A stretch of DNA of 64,000 nucleotides, taken from a virus (taxonomy: Duplodnaviria > Caudoviricetes). The stretch lies in IMG/VR virus record IMGVR_UViG_3300037507_003370, positions 128,001 through 192,000 of that record, one strand, 5' to 3'. Each line of letters begins with the position of its first letter. Positions within the stretch are counted from its first letter, which is position 1. Below are positions 1-64,000 of the stretch, piece after piece. The position numbers were made by a program, and so were the translations under genes. The notes under the pieces were generated by a model, which was given only the letters and a program-made list of their open reading frames with translations, was not told the DNA's origin and made no database searches.

Positions 1-648
1 TGTTTTACCAGTTTTTGGTCTTGCTCCTATGACATTTATGGTTCCCTTTCTTAGACCTCCTCCTATAGCTTGGTCATAAACAGGAAATCCTGTTGGTATA
101 CCTACATGATCAACCTTATTTTCTTCTAAATTTTTTACATATTCTTCTATTGATTGGCCTATCTTTTCTGGGCCACTATCGGTATCATTTAGTAGACTAG
201 TAAAATTAAATATACTATCTTCTGCCAATCCTATTATTGAGGATATGGGCTCACTACCAGTTACATCAAGAAGCTTGTCTTGAGTTAATTCTAATTGTTT
301 TCTTAATAGTCTTGCTATTTCTAGCTTTCTAATTTTAGCAGCCAGTCTGCGAACATTTTCTAGTTCAACAGGAAAGTCTATTATTGCTTTTAAATGCTGT
401 AGTTCTTCTTTCTTATTGAGAATGTGAGACAGTCCCAACTCTTGTGCGGATGAGAAAACAGATGCTATGTCGATTTTAGTAATTCCATTATCACATAAAA
501 ATTTTATGCATTTATATATGACTACATTACTATCTATTGTAAATGTTGTTTCTTGAATTATGTCAGCAACGTCCAAATAAGCCTGATCTCCATAGCAACA
601 TATTCCTGCCAAAACTGCTCTTTCAGCAGCGGGGTCACAAAGAATCAT
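1..648 (-). CDS. dnaB: Replicative DNA helicase DnaB-like, N-terminal part (truncated by window edge; absent from ORF track)
   Basis: Manual translation from ATG at 648: MILCDPAAERAVLAGI...GIPTGFPVYDQAIGGGLRKGTINVIGARPKTGKT. This is the DnaB N-terminus and Walker A (GARPxxGKT). SD AAGGA upstream; ATGA overlap with the preceding ORF. Confidence 0.9.
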   Translation of the reverse strand, partial: MILCDPAAERAVLAGICCYGDQAYLDVADIIQETTFTIDSNVVIYKCIKFLCDNGITKIDIASVFSSAQELGLSHILNKKEELQHLKAIIDFPVELENVRRLAAKIRKLEIARLLRKQLELTQDKLLDVTGSEPISSIIGLAEDSIFNFTSLLNDTDSGPEKIGQSIEEYVKNLEENKVDHVGIPTGFPVYDQAIGGGLRKGTINVIGARPKTGKT

Positions 649-1052
649 TTCGTTTCCTTTTCTACATTATCTGAGAGTGTTTCACTTGCTGAAGATTGAA
701 GGTTTCCCTTGAATTTATCAAAAAACTTTTGTATGCATAACTCCGCTTGTTTTCCGTTATTTAGAGGAATATGATAATTTTCTACAACAGCTTGACTTGT
801 TGATATGATTTCTCCTTTTGTGTTCTTATTTAGCACATTACAAGAAACCATAAATACCAATTCTACTGGAGCATCCAGGAATGCTTGGTTATTAAAAATT
901 TCATCATATTGATGACTAGCGAACTCAATAGGATCAAATTTAGGAAAATTTGCATCTGCTTCTTCTTCTCCTATAAGTAGTTTTTCTGTTGCTTTTTTAA
1001 GAGCGTCAAGTTCTTCTTTGGTGAATTCTGTTTCTGACATTTTTACCTCCAT
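645..1052 (-). CDS. Hypothetical protein (135 aa)
   Basis: Tightly coupled ORF in the operon; no recognisable motif. Confidence 0.6.
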   Translation of the reverse strand: MEVKMSETEFTKEELDALKKATEKLLIGEEEADANFPKFDPIEFASHQYDEIFNNQAFLDAPVELVFMVSCNVLNKNTKGEIISTSQAVVENYHIPLNNGKQAELCIQKFFDKFKGNLQSSASETLSDNVEKETK

Positions 1053-1447
1053 TATCCGGCTGCTCTAGAGCACTTGTTACATTTATATCTATCGGGTGTA
1101 TCAAAAAGCAAGTTTGAACTTATTTCTTCAGTTTTTCCACAAACACGACAAGTTGTTTTTACCAAAGAAACTTTTCTATTTCGCTTTGTTGGAGGATATT
1201 TAGTAAGTTTTTTATCAATTTCTACGTCTTCTTTATGCATATTTATTTCTGGCATATCTAGAAAAAGATTTTTTGAACTGTCCGATCCAACATTTTTTTG
1301 ATTAATTTTTTTTCTTTTAGTCTTTATTTTTGAAGGGGCGGGTGGCTCTTCAGGTTCTGTAGGATTATTAGAGTCTAAAAGAGAACTCAACATAGATATA
1401 AGAGTTTTAATTTGCTCTGGATTATTTTTTAAATCATTGATGTCCAT
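1052..1447 (-). CDS. Hypothetical protein with C-terminal Zn ribbon
   Basis: CRVC...CNKC pair at the C-terminus; coupled to neighbours. Confidence 0.6.
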   Translation of the reverse strand: MDINDLKNNPEQIKTLISMLSSLLDSNNPTEPEEPPAPSKIKTKRKKINQKNVGSDSSKNLFLDMPEINMHKEDVEIDKKLTKYPPTKRNRKVSLVKTTCRVCGKTEEISSNLLFDTPDRYKCNKCSRAAG

Positions 1448-1922
1448 TTTTCACCTTATTCCTTTGAACAGAAAGCAGAATATCTGATAGATTTTTGAGT
1501 GAATTAGCTACGTATGATAATCTATCTGATCTTTGTTTTGCGTATTTCTTTATAGAATTTAATGCCAACGCTTTTTCGTTGTTCTTAATAGCTTGGTATG
1601 ATTTTTCAACATATCCATATCCTTTATAGTTATTGATCTCATCTGCTATAGTTTCTTTTATAACTTCTTCCGCCCAATTATAACGAGCTATTTCTCTATT
1701 TAAATTCCTTTGTACATGAAAAGCAAATTGGCCCAATCTATAAGATATTTGAGCACAGTCTTCTGGACTGAGTTTTTCTATAGCATCTCTATTCATAGAC
1801 AAATATTGATTTATTTCGTCTGTAGAAAAATTATGATTATCTGAATATTTAGGCAGTCCGATATTCTGCTCATATTCATCTAATATTTTATCCCAATGAT
1901 CTACTTGTTCTTTAGTGTTCAT
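1434..1922 (-). CDS. Helical hypothetical protein (possibly UvsY-like recombination mediator)
   Basis: Amphipathic helical sequence between RecA and DnaB; the UvsY resemblance is weak inference. Confidence 0.5.
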   Translation of the reverse strand: MNTKEQVDHWDKILDEYEQNIGLPKYSDNHNFSTDEINQYLSMNRDAIEKLSPEDCAQISYRLGQFAFHVQRNLNREIARYNWAEEVIKETIADEINNYKGYGYVEKSYQAIKNNEKALALNSIKKYAKQRSDRLSYVANSLKNLSDILLSVQRNKVKNGHQ

Positions 1923-2322
1923 GTTTTATCCTTTTTGACCATTCGTCATCATTCTCATTAAATGGAAGCTCTACATACGTTATACCATTTATTGAGCACC
2001 ATTCTATTTTTTCTTTGTCTCTTTTCTTTTGTTTTATAAAGCCAAATTGATTATTGTGATAATGTCCTATGAATTTGTAGTGTTGTTCTCCGTGAGTCTC
2101 TATACATGTTTTAGTCAAAGGGAGGTAAAAGTCAAGGTACAGGGTTTCAGATTTTCTTAAAGGAATAGGTACTTCTTCTAAAATTTGTAAAGTAGGAAAT
2201 AGAGATGTTATTATGCTTCTTGCTCTAAGGTGTAAACTAGATCTATTAGAAACTTTACCATGAGCCATATTACCAGTTAAATTCCAATTATGAGAATTAT
2301 CATCCAAATCTTTAATTATCAT
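1912..2322 (-). CDS. PD-(D/E)xK endonuclease (DUF559/Vsr-like)
   Basis: Motifs EE..P, YLDFYLP, IETHGEQHY, D..K...C...GI..VEL. Confidence 0.7.
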   Translation of the reverse strand: MIIKDLDDNSHNWNLTGNMAHGKVSNRSSLHLRARSIITSLFPTLQILEEVPIPLRKSETLYLDFYLPLTKTCIETHGEQHYKFIGHYHNNQFGFIKQKKRDKEKIEWCSINGITYVELPFNENDDEWSKRIKHEH

Positions 2323-3331
2323 ATTTAATGCCCATGATCTTTTTTACCTCTATACAAAGGTCATCATAAACTTTAGGGTTATCTAATAAAAATTGTCTAA
2401 CTTTTTCACTACCTTGAAATTTTTGTTTTTCTCCCATAAATTCTAATGTATACCAAGCACCTCCCTTGTTTATCAAGCCAACATCGGAAGCTAAAGATAT
2501 AATTTCTGTTTGTTTGTCTATACCTTGACCATAACGAATATAGCTAGTTATAACACCTCCTGGCGGTCCTATTGCGGAACACAGTGTTTGCCATTCTACT
2601 TCTTGACCAATTTGAGTACTATCGGTACTAATAGTCCATGGCTTGAATGTTTTAGCTCTAAGTTTAATATCTGTCTGGTAAGCAATAGCTTGTCCACTCT
2701 TCTCTTTGAATTCTGCACCATAGCCTGTTGGATTTCCCATCAAATGAGTAATCCCTATAACAATATTTTTATTTACAGGTATCACATTTGCTACTTTGCG
2801 ACAAAATTTAGCCAATAATTTTGCACCATCTGCTCTTTGCATTTTATCCATATCGCTTGTGATTTCTGCTTCTGTACATAATGCAGAATAAGAGTCTATT
2901 ATTAATACAGACCCTGGTATTTCATTTATAATCCTTTCAGCAATTTGTAAATATTCTTCTGCGTGTAGAATCTTTCCTTGTTGTGAACCGATTACGTCAA
3001 ACCTATCAAGATCCAAGGAAGGAATACCTTCTAGGTCTCTTTTCTTTAATCGTCCTTCAATGTTAAGATAGTAAACATGTCTTGGTTTTTTAAGTTCTCC
3101 AATATATTTTTCTTGTTGTGCTGTGGCTGCGAAATCTAAAGATGTTGTTGTCTTACCGCATTTTGGCTGCCCGGTAAATACAACAAAGCTTCCTTCTGGT
3201 ATTCCTCCGTGTAGCACAACATCTAGTGATGGACTTACTGGTATGATTACAGATTTTTTATCTACTATCGAATTAGCGGATAGAATTATGTCAGATCCGA
3301 AATTTTTCATTACGTCTTCTTTAAATGTCAT
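2312..3331 (-). CDS. recA: RecA/UvsX-like recombinase
   Basis: GGIPEG, Walker A GQPKCGKTT, Walker B LIIDSYSAL, C-terminal GAWY motif. Confidence 0.9.
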   Translation of the reverse strand: MTFKEDVMKNFGSDIILSANSIVDKKSVIIPVSPSLDVVLHGGIPEGSFVVFTGQPKCGKTTTSLDFAATAQQEKYIGELKKPRHVYYLNIEGRLKKRDLEGIPSLDLDRFDVIGSQQGKILHAEEYLQIAERIINEIPGSVLIIDSYSALCTEAEITSDMDKMQRADGAKLLAKFCRKVANVIPVNKNIVIGITHLMGNPTGYGAEFKEKSGQAIAYQTDIKLRAKTFKPWTISTDSTQIGQEVEWQTLCSAIGPPGGVITSYIRYGQGIDKQTEIISLASDVGLINKGGAWYTLEFMGEKQKFQGSEKVRQFLLDNPKVYDDLCIEVKKIMGIKYDN

Positions 3332-3749
3332 TATCTATATCCTTTAGTCTCGAAAGTATATTACTCTTATTAGTTTTGTTTTCTCTAAATTTTATATTAT
3401 CTTTACGCTCAAATTCAACATTTTTCAATGATTTATTTTTTTCTTCTAATATTTTTTGATGTTTGTCTAATGATGTCTTAAGAAAAGGAGCCCTAAGAGA
3501 ATATATATTTTGACACTCTTTAGAATTTAAAGCCGAAATTATAGCTTGGTCATCGTATTTTTTTACTAGATCATTTGCTGTAGCTATTTGATTTCTATAA
3601 AAACTTGACCATTTTTTGTTAATCCAAAATCTATAGTGCAAATCTTCTTTGTCTTTGATTGCCTTTTTTTCGCATATAATTTCTGTAATATACTGAGCCG
3701 CAGAAACAAACTTATTGTTGGAATACTTGGATGGATATTTTTTATTCAT
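3321..3749 (-). CDS. Hypothetical protein (142 aa)
   Basis: Coupled ORF; no motif recognised. Confidence 0.6.
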   Translation of the reverse strand: MNKKYPSKYSNNKFVSAAQYITEIICEKKAIKDKEDLHYRFWINKKWSSFYRNQIATANDLVKKYDDQAIISALNSKECQNIYSLRAPFLKTSLDKHQKILEEKNKSLKNVEFERKDNIKFRENKTNKSNILSRLKDIDNDI

Positions 3750-4126
3750 TTATTTGGGTTTGGTCTAAATATTGCGTCTTGACTATTTCTCGATGGTCCA
3801 GATACATATCTTTTCTTTAACTCATCATTCATCGCTGACGCCTCTTTAGTCATTATCATAACATTTTTTGTTTGCTTAGAGGACGTTTGATTTATCATAA
3901 GGTTTTTTGAGGTGCTGACAGGTTCTTTTTTTGTATCCAATTTTGATTCTTTTTTATCGTCTACCGATGCCGCGTATTTTTCGAGGGTGGACAAAACCTG
4001 TTTGATAGTAATGTCTAATTCTGTTGATATAGACTCTGGAGACTTGCCTTCATAATTCAACCATCTTATAGCGTATACTTGTGTTTTGTTTAGTCTACTC
4101 ATAATATTAGATCTCTCTTTCTGCAT
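3746..4126 (-). CDS. Hypothetical protein with N-terminal HTH-like segment
   Basis: LNKTQVYAIRWLNYEGKSPESISTELDITIKQVLSTL has helix-turn-helix spacing. Confidence 0.5.
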   Translation of the reverse strand: MQKERSNIMSRLNKTQVYAIRWLNYEGKSPESISTELDITIKQVLSTLEKYAASVDDKKESKLDTKKEPVSTSKNLMINQTSSKQTKNVMIMTKEASAMNDELKKRYVSGPSRNSQDAIFRPNPNK

Positions 4127-4517
4127 TGTTTAACCATGATAAATTTTTTGACTTAATAAATTTTAAATAACATTCAAATGCTTTATTGTTTACTTGTATA
4201 AATTTGTTATTAGTATTAGCATTATCAAAAATTGTTGACTCTTTTCTATTTCCATAGATAGACATAGGATTATATGGCTTATTGTCTCTTGTGATTTTTA
4301 TCATTAATTTATATGTATTATCTGGTCTTAATATTTTTTTAGCTAATACTTTCGAGGAGTCTTTCTTGCTTCTTGGATTATTATTACTATCTATAAAATC
4401 ACTATCATCTATAAAAGTATAATACTCATCTTTTTTTTCTTTTTCATTATCTAATGTATTTCTAGGCTCAAAAATAAAGTCTGTCATTTCATCTCTCTTT
4501 CTGCTGCTTTTATCCAT
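4107..4517 (-). CDS. Hypothetical protein, paralogue of 4484-4888
   Basis: C-terminus VNNKAFECYLKFIKSKNLSWLNNAERE matches the neighbour. Confidence 0.65.
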   Translation of the reverse strand: MDKSSRKRDEMTDFIFEPRNTLDNEKEKKDEYYTFIDDSDFIDSNNNPRSKKDSSKVLAKKILRPDNTYKLMIKITRDNKPYNPMSIYGNRKESTIFDNANTNNKFIQVNNKAFECYLKFIKSKNLSWLNNAEREI

Positions 4518-4888
4518 CTGTTATCTTCTGTTTTAAGAAACATAATGTATTTGTCAAATATATATTGATTCACTTCTTGAAGCATCCATTCTGATTTACA
4601 CTTACTGTTTATAAATTTATTCTGACTGGTGTTATTATCTATCTTAGTAGGATTATATAATGTCTTTTGGGGACTTATCTTAACGAAATATTTATAGTTA
4701 TTGAATGCGATATCTGCTTTCCCAATACTACTATATCTTGATTTCACGGCTTTTGCTACAACGTTTGAGTTGTTACCGTCTGATATTCTTGGAAATCCCT
4801 CATTGTCAATAAACTCTTCTAAGCCTTTAAAGCAATAGAATTTATCATCATCATTATTTATTTTTTTGATATTGTATATGCTATTCAT
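4484..4888 (-). CDS. Hypothetical protein, paralogue of 4107-4517
   Basis: C-terminus VNQYIFDKYIMFLKTEDNRWIKAAERE. Confidence 0.65.
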   Translation of the reverse strand: MNSIYNIKKINNDDDKFYCFKGLEEFIDNEGFPRISDGNNSNVVAKAVKSRYSSIGKADIAFNNYKYFVKISPQKTLYNPTKIDNNTSQNKFINSKCKSEWMLQEVNQYIFDKYIMFLKTEDNRWIKAAEREMK

Positions 4889-5265
4889 GTTTTTTTAATT
4901 CGTCGTTTTTTTCTTGCTGGGGCTTCTGTCCATTTAGTTTTAGGCTTTTTCTCTATTCTAGACATACCAGATGGTAAATCTTTATTGAAGTCTTCTTTAT
5001 ATGAATTATGTTTTACATATAAATCTAATTTTTGATCATCTGTTAATTTATCTCTATTTCTATTAGCGAGATCACCAACTGTACCTAATTCACTATCAGA
5101 TTTTTTAATAGATGTTGATTGTGTAGAGACATCTTGTATATATAAACGATATGTTTTTGTACTATTACAATGGGCGCAAGGTGGTGTTGGTTGATAGTCT
5201 TTGATATAAAAAAATAGTTCAAAGGACTTATTACAATCTTCGCAAGAGTATGAATATGTTGGCAT
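4885..5265 (-). CDS. FmdB-family Zn-ribbon protein
   Basis: MPTYSYSCEDCNKSFE...PPCAHC is the FmdB signature; start moved to the MPTY ATG (TAATG overlap with HNH stop). Confidence 0.75.
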   Translation of the reverse strand: MPTYSYSCEDCNKSFELFFYIKDYQPTPPCAHCNSTKTYRLYIQDVSTQSTSIKKSDSELGTVGDLANRNRDKLTDDQKLDLYVKHNSYKEDFNKDLPSGMSRIEKKPKTKWTEAPARKKRRIKKT

Positions 5266-5846
5266 TATGTATAAGTTTCTGGGAGATATAAGGTCCATTC
5301 TTTTGGCAATGCATTACTATCTATTTTAGCTATCGAACCAGTAACAGGCAAGTATTTTATACTCTTTTGAGGCATAACTGGCAAAGTTTTTAATGGCATA
5401 TTTGCTTGTTTTGGCGTTCTATTTCCTTTTTTTCTATTGCAACTAAGGCAGGCGGTTACTATATTTGTCCAATTTGTCGGACTTCTTTGAGTATCTTTCC
5501 ATAAAGACCTGGGTATAACATGATCATAAGTCAAGTCATTTATATCTTTGGAGTGATTACAATATTGACAAGTATAGTTATCTCTGATAAAAACATTTTT
5601 TCTAGAAAAATTTACTCTTTGATTATGTATCTTAAAATACTTAGATGTTTTAACAACAGCTGGTATCGGTATTTTTTTATTCACACCCTGTATAAAATCA
5701 TCTTTATAGAAATCTATAATTTCTACGCTAGATGATATATTTTCAGAATCTTTAATAGACCATAATAAAGCTCTTTGCCAAGATATTATTGCTAATGGAG
5801 TATAATCAGCGTTTAATACCAGACACCTACTGCTTTCCTGTCTCAT
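5265..5846 (-). CDS. HNH endonuclease
   Basis: RCLVLNADYTPL N-terminus, RDNYTCQYC, TYDHVIPRS, WTNIVTACLSCNRKKG. Confidence 0.9.
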   Translation of the reverse strand: MRQESSRCLVLNADYTPLAIISWQRALLWSIKDSENISSSVEIIDFYKDDFIQGVNKKIPIPAVVKTSKYFKIHNQRVNFSRKNVFIRDNYTCQYCNHSKDINDLTYDHVIPRSLWKDTQRSPTNWTNIVTACLSCNRKKGNRTPKQANMPLKTLPVMPQKSIKYLPVTGSIAKIDSNALPKEWTLYLPETYT

Positions 5847-6555
5847 TCTCGTATGATTCCAGTCTTGTCAATATATTTCCTATAATTGGGTTCCTTACTA
5901 TATCTGTAAAAGCTAGTCTAGAAACACCTATACCCTCTACTCTATCAAGGGCGGATATCATATGATAGAATCCTCCTTGTAAATGTCTATTCAAATCAGA
6001 TTGACTAGTATCGCCAGTTAAAACCATTTTGCTATTTAGACCTAATCTAGTTATTAACATTTTTAATTGATCATATGAAGCATTCTGGCACTCGTCAGCA
6101 ACAATAAAACAATCGTGAAAATTACGACCTCTCATGAGTCCAAGAGGAACTATTTCTATTCTATTATTGGTTTTTAAGCTATTATATTGAGAGCCAGATA
6201 TAAAATGATTAATTTCATCTAGCAATGGTAGTAAATAAGGGTGTAGTTTTTCTTCCGCTGTTCCAGGTAAATATCCTATTTTTTCTCCAGATTCTACAAC
6301 TGGTCTAGTTACTATTATCTTTTTGCATTTATTATCAAGAAGGTATTCTAGAGCCATACCTATAGCGATATGTGTTTTACCACTCCCTGCTACTCCTTGA
6401 CAAAACGTAATACTGTTTTCGGCAACAGTTCTTATATAATCTTTTTGATTTTCTGTTCTGGGTTTTAATCTATTCCTGTATGTTTCTGGAATATTTAAAG
6501 GCTGAGTGGCATCTATAACTTTTGTTTTTTTCTTACCATTTTTATTATTTCTCAA
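5827..6555 (-). CDS. phoH: PhoH-like ATPase
   Basis: GVAGSGKT, TRPVVE, GYLPG, MRGRNF, ADECQN, GDTSQSD. Confidence 0.95.
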   Translation of the reverse strand: MRNNKNGKKKTKVIDATQPLNIPETYRNRLKPRTENQKDYIRTVAENSITFCQGVAGSGKTHIAIGMALEYLLDNKCKKIIVTRPVVESGEKIGYLPGTAEEKLHPYLLPLLDEINHFISGSQYNSLKTNNRIEIVPLGLMRGRNFHDCFIVADECQNASYDQLKMLITRLGLNSKMVLTGDTSQSDLNRHLQGGFYHMISALDRVEGIGVSRLAFTDIVRNPIIGNILTRLESYENETGKQ

Positions 6556-6579
6556 TTTGTACCCTTTACAAAATAGTGG

Positions 6580-8775
6580 TTAAATTAGACAGGCGCCGCC
6601 AGCGCAACTAATTTCCTCTATTCCTACGGTATTGTCTTCAGTTTCCGAAAGTTGCGTATAATCTACCTTCTTAAAACTATTAAACAGATCGCAATAAATT
6701 TTCCAATTGTAAACGTCTTTCATGCAATATGTTAGTCTTCTAACATCGCTATCAAAATACTTACCCGCAAAATTTTTCATTTTTGTTACAAATTTTAGCT
6801 TCGACTCATGATGATCTTTATGTGCTTGATTTAAAGTAACATAGTCACAAGCTGCCCAAAGGTTATTGTCAAAAGCATTTAATCCTAATTCAATTAATCC
6901 AGAACACCATAATGCAGCGTCACCGTATTCTTTAACTATTTCACGACTAGTATAAACTGTTGTGAATGGAGCCTGAGTATAGTCTTTATCTCCACTTTGT
7001 GGAATTAAACTGATACCAGCAAAATACTTACGATTATCATAAATATATTTTGTAACATCGTCCCATTCATCTGGCTTAACAGTGACAGTATTACTAACAT
7101 TATGGCTTAAATATTCTTGTGTGCATAATGATCTATTCTTGCCGCTTTGAACCCAGTTCTTTTGGGTGTCTTTAACAATAGATAACATTTCAACGGCTGG
7201 CAATTGATTCTTTAATTTAGCACCGTCTGGCACTTCTATTGGGAACTTAATTACCTCATCCGTATTGTTTGCTGACCAGCTGGATTTTTCACAGGCTTGC
7301 GGGTTTAGTTTTTTGAAGTGTTGGTATGGAGCTTCTAAAACATTGGCCTGTACGTGTCTTATATATCTTTTAGCATGATGTGGGTGGATGCCAGAGCTTG
7401 TTCCAAGCATACTAGAACTTGTTCCTTCTGGCTTTAAGCACGTTACTCTTGCTGCTTGATTAATTTTGATCTTTTTGGAAAGATCTTTATTTGTTTCAAC
7501 TGCAATTTTAGCCCCAGCACGAAGAACCTTTTCTGAAAGAATAAGATCATGCTTTTCCATTGTTCCAGTTAATGAAACTCCGAGTAGAGCTTCTCTTTCA
7601 AAGATTCTGCAAGTGATCTCTCCAAGATAATCTAGTTTAGTAAAACCGGCTTGTAATGTTCCTATAATAGCCGCGGCCTTGCACCTTTCATAAAAATCAT
7701 TTTCATCTTCTATAGATGAACAATTTATTGTTGTTAGATTGCATCCTTGCCAGCCACTCTTGCCGCTTTCTTCATCAACTGGCCACATTCCAACTTCAAC
7801 GCAAGGATTAAAAGTCATCTCTGTAGAATCACTCCAAATAAATCCAGGCTCACCAAATTCTTTTACACTCTCCATCAATTCTTGAAACTCCTCAAAGGTT
7901 GTTTCATCTTTTAAAAGCAAAGCAGAGTTGTTGCTTCTTGCTCTTTGAGGATTCTCTATATACCAATTACCAGTTTTTGCTTTTGCCATTTCCTCATCGT
8001 CAGGACTAAACAAAGCAAGACTAGCAGAGCGTCTAACTCCGCCACTTAAAACAGCATCACTACTGTGCATAACAATATCATAAGCATCAACTGGTCGTAG
8101 TTTCTTTTGACCATTAGCAACACAACGATCTAGTAGAGTTCTAATTTTCTCTAGTCCATTTTGTAGTGGTTCGAATCCAGGGGCTTTTCCTACGCCACTA
8201 GCTAATGATGATCCCTTTGGTCTAATATTTGAATAATCAAACACAACGTAAGTATTTTTGTATATTTTAAATTCTTCAATTGGCTTACTAAAGTATGAGC
8301 TAAGAAGAACGCCTAGAGCATCTGCCCAACCTTCAATACTATCTTCAATTACGTATTTTGTTCCTTCGTTATTATCAGGAATATCGTGCTCTAAAGAAGG
8401 GAGTTTAGCAACATGGTGCTTTTGCACACTGAATCCAGTGCCACTTCCACAAAGCAATAGCCAAAAACATTCCTGGAAAAATCTTAAACGATCACAATAT
8501 GAACTTGTGCAGTTGTAGATCTTTGCGTGTCTTTTCATGATCGGCTCACCACCGAACTGTAATGCTCTCTGACTGCCTAGAACTCTCTTTTTATACATCA
8601 TATCATATGCAAAGTCTATATCCTCAGAGATGCCAAATTCAGCATATTTACTATGCATCATATGCCTTACTCTTTCCACTGCCTCTTTCCATGTTTCTCT
8701 ACGATTTTTATCTTCTAGCCAACGAGCGTATTTACTAACAAAAGTATAATTTTGCAATTCTTGAAGAGCGGACAT
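6580..8775 (-). CDS. nrdJ: Class II (adenosylcobalamin-dependent) ribonucleotide reductase
   Basis: YNC, GGVRRSA, NPCVE, GCNLT, KPEGTSS and C-terminal CAGGAC; no small-subunit gene adjacent; no intein. Confidence 0.9.
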   Translation of the reverse strand: MSALQELQNYTFVSKYARWLEDKNRRETWKEAVERVRHMMHSKYAEFGISEDIDFAYDMMYKKRVLGSQRALQFGGEPIMKRHAKIYNCTSSYCDRLRFFQECFWLLLCGSGTGFSVQKHHVAKLPSLEHDIPDNNEGTKYVIEDSIEGWADALGVLLSSYFSKPIEEFKIYKNTYVVFDYSNIRPKGSSLASGVGKAPGFEPLQNGLEKIRTLLDRCVANGQKKLRPVDAYDIVMHSSDAVLSGGVRRSASLALFSPDDEEMAKAKTGNWYIENPQRARSNNSALLLKDETTFEEFQELMESVKEFGEPGFIWSDSTEMTFNPCVEVGMWPVDEESGKSGWQGCNLTTINCSSIEDENDFYERCKAAAIIGTLQAGFTKLDYLGEITCRIFEREALLGVSLTGTMEKHDLILSEKVLRAGAKIAVETNKDLSKKIKINQAARVTCLKPEGTSSSMLGTSSGIHPHHAKRYIRHVQANVLEAPYQHFKKLNPQACEKSSWSANNTDEVIKFPIEVPDGAKLKNQLPAVEMLSIVKDTQKNWVQSGKNRSLCTQEYLSHNVSNTVTVKPDEWDDVTKYIYDNRKYFAGISLIPQSGDKDYTQAPFTTVYTSREIVKEYGDAALWCSGLIELGLNAFDNNLWAACDYVTLNQAHKDHHESKLKFVTKMKNFAGKYFDSDVRRLTYCMKDVYNWKIYCDLFNSFKKVDYTQLSETEDNTVGIEEISCAGGACLI

Positions 8776-8921
8776 ATTATCTCCTTAAAAAACCATGCTG
8801 TAATCAGCAAATATGAAAAATTTGGACCAGAGAGTGGCCGTAGAAATCGATGAATTTGATATCCAAGTTGGTGTATTCATGTATCATAATTCATAAACTC
8901 AATTATTTTTTATCTTATGCA

Positions 8922-9389
8922 TTATAATACACCACAAAGATTTTTGAGCCAAGAAAGATCTGGCGTTACTTTATGAATTTTCATTTTGCTCATTTTAATA
9001 AACAAATCAAATCTTTTTTGAGCATCATCATCAAATAATACTGTTCCGTGGTTGTCTATCATGTAAACTTCGCCAATACCTTCTTGCCAAAGGGCCATGA
9101 TACAATCATTGCAACATTGCCCAGTAACATAAGCTATTCCATTGTCTGGTCTAACTATACAATTAGATAATGCGTTTCTTTCACTATGAACCATCCAGTG
9201 ATATTTTTCTGGTCTAGTTTTTGGTAAAATTGTGTCATCTACATTTTTTGGAAAACCATTGTATCCAACACCCAAAATTCTGTGATTCTGGTCTGTGATC
9301 ACACATCCGTGTTGAGTGTGTAAATCATGGCTTCGTTGCGAAACAACTTTAGCCAGCCCTAAAAAGTAATCAGTCCACATTGGTCTCAT
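8922..9389 (-). CDS. dCMP deaminase
   Basis: W.DYFLGLAKVVSQRS.D, GYNGFP, HSERNA, C..C zinc site. Confidence 0.9.
   Translation of the reverse strand: MRPMWTDYFLGLAKVVSQRSHDLHTQHGCVITDQNHRILGVGYNGFPKNVDDTILPKTRPEKYHWMVHSERNALSNCIVRPDNGIAYVTGQCCNDCIMALWQEGIGEVYMIDNHGTVLFDDDAQKRFDLFIKMSKMKIHKVTPDLSWLKNLCGVL
8926..8933 (-). promoter_or_regulatory. RGTGTAT-type motif (candidate phage-sigma promoter) upstream of nrdJ
   Basis: GGTGTATT followed by an AT-rich tract; the same motif recurs upstream of many genes. Confidence 0.45.
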
Positions 9390-9395
9390 GAATGT

Positions 9396-9423
9396 ATGAT
9401 ATCAGAGAAAGTCATTGAGTCAA
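9396..9423 (-). promoter_or_regulatory. sigma70-type promoter, probably leaderless (dCMP deaminase)
   Basis: TTGACT-N16-TATCAT with TGn; ATG lies 6 nt after the -10. Confidence 0.6.
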
Positions 9424-9430
9424 CAGGAAG

Positions 9431-11638
9431 TTATACCTCTATCATTATTCCATTGTTATCTCTGACGATCACACCAAATAATCTTTCAATAGCATGAACA
9501 AATGTTCCGTCATCTGCTATTGGCTCTTCTTCATAAGGAAAAGAATCAATGATTTTAGTATCAAATATTTTATTTATTATCTTAGGATCGTACCAAAACA
9601 TTGTACCGGCACCAAAATAATAATTCGTTAAGTCTATATCTTTCGAATATAGTGACTTAATACAAGATTCATTTGAGCCTATCTTTTCTTGTAAATTGTA
9701 TTTTAAATATTTTGGGATGATCATAGAGTTACCATCTCTAATAAGTTTAATATTATTTTCAATAGTTTTCCTGTCTTTTATCAATGAATATATGCTTTTA
9801 TTTCTTACATAATTTCCATATTCTTTATCATAATTTGTTTTTTTTGTATGTAACTTGCATACAGCGTCGTATTTTTTAAAATCAAACTGCTTATTTAATA
9901 AAATCCATGGTAATATATCTCTGCCAATATTATCTACATGTAAAAAGTATGCATGTAAATTACATCGTAAAATTGAAGAATAAATATAATCTGGAATATT
10001 TCTTGGTAATGTAATATATAAATCAAATTTTTCTTTTGTATGATGTATTTTATTCAAAAGTTCTGGAATTAAATCTTCATAGAAACCATGTATTATATAT
10101 GCTATTTTTGGAGACGGATCTTTGTGTGGCGTTGCATTATAAATTATATCTGATTCTTTAATTACATTCATTGATCTGATAATGGATACAGCAGTATTGC
10201 AATTTGCTTTTTGAAAACCATATTTTAAATCTGGTTCTAGATATGCCCCCTCGCCCCATTCATTCCAAGCGTTAATAAAAAGGAGTTTATGTTCGGTATA
10301 TTTTGATTGTTTGTATGCTTTAAATAGCCAATCGCTGTATGCTTCTGGAGTGTCGTTAATAAATACTGATGCCATTGTTTTACGTCTTGGCGAATTATCC
10401 CAAGATGGCATAACGCATGGATATAATTTTGGTTTAATGTATTTAGTATATTTTTTTTGGGTTTCTATATAATCATATAGATCTACATTTTCTATAAAAT
10501 CATTTAAATACGTATCTTTATTTTTGGCAATATCTTTGGATACATTTGGTATAGATTCTCCGGTCGGGCAAAAATTTATCTGACCATCAAATTCTGGTAA
10601 ATTTGCATTTCCATTTACATACATTAAGCAAATACCATCAAATTTATTAGTAATTGCTATATTATTCCATACATTTATTCTATCAGATAGATTTGGAATA
10701 TCATTTGGTTTATATATTATTAAAAGTGGCCTATTATTTATTTTAATATATCTATGATCATGCATATATTTGAGCATATCAAATAAAAAGCTATCATATG
10801 ATTCTTCGTATTCTTGTTTAATTAGTAAATCTTTGTCTAATCCATCCCAGGTTTTAGTCCAGTTTTCATTAGCCCAGCATAAACAAAATTTAAAATTTAT
10901 ATTTTTGTTATTCACAAAATTTTCTATTGGTTCTTCCATTAGTGTCTTATTGCCAAATCTATAGTAATAAAAACAAAAAGCATCTATTCCAATACTTTTT
11001 GCTAGTTCGGCTTGTTTGATTATGATTTCTGGATTATTTTTTAGATCATAAAACCCAAAATCTCTTGGCAATTTTGGTTGATAATGCCCATCAAATAAAG
11101 GATATGCTTTTGTTGTGTTAGTCCATTCGGTAAATCCCTGACCCCAAAATTCATTGTTCTCTTTTATTTCGTGAAACTGAGGAAGATAGAACGCAATAGT
11201 TGTAACATCTGTTAACTTTTGATAATCAATATTTTTTGATATATTATTTTCAGCAAAATTATTAGATACATTTTTTACGTGATTTTTTATATAAGAACCA
11301 GTATCTTTATATAAATAATGAATTCTATTTTCTTTGTGTCCAGTTCTTATAAAATGATTTGTTGCTGATTTTTTATCATTGATATTCTCTATCAATAAGT
11401 CTATATTATATTTTAAATAAGTTTTCCAATCAAATTTATATTTATGAAATATAGAAAAAATATCTTTGATTTTAATATCTATGAGAAAAGATGGGTCGTG
11501 ATTTAATATTTCTATATAATACTCATAAGCAGATAAATAATCTTCTATAGATATAGAATGATTAAATTTTTTTATATAGTCTTGATACTGAGAGTGATCC
11601 ATGTAATCATTTTGACGATAATTTATTATATAGCACAA
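9431..11638 (-). CDS. Multidomain glycosyltransferase: FDW..Y module + WbsX (GH99-like) + rhamnan-synthesis F-like domain
   Basis: IAFYLPQFHEIKENNEFWGQGFTEWTN, GFYDL, CWANENWT, NAWNEWGEGAYLEPD; C-terminal DNIGRDILP, KLHTKK, AGTMFW, HAIERLFG. Start may be 11602. Confidence 0.85.
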   Translation of the reverse strand: MCYIINYRQNDYMDHSQYQDYIKKFNHSISIEDYLSAYEYYIEILNHDPSFLIDIKIKDIFSIFHKYKFDWKTYLKYNIDLLIENINDKKSATNHFIRTGHKENRIHYLYKDTGSYIKNHVKNVSNNFAENNISKNIDYQKLTDVTTIAFYLPQFHEIKENNEFWGQGFTEWTNTTKAYPLFDGHYQPKLPRDFGFYDLKNNPEIIIKQAELAKSIGIDAFCFYYYRFGNKTLMEEPIENFVNNKNINFKFCLCWANENWTKTWDGLDKDLLIKQEYEESYDSFLFDMLKYMHDHRYIKINNRPLLIIYKPNDIPNLSDRINVWNNIAITNKFDGICLMYVNGNANLPEFDGQINFCPTGESIPNVSKDIAKNKDTYLNDFIENVDLYDYIETQKKYTKYIKPKLYPCVMPSWDNSPRRKTMASVFINDTPEAYSDWLFKAYKQSKYTEHKLLFINAWNEWGEGAYLEPDLKYGFQKANCNTAVSIIRSMNVIKESDIIYNATPHKDPSPKIAYIIHGFYEDLIPELLNKIHHTKEKFDLYITLPRNIPDYIYSSILRCNLHAYFLHVDNIGRDILPWILLNKQFDFKKYDAVCKLHTKKTNYDKEYGNYVRNKSIYSLIKDRKTIENNIKLIRDGNSMIIPKYLKYNLQEKIGSNESCIKSLYSKDIDLTNYYFGAGTMFWYDPKIINKIFDTKIIDSFPYEEEPIADDGTFVHAIERLFGVIVRDNNGIMIEV

Positions 11639-11855
11639 TAGCTATACATGCTCCTAAAACACCCATAAACAATCCAGAAGGCTGCAAATCAGTTGATTTA
11701 CCAAGAACATAAACAACAGCCCCTCCCATATATGAACCGGCTATGCCAAGAGCAACGGTCTTTAAGAAGCCAAAATTTTCTTCTCCAGGAATTATAGTTT
11801 TTGCAATAGATCCCACGAATATTCCATATACAGCCCATATTAATAAACTAAACAT
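11607..11855 (-). CDS. GlsB/YeaQ/YmgE (transglycosylase-associated) small membrane protein
   Basis: Three Gly-rich hydrophobic helices: GIFVGSIAKTIIPG, LGIAGSYMGG, GVLGACIAIVLY. Confidence 0.8.
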   Translation of the reverse strand: MFSLLIWAVYGIFVGSIAKTIIPGEENFGFLKTVALGIAGSYMGGAVVYVLGKSTDLQPSGLFMGVLGACIAIVLYNKLSSK

Positions 11856-12246
11856 TTGCAGCCTCCATTAAGGTTGTAACTTCATCATCCGTGACAGATT
11901 CTCCTATATCTAGTATGGTCTCTGTAAGCTTAATGCCATATTTATTATAATCTTCTGACGATAATTCTTTACGAATTATTCTTTTAATTCTTAGTCTTGT
12001 AAACCAGCCCCTCTTGAAAGAAAGATCTTTAATTGTTTCAACATAGGTATTAGTTTTATCCTGAGAGGTCATGTTTTTTGTTTTATTTTTATTACATTCT
12101 TGTAGAACTCTGGTGACTGTCAATATGATACTAATTATCATGAGTATCGCTATAATACTACCAAATTTTTGATTAGGATCTATATTAACTTGGTTTAAAA
12201 TTTTTTCAGCTATTTTATTTAGTTTTTCATTATTCTGTTGTGACAT
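11848..12246 (-). CDS. Hypothetical membrane protein
   Basis: One TM segment (FGSIIAILMIISIILTV). Confidence 0.6.
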   Translation of the reverse strand: MSQQNNEKLNKIAEKILNQVNIDPNQKFGSIIAILMIISIILTVTRVLQECNKNKTKNMTSQDKTNTYVETIKDLSFKRGWFTRLRIKRIIRKELSSEDYNKYGIKLTETILDIGESVTDDEVTTLMEAANV

Positions 12247-12252
12247 TATTTA

Positions 12253-12594
12253 TTATCTCCTTAAAATTGACTTTGGTTCACACGAACCATCAACGCAATT
12301 ATTTAAAGTTTTATTGTTACTTGTTGATTGCGCTCCGTCGCTTTTTTTATCTGGAATACAATATCCACAATCTACTTTTTTAATTCCATCTCCGCTGATA
12401 TACCATCCTTGACCTTTACAAACAGGACATTCTTTACGAGGGTATTTCTTACTACTATCAGAATTTTTTACTTTTATAACACTAGCAGCTAATGTAACAG
12501 CGGCTGTTGATCTTGTGCGAGAAAATGGCACGGTGTCATTGGCTGTATTTAATAAAAATAAAGAAGATACCATTAATAATATAATTGTTTTCAT
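12253..12594 (-). CDS. Putative exported Cys-rich protein
   Basis: Signal-like N-terminus; CPVCKGQG...CGYC DnaJ-type Zn motif. Confidence 0.6.
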   Translation of the reverse strand: MKTIILLMVSSLFLLNTANDTVPFSRTRSTAAVTLAASVIKVKNSDSSKKYPRKECPVCKGQGWYISGDGIKKVDCGYCIPDKKSDGAQSTSNNKTLNNCVDGSCEPKSILRR

Positions 12595-12596
12595 AT

Positions 12597-12836
12597 TTAT
12601 ACATTGTGCTCTAGGGAACGGTTTTCACTGTTTATTAGAAGATTATTTTCTTTGTCAAAAATAGATACCTGACTTACTTGCTCAATTGTTTCTAGTAATT
12701 CAATTATTTGTTTTGGATATGGTTGTTGATCTAATTCTGCTGTCATGGATTCTATTAGTGATGGTTGTAAATTATCTCCGTAAATTTTGATATTATAATT
12801 TGTAAGAGATATCTCTGATACTAATGTATGACTCAT
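12597..12836 (-). CDS. Hypothetical protein (79 aa)
   Basis: Coupled ORF. Confidence 0.5.
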   Translation of the reverse strand: MSHTLVSEISLTNYNIKIYGDNLQPSLIESMTAELDQQPYPKQIIELLETIEQVSQVSIFDKENNLLINSENRSLEHNV

Positions 12837-12838
12837 TA

Positions 12839-13015
12839 TTATTTACCTATAATTTTATCTTTTAGTTTATTGATATAAGGAAATCTTAATTTTGGAGGCT
12901 TGGGTACTGTGTCATCAGTTCTCTTTTCTGTACCAAAAATTTTAGCTAAAGACAAAATAAAAGAAGTAATTATGCTTATTAATCTATTAAGTGCAATTCT
13001 ATCTAATATTCTCAT
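12839..13015 (-). CDS. Small hypothetical protein (58 aa; not in ORF track)
   Basis: Manual translation MRILDRIALNRLISIITSFILSLAKIFG...KIIGK*; fills the gap exactly and overlaps the upstream stop. Confidence 0.65.
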   Translation of the reverse strand: MRILDRIALNRLISIITSFILSLAKIFGTEKRTDDTVPKPPKLRFPYINKLKDKIIGK

Positions 13016-13938
13016 AAATAAACTCCGAAACCATAATCAGGCAATTTTTGAACAGGGAATCCATCAAAATTACTAAATGCATAACTGCCATTTTGTGCTA
13101 GCATACCAGCTGCTACGTCTGACGTAATAAGAAAACTTCCATCAGGTATTTTACCCCAATTAGGATGTCCACCATCATTCCATTTGCCCCAACTGTTTTG
13201 TACTAAAAATAATGGCTCACTTCCAGTATCATCGCATGCTATCCAAGCCATACAATGGGCCCAGTTGCCACTAACACTGGCTATTCCTTTCTTGTCTCTT
13301 TTATTACTAAAACCATAATTAGAACATACTGCTATTCCATATCCATTAGCCAAGGCATCTCTGGCCTCTTCTATGCTTTTAATTAAACTTACAGTTTTTA
13401 TTTGATGATTATTTGCTTCATCAATAACTTTGTCTGGCAATCCTCTTGCTCCCCAACCAGCACCAAGATTACCATTATATTTACTAAAATCTGCAACACC
13501 TTTGTAGTTTTGGCGTAACACTATCCCGCCATTTTTACTAACAAATTCAGCGGCTCTGGCGCAACTCATTCCTTGTCCACCATGTCCACGAGCACCATAA
13601 ATAGCCTCTGTTGCTCCACGAGCTATCCAAGATTCTTTTTCTCTATGTACATCTATTTCTACTGCTCTACTAATATCACAAGCATTTCTTGTTCCATGGG
13701 AAACACAATCTCCAGTAGTTTGTCTTTCATTATATGGATTTTTATCAAATTTTAAAACACTTTTATACGGTGCTGATAATTTCCCTTTACCACTATTTTT
13801 AATCTTAAAGCTAGCGTCACCAAATAATGGATATTTACTAACCTCCATTAGATGATCGAATATATGAGGCTCCCATAAACAACCACTAAATCCTTTTCTG
13901 TAGTTATTATAAAGATCTTGTGGTGTAAATCTAGACAT
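13012..13938 (-). CDS. Papain-like (C1) cysteine peptidase
   Basis: QTTGDCVS (Gln and catalytic Cys), WAHCM (His), VQNSWG (Asn). Confidence 0.85.
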   Translation of the reverse strand: MSRFTPQDLYNNYRKGFSGCLWEPHIFDHLMEVSKYPLFGDASFKIKNSGKGKLSAPYKSVLKFDKNPYNERQTTGDCVSHGTRNACDISRAVEIDVHREKESWIARGATEAIYGARGHGGQGMSCARAAEFVSKNGGIVLRQNYKGVADFSKYNGNLGAGWGARGLPDKVIDEANNHQIKTVSLIKSIEEARDALANGYGIAVCSNYGFSNKRDKKGIASVSGNWAHCMAWIACDDTGSEPLFLVQNSWGKWNDGGHPNWGKIPDGSFLITSDVAAGMLAQNGSYAFSNFDGFPVQKLPDYGFGVYL

Positions 13939-14432
13939 TATTTTGCTCCTTCATTACATGCCCATGCAAGAGCATTGAAACCTTCAACTGCTTTTTTTCT
14001 AAGTTCTTTATCCAAAGACACATTATCTTCTCCAATTGTGCTTGTAATTACACTATTACAATTTTCAGCTAATTGTGGATATACTCCATCTATATCAAGC
14101 CCTAACATAATTCCACTCAGACTATTCGCTTGACGAATTTCTTCTGTGGTCTTAATTATTTCTTTGTCTTCTTCTAATGCTATTAGTTTTGCCAAATCAG
14201 AATAAAGAGAAGCAAGATTTTTGCCATCATTAGTTCTTGAAGAAGGACCAGCTTTCAATGACTTTATTACTAATTCACACTCATCTAATAAATACTCAGA
14301 AGGTTTTTCTAAATTAATAATTACAGAATTTGATTGCTTATTATCATTTAATAAATTACTAATATCTGGTTTGAGTAAACCAATTAAAATCAATAATCCT
14401 GCAATAATTAATAAAATATTTTTGGTATTCAT
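13938..14432 (-). CDS. Membrane-anchored/exported hypothetical protein
   Basis: N-terminal hydrophobic signal/anchor. Confidence 0.6.
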   Translation of the reverse strand: MNTKNILLIIAGLLILIGLLKPDISNLLNDNKQSNSVIINLEKPSEYLLDECELVIKSLKAGPSSRTNDGKNLASLYSDLAKLIALEEDKEIIKTTEEIRQANSLSGIMLGLDIDGVYPQLAENCNSVITSTIGEDNVSLDKELRKKAVEGFNALAWACNEGAK

Positions 14433-14806
14433 ACTATTTCCTTTTCTTTATTGCAAACATTTGGAGACAAATATGGGAACATTTGATCAGCTACCTTTAT
14501 TGCTTCCGCACAACCGCTTTTTACAGCAAGGTCTCTAGTTTGCTTCCATGAAACAACTAATTTAAAAAATGTATCTTCGTTATCTTTGATTGTTGTTTTA
14601 ATTACTTCTGGAGTAACAAATAAAATAGGATCTGTTTTTACATTTTTATTTTTTAGTTTGTTAACTAAATCTAATATAGTTGTTTGTATAGGACTGAGTT
14701 TATCCTTGAATAAAACCCATAGAACTATACCTATACCAGCATATAAAGCTAAATCCATAGTTGTGACTTTACTAGCAAATTCCTCGAAACTTTCTGTGTA
14801 ATTCAT
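14429..14806 (-). CDS. Hypothetical membrane protein
   Basis: N-terminal TM (LALYAGIGIVLWVLF). Confidence 0.6.
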   Translation of the reverse strand: MNYTESFEEFASKVTTMDLALYAGIGIVLWVLFKDKLSPIQTTILDLVNKLKNKNVKTDPILFVTPEVIKTTIKDNEDTFFKLVVSWKQTRDLAVKSGCAEAIKVADQMFPYLSPNVCNKEKEIV

Positions 14807-15246
14807 TTGCTTTTTCTCTTTCTTTTTGTTGTAGATTTTAGATTTTGAGATTCCATAACAACAGGCTTGGTCTGGAAAATGCCTATGTCTCTGAATGTTG
14901 CGACCATTGCGTCTATAGTTGATCCCACAAGAATCATCAAAAATGATTTGATGTATTTATGCATAGCAGGCTCTAACAGATTAGGAACAAATGGAACATC
15001 AACAACCAAGAATACTTTATCATAAAAATTAGAAATGCTATCCATAGCAATTATTTTTTTATCTGATCCTTTTAAAGTAGATCCTGTTTGTTCTATAGTT
15101 TGAATAACAATAGCTACTGCTAATTGTAAAACTTTCCATGCTTGACTTACGGCAACTCTTTTTACTTCCTTAAAGGATTCTTTGGTCTCATTAGTTAATT
15201 GATTTAAGGCTAATTGAACCATATCAATCGGGGTGGCATTAGACAT
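14803..15246 (-). CDS. Hypothetical protein (147 aa)
   Basis: Amphipathic helices, basic tail. Confidence 0.6.
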   Translation of the reverse strand: MSNATPIDMVQLALNQLTNETKESFKEVKRVAVSQAWKVLQLAVAIVIQTIEQTGSTLKGSDKKIIAMDSISNFYDKVFLVVDVPFVPNLLEPAMHKYIKSFLMILVGSTIDAMVATFRDIGIFQTKPVVMESQNLKSTTKRKRKSK

Positions 15247-15284
15247 ATATACCTCTTATTTTTATATGATGTTTCCTATAATAG

Positions 15285-15292
15285 AATACACC
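15285..15292 (-). promoter_or_regulatory. RGTGTAT-type motif
   Basis: GGTGTATTCTATTATAGG about 40 nt upstream of ATG 15246. Confidence 0.5.
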
Positions 15293-15302
15293 GCAACTTG
15301 AC

Positions 15303-15665
15303 CTATTTTTTAGGTTTGCGCTTTTTGATAGTAGAAGATATCTTTTTTTTGGTAGGTCTTGGTATCGGCTTATCTGAAATATTAGATTCTTTTTTCCTAT
15401 TATTGATTGCTACTTTAGATCTTTCTTCTTCAGTAGCAGTACTCCACCAAGTTTGTTTAATTTCTTTTCTACTATTTACATATTTCCATAATATAGCTAA
15501 TTGACCACCAATTAAAATAACACTTTCTACACCATGACTAACATCTCTAATTAGATCTTCTTTTTGACCATTTTCTCCTATTAGTCCAACTAAATATAAT
15601 CCGCTAAAAAGAAAGCTTACTAATGTGAACCAAAATTCACTAGTCTTATAACCTGGTTTTATCAT
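15303..15665 (-). CDS. Holin-like membrane protein
   Basis: KPGYKTSEFW N-terminus, two hydrophobic segments, highly basic C-tail; holin call is inference. Confidence 0.5.
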   Translation of the reverse strand: MIKPGYKTSEFWFTLVSFLFSGLYLVGLIGENGQKEDLIRDVSHGVESVILIGGQLAILWKYVNSRKEIKQTWWSTATEEERSKVAINNRKKESNISDKPIPRPTKKKISSTIKKRKPKK

Positions 15666-15679
15666 AATTATAACCTATA

Positions 15680-15889
15680 TTATGAGCCTTGAGTAGCATT
15701 GCCATGGTAGTAACTAGGATCGTCAAATCTATTTGTATATTTAGCTTGTATGGACTCTATTGTGGGCGTATTTTTAGTATAAACATTTGATACGTCTTTA
15801 GCTGTTAGTCCTGTAACTTTTGTACTAACAATTAGGGTTCCATTTTTGATATCATTACTACTGTTTGCTTTTGTAATATCGTTAGGCAT
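15680..15889 (-). CDS. Hypothetical protein (69 aa)
   Basis: SD GGAGA upstream. Confidence 0.55.
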   Translation of the reverse strand: MPNDITKANSSNDIKNGTLIVSTKVTGLTAKDVSNVYTKNTPTIESIQAKYTNRFDDPSYYHGNATQGS

Positions 15890-15901
15890 AATTTATCTCC
15901 A

Positions 15902-16219
15902 TTAGTGTAAAATTCTATTTTCTAGAGCTTCTAAAGTTTTACTTAGAGTTGCTATTTGAATTTTTAATTCATTCATGACATCTGAATTGCGTTGAAGAGC
16001 AGCAGAGAACGTAGCCTGAGTTTCTTTATTAGTATTGAGTCTTTCCATAATAAATTGTTTGTCATTAATATAGGGAGATTGTGTTTCAATCATATGTAAT
16101 ACTTCTGATTTAGTTGCCATGTTCCTTCCTATAGTTACCCAAAAACCAAGCATTGTAACTATTACTCCAATGCATGTTGTGGCAATATTTTCCCAGAAAT
16201 GTATAATTGTATCGCTCAT
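15902..16219 (-). CDS. TM plus coiled-coil hypothetical protein
   Basis: Start reassigned to MSDTII (SD GGAGA); TM followed by heptad repeats. Confidence 0.6.
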   Translation of the reverse strand: MSDTIIHFWENIATTCIGVIVTMLGFWVTIGRNMATKSEVLHMIETQSPYINDKQFIMERLNTNKETQATFSAALQRNSDVMNELKIQIATLSKTLEALENRILH

Positions 16220-16309
16220 TTTTTTATCTCCGTAAATTAAATAAGCCAACGAAAATATCATTGGCTTATTTTTGTTTATGAACTTAAATAATAATTATAA
16301 TGGTAATTA

Positions 16310-16834
16310 TCAGCCTGTTTTAGCTTCATAGCTTTTTTGAACTGGTGTTTTACCAACAAGATAAGCCAATGTGCCAGGAGATGATCTGCTAACAGTAGCA
16401 GCTTCGTCTGTATAGAATGTATCAACAGCAACAGTTGGGGCTGAGCTAAAGGTACCAGAATAAATATTCCAATTACCAGCTCTTATCGCTGTTGTGAGTC
16501 TACGAGTTCTAATACTATTGATATAGTGAATACCAGTTGTTAAGCTTGGGACTGATGCTCCACTGAGTAATTTTGTGTTAGCTAATCCAGCCAACACTGT
16601 TGAACTACGTACTGCGATTGGCTCAAGATTATTGTATGCAAAAACACCAGAATTATTTGCTGGATCTGTGTTAGTTCCATTCACAACTGTTGAGCCAAAA
16701 GCACTGAATACAGTTCTGCCTAATGAAATACCATCTAATTGTGTTGATTTGGATCCAGCATTAACAGACGAACCACCATTATTTTTGGTTGATACTGCTG
16801 TTACTGCGGAGCCGCCTTGTTGAATTGTGGCCAT
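16310..16834 (-). CDS. Putative virion structural protein (small-residue rich)
   Basis: Rich in G/S/T/A/N, no Cys; structural role is inference. Confidence 0.5.
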   Translation of the reverse strand: MATIQQGGSAVTAVSTKNNGGSSVNAGSKSTQLDGISLGRTVFSAFGSTVVNGTNTDPANNSGVFAYNNLEPIAVRSSTVLAGLANTKLLSGASVPSLTTGIHYINSIRTRRLTTAIRAGNWNIYSGTFSSAPTVAVDTFYTDEAATVSRSSPGTLAYLVGKTPVQKSYEAKTG

Positions 16835-16884
16835 TTTTTATCTCCAGATGAAATGGGATACTAAAGTAATATTACTAATGTAGT

Positions 16885-16892
16885 AATACCCC
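16885..16892 (-). promoter_or_regulatory. RGTGTAT-type motif variant
   Basis: GGGGTATT plus AT-rich tract upstream of ATG 16834. Confidence 0.4.
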
Positions 16893-16906
16893 TAATATAG
16901 ATTATT

Positions 16907-17554
16907 TTACAAGATTTTTTGAATTAGGTCTAGTCCATTGATGGAAAATAACTTAATTCCGTGTAAATTGGCCTTTTCTATAGTTCTTATATGAGATTCA
17001 AGCCATATATTACCATTGCATATTATTTTTATGTCTGGAACTTTTTTATTGATTAATGCTGAGGCTAATATATTATCATTAATATCGTCTAAAGAATGAC
17101 CAGAGGATGGATATACAGTAGATATCCCATGATCAAGAAGGATTTGGCATACCTTGTACAATAATTCATATGTATATATGCGATACTCTAATATATATCT
17201 AAGTTCTACATTATTTTCTAAACATAAGCCTAAACATTCCTTGATATCTTCTTTAAATTTATCATATTTTCTATTACATAATGAGTGTGAAGGTAATAGT
17301 AATTCTATAATATTGGCTCCATTTTTAATGGATGAACTTATAGAAGATAGTCTGGACCTAAGATCTAGAGTTCCAAGAGGGTAGTCGATAGGACAAGATA
17401 ATTTTATTGAATCTGGTATATTTAATTTAGCTAATTTTAAATATGCTGGCAAAACAGATATGACATTAACGCGACTTTTTGCAGCTATTAATATGTTATT
17501 TTTTGTTTCTAATTCATTGCTTGATGTGTCATAGTAGCCATATTCTATATTCAT
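16907..17554 (-). CDS. DeoC (deoxyribose-phosphate aldolase)-like protein lacking catalytic lysines
   Basis: SVLPAYLKLAK, CPIDYPLG, SIKNGANIIEL, LRYILE, TVYPSSG follow DeoC motif order, but Lys positions are substituted. Confidence 0.7.
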   Translation of the reverse strand: MNIEYGYYDTSSNELETKNNILIAAKSRVNVISVLPAYLKLAKLNIPDSIKLSCPIDYPLGTLDLRSRLSSISSSIKNGANIIELLLPSHSLCNRKYDKFKEDIKECLGLCLENNVELRYILEYRIYTYELLYKVCQILLDHGISTVYPSSGHSLDDINDNILASALINKKVPDIKIICNGNIWLESHIRTIEKANLHGIKLFSINGLDLIQKIL

Positions 17555-17556
17555 AG

Positions 17557-18237
17557 TTATTTTTTCTTAACTAGATTTTTTAAACTATCTATATTAGGGT
17601 ATTCTTTTGTACATAATACACCATCCGCAAACCCATAATCAACAGCTTCTTTTGCGGATAATATCCAATCACATCTGTTTGCTAATTGAGATTGAATATG
17701 TTTTTTCGCCATCATTTTTTTCCAATTTTTATCTTTTGCCATATCGCTATTCATGCACCTTTCAACATATATATCAATCATCTTATCACATTCTTTTTCA
17801 TTCCATTGAACACTTTCTGCCGCCGCTTTACTATGTTCGCTATCTAGGCTTATAGATCCATAATGTATCAATACATTCACATTTGGCATTAGTACTCTTA
17901 AGTCTGGCGCTTGTAAAATAATACTACTAGCAGACTGAGCTTTTGCGTAAGCTAAGATTATAGTTTTAGATTTTGATTCTTTGATCGTATCGTAAATACC
18001 TAAACAATCCTCCCAGTCTCCTCCTGGGATATGCATATGAATTAGAATAGGTTCATTTGAAAGTTGATTTAAGTATCTCATATTTTTTTCAAATACTATA
18101 GCAGACTTAAAATTAACCTCTTCGTTATCACTTTCATTTAGATCAGAATGGAGATATAATTCTCTATTTTTTAGATCTAGTCCATATGTATGAATACAGT
18201 ATAGGTCATGCTCTATAGAATTATTGGCTCGTGGCAT
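17557..18237 (-). CDS. clpP: ClpP-like protease
   Basis: IHMHIPGGD, AQSASS (Ser), MPN...LIH (His), DWILSAKEAVDYGFAD. Confidence 0.85.
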   Translation of the reverse strand: MPRANNSIEHDLYCIHTYGLDLKNRELYLHSDLNESDNEEVNFKSAIVFEKNMRYLNQLSNEPILIHMHIPGGDWEDCLGIYDTIKESKSKTIILAYAKAQSASSIILQAPDLRVLMPNVNVLIHYGSISLDSEHSKAAAESVQWNEKECDKMIDIYVERCMNSDMAKDKNWKKMMAKKHIQSQLANRCDWILSAKEAVDYGFADGVLCTKEYPNIDSLKNLVKKK

Positions 18238-18239
18238 TG

Positions 18240-18689
18240 CTATTCCTCTAGATGAGAATAAATGGAGGAAGAGACTTTGTTCATAACCTCTCCACTATTG
18301 AATATTTTACCAATAGCGATTCTAAATCTATATCTAGTGAATATATCTAAGGTTTCTACTCCATCTACAGATTCTATAATATTAGCGATATTAGGAGTAA
18401 TAGAAAAATTTGTATGTCCTGTCCAGAAATTAAAAATTTTACTAGATGCTGTATATTCGTTAATAGGAACTATACCCATTGGAGTAGATATAACTTTGAT
18501 CTGAGTATTTTTTTGTTGATTAATTTCTTTTTTTATCATATTATCAAATATTTCGCCAGGAATAATGTCTTCGTCTTCGTAATTACTTTCTTCGCCTTCA
18601 TCATCTATTTGGTCAAAAGTATCTTCTTCTTCACCAAAAAATGGATCGACCCATTTTTCCCACACTATTATTTTTTTTGAAATAGACAT
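18240..18689 (-). CDS. Hypothetical protein (acidic N-terminus)
   Basis: SD GGAG; preceded by an RGTGTAT-type motif. Confidence 0.65.
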   Translation of the reverse strand: MSISKKIIVWEKWVDPFFGEEEDTFDQIDDEGEESNYEDEDIIPGEIFDNMIKKEINQQKNTQIKVISTPMGIVPINEYTASSKIFNFWTGHTNFSITPNIANIIESVDGVETLDIFTRYRFRIAIGKIFNSGEVMNKVSSSIYSHLEE

Positions 18690-18715
18690 TGCAGCTCTCC
18701 GTTCTATATTATTAT

Positions 18716-18723
18716 AATACCCC
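18716..18723 (-). promoter_or_regulatory. RGTGTAT-type motif variant
   Basis: GGGGTATTATAATAATATAG upstream of ATG 18689. Confidence 0.45.
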
Positions 18724-18726
18724 GAG

Positions 18727-19140
18727 CTACTTCTGTCTTGCGATAGAAAATACCTGAGACGGTTTAATAATAGGCTGATTTTGATTGTTGGTAATATTAT
18801 TCCTCTTTTCTTGCTCTATAAGAACCAAATTAAATATTAGATTTTCATAAAAAAGAGTATCTTCTGGACTAGAAGAATTAGATTTTATTATAGACAAAAT
18901 TTCTTCTCTCATTTTTGAATTAATGGTCATATATAAAAACTTAGCGAAAGTTTGCGATAATGATTCTATATTTGCAAAATCGCTAAATTCTGGAAAAAGA
19001 CAAGAAACATTTATTTTAGACTCTTCATCAATCTCAAATCTAATTGAACCTAAAATTTTTTGAGGCTCTTTATTTTTTACAAAAAAGAATGATGAAATTT
19101 TCTTAAAATAGATTTGTACATAGCTAATATATTTTTTCAT
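18727..19140 (-). CDS. Hypothetical protein (137 aa)
   Basis: Coupled ORF. Confidence 0.55.
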   Translation of the reverse strand: MKKYISYVQIYFKKISSFFFVKNKEPQKILGSIRFEIDEESKINVSCLFPEFSDFANIESLSQTFAKFLYMTINSKMREEILSIIKSNSSSPEDTLFYENLIFNLVLIEQEKRNNITNNQNQPIIKPSQVFSIARQK

Positions 19141-19481
19141 AGAATGTACATTGCTCTAGTGAAAAATCTATCATGAATTATTTTTTTGCTTTTAATTAAA
19201 TTACCAGAGAGAATATTTTTTTCATATTCTTTAGGAATCATTCCAATAAAATAAATATGATTTTCATTATCTATATTACGAACATCATATAACTTGAGCT
19301 CTAACCAATCAATATTAACGTATAAATATTTTTTTACTAATTCTGATAGATTCTCTTTTATGGGCTTTGATGTATCATTATCAATATCTGGTACAACTAG
19401 CTCTGCCTCATCTAATGATAATATATATGATTCATTATTCTGAATATCATATGACATTATAATTAATTTTAATTTATTCAT
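19137..19481 (-). CDS. Hypothetical protein, possibly degenerate Nudix fold
   Basis: Strand/helix pattern like a Nudix domain but no Nudix box; weak. Confidence 0.45.
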   Translation of the reverse strand: MNKLKLIIMSYDIQNNESYILSLDEAELVVPDIDNDTSKPIKENLSELVKKYLYVNIDWLELKLYDVRNIDNENHIYFIGMIPKEYEKNILSGNLIKSKKIIHDRFFTRAMYIL

Positions 19482-20070
19482 ACGTCTTGATTAGTCCTAT
19501 CGCTTTTTTGATATTTTGCCTTATGGCTTCTCTGGTAACTCCGTATATTTTCCCAATTTCATTTAGAGTGAGATTTTCAAAATAATATAGCTTTATTTGT
19601 TCTTTTTGCTTATCACTCAATATATCAGAAGACAATAAAGTATCTATGCACTCAGTAACTGATCCATCCTCTTCTTTTTGTATTAGAATATCTAGCGGGT
19701 CTTGAGCATCACAAGGAATATTACTATAATAGCTTTTTTCAGTAATGTTATCGTCGCTAAAATCTAGTGAGTAGTGTTTATGCTTTGGCGATTTATTGTA
19801 TTTTTTAGTAATATATGTTTGTATAGCCCATATTGCGCATTGGTTTCTATAAGCATACTTACTTTTATGTTGTCCTGTTTTGCCTGTTCTATTTGCATCC
19901 CATTTCCAGTCTGCTTGCATAATGGCTGTAGCAACATCAGATATAGCGTCTTCGTTGGTTAGCATTTCTTTTCTTAAAGATTCATAGAACTTACCAGCAA
20001 ATTTTGATATGGTCTTTTTTGCTAAAGTCATATATGTAGACAGACTTTCAAACTCAATCGTATTTTCCAT
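19474..20070 (-). CDS. Phage RNA polymerase sigma factor (sigma70 family)
   Basis: Region 2-like segment (YAYRNQCAIWAI) and region 4 LSDKQKEQIKLYYFENLTLNEIGKIYGVTREAIRQ. Confidence 0.85.
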   Translation of the reverse strand: MENTIEFESLSTYMTLAKKTISKFAGKFYESLRKEMLTNEDAISDVATAIMQADWKWDANRTGKTGQHKSKYAYRNQCAIWAIQTYITKKYNKSPKHKHYSLDFSDDNITEKSYYSNIPCDAQDPLDILIQKEEDGSVTECIDTLLSSDILSDKQKEQIKLYYFENLTLNEIGKIYGVTREAIRQNIKKAIGLIKTYE

Positions 20071-20104
20071 CCTAAAGCTCCTAGTTAAATTATGTTAAAA
20101 TCAA

Positions 20105-20602
20105 TTATTTAGTCAATTTTTTCCACTGATCTGAATCTGGACGATCTTTATCTCCAGGTTTTGCTGGACGATAATTTTTACCTTCTTTTTCTCTTTTTTT
20201 GCGAATGTTTTCCCAAAGTCCAGGCTTGTCCGCTGATGATATTTTATCGGCAGACTCGGTGACGTACATGATAAAATCATGGATCGTTCTCATATAGTCC
20301 TCTGTGATAGCGATTTTACCTTGTAGCCAGCTTTCTGTCAAGTTTTCTTTAATAGATGGGCTATCTAATGAATTTAGAATATTTTGAGCATGATTAGCAA
20401 TTGCTCTTAGAGACCCAACACTCATTTCATAGAAATCATTTTTATATTCCATCATTTCCATTTCTGGAGACTCTTCTTCAACATCTTCAATTTTTGTAAA
20501 ATCTGTTTCCTCTTCCGAGTTAGACTTATTTATAGGAGCTTTTTGTGCAGCTTCTGTTACGTTTTCTGTTATTGAATTCAACAAGTCATATATTCTATCC
20601 AT
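20105..20602 (-). CDS. Hypothetical protein with phage mini-domains
   Basis: ESWLQGKIAITEDYM helix module plus C-terminal GLWENIRKKR...AKPGDKDRP module. Confidence 0.65.
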   Translation of the reverse strand: MDRIYDLLNSITENVTEAAQKAPINKSNSEEETDFTKIEDVEEESPEMEMMEYKNDFYEMSVGSLRAIANHAQNILNSLDSPSIKENLTESWLQGKIAITEDYMRTIHDFIMYVTESADKISSADKPGLWENIRKKREKEGKNYRPAKPGDKDRPDSDQWKKLTK

Positions 20603-20604
20603 TT

Positions 20605-21147
20605 TTACACCTGTAATGTTAGGAAGTTATCTATACCCATTTGTTCTATTAATTTAATATAGCTTTCATATAATTGAATACCATTTTCACTGCCTTGTAG
20701 AAGAGGAATCATAATTTGAGCTGTAAGTTCGTCCCCTATACTTCTAGCAGCTAATATTGTAGCTTTTTCTGTTTCAGCAGCTTCTTTAACTGATGCTAAA
20801 TTATATCGTATCATTGCTAACATATCATGGCGAGTCCAAGAAGGGGGACTAACAACTAAAGGTTGATAATCTATATCAAAGAACTCTAATCTTTTAAGAT
20901 TTTCTATAGAATGTTGATGCTCTTCTTCTGCATCTGCCTTGATAACAGCAGCTAATTTTTTATATCCCCATCTTTCCAAGTGAGCGGCTTGGGCTGTTAA
21001 TGATGTGGTCTGTTGCCAATGAATATTGAGAGATTTTTTAAGTAACTCTACCACATTCAGATTAGCTTGGCTAATATTAGTTTCTGTTGATGTTGACCCC
21101 TCTACAGTAATGGATTGATTTTTTAATAGTTCTTCTATAGATTGCAT
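20605..21147 (-). CDS. Bacterioferritin-like protein with degenerate ferroxidase centre
   Basis: VVELLKKSL...ERWGYKKLA...EEEHQH...RLEFFD and KLIEQMGIDNFL..Q match Bfr; start at MQSIEE (SD AAGGA). Confidence 0.75.
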   Translation of the reverse strand: MQSIEELLKNQSITVEGSTSTETNISQANLNVVELLKKSLNIHWQQTTSLTAQAAHLERWGYKKLAAVIKADAEEEHQHSIENLKRLEFFDIDYQPLVVSPPSWTRHDMLAMIRYNLASVKEAAETEKATILAARSIGDELTAQIMIPLLQGSENGIQLYESYIKLIEQMGIDNFLTLQV

Positions 21148-21167
21148 ATTAGTTATTTCCTTTGAAT

Positions 21168-21680
21168 TTACCATGCTTTACAGGACCAGTAACGAGCTTT
21201 CCATTTAGGACCAGGATTATCACAATTATGTCTTGCTCTAAAACTTTTACGCCTTTCGGGAATGTTCTTTTTTATTTTCATATTAGGATCGCCAAAATTA
21301 ACTTTGACTACATTTCCTTTTTCGTTCTTTACATATACGCTAAATTTTTTGGGGCCATCAGGCGTTCTAAATGGTTTGTTTAGAGTAACTTTTCTTCCAT
21401 TTTTTTCAGCTGCAATAATCTTACCATCCTCATCGATAATTTCTGATGCTTCTATTTCTATTACAAATTCATCCCACTCATCATCCCAAGAGTAATTATT
21501 AGCTAGCAATTCGTTATGAACTTGCTCTATAAGAGAAGATCCTTTTGTTTTTGTTTGAGATAGACACACAGCGACTCTTTGTTTTGTGTCTTCGTAGTCT
21601 TTTTTCATCACTTCATCGCTCATGCATCTTGAAACGAACTTTTGATTATCTTCATTTTTTTCTGGTTTAGGAATAGGCAT
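21168..21680 (-). CDS. Two-module conserved phage protein
   Basis: N-terminal MPIPKP...FVSRCM...QRVAVC; C-terminal KVNFGDPNM...RRKSFRARHNCD...ARYWSC. Confidence 0.75.
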   Translation of the reverse strand: MPIPKPEKNEDNQKFVSRCMSDEVMKKDYEDTKQRVAVCLSQTKTKGSSLIEQVHNELLANNYSWDDEWDEFVIEIEASEIIDEDGKIIAAEKNGRKVTLNKPFRTPDGPKKFSVYVKNEKGNVVKVNFGDPNMKIKKNIPERRKSFRARHNCDNPGPKWKARYWSCKAW

Positions 21681-21691
21681 AGTATTTCTCC

Positions 21692-22765
21692 TTACTTTGA
21701 TATACACTGAATCAAAGCATCAGTGGCATTGCTCCACGATAACTTTTCGGCCATTTCTAAACCATTTGGATTAGTATTTATTCTATTTTTATAGGCATAT
21801 CTCATAAATTCTTTGAATTGATCAATTTCTTTATCTCCTATTTTTGCCCATTTTCCAAAATTTCTAAAGTATTTATTATCATTGGCCAATTCTAAATCTG
21901 TTATTTCAACAAGAAAAGAATTTTTTTCATTACAAAAAGCGGTATGGGCTGAATAATTAGTTGTTATGACTGGCTTATTCATAGCCATCATTTCAAGTAA
22001 CTCCAAATTCCAGCCTTCTGCTCTTGATGGAAATATCCCACAATCTGCATAACTCATTAATTGAGCAACTTCTTCTTGAGTATTAAGCCTTGGAAATATT
22101 TTAATTTTATCTTTAAGCTTACTATTCATATATAATGAATGCCAGTATTCTAATTCCTGAGAACTAAAAGCAGCTTCTGAAGATGATCCATTTATCCATA
22201 GCTCTACATCATCTTCCTCTGAAAATGTTTCATTAAATAAATTAATTAATATATCATGTCCTTTTCTTATTTCCCATTTTCCTATATTCATAAATACATA
22301 TTTTTTAGGATCTTTTAGCGACGGCTTAATTGTATGATCAAATAAACTTACATTAACGCCTAAAGGAACAATATCTATAGTTTTATTTATTCCATTACTT
22401 TCTAATACTTTCTTTGCCCATTCACATGTAACTATAATATGATCTGTACTATTTAGATGATGAATTTCTTTTTTTGTTAAATCTGTTAGTTCAAAAAATG
22501 GAAATGCAAAAAATTTACCAGTACCTATTCTAGCACCCAAATCAAATTGATGCCATATTTTTAAACACGGAGCATCTTTATCAAAATCTTCTTGTTTTTC
22601 AAAACTTTTGAAACAAGCGGCCGCATCATCTTGGTTTTCAGCATTAATCTGTCCCATTGGGAAAAGGGTGACATTATGTTGCTTATCATAAAGTTGCTTT
22701 AGGAAATTAATGCCAGCAACGCCATATCCAGTATATCCTATTGCAGAGAAAAAGTTGATATTCAT
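21692..22765 (-). CDS. Glycosyltransferase, GT-B fold (GT4-like)
   Basis: TGYG, IVPLGVN, IGKWEIRKGHDIL, FPSRAEGWNLELLEMMAMNKPVI. Confidence 0.9.
   Translation of the reverse strand: MNINFFSAIGYTGYGVAGINFLKQLYDKQHNVTLFPMGQINAENQDDAAACFKSFEKQEDFDKDAPCLKIWHQFDLGARIGTGKFFAFPFFELTDLTKKEIHHLNSTDHIIVTCEWAKKVLESNGINKTIDIVPLGVNVSLFDHTIKPSLKDPKKYVFMNIGKWEIRKGHDILINLFNETFSEEDDVELWINGSSSEAAFSSQELEYWHSLYMNSKLKDKIKIFPRLNTQEEVAQLMSYADCGIFPSRAEGWNLELLEMMAMNKPVITTNYSAHTAFCNEKNSFLVEITDLELANDNKYFRNFGKWAKIGDKEIDQFKEFMRYAYKNRINTNPNGLEMAEKLSWSNATDALIQCISK
21701..21708 (-). promoter_or_regulatory. RGTGTAT-type motif
   Basis: AGTGTATA immediately upstream of SD AAGGAG for 21680. Confidence 0.4.
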
Positions 22766-23880
22766 TTTTCATATATCCTATTGTGGGTGTTGTTTACTTG
22801 TATAAATGTCGTTTTTTTGCCGAAATCTTTTATTTTATTTGCTCCTATATATGTGCAGGCGCTTCGTATTCCTCCACAAATATCTTGTACGATATCTTCA
22901 GCCGTTCCCTTATATGGAACTATGACGCATTTGCCTTCTGCTGTTCTGTATTTTGCTATTCCATTATGGTGTTTATCCATAGCATTTTTGCTACTCATCC
23001 CATAATATTGTAAAGATACTTTTCTTTTTTCAGTATTTGGGTCACCAGGATCGTATGGCTGATATCCTCCACTCCTCATTTTATATTCATATTTCCATTC
23101 TCCTTCACATTCATTTGCTCCAGCGAACATACTACCAAGCATAACAAAATCACTATTTGCTCCAAATGCTTTACAAATATCTCCTACTACTTTGCATCCA
23201 CCATCTGAACAGATATGTCCTCCAAGACCATGAGCAGCATCTGTACATTCCATTACAGCACTCAATTGAGGGTATCCAACGCCAGTTTTTAAACGAGTGG
23301 TACATACACTACCTGAACCTATACCAACCTTGACTATATCAACCTGACCATGAATTATTAATTCTTCTGTCATTTCTGGAGTAACAACATTTCCGGCCAT
23401 TATAACTGATTCTGGAAATAGTTTTCTTATATGAGCTGCTGTTTTTACAAATTGTTCAGTATATCCATTCGCAATATCTAAACATATATTTGGGCCTGGA
23501 CGATGTTTGCCTTCTGTCAGATGGTTATGAACGTAAGATAATTTTTCTAGATCTTTCTGTCCAGTTCCTATGGAATAGAAAACTAGGTCTTTATTAGGAA
23601 TATTGGGATCGCTATAAAAATCAATATATTTATCTGGTGAATAATGCTTATGTAAACAAGTTATGGCACTATGCTTGACTAGTGATTTAGCCATAGCAAA
23701 AGTTCCGACAGTATCCATATTAGCTACCATAATTGGTACTGCCAATAATTTTCTTGGAGAATATTTAAATTTAAATTCTCTATGAATACATACATCAGAT
23801 CTGCTATTGAGTGTGGATCTTTTAGGACGAATAAGAACATCGTCAAAATCTAGTTTAATTTCATTAATTATTTTTTGCAT
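22762..23880 (-). CDS. guaC: GMP reductase
   Basis: LDFDDVLIRPKRS, ANMDTVGT, DIANGY, KVGIGSGSVCTTR, YYGMSS, GGIRSACTY. Confidence 0.9.
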   Translation of the reverse strand: MQKIINEIKLDFDDVLIRPKRSTLNSRSDVCIHREFKFKYSPRKLLAVPIMVANMDTVGTFAMAKSLVKHSAITCLHKHYSPDKYIDFYSDPNIPNKDLVFYSIGTGQKDLEKLSYVHNHLTEGKHRPGPNICLDIANGYTEQFVKTAAHIRKLFPESVIMAGNVVTPEMTEELIIHGQVDIVKVGIGSGSVCTTRLKTGVGYPQLSAVMECTDAAHGLGGHICSDGGCKVVGDICKAFGANSDFVMLGSMFAGANECEGEWKYEYKMRSGGYQPYDPGDPNTEKRKVSLQYYGMSSKNAMDKHHNGIAKYRTAEGKCVIVPYKGTAEDIVQDICGGIRSACTYIGANKIKDFGKKTTFIQVNNTHNRIYEK

Positions 23881-24598
23881 AGTTTTCCCAATTAATATTA
23901 TTATTTATGTCGTTAGAAGTATAAGTGGTTCTTTGATGATAAAAATGCCAGATAGGATCGGATACATATGTTCCGTTAGTATCTCCTATGTTCTGTACGC
24001 GAGAAATTAATGGCTTTATTTGTAGTAGTCTTTTGCCTCCACTAAACAAAGAATTATTCAAATGAGTGTCCCAAGAAATTCCTCCATTTCTTGGAGATAA
24101 TTGCTTCGTCCAATTGTCTTGAATAATTTTCCATTTATTTGACCAAAAGGCACAACCCCAAGCACAAAAGAATCTTTGAGAAATAACTTTATACGTGTCT
24201 GTTTCATTTATTTGTTCTGTTTTATTATATCCTGTGATAGAATAAACGTTTTCATCATTTTCATATTTCTCAAATACATACTTATAGTATTGTAATGAAT
24301 CCTTTGTAATAGGAGTATCATCTTCTATATGTAGAATATATGGAGAGTATTTAGAGTCAACAGCTCTTTGTATAGCCGATAAAGTATTACGATTACATCC
24401 TATTGGAGTGTAATTGATTTGCATATCTTTTTCTAATGTAAAATCATCAAATACGGATATTATTTCGTCAGAATAAAAATCAGCGCTTACGAAAAGTTTT
24501 ATATTTAGATTTGTAATATCACAAGATAGAATGCTGGATAGTACTTGTCGCAGCATTTCTTTTCTTCTAAAACAAGTGATAGATAATGCTATATTCAT
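23864..24598 (-). CDS. Glycosyltransferase, GT-A fold
   Basis: TCFRR, IGCNRN, LHIEDD, FCAWG..FW..KW, SRVQNIG. Confidence 0.75.
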   Translation of the reverse strand: MNIALSITCFRRKEMLRQVLSSILSCDITNLNIKLFVSADFYSDEIISVFDDFTLEKDMQINYTPIGCNRNTLSAIQRAVDSKYSPYILHIEDDTPITKDSLQYYKYVFEKYENDENVYSITGYNKTEQINETDTYKVISQRFFCAWGCAFWSNKWKIIQDNWTKQLSPRNGGISWDTHLNNSLFSGGKRLLQIKPLISRVQNIGDTNGTYVSDPIWHFYHQRTTYTSNDINNNINWENYAKNN

Positions 24599-25128
24599 AT
24601 ATTAAAGAAATACCATCTATTATGAGAATCTATATTTGCAGCAGTATCTATAGAATTCAGATAAGACTTAATCTCATCCCAAGAAGAAAAGATCATCATG
24701 TGCGGTATTGTTCCAAATAGCCAATCTGGAGTATTCTTTTTTCCTTGAACCATGTGTATTATGATTGGTTTTTTTTGACGATTTGCCCAAAAAATTTCTT
24801 CATATGTTCCACAGGGATGAACATCTAGATCAAGATTGACTATCAAGAAATCACTAATATCAACGAGTCTTAAATCAACTGATCGTATAGTTTTCATTAA
24901 CGAAGATAATTCATTATAGCTTTCTTGTAATTTTAATTGAGTTTTGAGTTTATGTGTCTCATTATCCTCTTGACCAAGAATGGTTGGTTTTTTTATCGGA
25001 TTAAAAACAACAACTCCGATTTCTTCTAAAAATGGAGTTATATTATCTCTCCATCCATTTCCTCTGTCTGGAACTCTATCCATAGCACCAGCAAGATAAA
25101 CTCTTTGATTTTTTAGTCTATTATTCAT
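24595..25128 (-). CDS. Nucleoside 2-deoxyribosyltransferase/N-hydrolase-like protein
   Basis: VYLAGAM, DLRLVDISDFLIV, GTYEEIFWA...KPII. Confidence 0.75.
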   Translation of the reverse strand: MNNRLKNQRVYLAGAMDRVPDRGNGWRDNITPFLEEIGVVVFNPIKKPTILGQEDNETHKLKTQLKLQESYNELSSLMKTIRSVDLRLVDISDFLIVNLDLDVHPCGTYEEIFWANRQKKPIIIHMVQGKKNTPDWLFGTIPHMMIFSSWDEIKSYLNSIDTAANIDSHNRWYFFNI

Positions 25129-25130
25129 TT

Positions 25131-25274
25131 TCAATAATCAATAAACATATAGGATACAAAATTTTTTGATCTTTTGATGCCATTGTCAAAAGTTCCATTA
25201 TTGATCTTTTTAAGATCAGTAAGTCCTTTGGTAATCCCAGCAAATATAGCCAAAACCAATAATATATATGTCAT
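25131..25274 (-). CDS. Small membrane protein (47 aa)
   Basis: MTYILLVLAIFAGITKG hydrophobic start; fills the gap. Confidence 0.45.
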   Translation of the reverse strand: MTYILLVLAIFAGITKGLTDLKKINNGTFDNGIKRSKNFVSYMFIDY

Positions 25275-25281
25275 ATCAATT

Positions 25282-25857
25282 CTATTTTTTAATAAAAGTA
25301 GTGTTAGGTTGGTAAACAAAAGTTGTGTAATCTCCCCATATATCATCTATCAAGTCACTTATGAAGGACCAGTTACCTCCAGAAAATCCGCATCCAAATT
25401 TTGGGGCATGTATTTGGAATAAGGGTCTATTAGATACATTTTTATCAATATTGTTTTTTATAAAAATACTAATATGAGACATGCATTTGGCTAAAGATCC
25501 ATAGTTTATTAGTCTCTTATTAGATAATTTTGAAGGTTGATTGTGGCAAATCATATTTGCAAAAATTAATTTGTGTCTATATTCTGATTTTATTGGAATA
25601 TCTATAAATTGCACATGTCCAGGATTTGTTTTAATAAAATTTTGACCTAGTAACAAAAAATTTGTTTCTACTTCTGGATAAAGATCCGCAATGTTCTTGG
25701 CAAAACCATTTTTAAAGGTATTTGTATTTCCGCATATATGAGGAATTAAGATAGAAGATCCATTAACACCTGATTTTAGAATACTGTTGACAGTATCAAA
25801 TATATTATTCTGACTCATTCTAAAAGAATGAGAATTGATTAGAGCGTTTCTTGGCAT
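25282..25857 (-). CDS. Macrodomain protein (Poa1/DarG-like), divergent
   Basis: IPHIC, GFAKNIADLYPEV, IFANMI, HAPKFGCGFSGGNW..I..LI. Confidence 0.7.
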   Translation of the reverse strand: MPRNALINSHSFRMSQNNIFDTVNSILKSGVNGSSILIPHICGNTNTFKNGFAKNIADLYPEVETNFLLLGQNFIKTNPGHVQFIDIPIKSEYRHKLIFANMICHNQPSKLSNKRLINYGSLAKCMSHISIFIKNNIDKNVSNRPLFQIHAPKFGCGFSGGNWSFISDLIDDIWGDYTTFVYQPNTTFIKK

Positions 25858-25876
25858 GGTTCTTCTCCTTTAACGT

Positions 25877-25904
25877 ATGATAGCACAAAAGGAGCCGAAG
25901 TCAA
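25877..25904 (-). promoter_or_regulatory. sigma70-type promoter
   Basis: TTGACT-N16-TATCAT with TGn, then SD AAGGAG. Confidence 0.6.
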
Positions 25905-25913
25905 ATCATGTAT

Positions 25914-27218
25914 TCATGGCGTTTCGTCACAATAGTGTCTGGACTCTAGGATACCATACCTGAGATAGTGAACTTTTGCTTTTATCTCGTTTGTTATTTC
26001 GCCTTTTTTAAGATCTGAATTTAATGATAGATATTTTTTCCAATCAAAATTTGAAGGAAGTTTATTTAAATTATATATACGTCCTTCTTTTGATCCATTA
26101 TTAATAAAATGACTTAAAGCATAAGCTTCTATAGCGTTTTCTGATAGTGCATGAATTGGTATTTCTTTTATTATATCTTCATTACATATGAGATATATAT
26201 TATATTCAAATTGATCAGGAATGCCCAATGATTTATATATTTTGTTTCTATTTTCATCATTAATTTTTAAAAATTTACCATAAGTATCTGGATATGTATC
26301 TATAAAAGGAAACAAAAAATAAGAAGAGTCATACTTATCTATTTTTTTTGAAATGTTTCCATATTTTTCAATCATCTTATTATTAAGAATTAGATTAGAC
26401 TCAGTAAATATAGAGAATATATACTTATTTTGAGTTTTGTATACCTCTCTTGAGGTATCTTCTTTGCCATCATTTTTCCATGACCCATTCCTTACTCTAT
26501 TAAATTTTCTAGTTAAGTAATAGTTAAGTGATTGTGTAATATAATGGGCTAAAAAAATATCAGCTTTTGTCGGATCTAGATTATCAGGCAAGATAATACT
26601 TTTAGAATTTGGGTGGTGTGCTCTGTGTTCAAAGTGAATATAATCATGATATATAGAATCAGCAGATATATAATTTTGAATTTTATTATCCCAAATAATA
26701 TGATCTATTAATATTTTTGATTTTATCAAACACTTCATAGTTGGAGATGGTGGCTCTTGGCTACTGTAGGATACAACAGAATTGGAGTACTGAAAAGTAT
26801 CAATAATTGAATCATAAATTGATTGATTCTCTATAAATCCGTGACCAAATAATATCCATCTAAAACCTATGGTATCATATTCATTATAACCATCAGATAA
26901 AAATTCTTGGATAGTATCATAATTTTTTAGATATAGAAATTCATCAGCATCAATAAAGAAACAATATTCATAATTATTTTTAGATAAAATATTATCAATA
27001 AAATATTTAGCATCAGATCCTTGTGATCCGGTTTCATATTTTAATATAGTTATTAGTGATAAATATTTTTTATCTATAAAATACTGTATATTAAATTTAG
27101 AATTTAAATCTTCTCTGATAAATATATGATTGAAACCTAAATTTATGTAATGAGATATAAACTGATTAATATTTAATTCATCTAAACATGTACAATATAT
27201 ACAACATGTATCATTCAT
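25914..27218 (-). CDS. GT-A glycosyltransferase (GT2/GT92-like) with two C-terminal FDW..Y modules
   Basis: HYINLGFNHIFI, FIDADEFLYL, RWILFG, AHYITQS. Confidence 0.75.
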   Translation of the reverse strand: MNDTCCIYCTCLDELNINQFISHYINLGFNHIFIREDLNSKFNIQYFIDKKYLSLITILKYETGSQGSDAKYFIDNILSKNNYEYCFFIDADEFLYLKNYDTIQEFLSDGYNEYDTIGFRWILFGHGFIENQSIYDSIIDTFQYSNSVVSYSSQEPPSPTMKCLIKSKILIDHIIWDNKIQNYISADSIYHDYIHFEHRAHHPNSKSIILPDNLDPTKADIFLAHYITQSLNYYLTRKFNRVRNGSWKNDGKEDTSREVYKTQNKYIFSIFTESNLILNNKMIEKYGNISKKIDKYDSSYFLFPFIDTYPDTYGKFLKINDENRNKIYKSLGIPDQFEYNIYLICNEDIIKEIPIHALSENAIEAYALSHFINNGSKEGRIYNLNKLPSNFDWKKYLSLNSDLKKGEITNEIKAKVHYLRYGILESRHYCDETP

Positions 27219-27226
27219 ATAATTTT

Positions 27227-27916
27227 TTAATAGGTTGAGGTATTATATCCAGTATTGTAACAGCATCCATTAACCAGATGAGCAGCCCTGTAATTATTTT
27301 TCATTGCAATAAGATTACATTTATATTCTGTTATAACTCCAGGCTCATTTTCATTATCCATGTGTTCTGCATAGCCATTTGGAAAAAATTTATTATAATC
27401 CGATTTTCTTCTTAATCCAGGATTGAAACTAAATCCACACCAATTTCCTGTATTTGGAACAGATACCATTCTGTATTTTATATTATTTCCAATAGATAAG
27501 ATATTATTTTCAAAAAGAGTTTTATAACTTCCTTCATTTTCAGCCATATGATCATGGGAGTGTCTACACCATATCTGATGTATATCTGGTCTACGAGAAA
27601 GTATTTCTATAGAATCAAGAATAAAATTTTTATTACCACCAAAAATATAATCATCTTCTATATGAAATATATATTCCGTATCAATCATATTATATATTTT
27701 GTCTATGGATTTAATTTGACCAATTCTAGATTCGTTTTTCAAGAAATCAACATCTGGATATTTATCTTTTAATAAAACAAGATCTACTGCTGGATTATCT
27801 TCTAAAACAATAAATCTTTCAATAGGATAAGTATTAAGGTTTAAAAATGTTAATATACATTGATCTAATGATTGTATTCTACCATAAGATGTTACACAGA
27901 CGCTTACTTTGGTCAT
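27227..27916 (-). CDS. GT2-like glycosyltransferase
   Basis: VTSYGR, GQIKSID, IFHIEDDY, GFSFNPGLRR. Confidence 0.8.
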   Translation of the reverse strand: MTKVSVCVTSYGRIQSLDQCILTFLNLNTYPIERFIVLEDNPAVDLVLLKDKYPDVDFLKNESRIGQIKSIDKIYNMIDTEYIFHIEDDYIFGGNKNFILDSIEILSRRPDIHQIWCRHSHDHMAENEGSYKTLFENNILSIGNNIKYRMVSVPNTGNWCGFSFNPGLRRKSDYNKFFPNGYAEHMDNENEPGVITEYKCNLIAMKNNYRAAHLVNGCCYNTGYNTSTY

Positions 27917-28159
27917 TTACCATCTTCCTTCTGGGCATTTTTGATCAGCCCATGCTAATTTATTTAGAAATATTTTTTTATTAGATAGATTGCATCCGCA
28001 TATCTTACATTCTGATTTAACAGAATCGTATTTCTCGCAAGCAACACATATGTTAAATCTTCTATTTATTTCTTCTTGAGAACTTTTAGGCAAGCCTGCG
28101 TTAATATGAAACCATAAAGATCTTAAAAAGGTTTTGATTTTAATAATTGTTAATGTCAT
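27917..28159 (-). CDS. Small Cys-rich protein
   Basis: RFNICVAC...CKICGC...KCPEGRW. Confidence 0.7.
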   Translation of the reverse strand: MTLTIIKIKTFLRSLWFHINAGLPKSSQEEINRRFNICVACEKYDSVKSECKICGCNLSNKKIFLNKLAWADQKCPEGRW

Positions 28160-28388
28160 CTTTTTTCGTTTCTATGAAAGGAACTATATTATTATCTTTA
28201 TCAGTATAGAATAATTGTATAATTTCTATCATTGTATTAGGCTCTAGCCATCTAGAAGAACCATCAGTTATAGAAATGCAAAGTCTTTGTCCGTTCTTTT
28301 TAAAATCGGATGTTACTATATAATAGCAATTATTATGGTTGATACAATTTCCACTATTGACTAATTCAATGTATTTCATTTTTTCCAT
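28140..28388 (-). CDS. Hypothetical protein (82 aa)
   Basis: Coupled ORF. Confidence 0.55.
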   Translation of the reverse strand: MEKMKYIELVNSGNCINHNNCYYIVTSDFKKNGQRLCISITDGSSRWLEPNTMIEIIQLFYTDKDNNIVPFIETKKDDINNY

Positions 28389-29121
28389 ATGTATAAGAGG
28401 TTGTTATGCACGGCATGTTACTTGGGTATTTATTTTCTATATATTTTGCACATTCAGATAATTCAAAGTCTACATTAGGACCTCTTTCACTTTGATCCTT
28501 ACAATTATGATGTACTAGTGCTGGTAATACATAATTTTTCATACCTTTGTTTTGTGACTGTAAACATATGTCAAGACCATAAGAATGATTATACGGTATA
28601 TTAGTGTCAAAAGATAGATTTTGATTATTTTTTACCACTAAAAAACATTCGTCCAAATATGATATTTCAGATGGAGTACTATATTCGGGGCTTAATAATA
28701 TTGTTCCCCATTTTTTATTGTTTTTTTCTTTCAAACATCCTATATTTATATATCCTGGTCCTTTTGCGGCAATTATTTTACCATCGCTAACAGGATATTG
28801 AATTGATCTATTATTTCTTATGTTAAGAACCCCTGCGGTTCCGCAAACACCCCAATTGCAATCTATATCATTTAGCTTAAATATTGAAGAAATAAGTTCA
28901 TCTTGGAATTTTTCATGAAAAAATACATCATTATGAGCATAAGCTATGTATGTAGAATTAGTTATTGTAATAGAAGAATATGAGTCAACACATTTTTTAA
29001 ACCCATTGATCCTTATAAATGGAAAAACTTTATCTATATATATTTTTGACTTTGCAATATTTTTCTCAAATACACCAGAATTATCATCTGATACTACAAA
29101 GGTAAAAAGATTTTTAGCCAT
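28366..29121 (-). CDS. Glycosyltransferase-like protein (GT-A)
   Basis: AYAHNDVFF, GVCGTAG, LDECFL, YGLDICLQ. Confidence 0.7.
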   Translation of the reverse strand: MAKNLFTFVVSDDNSGVFEKNIAKSKIYIDKVFPFIRINGFKKCVDSYSSITITNSTYIAYAHNDVFFHEKFQDELISSIFKLNDIDCNWGVCGTAGVLNIRNNRSIQYPVSDGKIIAAKGPGYINIGCLKEKNNKKWGTILLSPEYSTPSEISYLDECFLVVKNNQNLSFDTNIPYNHSYGLDICLQSQNKGMKNYVLPALVHHNCKDQSERGPNVDFELSECAKYIENKYPSNMPCITTSYTYGKNEIH

Positions 29122-29127
29122 GATGAA

Positions 29128-29352
29128 TTATGTGTAATCGTTCCATTCTTCCCATATCTCGTCAGCTCTAATAGAATTTTTTTTATTTTTGAATTCTTTT
29201 TTTGCCTTATTTAAGTGTTTATATTCATCACTAATAGACTCTGTTTCTTTTTGTCTATTTTTAGAAATTTTATTTCTTCTTTGTGTCTTTTCTGACTCAG
29301 TTAAGTTATTATCTTTATTGTTGTCTTTATTGTTGTCTTTATTATTGATCAT
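29128..29352 (-). CDS. Small basic hypothetical protein
   Basis: NNKD repeats; ends DEIWEEWNDY. Confidence 0.55.
   Translation of the reverse strand: MINNKDNNKDNNKDNNLTESEKTQRRNKISKNRQKETESISDEYKHLNKAKKEFKNKKNSIRADEIWEEWNDYT
29306..29347. repeat. Short 12-bp-period tandem repeat (about 3 copies) coding NNKD
   Basis: ttgttgtcttta repeated, in frame. Confidence 0.7.
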
Positions 29353-29957
29353 GGTATATATTTAAAAAGTTCTGGATGATGTATTCCGTGAAAACCAAAT
29401 GGTATATTATTTTTATCGTAATCGCCAACTTCTATCGAAAATCTATACCCTAATTCCGTTGGAGCAAATTTACATCCACAATCTTCAAAGTATTTTCTGT
29501 AATAAAATGCCAATATGAAATCTTCTGGTAGATCTTTCCTTACTCCAGCCATTAGGATTTCGTTATAATCAATATTAGGAATCAGATTTTTCTGTGCAGC
29601 AAGAAATTTCTTACTTCTCAAACTAAATCCACCATTTCCGCAAATATGATTAAATGGAGGCCAAGGAGCGCCTATGTAGTCATATTCTAGAAATTCTGGC
29701 GTCCAAGCATTAGGGTTTATTATGAAACCGTCCCACTGAATGACTAAAACATATGATGTAGATATAATATATGGTAATTTATTTATAATAAATTGACTAT
29801 AGTCTACAGTATTTTTTAGCGTTTGGTTCTTAATAAGAACAGTATCAGCGAACTCAGCATAATGTTCACATGTTTTTATCGCTTTTTCTGTCTCTTCTAT
29901 TTTTATAGACGTTGTAGAGAACAGTGTAACATGCTTCATATTTAATTTTTTAGCCAT
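29349..29957 (-). CDS. DUF5672-like protein (glycosylation-associated)
   Basis: LVIQWDGFIINPNAWTPEFLEYDYIGAPW, GNGGFSLRS, PEDF, FGFHG. Confidence 0.8.
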   Translation of the reverse strand: MAKKLNMKHVTLFSTTSIKIEETEKAIKTCEHYAEFADTVLIKNQTLKNTVDYSQFIINKLPYIISTSYVLVIQWDGFIINPNAWTPEFLEYDYIGAPWPPFNHICGNGGFSLRSKKFLAAQKNLIPNIDYNEILMAGVRKDLPEDFILAFYYRKYFEDCGCKFAPTELGYRFSIEVGDYDKNNIPFGFHGIHHPELFKYIP

Positions 29958-29963
29958 ACAAAT

Positions 29964-30009
29964 ATAATAATTAGTAGGCTTGACCTGTCAAACAAAAACT
30001 ATATATATT
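29964..30009. promoter_or_regulatory. Overlapping divergent sigma70-type promoters around palindrome TTGAC-CT-GTCAA
   Basis: Minus: TTGACA(29986-91)-N16-TATTAT, ATG 6 nt later. Plus: TTGACC(29980-85)-N18-TATATT. Confidence 0.55.
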
Positions 30010-30060
30010 ATGCAGGGCGCTGGATTATTATATCAATACATAAACTCAAAACTAACCCAT

Positions 30061-31701
30061 ATGAATAACATAACGCTGGTTACTGGCATATGGGATCTAA
30101 ATAGGTCAAATGCCCCAGAGGGTTGGAATAGAGACTTTTCTCATTATAAGAGTAAGTTCATAGAACTGCTAACTGCTACACAACATATTAATCTTTGTGT
30201 TTTTATAGATAAAGAAAATGAACAATTAGTCTGGGATTACAGAAAAAAAGAAAATACAAAAGTATATTACCATTCAAAAGAAGATTTTTCTGGTAATTTT
30301 TTCCCATTTTTTGATAGAGTTCAAGAAATAAGAAATAGTCCAGAATGGAAGGATCAAGTTGGATGGTTAAAGGATAGTACTCAGTCAACTATGGAATTTT
30401 ACAATCCCATGGTGATGAGTAAGATGTTCATGCTGCATAATGCAAAAATATTTAATCCATTTAATGATGATTATTATTATTGGATAGATGGAGGAATAAC
30501 GAACACGATACATTATGGATATTTTAGTCACGATAAAGTTATAGAAAATGTTCCTAATATATGCGATAAATTCTTATTTGTTTGTTTTCCGTATGAAACA
30601 ACCACAGAAATCCATGGTTTTGACATAAAAGGAATGAAGAAATATTGCAAGTCAGAAAATGTTGATAGAGTTGCCAGGGGAGGATTTTTTGGAGGCCATA
30701 AAGACTATATAGCAAAAACTAATGAAATATACTACGGTCTGCTTAATGATTCATTAAATGATGGATACATGGGTACAGAAGAAAGTATATTTACTATAAT
30801 GACTTATTTGTATCCTGAAACTTTTAAATTTGAACTAATAGAAAATAATGGATTATTAGGAACGTTTTTTGAAAACTTAAAAAATAATTTCATAAATTTA
30901 TCAAAACCTAAATCTATAGAGGACAATAAACTTGTTCTTTATATTAATACTTTTAATTGTCCTAAACAATTAGAGCTATTAATAAATTCTTTTCATCAAC
31001 ATGATGTAAGATTTCTTCAAGATACAAAAATTATTTTAATAAATAACTCTACTGACGATATACTTCAATGTGATTATGATTTGTTAGTTAATAAATATAA
31101 TATGACCGAGATAAAAATGGGCAATCTTGGTGTTTGCGGAGGAAGACAATACGCTGCCGAACATTTTGATGCCTTAAATAATAAATATATGATATTCTTT
31201 GAAGATGATATGTTATTAGATTTATCTGATACTAAATGTTCTTTTGGCTTCTCAAAAAATGTAAATAACTTGTTTACAAATATGCAAAGAATAATGGATA
31301 TAGAAAAATATGATTTCTTAAAACTAACATTTTCTGAATTTTATGGAGACAATCATTTACAATGGTCCTGGCATAACGTGCCAAGTCCAAGAAAAGAAGA
31401 ATACTTTGGTAATATTAATGAAAAACCATTAACAAAATTTTCTCATATAAAATCTTATGATAAAGTCCCGTATATAGAGGGAGAGGTTTACTATTCTAAT
31501 TGGCCTCATATTATAGGTAAATCTGGAAATAAAAAGATGTTTCTGGATACCAAATGGACCTATCCATACGAACAAACATGGATGAGTCATTTTTATACAT
31601 TAACTTTAGAAAAAACAATTAAACCAGCAATTTTATTATCTAGTCCAATAACACATAATAGGGTATATTTCTATGAAGGGTCACAAAGAAAAGAAAACTA
31701 A
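30061..31701 (+). CDS. HtrL/YibB-like domain fused to GT-A domain
   Basis: TLVTGIWDLNR, WIDGGI, GGFFGG, MGTEESIF; second domain FFEDDM. Start at MNNITL. Confidence 0.75.
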   Translation: MNNITLVTGIWDLNRSNAPEGWNRDFSHYKSKFIELLTATQHINLCVFIDKENEQLVWDYRKKENTKVYYHSKEDFSGNFFPFFDRVQEIRNSPEWKDQVGWLKDSTQSTMEFYNPMVMSKMFMLHNAKIFNPFNDDYYYWIDGGITNTIHYGYFSHDKVIENVPNICDKFLFVCFPYETTTEIHGFDIKGMKKYCKSENVDRVARGGFFGGHKDYIAKTNEIYYGLLNDSLNDGYMGTEESIFTIMTYLYPETFKFELIENNGLLGTFFENLKNNFINLSKPKSIEDNKLVLYINTFNCPKQLELLINSFHQHDVRFLQDTKIILINNSTDDILQCDYDLLVNKYNMTEIKMGNLGVCGGRQYAAEHFDALNNKYMIFFEDDMLLDLSDTKCSFGFSKNVNNLFTNMQRIMDIEKYDFLKLTFSEFYGDNHLQWSWHNVPSPRKEEYFGNINEKPLTKFSHIKSYDKVPYIEGEVYYSNWPHIIGKSGNKKMFLDTKWTYPYEQTWMSHFYTLTLEKTIKPAILLSSPITHNRVYFYEGSQRKEN

Positions 31702-32944
31702 TAGCATTTTTGTACAGATAGCATCTTATAGGGATCCTCAATTAATTCCAACATTAGAGGATATGATTAATAATGCTAAGTATCCAGAAAATTTATCTAT
31801 AGGAATAGCATGGCAACATCATCCAGACGATGATTTTGATAATCTGGATAAATACAAAAAAGATAAAAGATTTAAAATATTAGATATAGATTATAAAGAT
31901 AGTAAAGGTGTTTGCTGGGCCAGAAATGCTGTTCAGAAATTATATGATGGAGAAAAATATACCTTGCAAATAGATAGTCATCACAGATTTGCAAAAAATT
32001 GGGATGAAACTCTAATAGATATGTTAAAAGATTTACAAGATAAAGGTCATGAAAAACCTTTAATAACTTCTTATATTCCTAGTTTTGATCCAGAGAAAGA
32101 TCCTGAGTTAAGAGTTCAAGAACCATGGAAAATGAATTTTGATAGATTCATACCAGAAGGAGCCATATTCTTTTTACCAGCATCTTTTGATAGTTTTGAT
32201 GCAAAAGATAGACCTCTTCAGGGCCGTTTTTATAGTGCTCATTTTGCTTTTACTATTGGTGAGTTTGCATTAGAGGTTCAGCATAATCCAAACTATTATT
32301 TTCATGGAGAAGAAATAAGCATAGCCGTTAGGGCTTTTACTCACGGATACGATATATTTCATCCTCATAAGGTAGTTTGTTGGCATGAATATACCAGAAA
32401 GGGAAGATCCAAGCAATGGGACGATGATAGTATGTGGGTTGACAGAAATAACGAGTCTCACAGGATTAACAGAGTTCTATTTGGCATGGATGATGAATTT
32501 GATAATGTTAATTTTGAAATTTATGGTTTCGGAAACAAAAGAACACTACATGACTATGAAAAGTATGCAGGAATATCTTTTAGTAAAAGAGCAATTCAGC
32601 AAGAGACTCTTGATCATAAAGAACCACCAAATACACAAGTATCAGAAGACGAGTGGGAAAACAGTCTATTAAATATATTCAAACACTGCATAGATATAGG
32701 ATACTCCCAGGTTCCAGAAACAGATTATGACTTTTGGTGCGTTGCATTTAAAGACTCTGAAGGAAAAGATCTTCATAGACAAGACGCCGACGCAGATGAA
32801 ATAGAAAGAATGAAGAATGATCCTGACAAATATTGTAAAGTTTGGAGAGAGTTCCAAACAAAAATCAAACCTAAAAAATGGATAGTTTGGCCACACAGCG
32901 TAAGTAAAGGGTGGTGTGATCCAATTGAGGGAGATCTTCCTTGA
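31673..32944 (+). CDS. GT60-like (Skp1-type) GlcNAc transferase
   Basis: IFVQIASYRDPQL, GVCWAR, LQIDSHHRF..NWD, FHGEEI...RAFTHGYD. Confidence 0.8.
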   Translation: MKGHKEKKTNSIFVQIASYRDPQLIPTLEDMINNAKYPENLSIGIAWQHHPDDDFDNLDKYKKDKRFKILDIDYKDSKGVCWARNAVQKLYDGEKYTLQIDSHHRFAKNWDETLIDMLKDLQDKGHEKPLITSYIPSFDPEKDPELRVQEPWKMNFDRFIPEGAIFFLPASFDSFDAKDRPLQGRFYSAHFAFTIGEFALEVQHNPNYYFHGEEISIAVRAFTHGYDIFHPHKVVCWHEYTRKGRSKQWDDDSMWVDRNNESHRINRVLFGMDDEFDNVNFEIYGFGNKRTLHDYEKYAGISFSKRAIQQETLDHKEPPNTQVSEDEWENSLLNIFKHCIDIGYSQVPETDYDFWCVAFKDSEGKDLHRQDADADEIERMKNDPDKYCKVWREFQTKIKPKKWIVWPHSVSKGWCDPIEGDLP

Positions 32945-33687
32945 AAAACTATAGTGTTGGCATAACTACTTTTTCAAAAAGATTTGATCATTTGTCTAAA
33001 CTAGTTAATCAAATTAGACAATTAGATGATTGTGATATAATATTAACAATAAATGGAAATTATAATTGTGAATTTGATGAGGATTATAGGAAAAATGTTT
33101 TATCTTTATGCTCACAATATTCAAAAGTTTATCCAATATTCTTTCCTGAACAACGAGGTTTATCTAAGCTTTGGAATAGTATAGTCATACATAGTAAAAC
33201 CGATTGGATATTAATGCTTAACGATGACGTTGAGTTAACAGAAAATGAAATATTTACAATACTAAATAATTTACCAAAAGATAAACCAGATATAAAAAGA
33301 ATAAATGGTACTTTTTCTCATTTTATCTTGCATAAAGACTGTATAGATGATCTTGGGTACTTTGATGAAAGATTGCTCGGTTTTGGAGAAGAGGATGGGG
33401 ATATAGTATATAGATATATAGCTAAATACGACAGATGGTTAGAAGATATATGGGTACATGGTTTTACGAATTTATGCGTATCTAGTAGGGATGAAAATAT
33501 CAAACCTGGAGTAAGTAAGTATTCAGCGTTTAATAGAAATTTCTGTTTCCATAATAATGATTGCAAATATAAACCAGATGAAAATGGTATATCAAGTATG
33601 TTTGGATACAAGATGACAAAAAATATACCAGATGAATCACAGTATTGTTATGAAAAGTTTTTTAAGCAACATAAACACGAATTATGA
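32941..33687 (+). CDS. GT2-like glycosyltransferase
   Basis: GLSKLWN, LNDDV, GYFDERLLGFGEEDGD. Confidence 0.75.
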   Translation: MKNYSVGITTFSKRFDHLSKLVNQIRQLDDCDIILTINGNYNCEFDEDYRKNVLSLCSQYSKVYPIFFPEQRGLSKLWNSIVIHSKTDWILMLNDDVELTENEIFTILNNLPKDKPDIKRINGTFSHFILHKDCIDDLGYFDERLLGFGEEDGDIVYRYIAKYDRWLEDIWVHGFTNLCVSSRDENIKPGVSKYSAFNRNFCFHNNDCKYKPDENGISSMFGYKMTKNIPDESQYCYEKFFKQHKHEL

Positions 33688-34280
33688 ATATAAATTTTAT
33701 AACTCCTTTGTATAGGTACGATAATATACCAACAATATATGAAAATATTAATTCTATAACCTCAAATTTTAATTGGTACTTAATAGAAGGATCTAATAAA
33801 ATAGGAGACACTGATGTATCTCATATCTTAAAAGATAGCAGGGTGGTTTATCATAAAATAAATACTCAACAAATTTGGGGACATGAACAAAGGAATTTCT
33901 TTATCAAAAATATTGAATGCGTTAGTGACGATTGGTGTTATTTTTTAGATGACGATAATTTAATAACTCAAGATATTATTGATGTTATTAATGATAAAGA
34001 CAATTCTAACGCAGATATAATTCTTATGTCTCAAAAGATGGGGAATACAGATCAGACTAGACTATACGGACTTCTAGGACACTTAAGTTTAGGAAATTGT
34101 GATATAGGATCTTTTCTAATAAAATATAAAATCATCAAAAATACATACATATATAATGAAGATCAAAGAAATGCAGATGGTCATTATTGTGAACAATTAA
34201 ATTCTATAAATAATATTAATATTAAATATTTGTTAAATAAATTTACTAAATATAATGCTTTATCGGATAAAATTTTATGA
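33684..34280 (+). CDS. GT-A glycosyltransferase
   Basis: ITPLYR, GHEQRN, YFLDDDN, CDIGSF, ADG. Confidence 0.7.
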   Translation: MNINFITPLYRYDNIPTIYENINSITSNFNWYLIEGSNKIGDTDVSHILKDSRVVYHKINTQQIWGHEQRNFFIKNIECVSDDWCYFLDDDNLITQDIIDVINDKDNSNADIILMSQKMGNTDQTRLYGLLGHLSLGNCDIGSFLIKYKIIKNTYIYNEDQRNADGHYCEQLNSINNINIKYLLNKFTKYNALSDKIL

Positions 34281-35008
34281 AAAAAACTATATCTCTTAAT
34301 ATGAAATTTTGGCACGATGGTCAAGAAGATTCCACAAGAACCAGAAATGTTATATATTGCTGGAATGATCTTAAAAAATTAAATACTTTTATAAATAATC
34401 ATAGTATAAATTTTAATTCTTCTTGTTATTTATTTGATTTTTCTCCAGAAAAAATTATAGACGATGCTATACATATCCCGTATCCCATTGGAGAATATAA
34501 AAAAGCAGAAAAAACTAATATTATATTAAAACAATATGTTAATAATCTAAATTATTTTATGATGTTCGATTCAGACACATTCTTTGACTCCCAAGACTAT
34601 GATGCTCTAGTTAAAATTATAGATAATCTAGAAAAAAACGACATAATAACCTTTGACGCTGCTAAATTAGACGATATAAATAATTGTTTTATTGATAATA
34701 TTTTTAATAGAACTAATGCCAATTGGAATTATGCGTATTCTGGAGCAAAAGAAAACGGACCATTAAATGGATACAGAGGTGGTCTTGGAGGAGTATATAT
34801 AATAGACACAAGTATACTATTAAATCTTGATGGTTTTGACGAAAAATATATTGGATGGGGAGGAGAGGATGGAGAAATGATGAATAGAATATACAATTCT
34901 GGATTTTTAAATAATATTAAACCACAAAAAGATATAGCTCCATTCCACATGCCACACTTTTGCGATTACGGCAATGACAAATATTACCAGAGGTTTAAAG
35001 ATGAATAA
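34277..35008 (+). CDS. GT2/GT7-like galactosyltransferase
   Basis: FDSDTFF, GFDEKYIGWGGEDGE, HMPH. Confidence 0.75.
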   Translation: MKKTISLNMKFWHDGQEDSTRTRNVIYCWNDLKKLNTFINNHSINFNSSCYLFDFSPEKIIDDAIHIPYPIGEYKKAEKTNIILKQYVNNLNYFMMFDSDTFFDSQDYDALVKIIDNLEKNDIITFDAAKLDDINNCFIDNIFNRTNANWNYAYSGAKENGPLNGYRGGLGGVYIIDTSILLNLDGFDEKYIGWGGEDGEMMNRIYNSGFLNNIKPQKDIAPFHMPHFCDYGNDKYYQRFKDE

Positions 35009-35912
35009 AAAAGTTAAAATAGAATGTTGGTGGACTTCTTCTGAAAGTATCACAAAAAGAACGCTAGATCAATTTAATATCAATAATAATATTTCAGATT
35101 TAGATTTTGTAACAGACTCAGATTATGAATGGTTAGTTATTTGTGGTAAACTACCATCGCATTTACAATCAAATTCTATTGATAAATCTAAAACAATTTT
35201 TTTCGGTATGGAACCCAGTTGGTCTCCTAATACAGACAAAAATGCTGCTGACTATAGTAAATATATTTGTACTCATAACAAAAGTATTTTTAATAATAAA
35301 GATGCAATATTTTTTGAAGAGCCAAATTATATGTTTTATGGTGGTCGAGGAGATGAAGGATGGGATATAAACAATATAAATAAAATGAATTTTGATAATA
35401 AATCTAAAGATTTAAGTATTATAGTAACAAAAAGAGGCAATCATTGGGGAGCCGTAAATATTTATGATCAAAGAGTTGCTCTTGGAGATGCATTGACTAA
35501 ATATAATGATATAGACATATATGGAACATTATGGGAAAATAATAATCAAAATATACATGGAGAAACATGGAATAAATTTGTTGGATTATCTGACTATAAA
35601 TTTTCTGTTGCTCTAGAAAATACATCTGAAAATAATTATATCACAGAAAAATTTTATGATTGTTTATTAACTAATACTATTCCCATTTATCATGGGGCCC
35701 CTAATGTGTCTGACTATTTTGACCCTAATGGCTTCGTTTATCTTCCAGACATATATGATACAACCAGTTGCGTAGAAATAATACGTAATTTATTTGATAA
35801 TATTGATAATGAATATCAGAAAAGAAAAAATGCGTGTATAAATAATAAGAACGTTTATTTGAATAAACATAATATAATCAATAAAATCAAAAACATTATT
35901 TACAATGAGTAA
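35001..35912 (+). CDS. GT10-like fucosyltransferase
   Basis: YKFSVALENTSENNYITEKFYDC...IPIYHGAPN (alpha-1,3 FucT motif). Confidence 0.85.
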   Translation: MNKKVKIECWWTSSESITKRTLDQFNINNNISDLDFVTDSDYEWLVICGKLPSHLQSNSIDKSKTIFFGMEPSWSPNTDKNAADYSKYICTHNKSIFNNKDAIFFEEPNYMFYGGRGDEGWDINNINKMNFDNKSKDLSIIVTKRGNHWGAVNIYDQRVALGDALTKYNDIDIYGTLWENNNQNIHGETWNKFVGLSDYKFSVALENTSENNYITEKFYDCLLTNTIPIYHGAPNVSDYFDPNGFVYLPDIYDTTSCVEIIRNLFDNIDNEYQKRKNACINNKNVYLNKHNIINKIKNIIYNE

Positions 35913-36786
35913 TTATATTGTAACAGCTATATACGACGGTCTTCATGGAACTAGTCTTGGAGGAAGAGCATCCAGAGGAGAGCACTATAGACATAGCTTT
36001 AAATCAATAAGTAAGATTACTGATACCGAATATACAATATATACTAACGAGCATGATCCTATTAAAACATTTATGGTTGATAATATAAGTAATGTAAAAT
36101 ATGATTTAAAAACTTATGATCTAAACAATTCAGAGTATTCTGCAAAAATAAATAATATTAAAGATATAGAATCAACTAAATCTTCTTCTCGATGTATTGA
36201 ATTACAATATTCTAAATTTACGTGGATTGAATCTTTAGCAAATTTAATAAATGAAGAAGACTACATATATTGGTTTGATGCTGGGTTGTCTTATAGTGGA
36301 TTAATACCAGACAAGCATCTAGGCAATAAAGGATATCACGACTATAATTATTATTCTCCATTATTTAATAATCAATTTTTTAGTAATTTAATTTCATATA
36401 CGGATGAGTCTTTTTTTTGTATAGCAAAAGATAATGTTAACTTTTTTTGGGACGGAGGACTACCAGATAAATGGTATATAAATGGAAAAGATTGTTCTAA
36501 TCATATAATTGGTGGGCTATTTGGTGGAAAATCAAAAATAGTAAAGCAAGTCTGTTCATTATTTAGGTCTTTAGCAAATAATTTATTAGACGATGAAAAA
36601 AATTTATATAGCGAAGAGAATATTTTAACTGTTTTATATTATAATCATAAAGAATTATTTAAAACAAAAACTTTTGATATATGGTGGCATGAAAATAATA
36701 TTGTTGGCAATGTAGGAGAAGAAAGAGCAAAAGAACTACTATCTTCTACTAAAAGTTTTTATCATATACTTGAAGAGCTTCAGTGA
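35905..36786 (+). CDS. HtrL/YibB-like protein
   Basis: YSKF.W, YWFDAGL, IIGGLFGG, EENIL. Confidence 0.7.
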   Translation: MSNYIVTAIYDGLHGTSLGGRASRGEHYRHSFKSISKITDTEYTIYTNEHDPIKTFMVDNISNVKYDLKTYDLNNSEYSAKINNIKDIESTKSSSRCIELQYSKFTWIESLANLINEEDYIYWFDAGLSYSGLIPDKHLGNKGYHDYNYYSPLFNNQFFSNLISYTDESFFCIAKDNVNFFWDGGLPDKWYINGKDCSNHIIGGLFGGKSKIVKQVCSLFRSLANNLLDDEKNLYSEENILTVLYYNHKELFKTKTFDIWWHENNIVGNVGEERAKELLSSTKSFYHILEELQ

Positions 36787-37484
36787 CTAGTGTTTTCAAT
36801 TATCCAATCATAAATTGATGACACCTTCACATGTCCTGATATATCATCAAAATCACTGTCTGGCTTGCTGTCTGATGGAGATTTAACAATCGAGTTGATG
36901 CCTATTAGTTCACCAGTTTTTAAAAACAAGCCCCCACCGCTGTCACCAACAGCAGAGATGCCATTTAATTCTATGTTGGAGTTCGGATCGAATTTACAAA
37001 AAACAAGATCGCCCATTGTGCCAAAAATCTTATTATTTGCTGCTCTTTTTTTAAAATCATATTTTATTGATCCAACTTGTCCATCGCCGGTTTTTCCATA
37101 TCCTACAATTGTACATTCTTGATCTGTTTTTAGATCTTCTATATATAGTTCTGTTTTATTTTTAAATTCTGGAATTTCTACTTTTAACAAAGCAACATCA
37201 GAATTTTTATTTTTTATAATTTCTATTGGATTATATGATTGCCCATTAAATATAATATTAATATCTTTTTTATATTCAATAGAGTGTTTTGTTGTTAGTA
37301 TCCAATTATTATTCAATAATACTCCACTAGAAAAAGTAGAGCCAGTTTCAATTTTTAAAACATTATTGAATTTTTCTCCATACTCTATATATCTTTGATC
37401 GTCATATTTTTTATCTATTACTACTGCACTAGCTTCTGTTGTTACTATAAATAGTGCTAATAAAATTATAGATAAATATTTCAT
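36780..37484 (-). CDS. Trypsin-like (S1) serine protease with signal peptide
   Basis: Signal MKYLSIILLALFIVTTEASA; LTTKH, DVALL, GDSGGG. Confidence 0.85.
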   Translation of the reverse strand: MKYLSIILLALFIVTTEASAVVIDKKYDDQRYIEYGEKFNNVLKIETGSTFSSGVLLNNNWILTTKHSIEYKKDINIIFNGQSYNPIEIIKNKNSDVALLKVEIPEFKNKTELYIEDLKTDQECTIVGYGKTGDGQVGSIKYDFKKRAANNKIFGTMGDLVFCKFDPNSNIELNGISAVGDSGGGLFLKTGELIGINSIVKSPSDSKPDSDFDDISGHVKVSSIYDWIIENTSH

Positions 37485-38500
37485 AAAATTTTTGCAGCTA
37501 TTAGACATCCCCTAGCAACAGAATGCAGTGGGTCTTTTGCATGTTTAATTTGTTCAATTTTAATTGGAAATGAATTTTCTTTAATCTTTTTATTAAACGT
37601 TTCTATAAATCCTTTAGGTTGAGAAGTACCTCCAGATATTGCTATCGTTAATGGCTTCTTAAACTTTGGTAACATTTTATGGTCTTCTAATGCCGCACAT
37701 AACTGTTTTACCGTATAGTCTATTAATCTTTCATAATATGCCGATACCGCAGAGAGTATATGATTATCGTTCTTTTCTCCTATTGTGAAATCCCCATGCT
37801 CTTTCTCTGCTTGAACAACACTATCCTCTTCTCCTGTTGCGACTGCACTCATTCTATCTATCCAGTCCCCAGATTTTGTTGTTGAAAAAGATATTACTGG
37901 CTCTCCATTAAGCATTACGCATACATTTACCATACCAGCACCCCAAGACAGACCTATTCCCGTATAATTTTCTTCTGATAGTTCTGAATAGCACAGCGCC
38001 TCTGCTTCATATATTGCTTTTGCATTATATCCGCATTCTTTCAAAATATTTTTTACTAAATCCTCGTGGTATCCTACATTAAATTCTTCGTCTTCTTGAT
38101 CAACAGGCTGTGCAGGAATACAGAATACTAATTTTTCATTCATTACCTGAGAAATTCCCACAACTTCTTTCAGAATAAAAGATAGTATCTTTCTTGCATC
38201 TTTTTCTTTTGGTGACACAACGCCTCTAAACATTGGCCTTTTAGCGCTTTCATTTCTCTCTAACGCTTGATCTATTGCATCTTGACCCAACACAATAAAA
38301 GAACCATCTTGATCTTTTATAAATGTTTTCCCATTTAGTCCTTTTTGTATCATTGTATTGGCTATACTTGTTGCTGGTTTGATAGCATAAAAAGCATCTC
38401 TGAAATCTCTGTATTCAATAGAATTAATTCCATTGTCAGCCTCGTCTGGACTTTTAGCTAATACTATATAAGAGGTACCAACATCTAAGCCTTTAGCCAT
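37481..38500 (-). CDS. Actin-fold ATPase (MreB/ParM/Hsp70 superfamily)
   Basis: Phosphate-1 GLDVGTS, connect-1 YEAEA, phosphate-2 SWGAGMVN, adenosine ISGGTS, connect-2 SVARG. Confidence 0.8.
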   Translation of the reverse strand: MAKGLDVGTSYIVLAKSPDEADNGINSIEYRDFRDAFYAIKPATSIANTMIQKGLNGKTFIKDQDGSFIVLGQDAIDQALERNESAKRPMFRGVVSPKEKDARKILSFILKEVVGISQVMNEKLVFCIPAQPVDQEDEEFNVGYHEDLVKNILKECGYNAKAIYEAEALCYSELSEENYTGIGLSWGAGMVNVCVMLNGEPVISFSTTKSGDWIDRMSAVATGEEDSVVQAEKEHGDFTIGEKNDNHILSAVSAYYERLIDYTVKQLCAALEDHKMLPKFKKPLTIAISGGTSQPKGFIETFNKKIKENSFPIKIEQIKHAKDPLHSVARGCLIAAKIL

Positions 38501-38843
38501 TTGAATCTCCTTTTAAATTTTTTAGTTTATTGATATTATTATCAATATCATCTTCTATATATTGTGTTTTATATATATCGTCACAAAATTTAGTTACACC
38601 TTTTACATTTGTGTCGGTTACATATACAGTATCATCAATTAATATTTTGCTCATTTTTTTCTTATTATCTTTTGGAATAATATTTTTGATTTCATAATCA
38701 TTAGATTGTTTTTCTATCTTATGGCTATGGCTACTAATAGTTTCAGTATTTTTATTTTTTGCATATAAATATCCTATTGTTATTCCTAAATTAAATATAG
38801 TTATATAAACTAAAAATATCAACAATAAATCTATTGTATCCAT
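38493..38843 (-). CDS. Single-pass membrane protein
   Basis: N-terminal TM LLLIFLVYITIFNLGITIGYLY. Confidence 0.6.
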   Translation of the reverse strand: MDTIDLLLIFLVYITIFNLGITIGYLYAKNKNTETISSHSHKIEKQSNDYEIKNIIPKDNKKKMSKILIDDTVYVTDTNVKGVTKFCDDIYKTQYIEDDIDNNINKLKNLKGDSNG

Positions 38844-39754
38844 AATTTAAAATCACCAGGATTTATTATACCATATCCTTCGTATTTTTTATTATACGCA
38901 TAAACAGGATTTGATAGATGTATCGATCCTATTTTTAGTCTTTCAATATATTTATCATAATTCAAAATTATATTTCTATTTTTCATATAAGAACATAGTA
39001 AAGCAGCACATCCCGCAACAAATGGATTGCTCATACTTGTACCACTCATTGTGGCATAGCTATTATTTGGATAACAGCTGATTATATCATGTCCTGGAGC
39101 TAAAAAATCTAAAGTTTCCCCACTACATGTAAAACTTGTTCTATTCATAGTTTTATCTATAGCTCCAATACTAACTGTATTATTGTATTTTGCAGGGTAC
39201 ATTATATCAACATTTTCTCCACTATTACCAGCGGCACAAAATATTCCACAATTCTTTTTTGCTGCATAATTAATAGCATTTTCAAAAACTTTGCTATATA
39301 CAGAAGATCCTAGAGACATAGTAATAATATCAGCACCGTTATCTACTGCCCAATATATTGAATCAATAATCCATGAGTCCATTCCTGAGCCATCATCTCC
39401 AAGGCACTTTACTGGCATGATTTTAGCTTTTGGTGCAACTCCTACCATTCCTTTTCCATTATTTGACGCGGCTATTGTTCCAGCGACATGCGTTCCATGA
39501 CCACACCTATCAATTGGTGGACTATTTTTATCTACAAAATTTTTACCATCAACTAGGTTATCTTTCAAGTCTAAGTGATCTAAATCGCAGCCAGAATCTA
39601 AAACAGCAACAACCACATTTTCTCCCTGAGAATAATTCCATTGAGACACAACATTCAATACATCTAATTCCCAACCAATAAATTGAGAATCGTTTGGAGA
39701 CAATCCGTATATATGTTCTTCTGTATATGGAAGTAATTTAATTTTTTTATTCAT
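38831..39754 (-). CDS. Subtilisin-like (S8) serine protease
   Basis: VLDSG, GHGTHVAG, AAGN, SGTSMS; no obvious signal peptide or long propeptide. Confidence 0.95.
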   Translation of the reverse strand: MNKKIKLLPYTEEHIYGLSPNDSQFIGWELDVLNVVSQWNYSQGENVVVAVLDSGCDLDHLDLKDNLVDGKNFVDKNSPPIDRCGHGTHVAGTIAASNNGKGMVGVAPKAKIMPVKCLGDDGSGMDSWIIDSIYWAVDNGADIITMSLGSSVYSKVFENAINYAAKKNCGIFCAAGNSGENVDIMYPAKYNNTVSIGAIDKTMNRTSFTCSGETLDFLAPGHDIISCYPNNSYATMSGTSMSNPFVAGCAALLCSYMKNRNIILNYDKYIERLKIGSIHLSNPVYAYNKKYEGYGIINPGDFKLWIQ

Positions 39755-40538
39755 TTTCGTGTTTTTTTATTGTTTCTATTATCCATGGTTTAAAAGTTGA
39801 TATTCTAGTATGAGCACTCTCGTCTCCATAATTTGAATCTGGTTTTTTGTCTGTCGATGTTACGAACGAATTTATTCCAGCTAATTTTCCATCTATAAAT
39901 AGACCTCCTCCACTATCTCCGTGTGCTGGTAAAAATTCTAATATAGTTTGATTTTTTTTATTCTCAGTCATATCGCACATAAGCATATATTCATTTACAG
40001 ATATTATTCTATTTGTTCCAGCTCTTTTTTTTAAGTCAAAAGTTTTTGCTCCCGTTATCCCGGTGCCATACATTCCATAACCAGATATGCTGCATATCTT
40101 ATTTTCTTCTTTTTTATCTGAATATAATATTGGAAATTCATTAATTTCCTCTACTTTCGAAGATAATCTTCCTATAGCTATATCATTCATGCTCACTGGA
40201 ATATTTTCATTAAAATCTTTATGTATTATAATAAGATCCAAGTCATACCTTTTATTATCTTCTCCAATAACTATATACTGATCTTTACTACAGCTAATTA
40301 CATGAGCGGCTGTTAGTATCCATTTGGGTTTTATTAAAACGGCAGACGCTGAAATTTCAAGATTCTTTTCTTTAGGACTTTTTATGTTTCCATAGATTTT
40401 TACTATGGTTTTATATTTTGCAGCATGGTTTAAATATTTTGATTCATCTACATCATGTCTTATAGTTCCAGCACATAGAATTTTTGTGCTAATAATAACT
40501 ATTATAATCCATAGCCATTTATTTTTTGTTAGTAACAT
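39747..40538 (-). CDS. Trypsin-like (S1) serine protease with signal peptide
   Basis: Hydrophobic N-terminus then GTIRHD; WILTAAH, DIAI, GDSGGG. Confidence 0.9.
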   Translation of the reverse strand: MLLTKNKWLWIIIVIISTKILCAGTIRHDVDESKYLNHAAKYKTIVKIYGNIKSPKEKNLEISASAVLIKPKWILTAAHVISCSKDQYIVIGEDNKRYDLDLIIIHKDFNENIPVSMNDIAIGRLSSKVEEINEFPILYSDKKEENKICSISGYGMYGTGITGAKTFDLKKRAGTNRIISVNEYMLMCDMTENKKNQTILEFLPAHGDSGGGLFIDGKLAGINSFVTSTDKKPDSNYGDESAHTRISTFKPWIIETIKKHENE

Positions 40539-40560
40539 TTTATATCTCCAAGTTATTTTG

Positions 40561-40869
40561 CTATGGTCTTGTTTTTACTTTTTTAAAGTAATTTTCACAA
40601 TCTGATATTATATCTTTATTCCAGCTTTGATAATTCATTAAATGACCAAACGTAAAATGACATGGATCATCGCATAGAGTTATCAAATTTTCTAAATCTA
40701 ATTCCTTACTAGGGTCTAAATGAACTGGTACTATATGATGCACTTCTAATTTTTTATTTCTTCCACAAGCAGCGCAATTTGGATTGTTTTTTAAATGCTG
40801 TTTTCTAATTTTTGACCAATCTGGTGACCTTTCTGCAAATCTAATTTTTTTAAAAATTAATCCAAACAT
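40561..40869 (-). CDS. Small HNH endonuclease
   Basis: CAACG, EVHHIVP, NLITLC..PCH. Confidence 0.85.
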   Translation of the reverse strand: MFGLIFKKIRFAERSPDWSKIRKQHLKNNPNCAACGRNKKLEVHHIVPVHLDPSKELDLENLITLCDDPCHFTFGHLMNYQSWNKDIISDCENYFKKVKTRP

Positions 40870-41285
40870 TTTAATCTATTCTTAATTTCTGTTGTTGATA
40901 CGCCTTTAGTATAAGGTATATACACTAATACTATATTGTTTTGTTCTAACCACTGCTGAGTAAAGCTCATTTGGCCATAATAATCTTTTTTTGCCCAATC
41001 ATCTCCTATGGCTATGATACTGGGCTTAGTCTGCATTATTGCTGGCTTACTATCTTTACCTTCAATATTCGGTATTACTAGATCAACATAACAGCATAAT
41101 TCTAAACATTTTTTTCTTTCTTCATAAGACATTATTGGTTTTTGTTTTTTGTATTCGAATATAAATTCGTCTGTATTCAATGAAACAACGACTTTGTCTG
41201 ATATCATTTTGCATTGCTTTAAAAAATTCATATGCCCATAGTGAAGTAGGTCGAATGTCCCACCTGTGTATAAGATTTTATCCAT
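40857..41285 (-). CDS. Cytidylyltransferase (glycerol-3-phosphate CT-like)
   Basis: GGTFDLLHYGH, GDDW, YTKGVSTTEIK. Confidence 0.9.
   Translation of the reverse strand: MDKILYTGGTFDLLHYGHMNFLKQCKMISDKVVVSLNTDEFIFEYKKQKPIMSYEERKKCLELCCYVDLVIPNIEGKDSKPAIMQTKPSIIAIGDDWAKKDYYGQMSFTQQWLEQNNIVLVYIPYTKGVSTTEIKNRLKCLD
40919..40926 (-). promoter_or_regulatory. RGTGTAT-type motif
   Basis: AGTGTATA within the CT gene, about 50 nt upstream of ATG 40869. Confidence 0.35.
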
Positions 41286-41984
41286 TTATTGTCTTTGTCT
41301 CCATTTCTTTATATATGTATAATCAATATTTGGATCTATTTTTATTGTAAAATCTGCAATAACAAGTCCAGGCATATCCAAGTATTGTTTTGAAATTTCT
41401 AATCTATCAAATAAAATAGACCATGCACGTTCCCACGCACATGATCCATTTTTGCAATCTGCTTTTTTTATACTTTTATAAGTATCAGATTCTATAATCT
41501 TTAAGAAAGTTTCTCTTGATGTAGAGAAACAATTATAGTGTACAATATCCCACTTTTTTGACCAACTCTCAGCAATATCTATTTGTGAGTTCAGCCAATC
41601 AAAAGATGGCTGATGTTCTTGCCATCCGCTTTGTCTACCTTCGAAAATTATAGCTGTATTTGTTGGTATTTTATAAAGGATATCTATGTGTTTTTTAATT
41701 ATGAATGAATCTTGTATGAATGTAAAATATTGAAAATCATTGCTGTATTTTCTATATCCAATATCGTAAGCTCCAACCTCATAATTTACATTATTAATAT
41801 CTTCTATTATTACATTTTGATTTATTGTTTTTATTTTATCAAAATATGACTTATCTTCTGATTTATTGTCTATAACAATAGGAATGCTATCCGGATAATT
41901 CTCTGTTATTGATGTAATATTTTCGATAATATCATTGCATTTTTCAGAATATTTTGTAGCTATTATTATAGCGTGTGAGTTCAT
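41286..41984 (-). CDS. Glycosyltransferase-like hypothetical protein
   Basis: VIDNKS, NYEVGAY, FIQDS, AWERAW. Confidence 0.55.
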   Translation of the reverse strand: MNSHAIIIATKYSEKCNDIIENITSITENYPDSIPIVIDNKSEDKSYFDKIKTINQNVIIEDINNVNYEVGAYDIGYRKYSNDFQYFTFIQDSFIIKKHIDILYKIPTNTAIIFEGRQSGWQEHQPSFDWLNSQIDIAESWSKKWDIVHYNCFSTSRETFLKIIESDTYKSIKKADCKNGSCAWERAWSILFDRLEISKQYLDMPGLVIADFTIKIDPNIDYTYIKKWRQRQ

Positions 41985-41987
41985 TTG

Positions 41988-42890
41988 TTACCTCATAGGG
42001 AAATTGCCTAGCACTCTACCTTTCTGTGTACGCATTACATATCCTTTTCTTATCATATACGGCTCTATACTGTTTTCTATGGTCTCAATAGCTATTCCAC
42101 TGATAGAAGATATGCTTTTTAACCCTAGCGGTGTTCCTCTATGTTTTTGTAAAACCTCAATATATAACCTATCATAGATATCAAAACCATTACTATCTAC
42201 ACCCTGATTTAGGAATACTTTATTTATGTCCTGTTCTTTATCCTGATGATATGAGGTATAGCTTTGATACCAATTTAATCTGGCATTAAGAATTCTAGGA
42301 GTACCCTTGCTTCTTTTAGCAATTTCTAATAAGTCAGATTCATTTATCATTAGTCCGAGCTTTTTTGCGTTCGACTCCGCTAGTTTAGCTAAGTCATTAT
42401 CGCTATAAAAGATCAAATGTTCTTTAATTTGAAACCTATCATAGAATGGCTGACTTAGATTTCCTCCAGTTGTTGTTGCTCCTATTAATGTAAAAGGAGG
42501 AATATCTATTTGCTCTGGCTCCTTTTCTAAAACTAGATTTAGAACAAAATCTTCCATAACAGGATACAAGAATTCTTCTACCACTATTGGTAGTCTATGT
42601 ATTTCATCTATAAAAAGAACAGAGTTTCTCGATATATTCATTAAATACGGTAAGATATTTTTTATTGCTCTAATATTAGCCGCATTAACGACATATATGT
42701 TTGCATTTAGCTCATTCGCTATAGCACTTGCCATAGTAGTTTTACCAAGCCCAGGAGGCCCGTCTATTAAAATATGCGGCATCGCATTGCCAGACTTTAA
42801 ACACCCTGACACAATGATCCTCATTCTCTCAACAACTTCTGATTGTCCAATAATATCATCAAATTTTGATGGCCTAACTATGTTCGACAT
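41988..42890 (-). CDS. ruvB: Holliday junction branch migration helicase RuvB
   Basis: RPSKFDDIIGQ, GPPGLGKTT, FIDEIHRL, GATT, DRF, GTPR, IEPY. Start MSNIV (SD GGAGA). Confidence 0.93.
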   Translation of the reverse strand: MSNIVRPSKFDDIIGQSEVVERMRIIVSGCLKSGNAMPHILIDGPPGLGKTTMASAIANELNANIYVVNAANIRAIKNILPYLMNISRNSVLFIDEIHRLPIVVEEFLYPVMEDFVLNLVLEKEPEQIDIPPFTLIGATTTGGNLSQPFYDRFQIKEHLIFYSDNDLAKLAESNAKKLGLMINESDLLEIAKRSKGTPRILNARLNWYQSYTSYHQDKEQDINKVFLNQGVDSNGFDIYDRLYIEVLQKHRGTPLGLKSISSISGIAIETIENSIEPYMIRKGYVMRTQKGRVLGNFPMR

Positions 42891-43251
42891 TTTGTTCTCC
42901 AATTTTTTTAAGTGCAATCTTCAATATTTGTACAGGATCTGTTATGTCATTTTCTTTTATTGCTTTTTCAACAGCATATGTTGCTTCTTGTTTTGAAAAA
43001 CCATAATTAAGCAATCCAGAAATTGCTTTCTTTATATAGTCTTTTTCATTTGTAATTACTGCGTTCTTTTTTGTTTTATATTTAATCTTGAAAGAATCTA
43101 CAGTTTTAACTTTCAATATTTTTTTACAGTCACATACGATTAAGAATTTGTCTGTTTTTGCTTCATGTATGGATAACCAATGGTTATATCCACAATTCGG
43201 GCATGAATATTTTAAATGTAAATCGTATTCAGTTGGCTTTAAATTTTTCAT
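42874..43251 (-). CDS. Zn-ribbon fused to RuvA C-terminal domain III
   Basis: N-terminal CPNC...CDC; C-terminal AISGLLNYGFSKQEATYAV...ILKIALKKI. Confidence 0.7.
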   Translation of the reverse strand: MKNLKPTEYDLHLKYSCPNCGYNHWLSIHEAKTDKFLIVCDCKKILKVKTVDSFKIKYKTKKNAVITNEKDYIKKAISGLLNYGFSKQEATYAVEKAIKENDITDPVQILKIALKKIGEQNVEHS

Positions 43252-43642
43252 CTGGGTTATCTTTTATCCAAAAAATAAAATCATTCGACTCATCATCAAA
43301 ACCACTATCCAATACGCCCTTATTGACTAAATTATTTAGCATATTGCTTATCATTCTAGAATTTAGGCTATCTATAAATTTTGAAAACTGAATATCCGAT
43401 ATGATATATCTTATGTCATTTGTTTTTTTGTTTTTTTGTTGCTTGACATATTCTTTTAATAAAACTTCTGATTCTTCATAAGAAAGTATTTTGTTTAGTT
43501 CGCCTTCTTCCTCAGAAGTTATTTCATAGATAGAATCATTCTGCTTGATATCTCCAAATGTATTAAATACTAAAATTCTAGTAGAATTAATAAATTGCTC
43601 GATATCTTTAATGACATACCACCCATCATCTGTAGAACTCAT
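43229..43642 (-). CDS. Hypothetical protein (137 aa)
   Basis: Coupled ORF, SD AGGA. Confidence 0.6.
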   Translation of the reverse strand: MSSTDDGWYVIKDIEQFINSTRILVFNTFGDIKQNDSIYEITSEEEGELNKILSYEESEVLLKEYVKQQKNKKTNDIRYIISDIQFSKFIDSLNSRMISNMLNNLVNKGVLDSGFDDESNDFIFWIKDNPDEKFKAN

Positions 43643-43650
43643 GATATTTC

Positions 43651-44064
43651 CTAATTAAGTATCTCGTACAATCCCTTATAATATTTTGGCTGCTGTAAAA
43701 AATACCCAGCATGACTTTGTAGATGTTTGACATATTCACTCGCTAATTTGTTTTGAATAAAATGTTTCTTTTTCCATATTCCTTCGTTCCAATAGTTGTT
43801 CCCCAAGTACAGGGACTTTTTATCATCCGCTGTACTGGAGAACGAACTATTCACAGGTAACGCAATCGGAGAAAATCCATCTGGAAGTAAAGGAGTATTA
43901 TAGTTAGGTAGGTTCTTCAACGCATCCTCTATAACTTCCTTAGTTATCCATTTATATTCTATCTTATTGAGCAGACTATCCATATATTTCTTGATCCATT
44001 CAGTATCTATCTGAAAGTAGAATTTGTAGGGATCATTATCTTCTGGATTGTCAGGATTGTTCAT
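43651..44064 (-). CDS. Hypothetical protein (137 aa)
   Basis: Coupled ORF. Confidence 0.55.
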   Translation of the reverse strand: MNNPDNPEDNDPYKFYFQIDTEWIKKYMDSLLNKIEYKWITKEVIEDALKNLPNYNTPLLPDGFSPIALPVNSSFSSTADDKKSLYLGNNYWNEGIWKKKHFIQNKLASEYVKHLQSHAGYFLQQPKYYKGLYEILN

Positions 44065-44067
44065 AAT

Positions 44068-45246
44068 TTAACCCACACAAAACTTATCGCTAATCTGGCT
44101 TGCCAAGTCTCTGGCAGCACCAGAAAGGAATCGGTTGTTGCTGAAATACAACGCTGTGGATGCTTGGTTGAGGTACTCGACCACCGTTTTTAAAAGTTTG
44201 GCCTGCTCCCCACTCAAAACTAAACCACTGTCACCAGCATGAGAAGGCAATACTGGCGACGGATCACCATAAGCCTTTTCAAACTTGTTGTTGTAAGCCT
44301 TTGAAAGATTCTCGTTGTAACTATTTGGAGTCTCGTTATAAGACGCCCAAGCACTACTCATAGAGTTCTTTTGACCACAACAATCAGAGGTACTATTTGT
44401 ATAGACTGCCCTTTGAGTATTAAGTTCATTCAGAATTTTTGCAGCAGCATCAACCGTTACAGGAAGTCCAGTAGCATCAGACTTCTTATAGGTTTTTCTC
44501 CACTGGTCAAACCAAGCATCACTAGTAGCATTAGGAACAATAGTTACTGTTGCTGGTTGACCATTTAATGCAGAGATTAAATCTTGAACATTAACGCTCT
44601 GACCAGTTGAGCCATTTAGAATACTGGTAAAGTAAGATGCTTTCTTTTCCCAGCACTTACGCCACCAAGTATAAGGAACTCGATAAATCTGATTAATCTT
44701 GATGGCTCGTGCATCTCCACCAAAGTAATTTACCAGTTTCTTCTGAATACCATTCCATGTGGTTTGATTAACTAGAGTTCGACTTTGATCATCCATAATC
44801 CAATAAATCTGATAACCATTACGAGTATCAACTACCCAACTTGGCTTAACAGCAAAGTTATTGATCTTATCAAGAGCAGACTGCTTAAACTTCATAACCT
44901 CTTTTGAGGGCAGATAGTTTCCAGCAGCGTCTCGTCCAGCATCAATATCTACAAAACAACAAGCAATGGTATTGATAGCATACTGCTTTCGTCCACCGTT
45001 AACATAGAAGTAAGCATCAGAGTTGCTATTCTCATTAGCATTACGAACCTCAACAAGATCATTAGTATGCTTCATGCTACTAATTTTTCTGCGAGGATCT
45101 CCATTATAACAAAAAATATGACCAGCATTTAGATTAAAAGAATTTAGAAACTGCTCTTGCAGTCCATTCCACGAATTAGCATAACGCTTTTCAGCACTGC
45201 TATTAGCCTTATCATACGGATTAAAACCAAGTTCCATCTTAAACAT
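44068..45246 (-). CDS. RepB-like primase (AEP fold) with C-terminal extension
   Basis: FVDIDAG (DxD), PSWVVDTRNGYQIYW (motif II, H>Q), GGD....NQIYRVP. Confidence 0.65.
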   Translation of the reverse strand: MFKMELGFNPYDKANSSAEKRYANSWNGLQEQFLNSFNLNAGHIFCYNGDPRRKISSMKHTNDLVEVRNANENSNSDAYFYVNGGRKQYAINTIACCFVDIDAGRDAAGNYLPSKEVMKFKQSALDKINNFAVKPSWVVDTRNGYQIYWIMDDQSRTLVNQTTWNGIQKKLVNYFGGDARAIKINQIYRVPYTWWRKCWEKKASYFTSILNGSTGQSVNVQDLISALNGQPATVTIVPNATSDAWFDQWRKTYKKSDATGLPVTVDAAAKILNELNTQRAVYTNSTSDCCGQKNSMSSAWASYNETPNSYNENLSKAYNNKFEKAYGDPSPVLPSHAGDSGLVLSGEQAKLLKTVVEYLNQASTALYFSNNRFLSGAARDLASQISDKFCVG

Positions 45247-45325
45247 ATTTCACCGTTACCTGTAATTGTAAACAACCCAAACCAATATCGGGATAGCAAC
45301 CTCTACTATCATTAGCGATATAAAA

Positions 45326-45411
45326 TAGCGGGAGAGGAATTGAACCTCTCTCAAATAGCGTTTGTTGAGTTTCCCAACCAGAGGCTATTATCTTAGTCAC
45401 CAGACTCCACT
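45326..45411 (-). ncRNA. tRNA-like structured RNA (not a canonical tRNA)
   Basis: AGTGG/CCGCT closing stem, AGTC-TGGT-GACT arm, AATAGC/GCTATT arm enclosing a second hairpin, GAGAGG-TTCAATT-CCTCTC T-arm. Confidence 0.55.
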
Positions 45412-45424
45412 TTATTTTTATTAA

Positions 45425-46288
45425 TCAGTTATAATCGTCGTAATCTTCCTCATCATCTTCTTCAGCATAAGCCTCTTCGTCATCATCCTCATTCCATCCC
45501 CAATCATAGTCATTATCATAATCTTCGTCCTCGTCCTCATAATCATCCTCACTAAAGACAGATGAATAAAGAGGCTTGAGAAGTTCGCCTTGATACTCTC
45601 CGACAACTTCATATCGGCAAGTGCGAAGTTTCTCATAGTTACAATCACTAGGAACGCTCACAACATCAGCAGGATTAATCTTAACGATAACAATCTTGTC
45701 ACCGCTTTCAAGACTACCATAACCGGCTACATAATTCAATGCACCAGCATGAAGCCCATTAGAACAACCTCGACCACGATCATCATCAACCTTTGATCGA
45801 GTCATTTCACAAACATTACCAACATGATTATCAAATACTCCGCGATATTTATCCATGTAATCTGCTCTGACTGCCTTATAGGCAAGGAAATAACCATCCT
45901 CAGTAATGGGCAGATGCTCATGCTCAAGGAAATCATAGAGTTCCTTTTGACTCTGCATACTGGGATTTTCCATAAGATTATTCAGGAAATTAACAAGAGG
46001 CTGGAAAGGCAGACCCTTACTCATGAACTCCAGAATTCTCTTGCTAATAGACCCATGAACAACTTCGCCCTCATAAGTTACCTGACCATTCTTGATCTCA
46101 ACAAGACCGTCACTAAAAGTAGCAACTGCCTTCTCAATATCAATCATTTCAAGCAACTCGTCAGATGTTGCAGTAGGCAATGCCTCCAGAATCATCTTAT
46201 AGTTAAGGTGGTCAGGCAGAACTTGAAAACTCTTGTTGTTCAGCACAACCGTCAGATTACCATCAACAAACATAAACGGAACACTCAT
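45425..46288 (-). CDS. rIIB: rIIB-like protein
   Basis: LPITEDGYFLAYKAV, DDDRGRGCSNGLH, VKINPADVVSVPSD...KLRTCRYEVV; acidic tail. Confidence 0.9.
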   Translation of the reverse strand: MSVPFMFVDGNLTVVLNNKSFQVLPDHLNYKMILEALPTATSDELLEMIDIEKAVATFSDGLVEIKNGQVTYEGEVVHGSISKRILEFMSKGLPFQPLVNFLNNLMENPSMQSQKELYDFLEHEHLPITEDGYFLAYKAVRADYMDKYRGVFDNHVGNVCEMTRSKVDDDRGRGCSNGLHAGALNYVAGYGSLESGDKIVIVKINPADVVSVPSDCNYEKLRTCRYEVVGEYQGELLKPLYSSVFSEDDYEDEDEDYDNDYDWGWNEDDDEEAYAEEDDEEDYDDYN

Positions 46289-46324
46289 GATATAAACTCC
46301 TATTGTTTTTAGTTACCTTGTGAA

Positions 46325-48985
46325 TTACTTGATCAAACTACTTAACTGAATCTTAAACAATTCAACCTTGTCGCTATCCATACTCTCAACCCATATAGTA
46401 TTATTTCTCTTACCATAATAATTATCAGCAAATTGAGAGATAGGATTATTCTTGCTGTCCAAATCTCTAAGACTGCCGTTATTCTGGTTGCTTCCCATAA
46501 TATACTTCAACATCGGGTTCTTGTCAACCTCGACTTTAAGAATTTTCTTCAAGTCTGCCGCTTTGGTCAACTTATACTTGATTGCTTTAGCATCAGACTT
46601 AAACAATTTAGTATATCCCTCAATATCATCAGAATGGTCAAACATCTGATGTTGAATATTTATAAGAGTGTTATATTGTACATTTTTCTTCTTGAGTTCC
46701 TTACTATCAAGATGATCAATACCTCGATCCTTGAGCAAAGAGTTGATATGGTCAAAATATTCAGTCTGAGAGAATCGTTTCAGATCAAAAGTTGCTCTGT
46801 GCATAGTATCAGCAAAGAATTCCATTACAAGAAAACTATCAATAATATTGGATAGTTCAGTATTCTTGATATATTTCTTATATTCAAGACCAAAAATACT
46901 CAACATATGACAAGAGAACTGACTAACCAATGTTCCATGATTATAATAATAATTATCGTTATCACCATCCTTACTGATAAATTCCTTTTTGTAGAATTCA
47001 ACAATAGAGTTGTACTCATTGGTATTGTTAAAATAATTCTTAATCTTTGTTGAGAGAATCTTCTTGAACCAAGTGTTAAAGTCAACAAGATTGTGTCCTT
47101 CACTGGTCATTTTTGCTACAAAATTGTTCTTGATAGCATAAACCTTCACATCTCCAAACAGTCCCTTGATATTCTCATTACCAAATAGCGATACAATATT
47201 ATTAATCTTAGGAAACTCTGGTGTGCTTTGATAACGAAGAATAGGAACATAAATGATAGAATCACTATCGCTCAATTCATCTAGTTCGTCACTTGTAAGA
47301 GTTTTCAAACTTAGGGCATCGTTATATTCGACACTAAGTTTACCAGAATCCTTAGACTGACCATGAATAAAGAATATGTCTTGATCGCTCACACTACCAT
47401 TACTATTTCTGACTCCACTTTTACGAGGGCCAGAACTTTGAGTAAGATGCTTATAGTCAGAAACCTTGAGCAGATTCTCACTACCGACATCATTAATCAG
47501 ATCATCAAAACCCTTATCGCTTTGAGTATGATCCTTTGTATCCATAATCATGTAAGCAAAGCAATCATTTTGACTACAATAACGTGTCACAATCTTCTTT
47601 GCAGTTTCTTCTGACTTAACATCACAAACGAAGAAAGCAATTTTCCCATTCTTCTTCTGACTATTCCAGTAAGAATATCCCTTACCCGTCAGAGTATCGT
47701 GATGGATTTTGTCTGTTAGAGAAATAAGGCGTCGTGAACGATACCCGCTGCTCTTGTAATTAAAAACGTACAGGTTCTTGCCAGTCTTGATTTTATATTC
47801 AAGGTCAGCACCACTATTAATATTGTGGCTCTTACCATTAGGGTCAGTCCAAGATGCACCAACACCCCATCCACCAGACAATTCATTCATCTGATAATAT
47901 GTTGTGATAGCCTCAATCTTAGTCTTAGCAGCAGAAATTTTCTTGCTAAATTCATCCTTCATCTCAAGATAAATCTCTTGAGTCTTTTGACGCAGAGTTT
48001 TAATAACGCCCTTAGTATACTGCAAACCTTCACGGGAAACATCCATTTCCAGTTCGCCAATACCAAAATCAAGTTCCAGATAAAGACCAGAGTTAATGAT
48101 CTCAGTAACAAAACTCTTCCACGAATCAATATCGGCCTTCTGGAAAGCCCTATTCCACTTGGCAATATGATCTGGTTGATCCTCCTTCTCCTGACCAATA
48201 ATCTGAGCAGTCTGAACAGGATATGCAATATTACCCATGATAGCAACAACGCCACTATCAATACGGTGATAGTTGTTGGGATAATACTGGGTGTCGTTAT
48301 TAAGTCTGCAAACTCTCCAACCATTACCACTAATAACAATATTAGTATTGCTATACTTATGATCTTGCAGATTATCTCCAAGTCCACCTTCAATAATGGG
48401 TTTCATTCGGAAATAATGGAAAATCCTGATAGCCTTATTGGTAAACTCACTAAAATCATGATTCTTAACAGCAAAACTGATTTCAAGACCATTAGCCTCG
48501 TCAGTTTCGCAAGTATTAAAAAGATTCAGAGTAGGAACACCACTATCATCAATAGCGGCAATATAGGTATACTTAGTTCCATTGTAATAAGAACTAGTAG
48601 TAAAACTCTTGGTATAAGCAAAAGGACTCTTGCTACCAAGACCAAGACAACCTACAAAATCGTTACTATCATTCTTGTTAGAAGCACCATAGGTCGTATA
48701 AAGGTTCTCCATATCACCCTGACTAAGACCAGTGCCATAATCACGCACGGTAAAAGAAGGATTAGCAGATGTTGGCAAGATCACCTTGAAGGGATTCTTA
48801 TTGCCAGCACTAATATGACTATCATAAGCATTAGTAGATAGTTCACGAATGACTGCTTGAACCTTATCGGAATAAAGAGAGTCCGAAAGGATTTTAAACA
48901 TTTTGCTAGTCTGAGCGATTGTAAAACCAGACTCGCTACGAACACCAGCACTATGAGTCTCAATAACGCGATCTGCCAACTTCAT
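46325..48985 (-). CDS. rIIA: rIIA-like protein (N-terminal GHKL ATPase)
   Basis: FKILSDSLYSDK, IRELSTNAYD, RDYGTGL, GCLGLGSKSPFAY; directly upstream of rIIB. Confidence 0.9.
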   Translation of the reverse strand: MKLADRVIETHSAGVRSESGFTIAQTSKMFKILSDSLYSDKVQAVIRELSTNAYDSHISAGNKNPFKVILPTSANPSFTVRDYGTGLSQGDMENLYTTYGASNKNDSNDFVGCLGLGSKSPFAYTKSFTTSSYYNGTKYTYIAAIDDSGVPTLNLFNTCETDEANGLEISFAVKNHDFSEFTNKAIRIFHYFRMKPIIEGGLGDNLQDHKYSNTNIVISGNGWRVCRLNNDTQYYPNNYHRIDSGVVAIMGNIAYPVQTAQIIGQEKEDQPDHIAKWNRAFQKADIDSWKSFVTEIINSGLYLELDFGIGELEMDVSREGLQYTKGVIKTLRQKTQEIYLEMKDEFSKKISAAKTKIEAITTYYQMNELSGGWGVGASWTDPNGKSHNINSGADLEYKIKTGKNLYVFNYKSSGYRSRRLISLTDKIHHDTLTGKGYSYWNSQKKNGKIAFFVCDVKSEETAKKIVTRYCSQNDCFAYMIMDTKDHTQSDKGFDDLINDVGSENLLKVSDYKHLTQSSGPRKSGVRNSNGSVSDQDIFFIHGQSKDSGKLSVEYNDALSLKTLTSDELDELSDSDSIIYVPILRYQSTPEFPKINNIVSLFGNENIKGLFGDVKVYAIKNNFVAKMTSEGHNLVDFNTWFKKILSTKIKNYFNNTNEYNSIVEFYKKEFISKDGDNDNYYYNHGTLVSQFSCHMLSIFGLEYKKYIKNTELSNIIDSFLVMEFFADTMHRATFDLKRFSQTEYFDHINSLLKDRGIDHLDSKELKKKNVQYNTLINIQHQMFDHSDDIEGYTKLFKSDAKAIKYKLTKAADLKKILKVEVDKNPMLKYIMGSNQNNGSLRDLDSKNNPISQFADNYYGKRNNTIWVESMDSDKVELFKIQLSSLIK

Positions 48986-49030
48986 CTTTATGTCTCCAAA
49001 TGTCCTGTGAATCGTTCCTGTGATAGTCCA

Positions 49031-49058
49031 ATCATACCACAGTGTTATCGGTTGTCAA
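49031..49058 (-). promoter_or_regulatory. sigma70-type early promoter for rIIA-rIIB
   Basis: TTGACA-ACCGATA..TGTGG(16 nt)-TATGAT. Confidence 0.75.
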
Positions 49059-49300
49059 GCCCCTCTATCTTTAGATTGTATCGCCATCCATCCTAAATAT
49101 GCCGTAAGCAAACCAAAAAATCTGAGTAAATTAACTGGTAAAAAACACCAATATATTCCTATTAAAATACTCAAAAGTCCCATTATGTATATCACGAATT
49201 TTGGAATGAATCTTGATTTACTTAATAGCCAAGTTGCTGGTCCAAGTAGCACCACAAATAAAAACATTAGTGATACCAATAGTGCCAAACTAGCCATCAA
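49055..49300 (-). CDS. Small multi-pass membrane protein
   Basis: Almost entirely hydrophobic, three predicted TMs. Confidence 0.6.
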   Translation of the reverse strand: MMASLALLVSLMFLFVVLLGPATWLLSKSRFIPKFVIYIMGLLSILIGIYWCFLPVNLLRFFGLLTAYLGWMAIQSKDRGA

Positions 49301-49647
49301 CTTTCATCCTCATAAGTATTCCATTCGCTTTCTTCCTCATCGTCTTCGTCATCATTGTTGTATGAGAAATTTCTTTCATCATAAGGAGTCCAATCTTCTT
49401 CGTCATCTAAATCGTCCCCGTTCATTGATTCAGCATCCTCAATAAAGACCGTAATAGTGTTGAGTATATCGAATAATTTAATAAGAGTATCATCCATAGA
49501 TCTAATCTTAGATTCTATATTTTTGACACTTTTTTTAAGATCAGATATTTCTTTAACTACTTCTTTAGATATATTATTATCTATATTGTGTAGTTCTTTA
49601 TTTTGCTTATTAATTTCTCTGATTATATCGTTAAATTCTTTAGACAT
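49297..49647 (-). CDS. Coiled-coil protein with acidic tail
   Basis: Heptad pattern; SD AGGAG; RGTGTAT motif upstream. Confidence 0.65.
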   Translation of the reverse strand: MSKEFNDIIREINKQNKELHNIDNNISKEVVKEISDLKKSVKNIESKIRSMDDTLIKLFDILNTITVFIEDAESMNGDDLDDEEDWTPYDERNFSYNNDDEDDEEESEWNTYEDES

Positions 49648-49670
49648 AAATTATACTCCTTATACTAAAG

Positions 49671-49678
49671 AATACACC
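49671..49678 (-). promoter_or_regulatory. RGTGTAT-type motif
   Basis: GGTGTATTCTTTAGTATAAGGAG upstream of ATG 49647. Confidence 0.5.
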
Positions 49679-49680
49679 AT

Positions 49681-50211
49681 CTAATCACACCAATAACCAT
49701 TACTACAACGACACTGATACCTATTACAATAGTCGCATTTTGGCCCAGGTTTTCCAAATCCCCAAGCATTTGCGATACTACTAAAACTCTCAGCCCCAGT
49801 ATCAATACAAACTAGTTTAGCCTTATTGTTTCGCTTAACATATCCCACGTTCCAATAATGACAATCCCAAAATCTTAGGCGAGTTTTATTTTCGATAGTT
49901 TCCACAAGATTTTGAATATCTCGTAGTCTTTTTTTCATCACCTTTTCATCAAGTATTTTTGCTCGCTCTGTAACATATCCCCAATCAGTATCGTCTCCCC
50001 ATTGATATTTTAGTTTGGTAATTTTACCAACAACTTTTGGAGCAAGATCAAATTTACTCAATAATTTTTGTTTGTTATAGGCTATAGTGGCACTCTTTTT
50101 ACTACCAAATTGTTTGAATCCAAGAGTTTTATCCTCTTTTATCCAATAAAATTCAGCACAACCACCTTCCTCAAAACAACCAAAACCATCATCGTGAATT
50201 GTATACTTCAT
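49681..50211 (-). CDS. Minimal protein-kinase-like (PKL fold) protein
   Basis: GGCAEFY, GFKQF (Lys), WDCHYWNVG (catalytic loop), CIDTG (DFG-like); Cys-rich tail. Confidence 0.65.
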   Translation of the reverse strand: MKYTIHDDGFGCFEEGGCAEFYWIKEDKTLGFKQFGSKKSATIAYNKQKLLSKFDLAPKVVGKITKLKYQWGDDTDWGYVTERAKILDEKVMKKRLRDIQNLVETIENKTRLRFWDCHYWNVGYVKRNNKAKLVCIDTGAESFSSIANAWGFGKPGPKCDYCNRYQCRCSNGYWCD

Positions 50212-50527
50212 CTTCTCTGATAATATTCCCTGTTAGTTGTTCAACAATATCAATTGCAGTTTTTAGTTCACTTGTTTCCAGAATTTTAATAGGAGTTCGT
50301 GCAAAATCAAACTTGAATGTTCCAGTAACCATATAGTACGGATCGTCCGTTCCAATACCATCAACATTAAAGTATTCTTCTAAAGAATTTACTTCTTCTG
50401 GGATGAATCCGCCATTATAGTCACTAATATTTCTAATAGTAAGAATATGATAATGAAGAATATGAGATCGTGGATTACCTTCATTAGAACACCATCCCTT
50501 AAAATACCTATTTGGATAACTTACCAC
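50189..50527 (-). CDS. Hypothetical protein (112 aa)
   Basis: Coupled ORF. Confidence 0.5.
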   Translation of the reverse strand: MVSYPNRYFKGWCSNEGNPRSHILHYHILTIRNISDYNGGFIPEEVNSLEEYFNVDGIGTDDPYYMVTGTFKFDFARTPIKILETSELKTAIDIVEQLTGNIIREDEVYNSR

Positions 50528-50924
50528 TTTTCCAATCCCCTTTTAGAAATTCTTCTCTGTTTGAATAGAGAGGTATTAGTCTATCATCCTTGTCATCAAA
50601 CCTATTATAGTGCAAAGTTAGGTTGTATAGATCATGTCGGTCATTTATTAAACCATAAGCAACTGGCTTGCTAAAAATAAGATTGATTTTTTCTTTAAGA
50701 GCAACCAATTCTTTTTCACAACTTAGCCAACGATTGTTATCATCAGCGCTATTTTTATTAGCATTGAAAGCATCTTGTGCTAAATCTCTTTTGGCTTCTC
50801 GTAACTTTTCTAATTCATTCCTGGCATTTAATACTGTGAATCTTGTCAAATTCCAACGTCCAGTATTTATTGCTGTTTCACAGCACTGAATTAAATAGTC
50901 TAGTGGATTAGAATTTTCATTCAT
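50508..50924 (-). CDS. Hypothetical protein (138 aa)
   Basis: Coupled ORF, central coiled coil. Confidence 0.55.
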   Translation of the reverse strand: MNENSNPLDYLIQCCETAINTGRWNLTRFTVLNARNELEKLREAKRDLAQDAFNANKNSADDNNRWLSCEKELVALKEKINLIFSKPVAYGLINDRHDLYNLTLHYNRFDDKDDRLIPLYSNREEFLKGDWKSGKLSK

Positions 50925-51138
50925 TGTGGAATCCTATCTTAAACTTTTCTGGCATAACAACTTCAATAGCATTAGGAGCAAAGTGTTCGGTACAATAACT
51001 ACGTCCGTTCCACCAACCACACTTGTAACTAACAGAATTGTCTCCAAAAATATTTATTTCTTCAATTGTTCCATAAACATCATCGGTCAACTTAACCCTA
51101 CTGCCAATCTTATATAGTTCTAAAACATTTTTGCTCAT
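50917..51138 (-). CDS. Small beta-barrel-like hypothetical protein
   Basis: YKIGSRVKL...YKCGWW, SD AAGGA. Confidence 0.6.
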   Translation of the reverse strand: MSKNVLELYKIGSRVKLTDDVYGTIEEINIFGDNSVSYKCGWWNGRSYCTEHFAPNAIEVVMPEKFKIGFHNE

Positions 51139-51171
51139 TGGTTTTCCTTTCGATAATTATCATTCTACAAA

Positions 51172-51441
51172 TAGGAGCGGTGGGAGTCGAACCCACACTT
51201 GAAGGATTTTCTTACCACTATAACTTTTGTTACCATTTCTGTTTGTGGTCTGGACTTTATCTTAACCATAACTTTCGTTTTAGGTTCCTGCCGTCAAGTC
51301 TCTACACCTTCATATTTCTATGCTTGGCTCGGTATTAGCAGTTAAGCCTTCACCGAATTTGACAGGTTCTACATTAAAAGTTTCCCTTTATGCACTCAAA
51401 TTAGTTCAAGTCCTTTGTCTCTGCCTTTGGACTACACTCCC
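51172..51441 (-). tRNA. trnL: tRNA-Leu(UAA), intron-containing; exons 51408-51441 and 51172-51210; no CCA encoded
   Basis: Spliced product GGGAGTG...AAGGA-CT-TAA-AA-TCCTT...GTGGG-TTCGACT-CCCAC-CGCTCCT-A folds as a cloverleaf with a short variable loop. Confidence 0.92.
51211..51407 (-). mobile_element. Group I intron (IC3-like, 197 nt, no ORF) in the tRNA-Leu anticodon
   Basis: P1 ACTT/GAGT with U.G at the splice site; P AAATTCGGTGAA, Q AATACCGAGC, R GTAGAGACT, S AAGATAAAGTCC; terminal G. Confidence 0.92.
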
Positions 51442-51447
51442 ATAATA

Positions 51448-51525
51448 GTGACCGACTACAACAATCAATGATTTGAGGTTGAATACTTTGTGTGCCTCAA
51501 CCATTTAAGTATTGTAGCCGATCAC
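51448..51525 (-). ncRNA. 78-nt structured RNA/hairpin upstream of tRNA-Leu
   Basis: 14-bp stem GTGATCGGCTACAA/TTGTAGTCGGTCAC (2 G.U) enclosing a second stem ATGGTTGAGG/CCTCAAATCAT. Confidence 0.55.
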
Positions 51526-51539
51526 CCTTTTGGTTTTAA

Positions 51540-51821
51540 TCAACCGTTCGCATGAGCCTTGAGGCGACGAACAACCTCTGCCATAGCCTCTACGTTGTCA
51601 ACCGTCTTGGTTGGCTTCGCACGTTCCATAGCGGGCAGTTCAATACCCTTCTTGGTCAGAGCGGACTTTGTACGGGCATAACGAGCCATCGTACTAGCAA
51701 CCTTCTGACCAGTCTTAGTGGCAATTTCAGCATACGTCTTGCTGGAAAAAACTGCCTCAAGAAACTGTTCATCAGAACAACGAACGCGAGTCTGCTTATC
51801 AACCGTAGTAACTTCAGCCAT
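51540..51821 (-). CDS. Small basic HTH-like protein (93 aa)
   Basis: Start MAEV with SD GGAGG; KTYAEIATKTGQ...MARYAR helix pattern. Confidence 0.65.
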   Translation of the reverse strand: MAEVTTVDKQTRVRCSDEQFLEAVFSSKTYAEIATKTGQKVASTMARYARTKSALTKKGIELPAMERAKPTKTVDNVEAMAEVVRRLKAHANG

Positions 51822-51896
51822 AATCAACCTCCAAATCATTTCCAAGTCTTGTCTTGCGAGTCAGTCGCATGACTGATACTCTCGCTTGACTCCTTC

Positions 51897-51924
51897 ATTC
51901 TAACATCTCTTATCGGCTTGTCAA
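51897..51924 (-). promoter_or_regulatory. sigma70-type promoter
   Basis: TTGACA-AGCCGATA..TGT(16 nt)-TAGAAT. Confidence 0.75.
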
Positions 51925-52473
51925 CTGGGCGACCTTGAATTTTTTCTCTCTGTCGCCAAATAGTTTCTGAATCTCTTTAAAACTGTACGGAGTGCCAAAT
52001 CCAACCCCATCCCTTTTATTATCGACCCCCACATCAAGCGTAAAGCGTCCTAATGATTCATCCTCATTGTGAAGTCTGCCATGAACATGACCATACAGCA
52101 TCCAACTTTTACGATAACTTTTGTTCCATGCTCTCATAGGATAGTGAAATAGAATAATCTTTTGATTACAATGAATTATTTCTTTCATTAGTCCTATGGA
52201 AGAAAAATCTTTTTCACTAAATTTATCTTCGTTGTCGTGGTTGCCAAGAATCAAATGAATATCTTCACAAATTATTTGTTTTCGGTATTTCTTAGGATCA
52301 CCACCTCTATGACAAAAATCTCCAAGAAAGTATAATGTATCACTTGGCTTAACAACACTATTGATATTATCAATAATGGTCTTATTCATTTCGTGAGTAT
52401 CAGTGAATGGTCTTTTGCAATACCCCACAATATTCTTGTGTCCAAAGTGGGTATCAGAAATAAAATAAATCAT
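51910..52473 (-). CDS. Calcineurin-like metallophosphoesterase
   Basis: SDTHFGH, LGDF, GNHD, HYP, GHVH. Confidence 0.9.
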   Translation of the reverse strand: MIYFISDTHFGHKNIVGYCKRPFTDTHEMNKTIIDNINSVVKPSDTLYFLGDFCHRGGDPKKYRKQIICEDIHLILGNHDNEDKFSEKDFSSIGLMKEIIHCNQKIILFHYPMRAWNKSYRKSWMLYGHVHGRLHNEDESLGRFTLDVGVDNKRDGVGFGTPYSFKEIQKLFGDREKKFKVAQLTSR

Positions 52474-52652
52474 TATTCGTCAATAGGTAGAACTATTCCA
52501 AGTAGAAGATAAATCCAGAACAATAAACTTCCAGTAAATATAGTTCCTAAAATAAAAACAATTCTTATTAATGGAGAATCTATACCAAGAGTTTTTGCTA
52601 TTCCGCCACAGACTCCAAAAAGAACCCTATCATTTTTGCTTTTTTTAAACAT
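52473..52652 (-). CDS. pspC: PspC-domain membrane protein (59 aa; not in ORF track)
   Basis: Manual translation MFKKSKNDRVLFGVCGGIAKTLGIDSPLIRIVFILGTIFTGSLLFWIYLLLGIVLPIDE*. Confidence 0.9.
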   Translation of the reverse strand: MFKKSKNDRVLFGVCGGIAKTLGIDSPLIRIVFILGTIFTGSLLFWIYLLLGIVLPIDE

Positions 52653-52677
52653 AGTTAAGCCTTTTTGTATTTAGGTT

Positions 52678-52872
52678 TTATATTTTTTCAATACCTTCTA
52701 ATAATTCTATATCATATTTCGTATTCTCTGGATACATATTAGAAAGAAGATCTTTTAAATTTTGATTCTCTAACTCAAGAATAGAAATAATTTTTTTAGA
52801 CTGTTCTAGTGCTTGGTGAAGATGGTATACTTTATTTGCCAACTCATCAGCGATATATGGCGATACTTTCAT
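52678..52872 (-). CDS. Small coiled-coil protein
   Basis: SD GGAGA; heptads. Confidence 0.55.
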   Translation of the reverse strand: MKVSPYIADELANKVYHLHQALEQSKKIISILELENQNLKDLLSNMYPENTKYDIELLEGIEKI

Positions 52873-52912
52873 GATATTTCTCCATATAGTAACTATTTTA
52901 GAGACTATATAT

Positions 52913-52920
52913 CATACACT
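52913..52920 (-). promoter_or_regulatory. RGTGTAT-type motif
   Basis: AGTGTATGATATATAG about 40 nt upstream of ATG 52872. Confidence 0.35.
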
Positions 52921-53188
52921 AAAGTATATCTTGTATAAAATCTTTTAGATCACGAAGATTAGACTTGTCTAAGACCATCTGATCTTCATAAGTCTTATTA
53001 TTCCACAATAAATCCCATATAATTTTTAATTTTTTTGTCAATGACAATTTATTTATATGGCTATTATAGTAACTATATATAGATAACTCAGCTAATTGCT
53101 CTTTTTCGTAGTAATTAAGTGTTAAAACTTCACTAGTGCAATTACACAGCAAGAATATAATCTTATTAGTATCAAATTTTGTTATCAT
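52919..53188 (-). CDS. Hypothetical protein (89 aa)
   Basis: Coupled ORF. Confidence 0.55.
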   Translation of the reverse strand: MITKFDTNKIIFLLCNCTSEVLTLNYYEKEQLAELSIYSYYNSHINKLSLTKKLKIIWDLLWNNKTYEDQMVLDKSNLRDLKDFIQDIL

Positions 53189-53733
53189 GAAGATCTTTGT
53201 ATTACTAGAACAATATCATCCCATCGACCCTTAATTGATCTTAAATCATATAATGTAGTATCACTTGGTATGGATTTATCTATATGATTTTTTATATCTT
53301 CTACCCAAGAAATATCTTGTATATCTTCCAATATGAGATATCCATTGTCTTTTACTTTGCTGAGATATTTAGAAACAAAAACTCTCATACTCTCTAAAGT
53401 ATGAGGACCGTCATCTATAATTACATCGTAAAATTTATCTTCTATAGAATAGATGAATTTTTCAGAGTAGGCGTCGTCACAAAAGGTTTTTATCCTATCA
53501 TTTAGAGAATGTGAAGATAGATCTATATTAGATATGTCTACTCCATGAACAGATGCCGTAGAAAAGTATTCCTGCCATAGCAAAATACTTCCTCCGTAAT
53601 ATATACCAATTTCTAATATTGCTGTGGCTGAATCCTTTAGTTTAAGAAATAAATCTTCATAAACGTAATCTATATAACAATGGTCTGTATTTTTATCAGT
53701 ATTATGTTTTTTTACTATTTCTCTTAGAGTCAT
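53185..53733 (-). CDS. Class I SAM-dependent methyltransferase (sugar O-methyltransferase-like)
   Basis: TDKNTDHCY, ILEIGIYYGGS, GVDI, IIDDGPH, LILEDI. Confidence 0.85.
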   Translation of the reverse strand: MTLREIVKKHNTDKNTDHCYIDYVYEDLFLKLKDSATAILEIGIYYGGSILLWQEYFSTASVHGVDISNIDLSSHSLNDRIKTFCDDAYSEKFIYSIEDKFYDVIIDDGPHTLESMRVFVSKYLSKVKDNGYLILEDIQDISWVEDIKNHIDKSIPSDTTLYDLRSIKGRWDDIVLVIQRSS

Positions 53734-53827
53734 TTTTTTTCCTAAATATTTTTTGCCAGTTTTGATCCCATACTTTATAAGTTACACTTTTTGGCCTTGG
53801 TTTACTTCCTTTTCCATTTTGGCTCAT
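53702..53827 (-). CDS. Micro-protein (41 aa; not in ORF track)
   Basis: MSQNGKGSKPRPKSVTYKVWDQNWQKIF...; ATGA overlap with the upstream stop. Confidence 0.65.
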   Translation of the reverse strand: MSQNGKGSKPRPKSVTYKVWDQNWQKIFRKKNDSKRNSKKT

Positions 53828-54447
53828 ATTAATTTACCAGACTTTTTTAAATTATCAATAGCCCACAATGGCTGTAAGTTACTATAATGAAAACATAACT
53901 TTTGTTGTTCTATATCGGTTAAGTCAAAAGAGCAACAAGGTTTTATATGATCTATATGCCATTGTCCATAATTATCCCAAGTCATACCATCTGCAAATAA
54001 CCTCTCTAAATATAGTTTCAAATGTTCCCAAGAGCAACCTGTTAAGTTATAAGAGGTACTATTTTTTGAACCTCTAGACAAAGCCATTCTAATACGATTA
54101 CTAATAATAGTTCTTAGTCTAAAATTAACATTGTTTTTTCTTTTTTGTTGCCTGTATTTATTAATTTTATCTCGATATTTTTCTCTATATTTTTTAGCAT
54201 TTATAGCAACTTTATCTGGATTCTCTTGTCCCCATTTTTTTCTACTTGCATTTAAATTTTCTTTATGTTTAGATCTGTATTCTTGTTGTTGTTTTTTTAT
54301 TTTCTTTTTATTCTTTTGTCTTCTTATAGAATTGTATTCTTTATGACAAGTTTTACAATATGGTGATTTACCATCTTTTGATGCCGTTTGATTATGAAAA
54401 TTTATTAATTCTTGTTTTTTATTACATTTTACACATTGTTTTTTCAT
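53824..54447 (-). CDS. HNH-family homing endonuclease-like protein
   Basis: Start MKKQCVKC; Zn-finger N-terminus, basic helix, GMTWDNYGQWHIDHIKP...YSNLQPLWA.DN..K. Confidence 0.85.
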   Translation of the reverse strand: MKKQCVKCNKKQELINFHNQTASKDGKSPYCKTCHKEYNSIRRQKNKKKIKKQQQEYRSKHKENLNASRKKWGQENPDKVAINAKKYREKYRDKINKYRQQKRKNNVNFRLRTIISNRIRMALSRGSKNSTSYNLTGCSWEHLKLYLERLFADGMTWDNYGQWHIDHIKPCCSFDLTDIEQQKLCFHYSNLQPLWAIDNLKKSGKLI

Positions 54448-54472
54448 GGTATATATCTCTCTTCGCTTATTG

Positions 54473-54480
54473 TATACACC
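54473..54480 (-). promoter_or_regulatory. RGTGTAT-type motif
   Basis: GGTGTATA about 25 nt upstream of ATG 54447. Confidence 0.45.
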
Positions 54481-54490
54481 AAAACTAGAA

Positions 54491-55192
54491 TCAATTTTCA
54501 AAAACATATGACCAATAACGAGAATCTGTCTTATTCTGTTTTGCGTCCCAAAAAATAGATCGTGCAATGTATGCTGGGACGCCAATTTTACCACAATTAA
54601 CACTCCAGTGTCTTTCCATTTTTTTATATAGATCAAGACCCTTTTTGGATTGGTATGTCAATGTTTTCATGCCATAAAGTTCAAGCATATGAGTATCACC
54701 ACAAAAGACTCTACATTCATTAGGATGAGATTGTTCAAGAGCGAAAGAAACCTTAGCAGTTCCGAGTCCAGAAATATTATTGACAATCTGATCTCTTTTC
54801 TTAACATGGTACTTCTTAGTTGTAAGATAAAACTCTTTGGGATTTGCCCAGAATTTATCCTTAAAACCCCAAATGAACTTTGTGCGGTTATTGTAAAGTC
54901 CACATCCACTATTCTTGATCTTTTCTCTTAAAAGTTCTTTATCATCTAGCCATTCACTAAAATTCTTAATAGCGTTATATCCGGCAACATTAGATTTCCA
55001 AGTAGTATGGACGCTCATGTAGGCAAAAAGATATCTACGAAAAATTTCATCATCACTATTTGGTCGAATACTTTCCCAATATTCCTTATAACTAACTACC
55101 TTATCTTTGGGAAAGTTCTTAAAAAAATCGTCAGCCTTGCTAGTATCCATAGCAATATCTTGAACAGGAATAACAGAGTTCTCAACGATCAT
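54491..55192 (-). CDS. HhH-GPD DNA glycosylase-like protein (Ogg-like)
   Basis: IVNNISGLGTAKVSFAL (HhH) followed by CGDTHM (Asp-x-His). Confidence 0.6.
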   Translation of the reverse strand: MIVENSVIPVQDIAMDTSKADDFFKNFPKDKVVSYKEYWESIRPNSDDEIFRRYLFAYMSVHTTWKSNVAGYNAIKNFSEWLDDKELLREKIKNSGCGLYNNRTKFIWGFKDKFWANPKEFYLTTKKYHVKKRDQIVNNISGLGTAKVSFALEQSHPNECRVFCGDTHMLELYGMKTLTYQSKKGLDLYKKMERHWSVNCGKIGVPAYIARSIFWDAKQNKTDSRYWSYVFEN

Positions 55193-55228
55193 GGGTTTCT
55201 CCAAAAGTGTTTCAAGCGTTATGCTAAC

Positions 55229-55257
55229 ATTCTACACTAGCGTTATCGTCTTGTCAA
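55229..55257 (-). promoter_or_regulatory. sigma70-type promoter
   Basis: TTGACA-AGACGATA..(17 nt)-TAGAAT. Confidence 0.75.
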
Positions 55258-55267
55258 GCACGATTCT

Positions 55268-56584
55268 TTAAATCGTTCTAGCAGACCCGTGTAAAACTTT
55301 AAAAGTTGGGAAACGAAGACTTAATCCTCCATCTTGGTTCTTAGTCTCTTCAAAATACTGTACGGTTATTTGCTTACCAAGAATCTTCTTAGGATTCTTA
55401 TAGAACTCCTGACGCTGCTCAATACTAAAACCGCTACCAACTCGTACAGTATAATCCTTATGGTTAATCATAACACAAGAAAGCATAGTCTCCTCATGCT
55501 CTGCACCATCTTTAACATAACGAAATGGCCCCATCTCAGTATCAACTACCTCATATTCATCATCAAAAAATTTCTTAACTTTGAGTAGGTCTTTGCTTCG
55601 TTTGCCTTTATACGGTTCGTCAGCACGAAGCATGACTCCTTCCCATTTGTAATCAGTAGCATAGTCTGTCCATTGCAGAAAATCATCATCGTTTTCAATT
55701 TTACATTGTGCCAATACACTAAGACAAGTACAAGTATTATCTCTCATAACTTCTCGCAGATTATTGTAACGAATAGAATAGGGACGATTCTTTTCACCCT
55801 TCTTGCTATAAAATTCATCGTGCGTAATCATATCAAAAATCTTGTATGACGGATTAGGAATAGTGTGATCCTTCTTTTTCAGTTGCTTCATAACTCCCTG
55901 AAAATCCTCATTACCATCCTCGTCAACCAAACAAAGTTCACCATCAAATACAACATTAGTAATTCCCAATGCCTTGATTCCACCAGCAACAATATCAAGG
56001 GTATCAAAAGATTTTCCGGTTCGTGAGAAGAAAGAAGCATCGCCATTTTCATCAACAATAGCGATACATCTGGCCCCGTCGATTTTACGACTAACATACC
56101 AACCGTCCTTCCAACTTACCAGTTTAGGCTCATACTTATCTGCCAGAGCAACACTAAACTCTGGAATATGGTCAGGAATAGCCTTGTTGATAATCTTATC
56201 GCCAGCACGGGTTTTCAAGTCCTTATCAATAATACAATGAATGAGTTCTTCAATGTTGTTTTTATTTGACTGACTATCAATAAAAGTATGGACTGCTCCG
56301 ATAGCATCGTGACCAGTAATTTTGCGACTCTTTAGGTCATCTAGCAGACCAAAGAAATTCTTATAAGACTTTCCCCTCAAAGAGTTTTTCTTCTTGAGAT
56401 TATCACTTGTGACATTATATTGCCAAAGAGGATGGTAGGTATAGAGTAGAATTTTCTTAGCAAAACTTGCAGCCTCAGAATTATGATTACAATAATCCTC
56501 AATAATCCCTTGCTTATCAATAGTGCTGCTAGTCGCCCTAAGATCACGAACCATATACCAAACATAATTAAAATCGTGAATCAT
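55268..56584 (-). CDS. ATP-dependent DNA ligase
   Basis: RKIDGAR (KxDG), VFDGEL, IFD, WEGVMLR, LLKVK, SLRFPTF. Confidence 0.95.
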   Translation of the reverse strand: MIHDFNYVWYMVRDLRATSSTIDKQGIIEDYCNHNSEAASFAKKILLYTYHPLWQYNVTSDNLKKKNSLRGKSYKNFFGLLDDLKSRKITGHDAIGAVHTFIDSQSNKNNIEELIHCIIDKDLKTRAGDKIINKAIPDHIPEFSVALADKYEPKLVSWKDGWYVSRKIDGARCIAIVDENGDASFFSRTGKSFDTLDIVAGGIKALGITNVVFDGELCLVDEDGNEDFQGVMKQLKKKDHTIPNPSYKIFDMITHDEFYSKKGEKNRPYSIRYNNLREVMRDNTCTCLSVLAQCKIENDDDFLQWTDYATDYKWEGVMLRADEPYKGKRSKDLLKVKKFFDDEYEVVDTEMGPFRYVKDGAEHEETMLSCVMINHKDYTVRVGSGFSIEQRQEFYKNPKKILGKQITVQYFEETKNQDGGLSLRFPTFKVLHGSARTI

Positions 56585-56609
56585 CCAAATAGTCTCCTGT
56601 GTTTAGCGT

Positions 56610-56638
56610 ATTCTACCATACGCCAATCCTATTGTCAA
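56610..56638 (-). promoter_or_regulatory. sigma70-type promoter
   Basis: TTGACA-N17(TGG)-TAGAAT. Confidence 0.75.
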
Positions 56639-56673
56639 GTATCGACACATGCGTAGTTTTTCTTTAAGCGTTC

Positions 56674-57402
56674 TTACTTATGTTTCCAAATCGAAATATC
56701 ATTATACTCATTTTTATGAAATCTAGTATTTATATGAATACCATAGTCAATATTATCTTTAAAATATTTAAATAATACATAATTAAAAATTGGCATATCT
56801 AAAGATATTTCTATATTTTTTGAAACTTGAGAATGATATTGTGTTAATTGTTCTAATAATCTAATACATATGTTATAGTCTCCACCAACTATACCTGCAT
56901 TTAGTAAAGTATGATCTCTATATTGATTTAATACTTCATCAAAATCTGATATGGTTATATATTTAAATTTTTTTTTCATATAAGTAGATAAAAGTTTGTC
57001 TTTATATTCACTACCACAATATAAAGTATTATTTTTTATATCATAGTTTTTTAACATAAGCACGTCGGTACTATCAACCATAAATAAATTTGAAAATTTA
57101 TGTTTTTTTAAATACTTATAATAAACAAACCATCTATATGTTGTTGGAGTATATTCTTCATTGTTTTCAATTCTTACCCATAAACAACCATCTATATTCG
57201 GAATATTATCAAAACAATCATGGAATACAACAATATTAGATCCATTTTTTAGAACACTATCAATTAGTGGAAGTATTAGAGTATAATCATTTTTCCAAAA
57301 ATCTATCCTTTGATCATCTCTAACAACATGTTTTCTATAATCATTAAGCAATAAAGGATCAGGCGTTGAACAGAAATATGATGCTAAAACTGTATTTATC
57401 AT
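56674..57402 (-). CDS. GT-A-like protein (DxxD, LNAG motifs)
   Basis: YRWFVY, MVDSTDV, LNAGIVGG, DMPIFN. Confidence 0.6.
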   Translation of the reverse strand: MINTVLASYFCSTPDPLLLNDYRKHVVRDDQRIDFWKNDYTLILPLIDSVLKNGSNIVVFHDCFDNIPNIDGCLWVRIENNEEYTPTTYRWFVYYKYLKKHKFSNLFMVDSTDVLMLKNYDIKNNTLYCGSEYKDKLLSTYMKKKFKYITISDFDEVLNQYRDHTLLNAGIVGGDYNICIRLLEQLTQYHSQVSKNIEISLDMPIFNYVLFKYFKDNIDYGIHINTRFHKNEYNDISIWKHK

Positions 57403-58076
57403 GGGATATGTAATATGTCTTCGGTTGTTCCGTTAAGTGTTTGAAAAATACTACAATTATCGTCAATTAAAATTTTAGGGTACCATTTATAAAAATTTTG
57501 TTTAACAATTTTTTGTTCAGAGTAATCTTCGACCTTTACAAAAGATAGGCACTCGCTATAAAATTTAAGCATTGATTCTTTTTTGCCGATACACGCTCCA
57601 GCATTTAAATAACAAAAGGGTTCACGAAACCATTTTTTTTCATCGCTATAATCTTTAGGCCAACAATTTATTTCGGCATTAAACAGAATATCACAATTTT
57701 TCAATAAAAACTTTTCTATAATTTCGCCCAAACAAAAAACAACAACATCTGAGGAATCCATACTGAGAACATAATCGGTCTGATTCGACTTTAAGTAATC
57801 TATTATTAGTGATATTTTGTGAATATTATTCCATTTTTTTATATCGGCTCCCATAACTGTGCATCTATTTTGAATTGAGTTCTCTAAACTCCCGACATCT
57901 TTATTGCAGTGTGATGATCCATTATTAAATGTGACTATTTGTAGATTATGAGGTATAAAAACATCGTTGTTACATAAATCTTTAATTCTTTGCCACAAAG
58001 GGGATTTTTGTGGTATTCCATGAGCATGAAAAATAGTTGGATTTGTATTATAGATTAGATTACAAAATTGTTTCAT
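57399..58076 (-). CDS. PLOD (lysyl hydroxylase) glycosyltransferase-domain-like protein
   Basis: KISLIIDYL, SMDSSDVV, ILFNAEINCWP, YLNAGACIG, IDDNCSIFQTL, HAHG. Confidence 0.7.
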   Translation of the reverse strand: MKQFCNLIYNTNPTIFHAHGIPQKSPLWQRIKDLCNNDVFIPHNLQIVTFNNGSSHCNKDVGSLENSIQNRCTVMGADIKKWNNIHKISLIIDYLKSNQTDYVLSMDSSDVVVFCLGEIIEKFLLKNCDILFNAEINCWPKDYSDEKKWFREPFCYLNAGACIGKKESMLKFYSECLSFVKVEDYSEQKIVKQNFYKWYPKILIDDNCSIFQTLNGTTEDILHIP

Positions 58077-58079
58077 AAA

Positions 58080-58925
58080 TTATTTAATGCTTTTTATATA
58101 TACTGATAAATTATTTTTTGGATTCCAATTTAAAATGGTTTTTGTTTCATTATTTTCTGCCAGAGTAGTTGGTGCTTCTCCAACCAAATCTGGTTTGTAT
58201 ATTATATTATTGTATTGAAACATATCTACTACTTCAGATACGCTATAATTCTCACCTCTGCCTAATTCAAATTCAAATCCGTATTTGTGATTTATTATAA
58301 TTTTAATTATTGCATCACATACATCATCAACATGAGTAAAGTCACGGCGTTTAGATCCATCACCATAAATGATAAAAGGTAAATTGTTTTTATAATTATA
58401 TTTCCATTTACCAATTAATGTTCCATTATCATCCATCAATTCATTCGGTCCATACACATTATATAATCTAGCAATAGATGCTAATAAACTAAAATTTTGT
58501 TGATATAGTCTTATTATGTCTTCTCCAACATCTTTCGTAAAAGTATATGGATTACTAAATTTGCCGCTATGATGAGAACTTGTTCCAATATAAACTATTG
58601 GAATACTATTTTGAGCAGCATACTTTGTAATATTATATGTCCCAAGAATGTTAGTATGGAAATATTCTTTATCGTCAATAAAAGATTGTTTTATCCTGGC
58701 CTTTGCTGCACAATGAACTATAGCATCAAACTTACCATATCTATGGTAATCTATGGTTGATATAATGTCATTCTTAATATATTCTATGCCTTCTGTGTGA
58801 TTATTTTCTGATCCGGTAGAATAATTATCTATAGACACTACAGAACATCCTAAAGAATATAATCTTTTTCCAAGATTTGACCCCACAAATCCAGCACCTC
58901 CTGTGATAAGAATATTTTTATTCAT
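58080..58925 (-). CDS. NAD-dependent nucleotide-sugar epimerase/dehydratase
   Basis: GGAGFVG, HCAA, YTFTK (YxxxK), RLYNVYGP, RDFTHVDD. Confidence 0.9.
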   Translation of the reverse strand: MNKNILITGGAGFVGSNLGKRLYSLGCSVVSIDNYSTGSENNHTEGIEYIKNDIISTIDYHRYGKFDAIVHCAAKARIKQSFIDDKEYFHTNILGTYNITKYAAQNSIPIVYIGTSSHHSGKFSNPYTFTKDVGEDIIRLYQQNFSLLASIARLYNVYGPNELMDDNGTLIGKWKYNYKNNLPFIIYGDGSKRRDFTHVDDVCDAIIKIIINHKYGFEFELGRGENYSVSEVVDMFQYNNIIYKPDLVGEAPTTLAENNETKTILNWNPKNNLSVYIKSIK

Positions 58926-58927
58926 AT

Positions 58928-59614
58928 TTAATTATCAATAAATTTTCTATTTGAATTTCTGTATTCGTTACCAATATATGTTGTAGATTTTGGCCCAGTC
59001 CATTCGTGATGACATAATGCTTTGTTTACTATAATCACTCTTTGTTGACTAGAAAGTTTTCTCTGAGGATGGTCTGCTGGCATAGACATGGTTCTTAATA
59101 ATAAATAAAGTTCTAATATTGCTAATTTTTTTGTATAAAATAATTGATTCCCCCATGGACTTTCATCACACATTGAAAATATCTCTTTTTTTATACTATA
59201 GACTTTTTTCTTATTTACGTCTGGATATTCGTGTAAAAGCATCATATCTGCTGTAGGAAATTCTTTTTTTCCCTCAGATATTGTATTAAATAATTCGTCT
59301 TTGTTTTTTATTAATGGAGTTATATCATCCTCCATAATAATTACTTCTTCATAATTATTCTCTAATAAGTGCTCATAGAGAAGGCAAAAACTTGTAGCAC
59401 ATGCTATCTCTCCTTCGCTCAGTTGTCTGCCCATAAAACTTATTGCTAATTTTTTATCATATGGATATATAAATTTATTATTTGTTATATTTTTTCTATC
59501 ATAACCTTTCCAAAAAACAATATCTAAATTTAGTTTATCTATCCATTCTTTCTGTATTAAAGATTTTCTTTCTGTTGCTCGTTCAAGATTAATACAAAAT
59601 ATTGGAATATTCAT
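58928..59614 (-). CDS. GT25 glycosyltransferase
   Basis: FCINLERATERK, GEIACATS, IMEDD. Confidence 0.85.
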   Translation of the reverse strand: MNIPIFCINLERATERKSLIQKEWIDKLNLDIVFWKGYDRKNITNNKFIYPYDKKLAISFMGRQLSEGEIACATSFCLLYEHLLENNYEEVIIMEDDITPLIKNKDELFNTISEGKKEFPTADMMLLHEYPDVNKKKVYSIKKEIFSMCDESPWGNQLFYTKKLAILELYLLLRTMSMPADHPQRKLSSQQRVIIVNKALCHHEWTGPKSTTYIGNEYRNSNRKFIDN

Positions 59615-59617
59615 ATG

Positions 59618-60436
59618 TTAAAAATAATATTTATCTATCATATCTAAAAATAAATTTAGTCCCATAAATTCTTCAAACGTATTCTTTAGTCCCCACAAAT
59701 GTAATATTTTATGTTCTTTTAGTCTGTGTCTTATTCCAATCTCACCTTTTGCTGTTATGGATCCTGGCACTAAAACTGGTAAATTTTGTTTATTCATTTT
59801 TTTTGCAATAATCGAGGGTAATATATATTGCTCTAAAAATACTGATGTTTTCCAATTATATCCGTCTGTCTTTAGTGTTGATAAAAATTCGGTTATTTCA
59901 TTATTATGATTGTTAATACCTGTTATTAGATGATCTATGCTGTTTTTAATAGTAATATAGTCCGTACCGCCAAAAATGCCAAAATTATAACATTGAGCAA
60001 TATCATTATCTATATTAAACCACTCGTCTATTTTGTCTTTAGGCAACTTACTAAAAAAACAAGTTTTCATCCACGGTTCGTGATGCAAAGTTATAAAAGG
60101 TTCATTTTTATATGGCTGTATAATATCTTCTACTAAAAATAAATCTAAATCCACATGATAAAATGGCTCATTAACTAATAAACAAGAAACAAGTTTAGTA
60201 ACAGACCAAAAGTCAAAAGTATTTGGTAATTCATAATCTTTTAAATCTATTATTCTTATATCATCATATGGTATGTGTTTAAAATAAGGTAGGCTTTTTG
60301 TATCAGTATATAATATGGTAGTATATTGATGCTTTTTTAAGAACTTGTTTGATAATTCTGCTTGCTTACTTGCTGCTGAAATATTAGCTCTGATGCTAGA
60401 TGTATCGTTAGGGAAAAAGCTATGTATTGTTATCAT
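59618..60436 (-). CDS. Glycosyltransferase-like protein (DUF6734-like)
   Basis: WSVTKL, HVDLDLFL, YNFGIFGG, FLEQY, HLWG. Confidence 0.6.
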   Translation of the reverse strand: MITIHSFFPNDTSSIRANISAASKQAELSNKFLKKHQYTTILYTDTKSLPYFKHIPYDDIRIIDLKDYELPNTFDFWSVTKLVSCLLVNEPFYHVDLDLFLVEDIIQPYKNEPFITLHHEPWMKTCFFSKLPKDKIDEWFNIDNDIAQCYNFGIFGGTDYITIKNSIDHLITGINNHNNEITEFLSTLKTDGYNWKTSVFLEQYILPSIIAKKMNKQNLPVLVPGSITAKGEIGIRHRLKEHKILHLWGLKNTFEEFMGLNLFLDMIDKYYF

Positions 60437-60782
60437 TTTGCTGGTTCCTATTTTTTGCCATGATTAAATAGTTTACAGCCTTAATTACACCGGTTAAATT
60501 GTCATCAAGTTTACCTATGCCAGTATTACACCTATCACAGAGCCAACCTCTAAAAGAATCATCAGAATGATCGTGATCCAAGCACCATTTTAATGGTATT
60601 TTTTTACAACACTCACAAAGTTCTGGTTTTGGTGGTGCTTTTTTATGAAGTTTACCACGAACTTTAGTTTGTTTTTTTACACACTTTTTGCATCTGCTAT
60701 CCAGATTGTCTTTATACATAGTGTGTTTAGGAAAACTTCCTTTGTTTTTCCTTTTACCGCAATATGAACAAATTTTTCTCAT
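60420..60782 (-). CDS. Endonuclease VII-like protein
   Basis: CECC, LDHDH....RGWLCDRCNTGIG. Confidence 0.85.
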   Translation of the reverse strand: MRKICSYCGKRKNKGSFPKHTMYKDNLDSRCKKCVKKQTKVRGKLHKKAPPKPELCECCKKIPLKWCLDHDHSDDSFRGWLCDRCNTGIGKLDDNLTGVIKAVNYLIMAKNRNQQNDNNT

Positions 60783-60790
60783 AATATAAG

Positions 60791-61140
60791 TGGACTAGAG
60801 GGGAGTCGAACCCCTGTCCAGAATAAACATCAATATAAACTTCTACATCGTTAGTCTATTGTAATTCGGACACTAGACAAACCTAGAAGAAATTATCTTC
60901 ATCAGATCGGTTACGATCATTGTCTATGTTTTCGGGTTAGACTTCCTTATCAGATTTATCTGAGTCAACATGATTGGGTAATAAGGCCCATATAGCCCCA
61001 CTCGTACCTAATTAATTAGGCAGCGAGAGCGAGATTTACTTCGCCAATTAACATTTTTTGAATAACTTTTATACTGGCCCGTTATTCAACCAGTCGATGC
61101 CGTCTATATCTATTTTACCTGTCGATACCTTTACTAGCCC
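60791..61140 (-). ncRNA. ssrA: tmRNA; tag (A)GEVNLALAA* at 61016-61045; no CCA encoded
   Basis: 5' GGGCTAG...TCGAC; 3' AGGGG-TTCGACT-CCCCT-CTAGTCC-A with G3.U70 Ala determinant; tag frame GGC GAA GTA AAT CTC GCT CTC GCT GCC TAA. Confidence 0.93.
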
Positions 61141-61317
61141 TTAGTTTTCCAGTTCAATCAATCTATCGTGTAGATTACTGACCATTTTTGTATGTATCAT
61201 ATCGTTGATCTTATTAACTTCTTTAACAGCCTCCAAAGATTCTGAATGAATAACATTCATTGTTAGTGAAGCAAATAAAACTGATAATAGACATATAAAC
61301 AGAAGTCTGTATTTCAT
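61141..61317 (-). CDS. Small TM plus coiled-coil protein (58 aa; not in ORF track)
   Basis: MKYRLLFICLLSVLFASLTMNVI...LHDRLIELEN*; stop abuts the tmRNA 5' end. Confidence 0.6.
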   Translation of the reverse strand: MKYRLLFICLLSVLFASLTMNVIHSESLEAVKEVNKINDMIHTKMVSNLHDRLIELEN

Positions 61318-61377
61318 GATAATCTTTCTTTTAGGCGGGTTAGTTACTTAACTAATGTAAAGGAAGGTCACTATGTT

Positions 61378-61590
61378 TTACACCATTCCGTTTTTAATCA
61401 TATTCAGATACTCTTTTTTGCTTATCCAAATATCGTCATTTTGATACCTTTTTGACAATAATGAACGAATCTTTTTTCTTCCAACATAGCATGGTTGAAA
61501 CCTTAAAGATTGTCCACTAAAATAGCATTTCCTATTAAACAAACAATATTTTAATGTCCATTGTCTATCATGTGTAATTTCAGAAATCAT
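61378..61590 (-). CDS. Hypothetical protein (70 aa)
   Basis: Coupled ORF. Confidence 0.55.
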   Translation of the reverse strand: MISEITHDRQWTLKYCLFNRKCYFSGQSLRFQPCYVGRKKIRSLLSKRYQNDDIWISKKEYLNMIKNGMV

Positions 61591-61837
61591 TTTTGATTGG
61601 TTCTCTAGTTTTAATATCGTACTTAGTGCCTGAAGTATATGTTTGTTTTGATAGTCTTTTAACTTCTTCCATCAATTTCTTCAGTTCATCATTATCAACT
61701 GGCGAAGTTATGCTATTAACTATATGATGTAGTTGATTGATTTTTTCAAGAAATATCCAATTAAAACCAACTGACAAAACTAATAGACCAACTAAAAGAG
61801 TTACTATTGGCATACAGCATAATGAACGATGAGTCAT
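61580..61837 (-). CDS. Small TM plus coiled-coil protein
   Basis: N-terminal TM; SD AAGGA. Confidence 0.6.
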   Translation of the reverse strand: MTHRSLCCMPIVTLLVGLLVLSVGFNWIFLEKINQLHHIVNSITSPVDNDELKKLMEEVKRLSKQTYTSGTKYDIKTREPIKNDF

Positions 61838-61911
61838 AAACTTTCCTTATTTTTGATATGATTAGTGTCCACGATATAATAGTTTCACTGTTATCAAAAG
61901 CAAGTTTAAAA

Positions 61912-61987
61912 TAGGGCGAGTAGGAGTCGAACCTACCTATGAACACCTTATAAGAGTGTCGGATGCAACCGGCTTACCTTCCGCCCC
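61912..61987 (-). tRNA. trnI: tRNA-Ile(UAU); no CCA encoded
   Basis: GGGGCGG/TCGCCCT acceptor, A73, anticodon arm GACACT-CT-TAT-AA-GGTGTT, T-arm GTAGG-TTCGACT-CCTAC. Confidence 0.88.
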
Positions 61988-62020
61988 GTCTTGTTAAAGA
62001 TCAATCACCGTCCTGCCACC

Positions 62021-62048
62021 ATTATATCATCGTCATCCATCTTGTCAA
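62021..62048 (-). promoter_or_regulatory. sigma70-type promoter for tRNA-Ile/tmRNA unit
   Basis: TTGACA-N16(TGA)-TATAAT. Confidence 0.8.
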
Positions 62049-62056
62049 GACTTGAA

Positions 62057-62596
62057 TTATTTTGCGAGATGGCTTGTATATTTGTCGCCCTCTAATAAAC
62101 GGTAATAATGTAGTACATAAAAACCTTGTGCTACAATACATTTTTTACCAAGAGAATTTACTTTATTATAAAATAATCTATCAACGTGTAATATTCCCTT
62201 TTCAAAACCACCTACTTCTTTCCATACTCTTTTTTTAAATGAAAAATAAAATCCAGATAAAAAAGTTCCAGTCATCAGTTTTGTAGAATATTGATTTTTA
62301 TCAAAGAGGTCTTGAGCATATTTTTTATGCTTTATAATATTTTTTTCATTATACATATCTTTGCAAACTTGATCAATATTGGACGTAGCCGCTCTATTAG
62401 TTAGACAAGTAACTATCCCAACATCTTTATTTTGATCTAAAATAGAACCCCATATTTCTCCCCAATTCAGATGTAACTGCATTATATCTCCATCAGAAAA
62501 TGTTATCCAATCATCGTCATCTGGAACAAGACTACAATAATGATTATAGGCTTCTCCTAAGTCACCTTTTACGAAAGGAGTAAAATAATATATCAT
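62057..62596 (-). CDS. GT-A-like protein
   Basis: LGEAYN, WITFSDGD, W.EVGGF...VD, HYYR. Confidence 0.6.
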   Translation of the reverse strand: MIYYFTPFVKGDLGEAYNHYCSLVPDDDDWITFSDGDIMQLHLNWGEIWGSILDQNKDVGIVTCLTNRAATSNIDQVCKDMYNEKNIIKHKKYAQDLFDKNQYSTKLMTGTFLSGFYFSFKKRVWKEVGGFEKGILHVDRLFYNKVNSLGKKCIVAQGFYVLHYYRLLEGDKYTSHLAK

Positions 62597-62769
62597 ACAG
62601 AATCAGTATTCTTTAATTTCTGAATTTCAATTTGATACTGTTCTATCTTTTTATACATTTCTTGACATGAAACACAAAAATCAGAGGCTATGTATGCTTT
62701 GCAGTCATGTATTTTATCCTCAAGATCCCGTATCTTTCTTTTTGTTTCTTCGTTTAATTGGTTTGTCAT
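62593..62769 (-). CDS. Small hypothetical protein (C..C motif)
   Basis: Start probably MTNQ. Confidence 0.5.
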   Translation of the reverse strand: MTNQLNEETKRKIRDLEDKIHDCKAYIASDFCVSCQEMYKKIEQYQIEIQKLKNTDSV

Positions 62770-63142
62770 TTGATTTTCTCTTCTTGGTTGTGGAACTAGT
62801 TTCTTGATTTGCCCAAAAAACCATCTCATTACTTTCATTATCCCAAGCACATTCTACTAATCCTTTAGCAGCGAGTTTTGCTAATCCAACATTATGAATC
62901 CATGTTACAGTATGTTCATAAATTTTTTCATTAGCATCCTCATTGAGCAAAGGACGCTCTTTATTATCAAACCCAACACATTCGGTTATAACAAGATTAA
63001 TCATTTGTCCGATACTAATAAAATCATCAAGATTTTCATCGTAAGACTGTGATAGGCTTTTAGCAGCAGCCTCACGCATTTCTGTGACATATCCTTCAAG
63101 ATCAGTAATGGCATAAACGTCGCCCATGTTCATACTCTCCAA
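62720..63142 (-). CDS. Hypothetical protein (140 aa)
   Basis: SD GGAG; ECAWD...FW motif also seen in 43229-43642 (SGFD...FW). Confidence 0.6.
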   Translation of the reverse strand: MESMNMGDVYAITDLEGYVTEMREAAAKSLSQSYDENLDDFISIGQMINLVITECVGFDNKERPLLNEDANEKIYEHTVTWIHNVGLAKLAAKGLVECAWDNESNEMVFWANQETSSTTKKRKSNDKPIKRRNKKKDTGS

Positions 63143-63151
63143 AGTAATTGA

Positions 63152-63430
63152 CTAGATATACTTACTTACACCTTTATCCATATCATTAATTAGACGATCA
63201 ATTAAACGATTTATAGTGTAATCCATCGAATATTGTCCTCTAGGAAGCCATTTAGTATCATCTCTTAGGCCAGTTTTTATCTGAGGCAACCAATGTTGAT
63301 ATGCCAGATCATATTCTTTTGGAAAATACATCTTTAAAATAGTATCAATTTTATTCAGATGATCTTCTATATGATCTCTATGAGAGTATAGATTTTGTAG
63401 TGCTTCTTTTTGTTGAGGATTTAAACTCAT
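63152..63430 (-). CDS. Hypothetical protein (92 aa)
   Basis: Coupled ORF. Confidence 0.6.
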   Translation of the reverse strand: MSLNPQQKEALQNLYSHRDHIEDHLNKIDTILKMYFPKEYDLAYQHWLPQIKTGLRDDTKWLPRGQYSMDYTINRLIDRLINDMDKGVSKYI

Positions 63431-63837
63431 ACAGCCTGCTCTCTTTGTTTCAATTTGATCAACTTATGCTTGATTTTCCAAACACCGGTTTCCTTATTTT
63501 GAATATCTCCACCCATATAAATATGGGCGATACCACCGCTCTTATCAATTCCCCATGCAAGGATACCTTTATCGTCAATTCTTTCTACAACAAATCGACC
63601 CCTATATCCCATAGGAATAAATTCACCTGTCTTGGAAAGATAGTACGGCCCGCCACCAACTTTGATTCTGTCGCCTTTAATCAATTCACGCCAATTTACC
63701 TTATGAATTTGCTTAATGCTTTTTGCTTCTTTGCCCTTTGGCTTGAATACAAAAATATGATTACATTTTGCACACGAATAAGCACGGGGGCCAGTTTCAT
63801 AAGAACAATTCGGACAGGTCTTTTTACCTTTAGGCAT
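63427..63837 (-). CDS. Zn-ribbon hypothetical protein
   Basis: MPKGKKTCPNC...GPR...CAKC; SD AGGAG. Confidence 0.7.
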   Translation of the reverse strand: MPKGKKTCPNCSYETGPRAYSCAKCNHIFVFKPKGKEAKSIKQIHKVNWRELIKGDRIKVGGGPYYLSKTGEFIPMGYRGRFVVERIDDKGILAWGIDKSGGIAHIYMGGDIQNKETGVWKIKHKLIKLKQREQAV

Positions 63838-63867
63838 CGTTTTCTCCTGTGTTAGTGGTATGCTCCT

Positions 63868-63895
63868 AGTATAGCATGAGTATCGGCGTTGTCAA
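63868..63895 (-). promoter_or_regulatory. sigma70-type promoter
   Basis: TTGACA-ACGCCGATA..TGC(16 nt)-TATACT. Confidence 0.75.
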
Positions 63896-63905
63896 GCCGG
63901 TTTCT

Positions 63906-64000
63906 TTAAGATTTTCTGCAACCGTCACAAAGAGTGCTAATCCAGCCATTTTCATTTGGACTTCCTCTGTCTCCACAAACTTCACAAATCTTATAACTCA
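63906..64000 (-). CDS. C-terminal end of a Cys-motif protein (truncated by window edge)
   Basis: ...SYKICEVCGDRGSPNENGWISTLCDGCRKS*. Confidence 0.65.
   Translation of the reverse strand, partial: SYKICEVCGDRGSPNENGWISTLCDGCRKS

Follow-up and report, generated by a model that had tools for sequence, protein, structure and literature searches.

A zinc ribbon joined to RuvA domain III is encoded directly upstream of a diverged RuvB in a clade of aquatic phages

In the window analysed here, a stretch of 64,000 nucleotides from a large AT-rich genome of an uncultured phage found in water, a gene of 125 codons (42874..43251, minus strand) overlaps the gene of an intact RuvB and encodes a protein made of a zinc ribbon, a linker and domain III of RuvA, as recognised by profiles, an AlphaFold model and a structure match. 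We refer to this protein as the hybrid. The identity of its domains, its linkage to ruvB, the intact motor, the surrounding gene inventory and the repeated absence of the hybrid among relatives are direct observations. We hold it somewhat better than an even bet that the hybrid serves, in recombination-dependent replication, as an accessory that anchors or activates the RuvB encoded beside it.

The original prediction had described a Cys zinc ribbon and a C-terminal RuvA domain III-like bundle in a gene overlapping ruvB, and this architecture is confirmed, with a Cys4 ribbon and an overlap of 17 nt. In the AlphaFold model (pLDDT 93, pTM 0.53), a small beta ribbon and a three-helix bundle are both confident and form two independent domains that are not packed together. 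The bundle (residues 70-123; 42883..43044, minus strand) matches RuvA_C by profile and by structure. The last 57 residues of the hybrid score 25.7 bits against RuvA_C (PF07499), where the Pfam cut-off is 24, and against the whole-RuvA model TIGR00084 the hybrid reaches 22.2 bits of the required 85, through its C-terminal part only. The best PDB match of the hybrid family profile is domain III of RuvA in 1IXS, a RuvA-RuvB complex (E 4e-4), with six further RuvA sequences among the 15 matches, and a profile of domain III only gives the same picture. Foldseek with the hybrid ranks RuvA first. In VIA-align, the top four matches of the bundle to RuvA domain III have Z scores of 8.6, 7.7, 7.6 and 7.6, all ahead of the best UBA-type structure (Z 6.2), and RuvA domain III superposes on the bundle with an rmsd of 1.4-1.7 Å over 48-51 residues. 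Among 71 hybrid domain sequences, only 15 match RuvA_C at E<=0.1, and Pfam UBA (PF00627) matches two at E 0.06, below its cut-off. Modest individual scores are to be expected for a domain of about 50 residues, and four methods (Pfam, profile search, Foldseek and VIA-align) agree in placing RuvA best; the bundle is RuvA domain III, and the generic UBA-like bundle that the original prediction had named as its refutation is not what was found. The OB-fold and HhH domains, also predicted to be missing, are detected neither by profiles nor in the AlphaFold model, and the 125 residues leave no space for either. Judged from its sequence, the hybrid lies outside the RuvA family, since domains I and II fail, and it probably works like the C-terminal half of RuvA.

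The residues of the bundle that correspond to the RuvB contacts of RuvA are retained. Hybrid residues L80, Y83, G84, F85 and I109 align with L167, L170, G171, Y172 and L199 of E. coli RuvA (for Y172 and L199, in what we take to be the E. coli numbering). Mutation of L167 and L170 in E. coli RuvA abolishes RuvB activity in vivo (PMC2628435). Across 146 hybrids, L80 is Leu in 87%, position 83 is Tyr, Phe or Leu in 92%, G84 is kept in 98% and position 85 is Phe or Tyr in 96%, and the four cysteines C17, C20, C40 and C42 are 99-100% conserved; conservation is at least 90% for these cysteines and for H24, W25, Y15, G84 and E89. The key residues are 87-100% conserved though the proteins are just 28-56% identical.

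The N-terminal zinc ribbon (residues 1-60; 43072..43251, minus strand) is defined by family conservation, with the pattern CxxC-x19-CxC and an invariant W25, and it is basic, with a family median net charge of +7. A variable linker (43045..43071, minus strand) separates it from the bundle, as seen in the alignment and in a dip of pLDDT in the AlphaFold model; it has 9 aa in the window and 5-70 residues in the homologs, with a median of 19. Structural relatives of the ribbon are weak matches, namely 7zok (GltJ/AgmX) at E 0.055 and 2nb9 (ZitP) at a probability of 0.72 over 41 columns, together with Zn_ribbon_4 clusters at an Atlas TM of about 0.6. The ribbons of GltJ/AgmX and ZitP (7ZOK, 2NB9) bind protein partners (PMC11135422), and they share with the hybrid a small N-terminal Cys4 ribbon that is followed by a flexible linker. 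Unlike in these MJ0042-type ribbons, the second cysteine pair of the hybrid is CxC and not CxxC, the similarity lies below significance, and the ribbon is fused, in a soluble protein, to RuvA domain III. The model is confident for residues 1-11 and 48-60, which nevertheless form no sheet within the chain and may pair with another subunit. As to the ligand, the basic charge slightly favours DNA while the fold relatives favour protein, and we regard DNA as slightly more likely.

The RuvB of the window (300 aa; 41988..42890, minus strand) is intact, as originally predicted: the RuvB_N, lid and RuvB_C domains are present, and so are Walker A and B, sensor 1, the Arg finger, sensor 2 and the arginines of the winged-helix wing. 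Its most likely start is the ATG at 42890, on which the gene callers agree and from which the 17-nt overlap follows; a longer frame from TTG 42917 is not shared by relatives and was rejected. The protein passes NCBIfam NF000868 (306, cut-off 282) and falls short of the TIGR00635 cut-off (276.5 against 299). Four scans of IMG/VR yield 158 distinct phage RuvBs that are at least 61% identical to the window RuvB, while identity to 75 bacterial RuvBs is 32-40%, the bacterial set being drawn from four phyla with Planctomycetota and most phyla left out. In a tree with these bacterial sequences, the phage RuvBs form one clade with full support. No genuine RuvB of this clade was found among GenBank phage records, whose RuvB matches are all less than 40% identical and bacterial-looking. 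By motifs, family models and tree, the phage protein is placed as a member of the RuvB family in a diverged phage subfamily.

The divergence touches the parts that would meet RuvA. Helix alpha3 (residues 75-86; 42633..42668, minus strand), which is half of the RuvA-docking surface, is remodelled, with a phage consensus that differs from bacterial RuvB. The presensor-1 beta-hairpin (residues 115-131; 42498..42548, minus strand) is 4 residues shorter than the bacterial one; over the phage clade the hairpin region has 21, 26 or 28 residues, while it has 25 in 75/75 bacterial sequences. The equivalent of the hairpin residue I150 is I128, invariant in the phage clade, while that of I148 is E126, a Glu in 91-100% of phage RuvBs at a position hydrophobic in 75/75 bacterial ones, and the bacterial hairpin tip motif is lost in the phages. 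The catalytic, trans-acting Glu-Asp and DNA-gripping residues show essentially no variation across 159 phage sequences, whether or not the hybrid accompanies them. Elsewhere in the protein, near-invariant bacterial arginines are replaced at residues 141, 150 and 158 by Ser/Thr, Tyr and His in 159/159 phage sequences, so the motor may be retuned, and R22, R74, K77 and Y82 are invariant in the phage clade only.

We then present an overall view of the hybrid among the relatives. The family recovered by an exhaustive HMMER search falls into 296 clusters at 50% identity, while a word-based search for homologs of this one protein gives 2 matches. The hybrid is found directly upstream of ruvB in 128 of 158 distinct relatives, and in 85% of these 128 it overlaps ruvB; such a family, with 128 distinct loci in the same slot, argues that the gene is not a chance ORF. 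Every hybrid locus checked has ruvB next to it. This covers the RuvB-anchored loci and five look-ups anchored on the hybrid, the alignment being too variable for a scan of loci. Longer fused forms of 323-2000 aa were not found, which is weak evidence, and the best 120 ribbon matches above 131 aa are all of 131-163 aa. The remaining 30 of the 158 relatives lack the hybrid and keep ruvB with every catalytic residue, and they include three genomes complete by terminal repeats (G007, G121 and G124). A relocated copy was found in none of 12 records of hybrid-less genomes with the full profile, which did find its positive control; with a domain III-only profile there was no convincing match in seven, only two fragments at E 0.01-0.02 inside unrelated long ORFs. 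Relatives with and without the hybrid are intermingled on the RuvB tree, with at least six changes forced by well-supported branches in a set of 63 sequences and 14 separate hybrid-less clades among 159. The tree is unrooted, and repeated loss from one fixed slot appears simpler than repeated gain. Two peculiar sets of loci were also met. In one relative, ruvB ends after 90 codons and unrelated sequence follows (L098:4389-4658); the same hybrid protein stands before a continuing ruvB in L099, so the former is probably a chimeric assembly. In addition, four bacterial MAGs of different phyla (L088-L091) carry the phage cluster, and each MAG also has a bacterial ruvB of its own; the clusters are probably phage contigs binned in error and could mislead annotation based on ruvB.

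The repeated absence of the hybrid bears on docking. In bacteria, alpha3 and the presensor-1 hairpin of RuvB form a hydrophobic surface to which RuvA domain III binds; the domain anchors the RuvB ring and serves as its nucleotide-exchange factor (PMC9477746). A rewritten phage surface could by itself mean that docking is lost, and the natural losses of the hybrid were therefore used as a test. The docking surface was fixed beforehand from PMC9477746 and excluded from the tree, and changes were counted by parsimony. The surface takes 100 changes on hybrid-less branches and 359 on hybrid-bearing ones, and the rest of RuvB takes 528 and 2577, which is an acceleration of the surface on hybrid-less branches with an odds ratio of 1.31-1.39 (p 0.008-0.03; p 0.04 by window permutation; p 0.025-0.074 without three gappy columns). 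Two genes upstream show no acceleration on hybrid-less branches. Hydrophobic-to-polar changes, compared between hybrid-less and hybrid-bearing branches, number 8 against 9 on the surface and 11 against 66 elsewhere, with an odds ratio of about 5 and p 0.002-0.017 over six column definitions; M84, L119 and L121 account for most of those on the surface, which are spread over seven separate clades. The support is moderate, since this second test was chosen with the columns already in view and since events counted by parsimony are partly dependent on each other. The relaxation in hybrid-less lineages fits a RuvB surface that is kept hydrophobic by the hybrid, and the loss of hydrophobicity argues against use of host RuvA there.

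A predicted complex of domain III with the phage RuvB points the same way with a weak pass, scoring 0.54 with a best control of 0.00. At least 76% of the contacts agree between runs and the pLDDT of the partner is at least 79. Of 80 solved pairs 58 attain the mark, as do 2 of 110 mismatched ones, and scores of at most 0.60 hold just 7 solved pairs together with both passing mismatches. The prediction may also reflect memory, since the like complex 1IXS is already solved, and the geometry must differ from bacteria, given the shortened hairpin and the Glu at the I148 equivalent. Overall, we consider that the hybrid probably binds the phage RuvB. The proposal that a RuvB-recruiting handle has been placed on another module is in this way partly upheld, by the domain III, its retained contact residues and the relaxed RuvB surface where the hybrid is missing, and weakly by the complex prediction.

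The genome setting concerns the pathway. The window encodes rIIA/rIIB-like proteins, an ATP-dependent ligase, a class II ribonucleotide reductase, many glycosyltransferases and, not adjacent to ruvB, a T4-type endonuclease VII (60420..60782, minus strand), which is the likely junction resolvase of the phage. Close relatives with terminal repeats in IMG/VR are 187-238 kb long, and the absence of ruvA and ruvC was judged from the 64-kb window and the relatives. The search for ruvA and ruvC that had been proposed, made on relatives, finds the RuvA OB fold (RuvA_N, PF01330) in none of 15 related genomes, 13 of which are at least 90% complete, and RuvC in none of five complete relatives; in the latter HHH_5 (PF14520) and RusA are also missing (0/5 each), and TIGR00084 has no match in five hybrid-less relatives. 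The hybrid thus stands where no full ruvA is found in complete or near-complete relatives, but "instead of RuvA", as originally worded, goes too far if an obligate partner is meant, since RuvB persists in 30 of 158 relatives without it. RecA/UvsX and endonuclease VII are present in all five complete relatives, while an SF2 helicase of UvsW type is found in none with two models (ResIII and Helicase_C), which suggests that RuvB takes the UvsW-type role. The original prediction had suggested that the motor may act on another substrate; this inventory points to ordinary recombination junctions as the substrate of the phage RuvB.

The most constant neighbour of ruvB is U137, a 137-aa acidic protein (43229..43642, minus strand; net charge -9 against +7 of the ribbon) whose gene overlaps that of the hybrid by 23 nt. 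It is a candidate partner, found beside ruvB in 159/159 distinct loci, and where the hybrid is absent it abuts ruvB, within 56 nt. Fold searches give weak winged-helix hints and no clear match, which is not proof of a new fold. A paralog of 140 aa lies near endonuclease VII (62720-63142, minus strand; profile probability 95.7%, E 1e-8), and together with U137 it makes up a phage family that is unannotated and has two members in each genome. A second 137-aa protein, which is uncharacterised (43651..44064, minus strand), is in the same gene run as U137 and ruvB in 156/159 loci. Next to it, a 392-aa protein (44068-45246, minus strand) is weakly RepB/primase-like in its N-terminal part (PHROG primase, E 1.5e-4), and its gene lies between rIIB and the ruvB cluster in 48/80 loci. 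Downstream of ruvB, a conserved run (36780-40869, minus strand) encodes a small HNH protein, trypsin-like proteases, a subtilase, a membrane-anchored protein and a volactin-type actin (PF25216). Further away, an 8-oxoguanine glycosylase-like HhH protein (PF22175) is encoded beside the DNA ligase and is followed by an overlapping HNH homing endonuclease-like ORF (54491-55204 and 53824-54636, minus strand). A promoter scan is at chance level.

From these observations we infer the binding of the hybrid to RuvB, its activating effect, its role in the pathway and the ligand of the ribbon. The phage RuvB would work as an active hexamer on dsDNA and power the branch migration of phage recombination, which is the job of UvsW in T4, in a pathway where RecA/UvsX would invade, RuvB would migrate and endonuclease VII would cut. 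Like domain III of RuvA, that of the hybrid would dock on the presensor-1 hairpin and alpha3, tethering the ring and speeding nucleotide exchange. The basic ribbon would grip something fixed, with DNA near the junction a slightly more likely candidate than a protein, and the hybrid would improve the motor without being essential to it. Against this stand the 60-residue ribbon, which cannot give the four-fold junction platform of RuvA, and its closest fold relatives, which bind proteins. A less probable reading is that the ribbon binds a protein (for example U137, endonuclease VII or a part of the replisome), the hybrid being an adaptor from that protein to the motor, and that U137 is perhaps what actually loads RuvB or serves as its stator. 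The nearest ribbon structures, the constant place of U137, its opposite charge and its overlapping gene speak for this, but the ribbon matches are weak (E 0.055), and U137 is not relaxed when the hybrid is missing, has no clear fold and has its paralog far from ruvB; moreover, the gene order from rII to ruvB is conserved throughout, so the adjacency may be inertia. RuvB stays intact in lineages that lack the hybrid, so that it must be targeted there by another factor or by none, and bacterial RuvB hexamers can form on duplex DNA without RuvA (bioRxiv 10.1101/2022.09.22.509074). It is conceivable, at rather less than even chances, that the phage RuvB is a RuvA-independent motor loaded by U137 or by itself, with the hybrid as a detachable module for exchange and anchoring whose interface is orthogonal to host RuvAB.

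The same docking and relaxation evidence would also suit a brake, in which a free domain III fills the docking surface of RuvB and would damp or time the motor. Domain III of RuvA, when isolated, can act as a competitor that inhibits branch migration, and dispensability fits a regulator; the conserved ribbon and flexible linker, however, mirror the layout of anchor, linker and domain III in RuvA, and a phage RuvA with which the hybrid could compete is missing, which makes a brake improbable. Hijack or inhibition of host RuvB, which the original prediction had offered as its alternative, would mean that the hybrid blocks or redirects host RuvAB in infection. The bacterial-type contacts of its domain III, which resembles that of bacterial RuvA, and the diverged hairpin of the phage RuvB could be read so, but a hybrid that is never seen without phage ruvB in the loci checked, and usually overlaps it, and a phage RuvB surface that tracks the hybrid and relaxes once it is gone render this very unlikely. 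Least probable is that the bundle is just a UBA-like domain of generic kind, or what is left of a decaying RuvA, with the phage RuvB using host RuvA or nothing. Few RuvA_C matches (15/71), frequent absence and UBA folds that follow at Z about 6 are in its favour, yet RuvA comes top by all four methods, key residues are held in very divergent proteins, and the hydrophobicity lost in hybrid-less RuvBs argues against host RuvA at that surface.

The phage pair of hybrid and RuvB resembles the bacterial RuvA-RuvB system (1IXR/1IXS, the 7PBL series and 7X7Q; PMC9477746, PMC10071043) in the catalytic and DNA-gripping motifs of the AAA+ motor, in a partner gene directly upstream and in a domain III that sits on a flexible linker with its RuvB contacts kept. 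It differs in that a zinc ribbon takes the place of the OB and HhH domains, which serve junction binding and the tetramer, that the partner is dispensable and RuvC missing, and that the phage RuvB has a rewritten alpha3 and a hairpin either 4 residues shorter or lengthened, never of bacterial length. With T4, where UvsX, UvsW and endonuclease VII act, the phages share a recombinase and endonuclease VII, and recombination-dependent replication needs a branch-migration motor. The SF2 enzymes UvsW of T4 and D10 of T5 perform branch migration (PMC5180179), while the five complete relatives are without an SF2 helicase and their candidate motor is the RuvB ring. In a survey of 224 jumbo phages, RuvC was not coupled to a RuvB-like ATPase (PMC7824862), and ruv genes are not mentioned in the moraphage paper. 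We found no published description of the hybrid-RuvB arrangement in the literature covered, most subscription journals lying outside its scope.

With UvsW and D10 as the other two, the phage RuvB would be a third way for phages to achieve branch migration. RuvB has been regarded as a cellular motor that needs the RuvA tetramer to find junctions and to have a point to push against. Here, in a widespread clade of aquatic phages, RuvB is strongly constrained without the junction-binding domains of RuvA, and sometimes without any remnant of RuvA. The hybrid is a natural construct with domain III only, which could test the anchoring and nucleotide-exchange roles proposed for this domain in PMC9477746, and the clade offers paired natural variants with and without it. 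If the motor is indeed independent of RuvA, these phages would be a natural experiment that parts the role of RuvA as a junction platform from its role in activating the motor.
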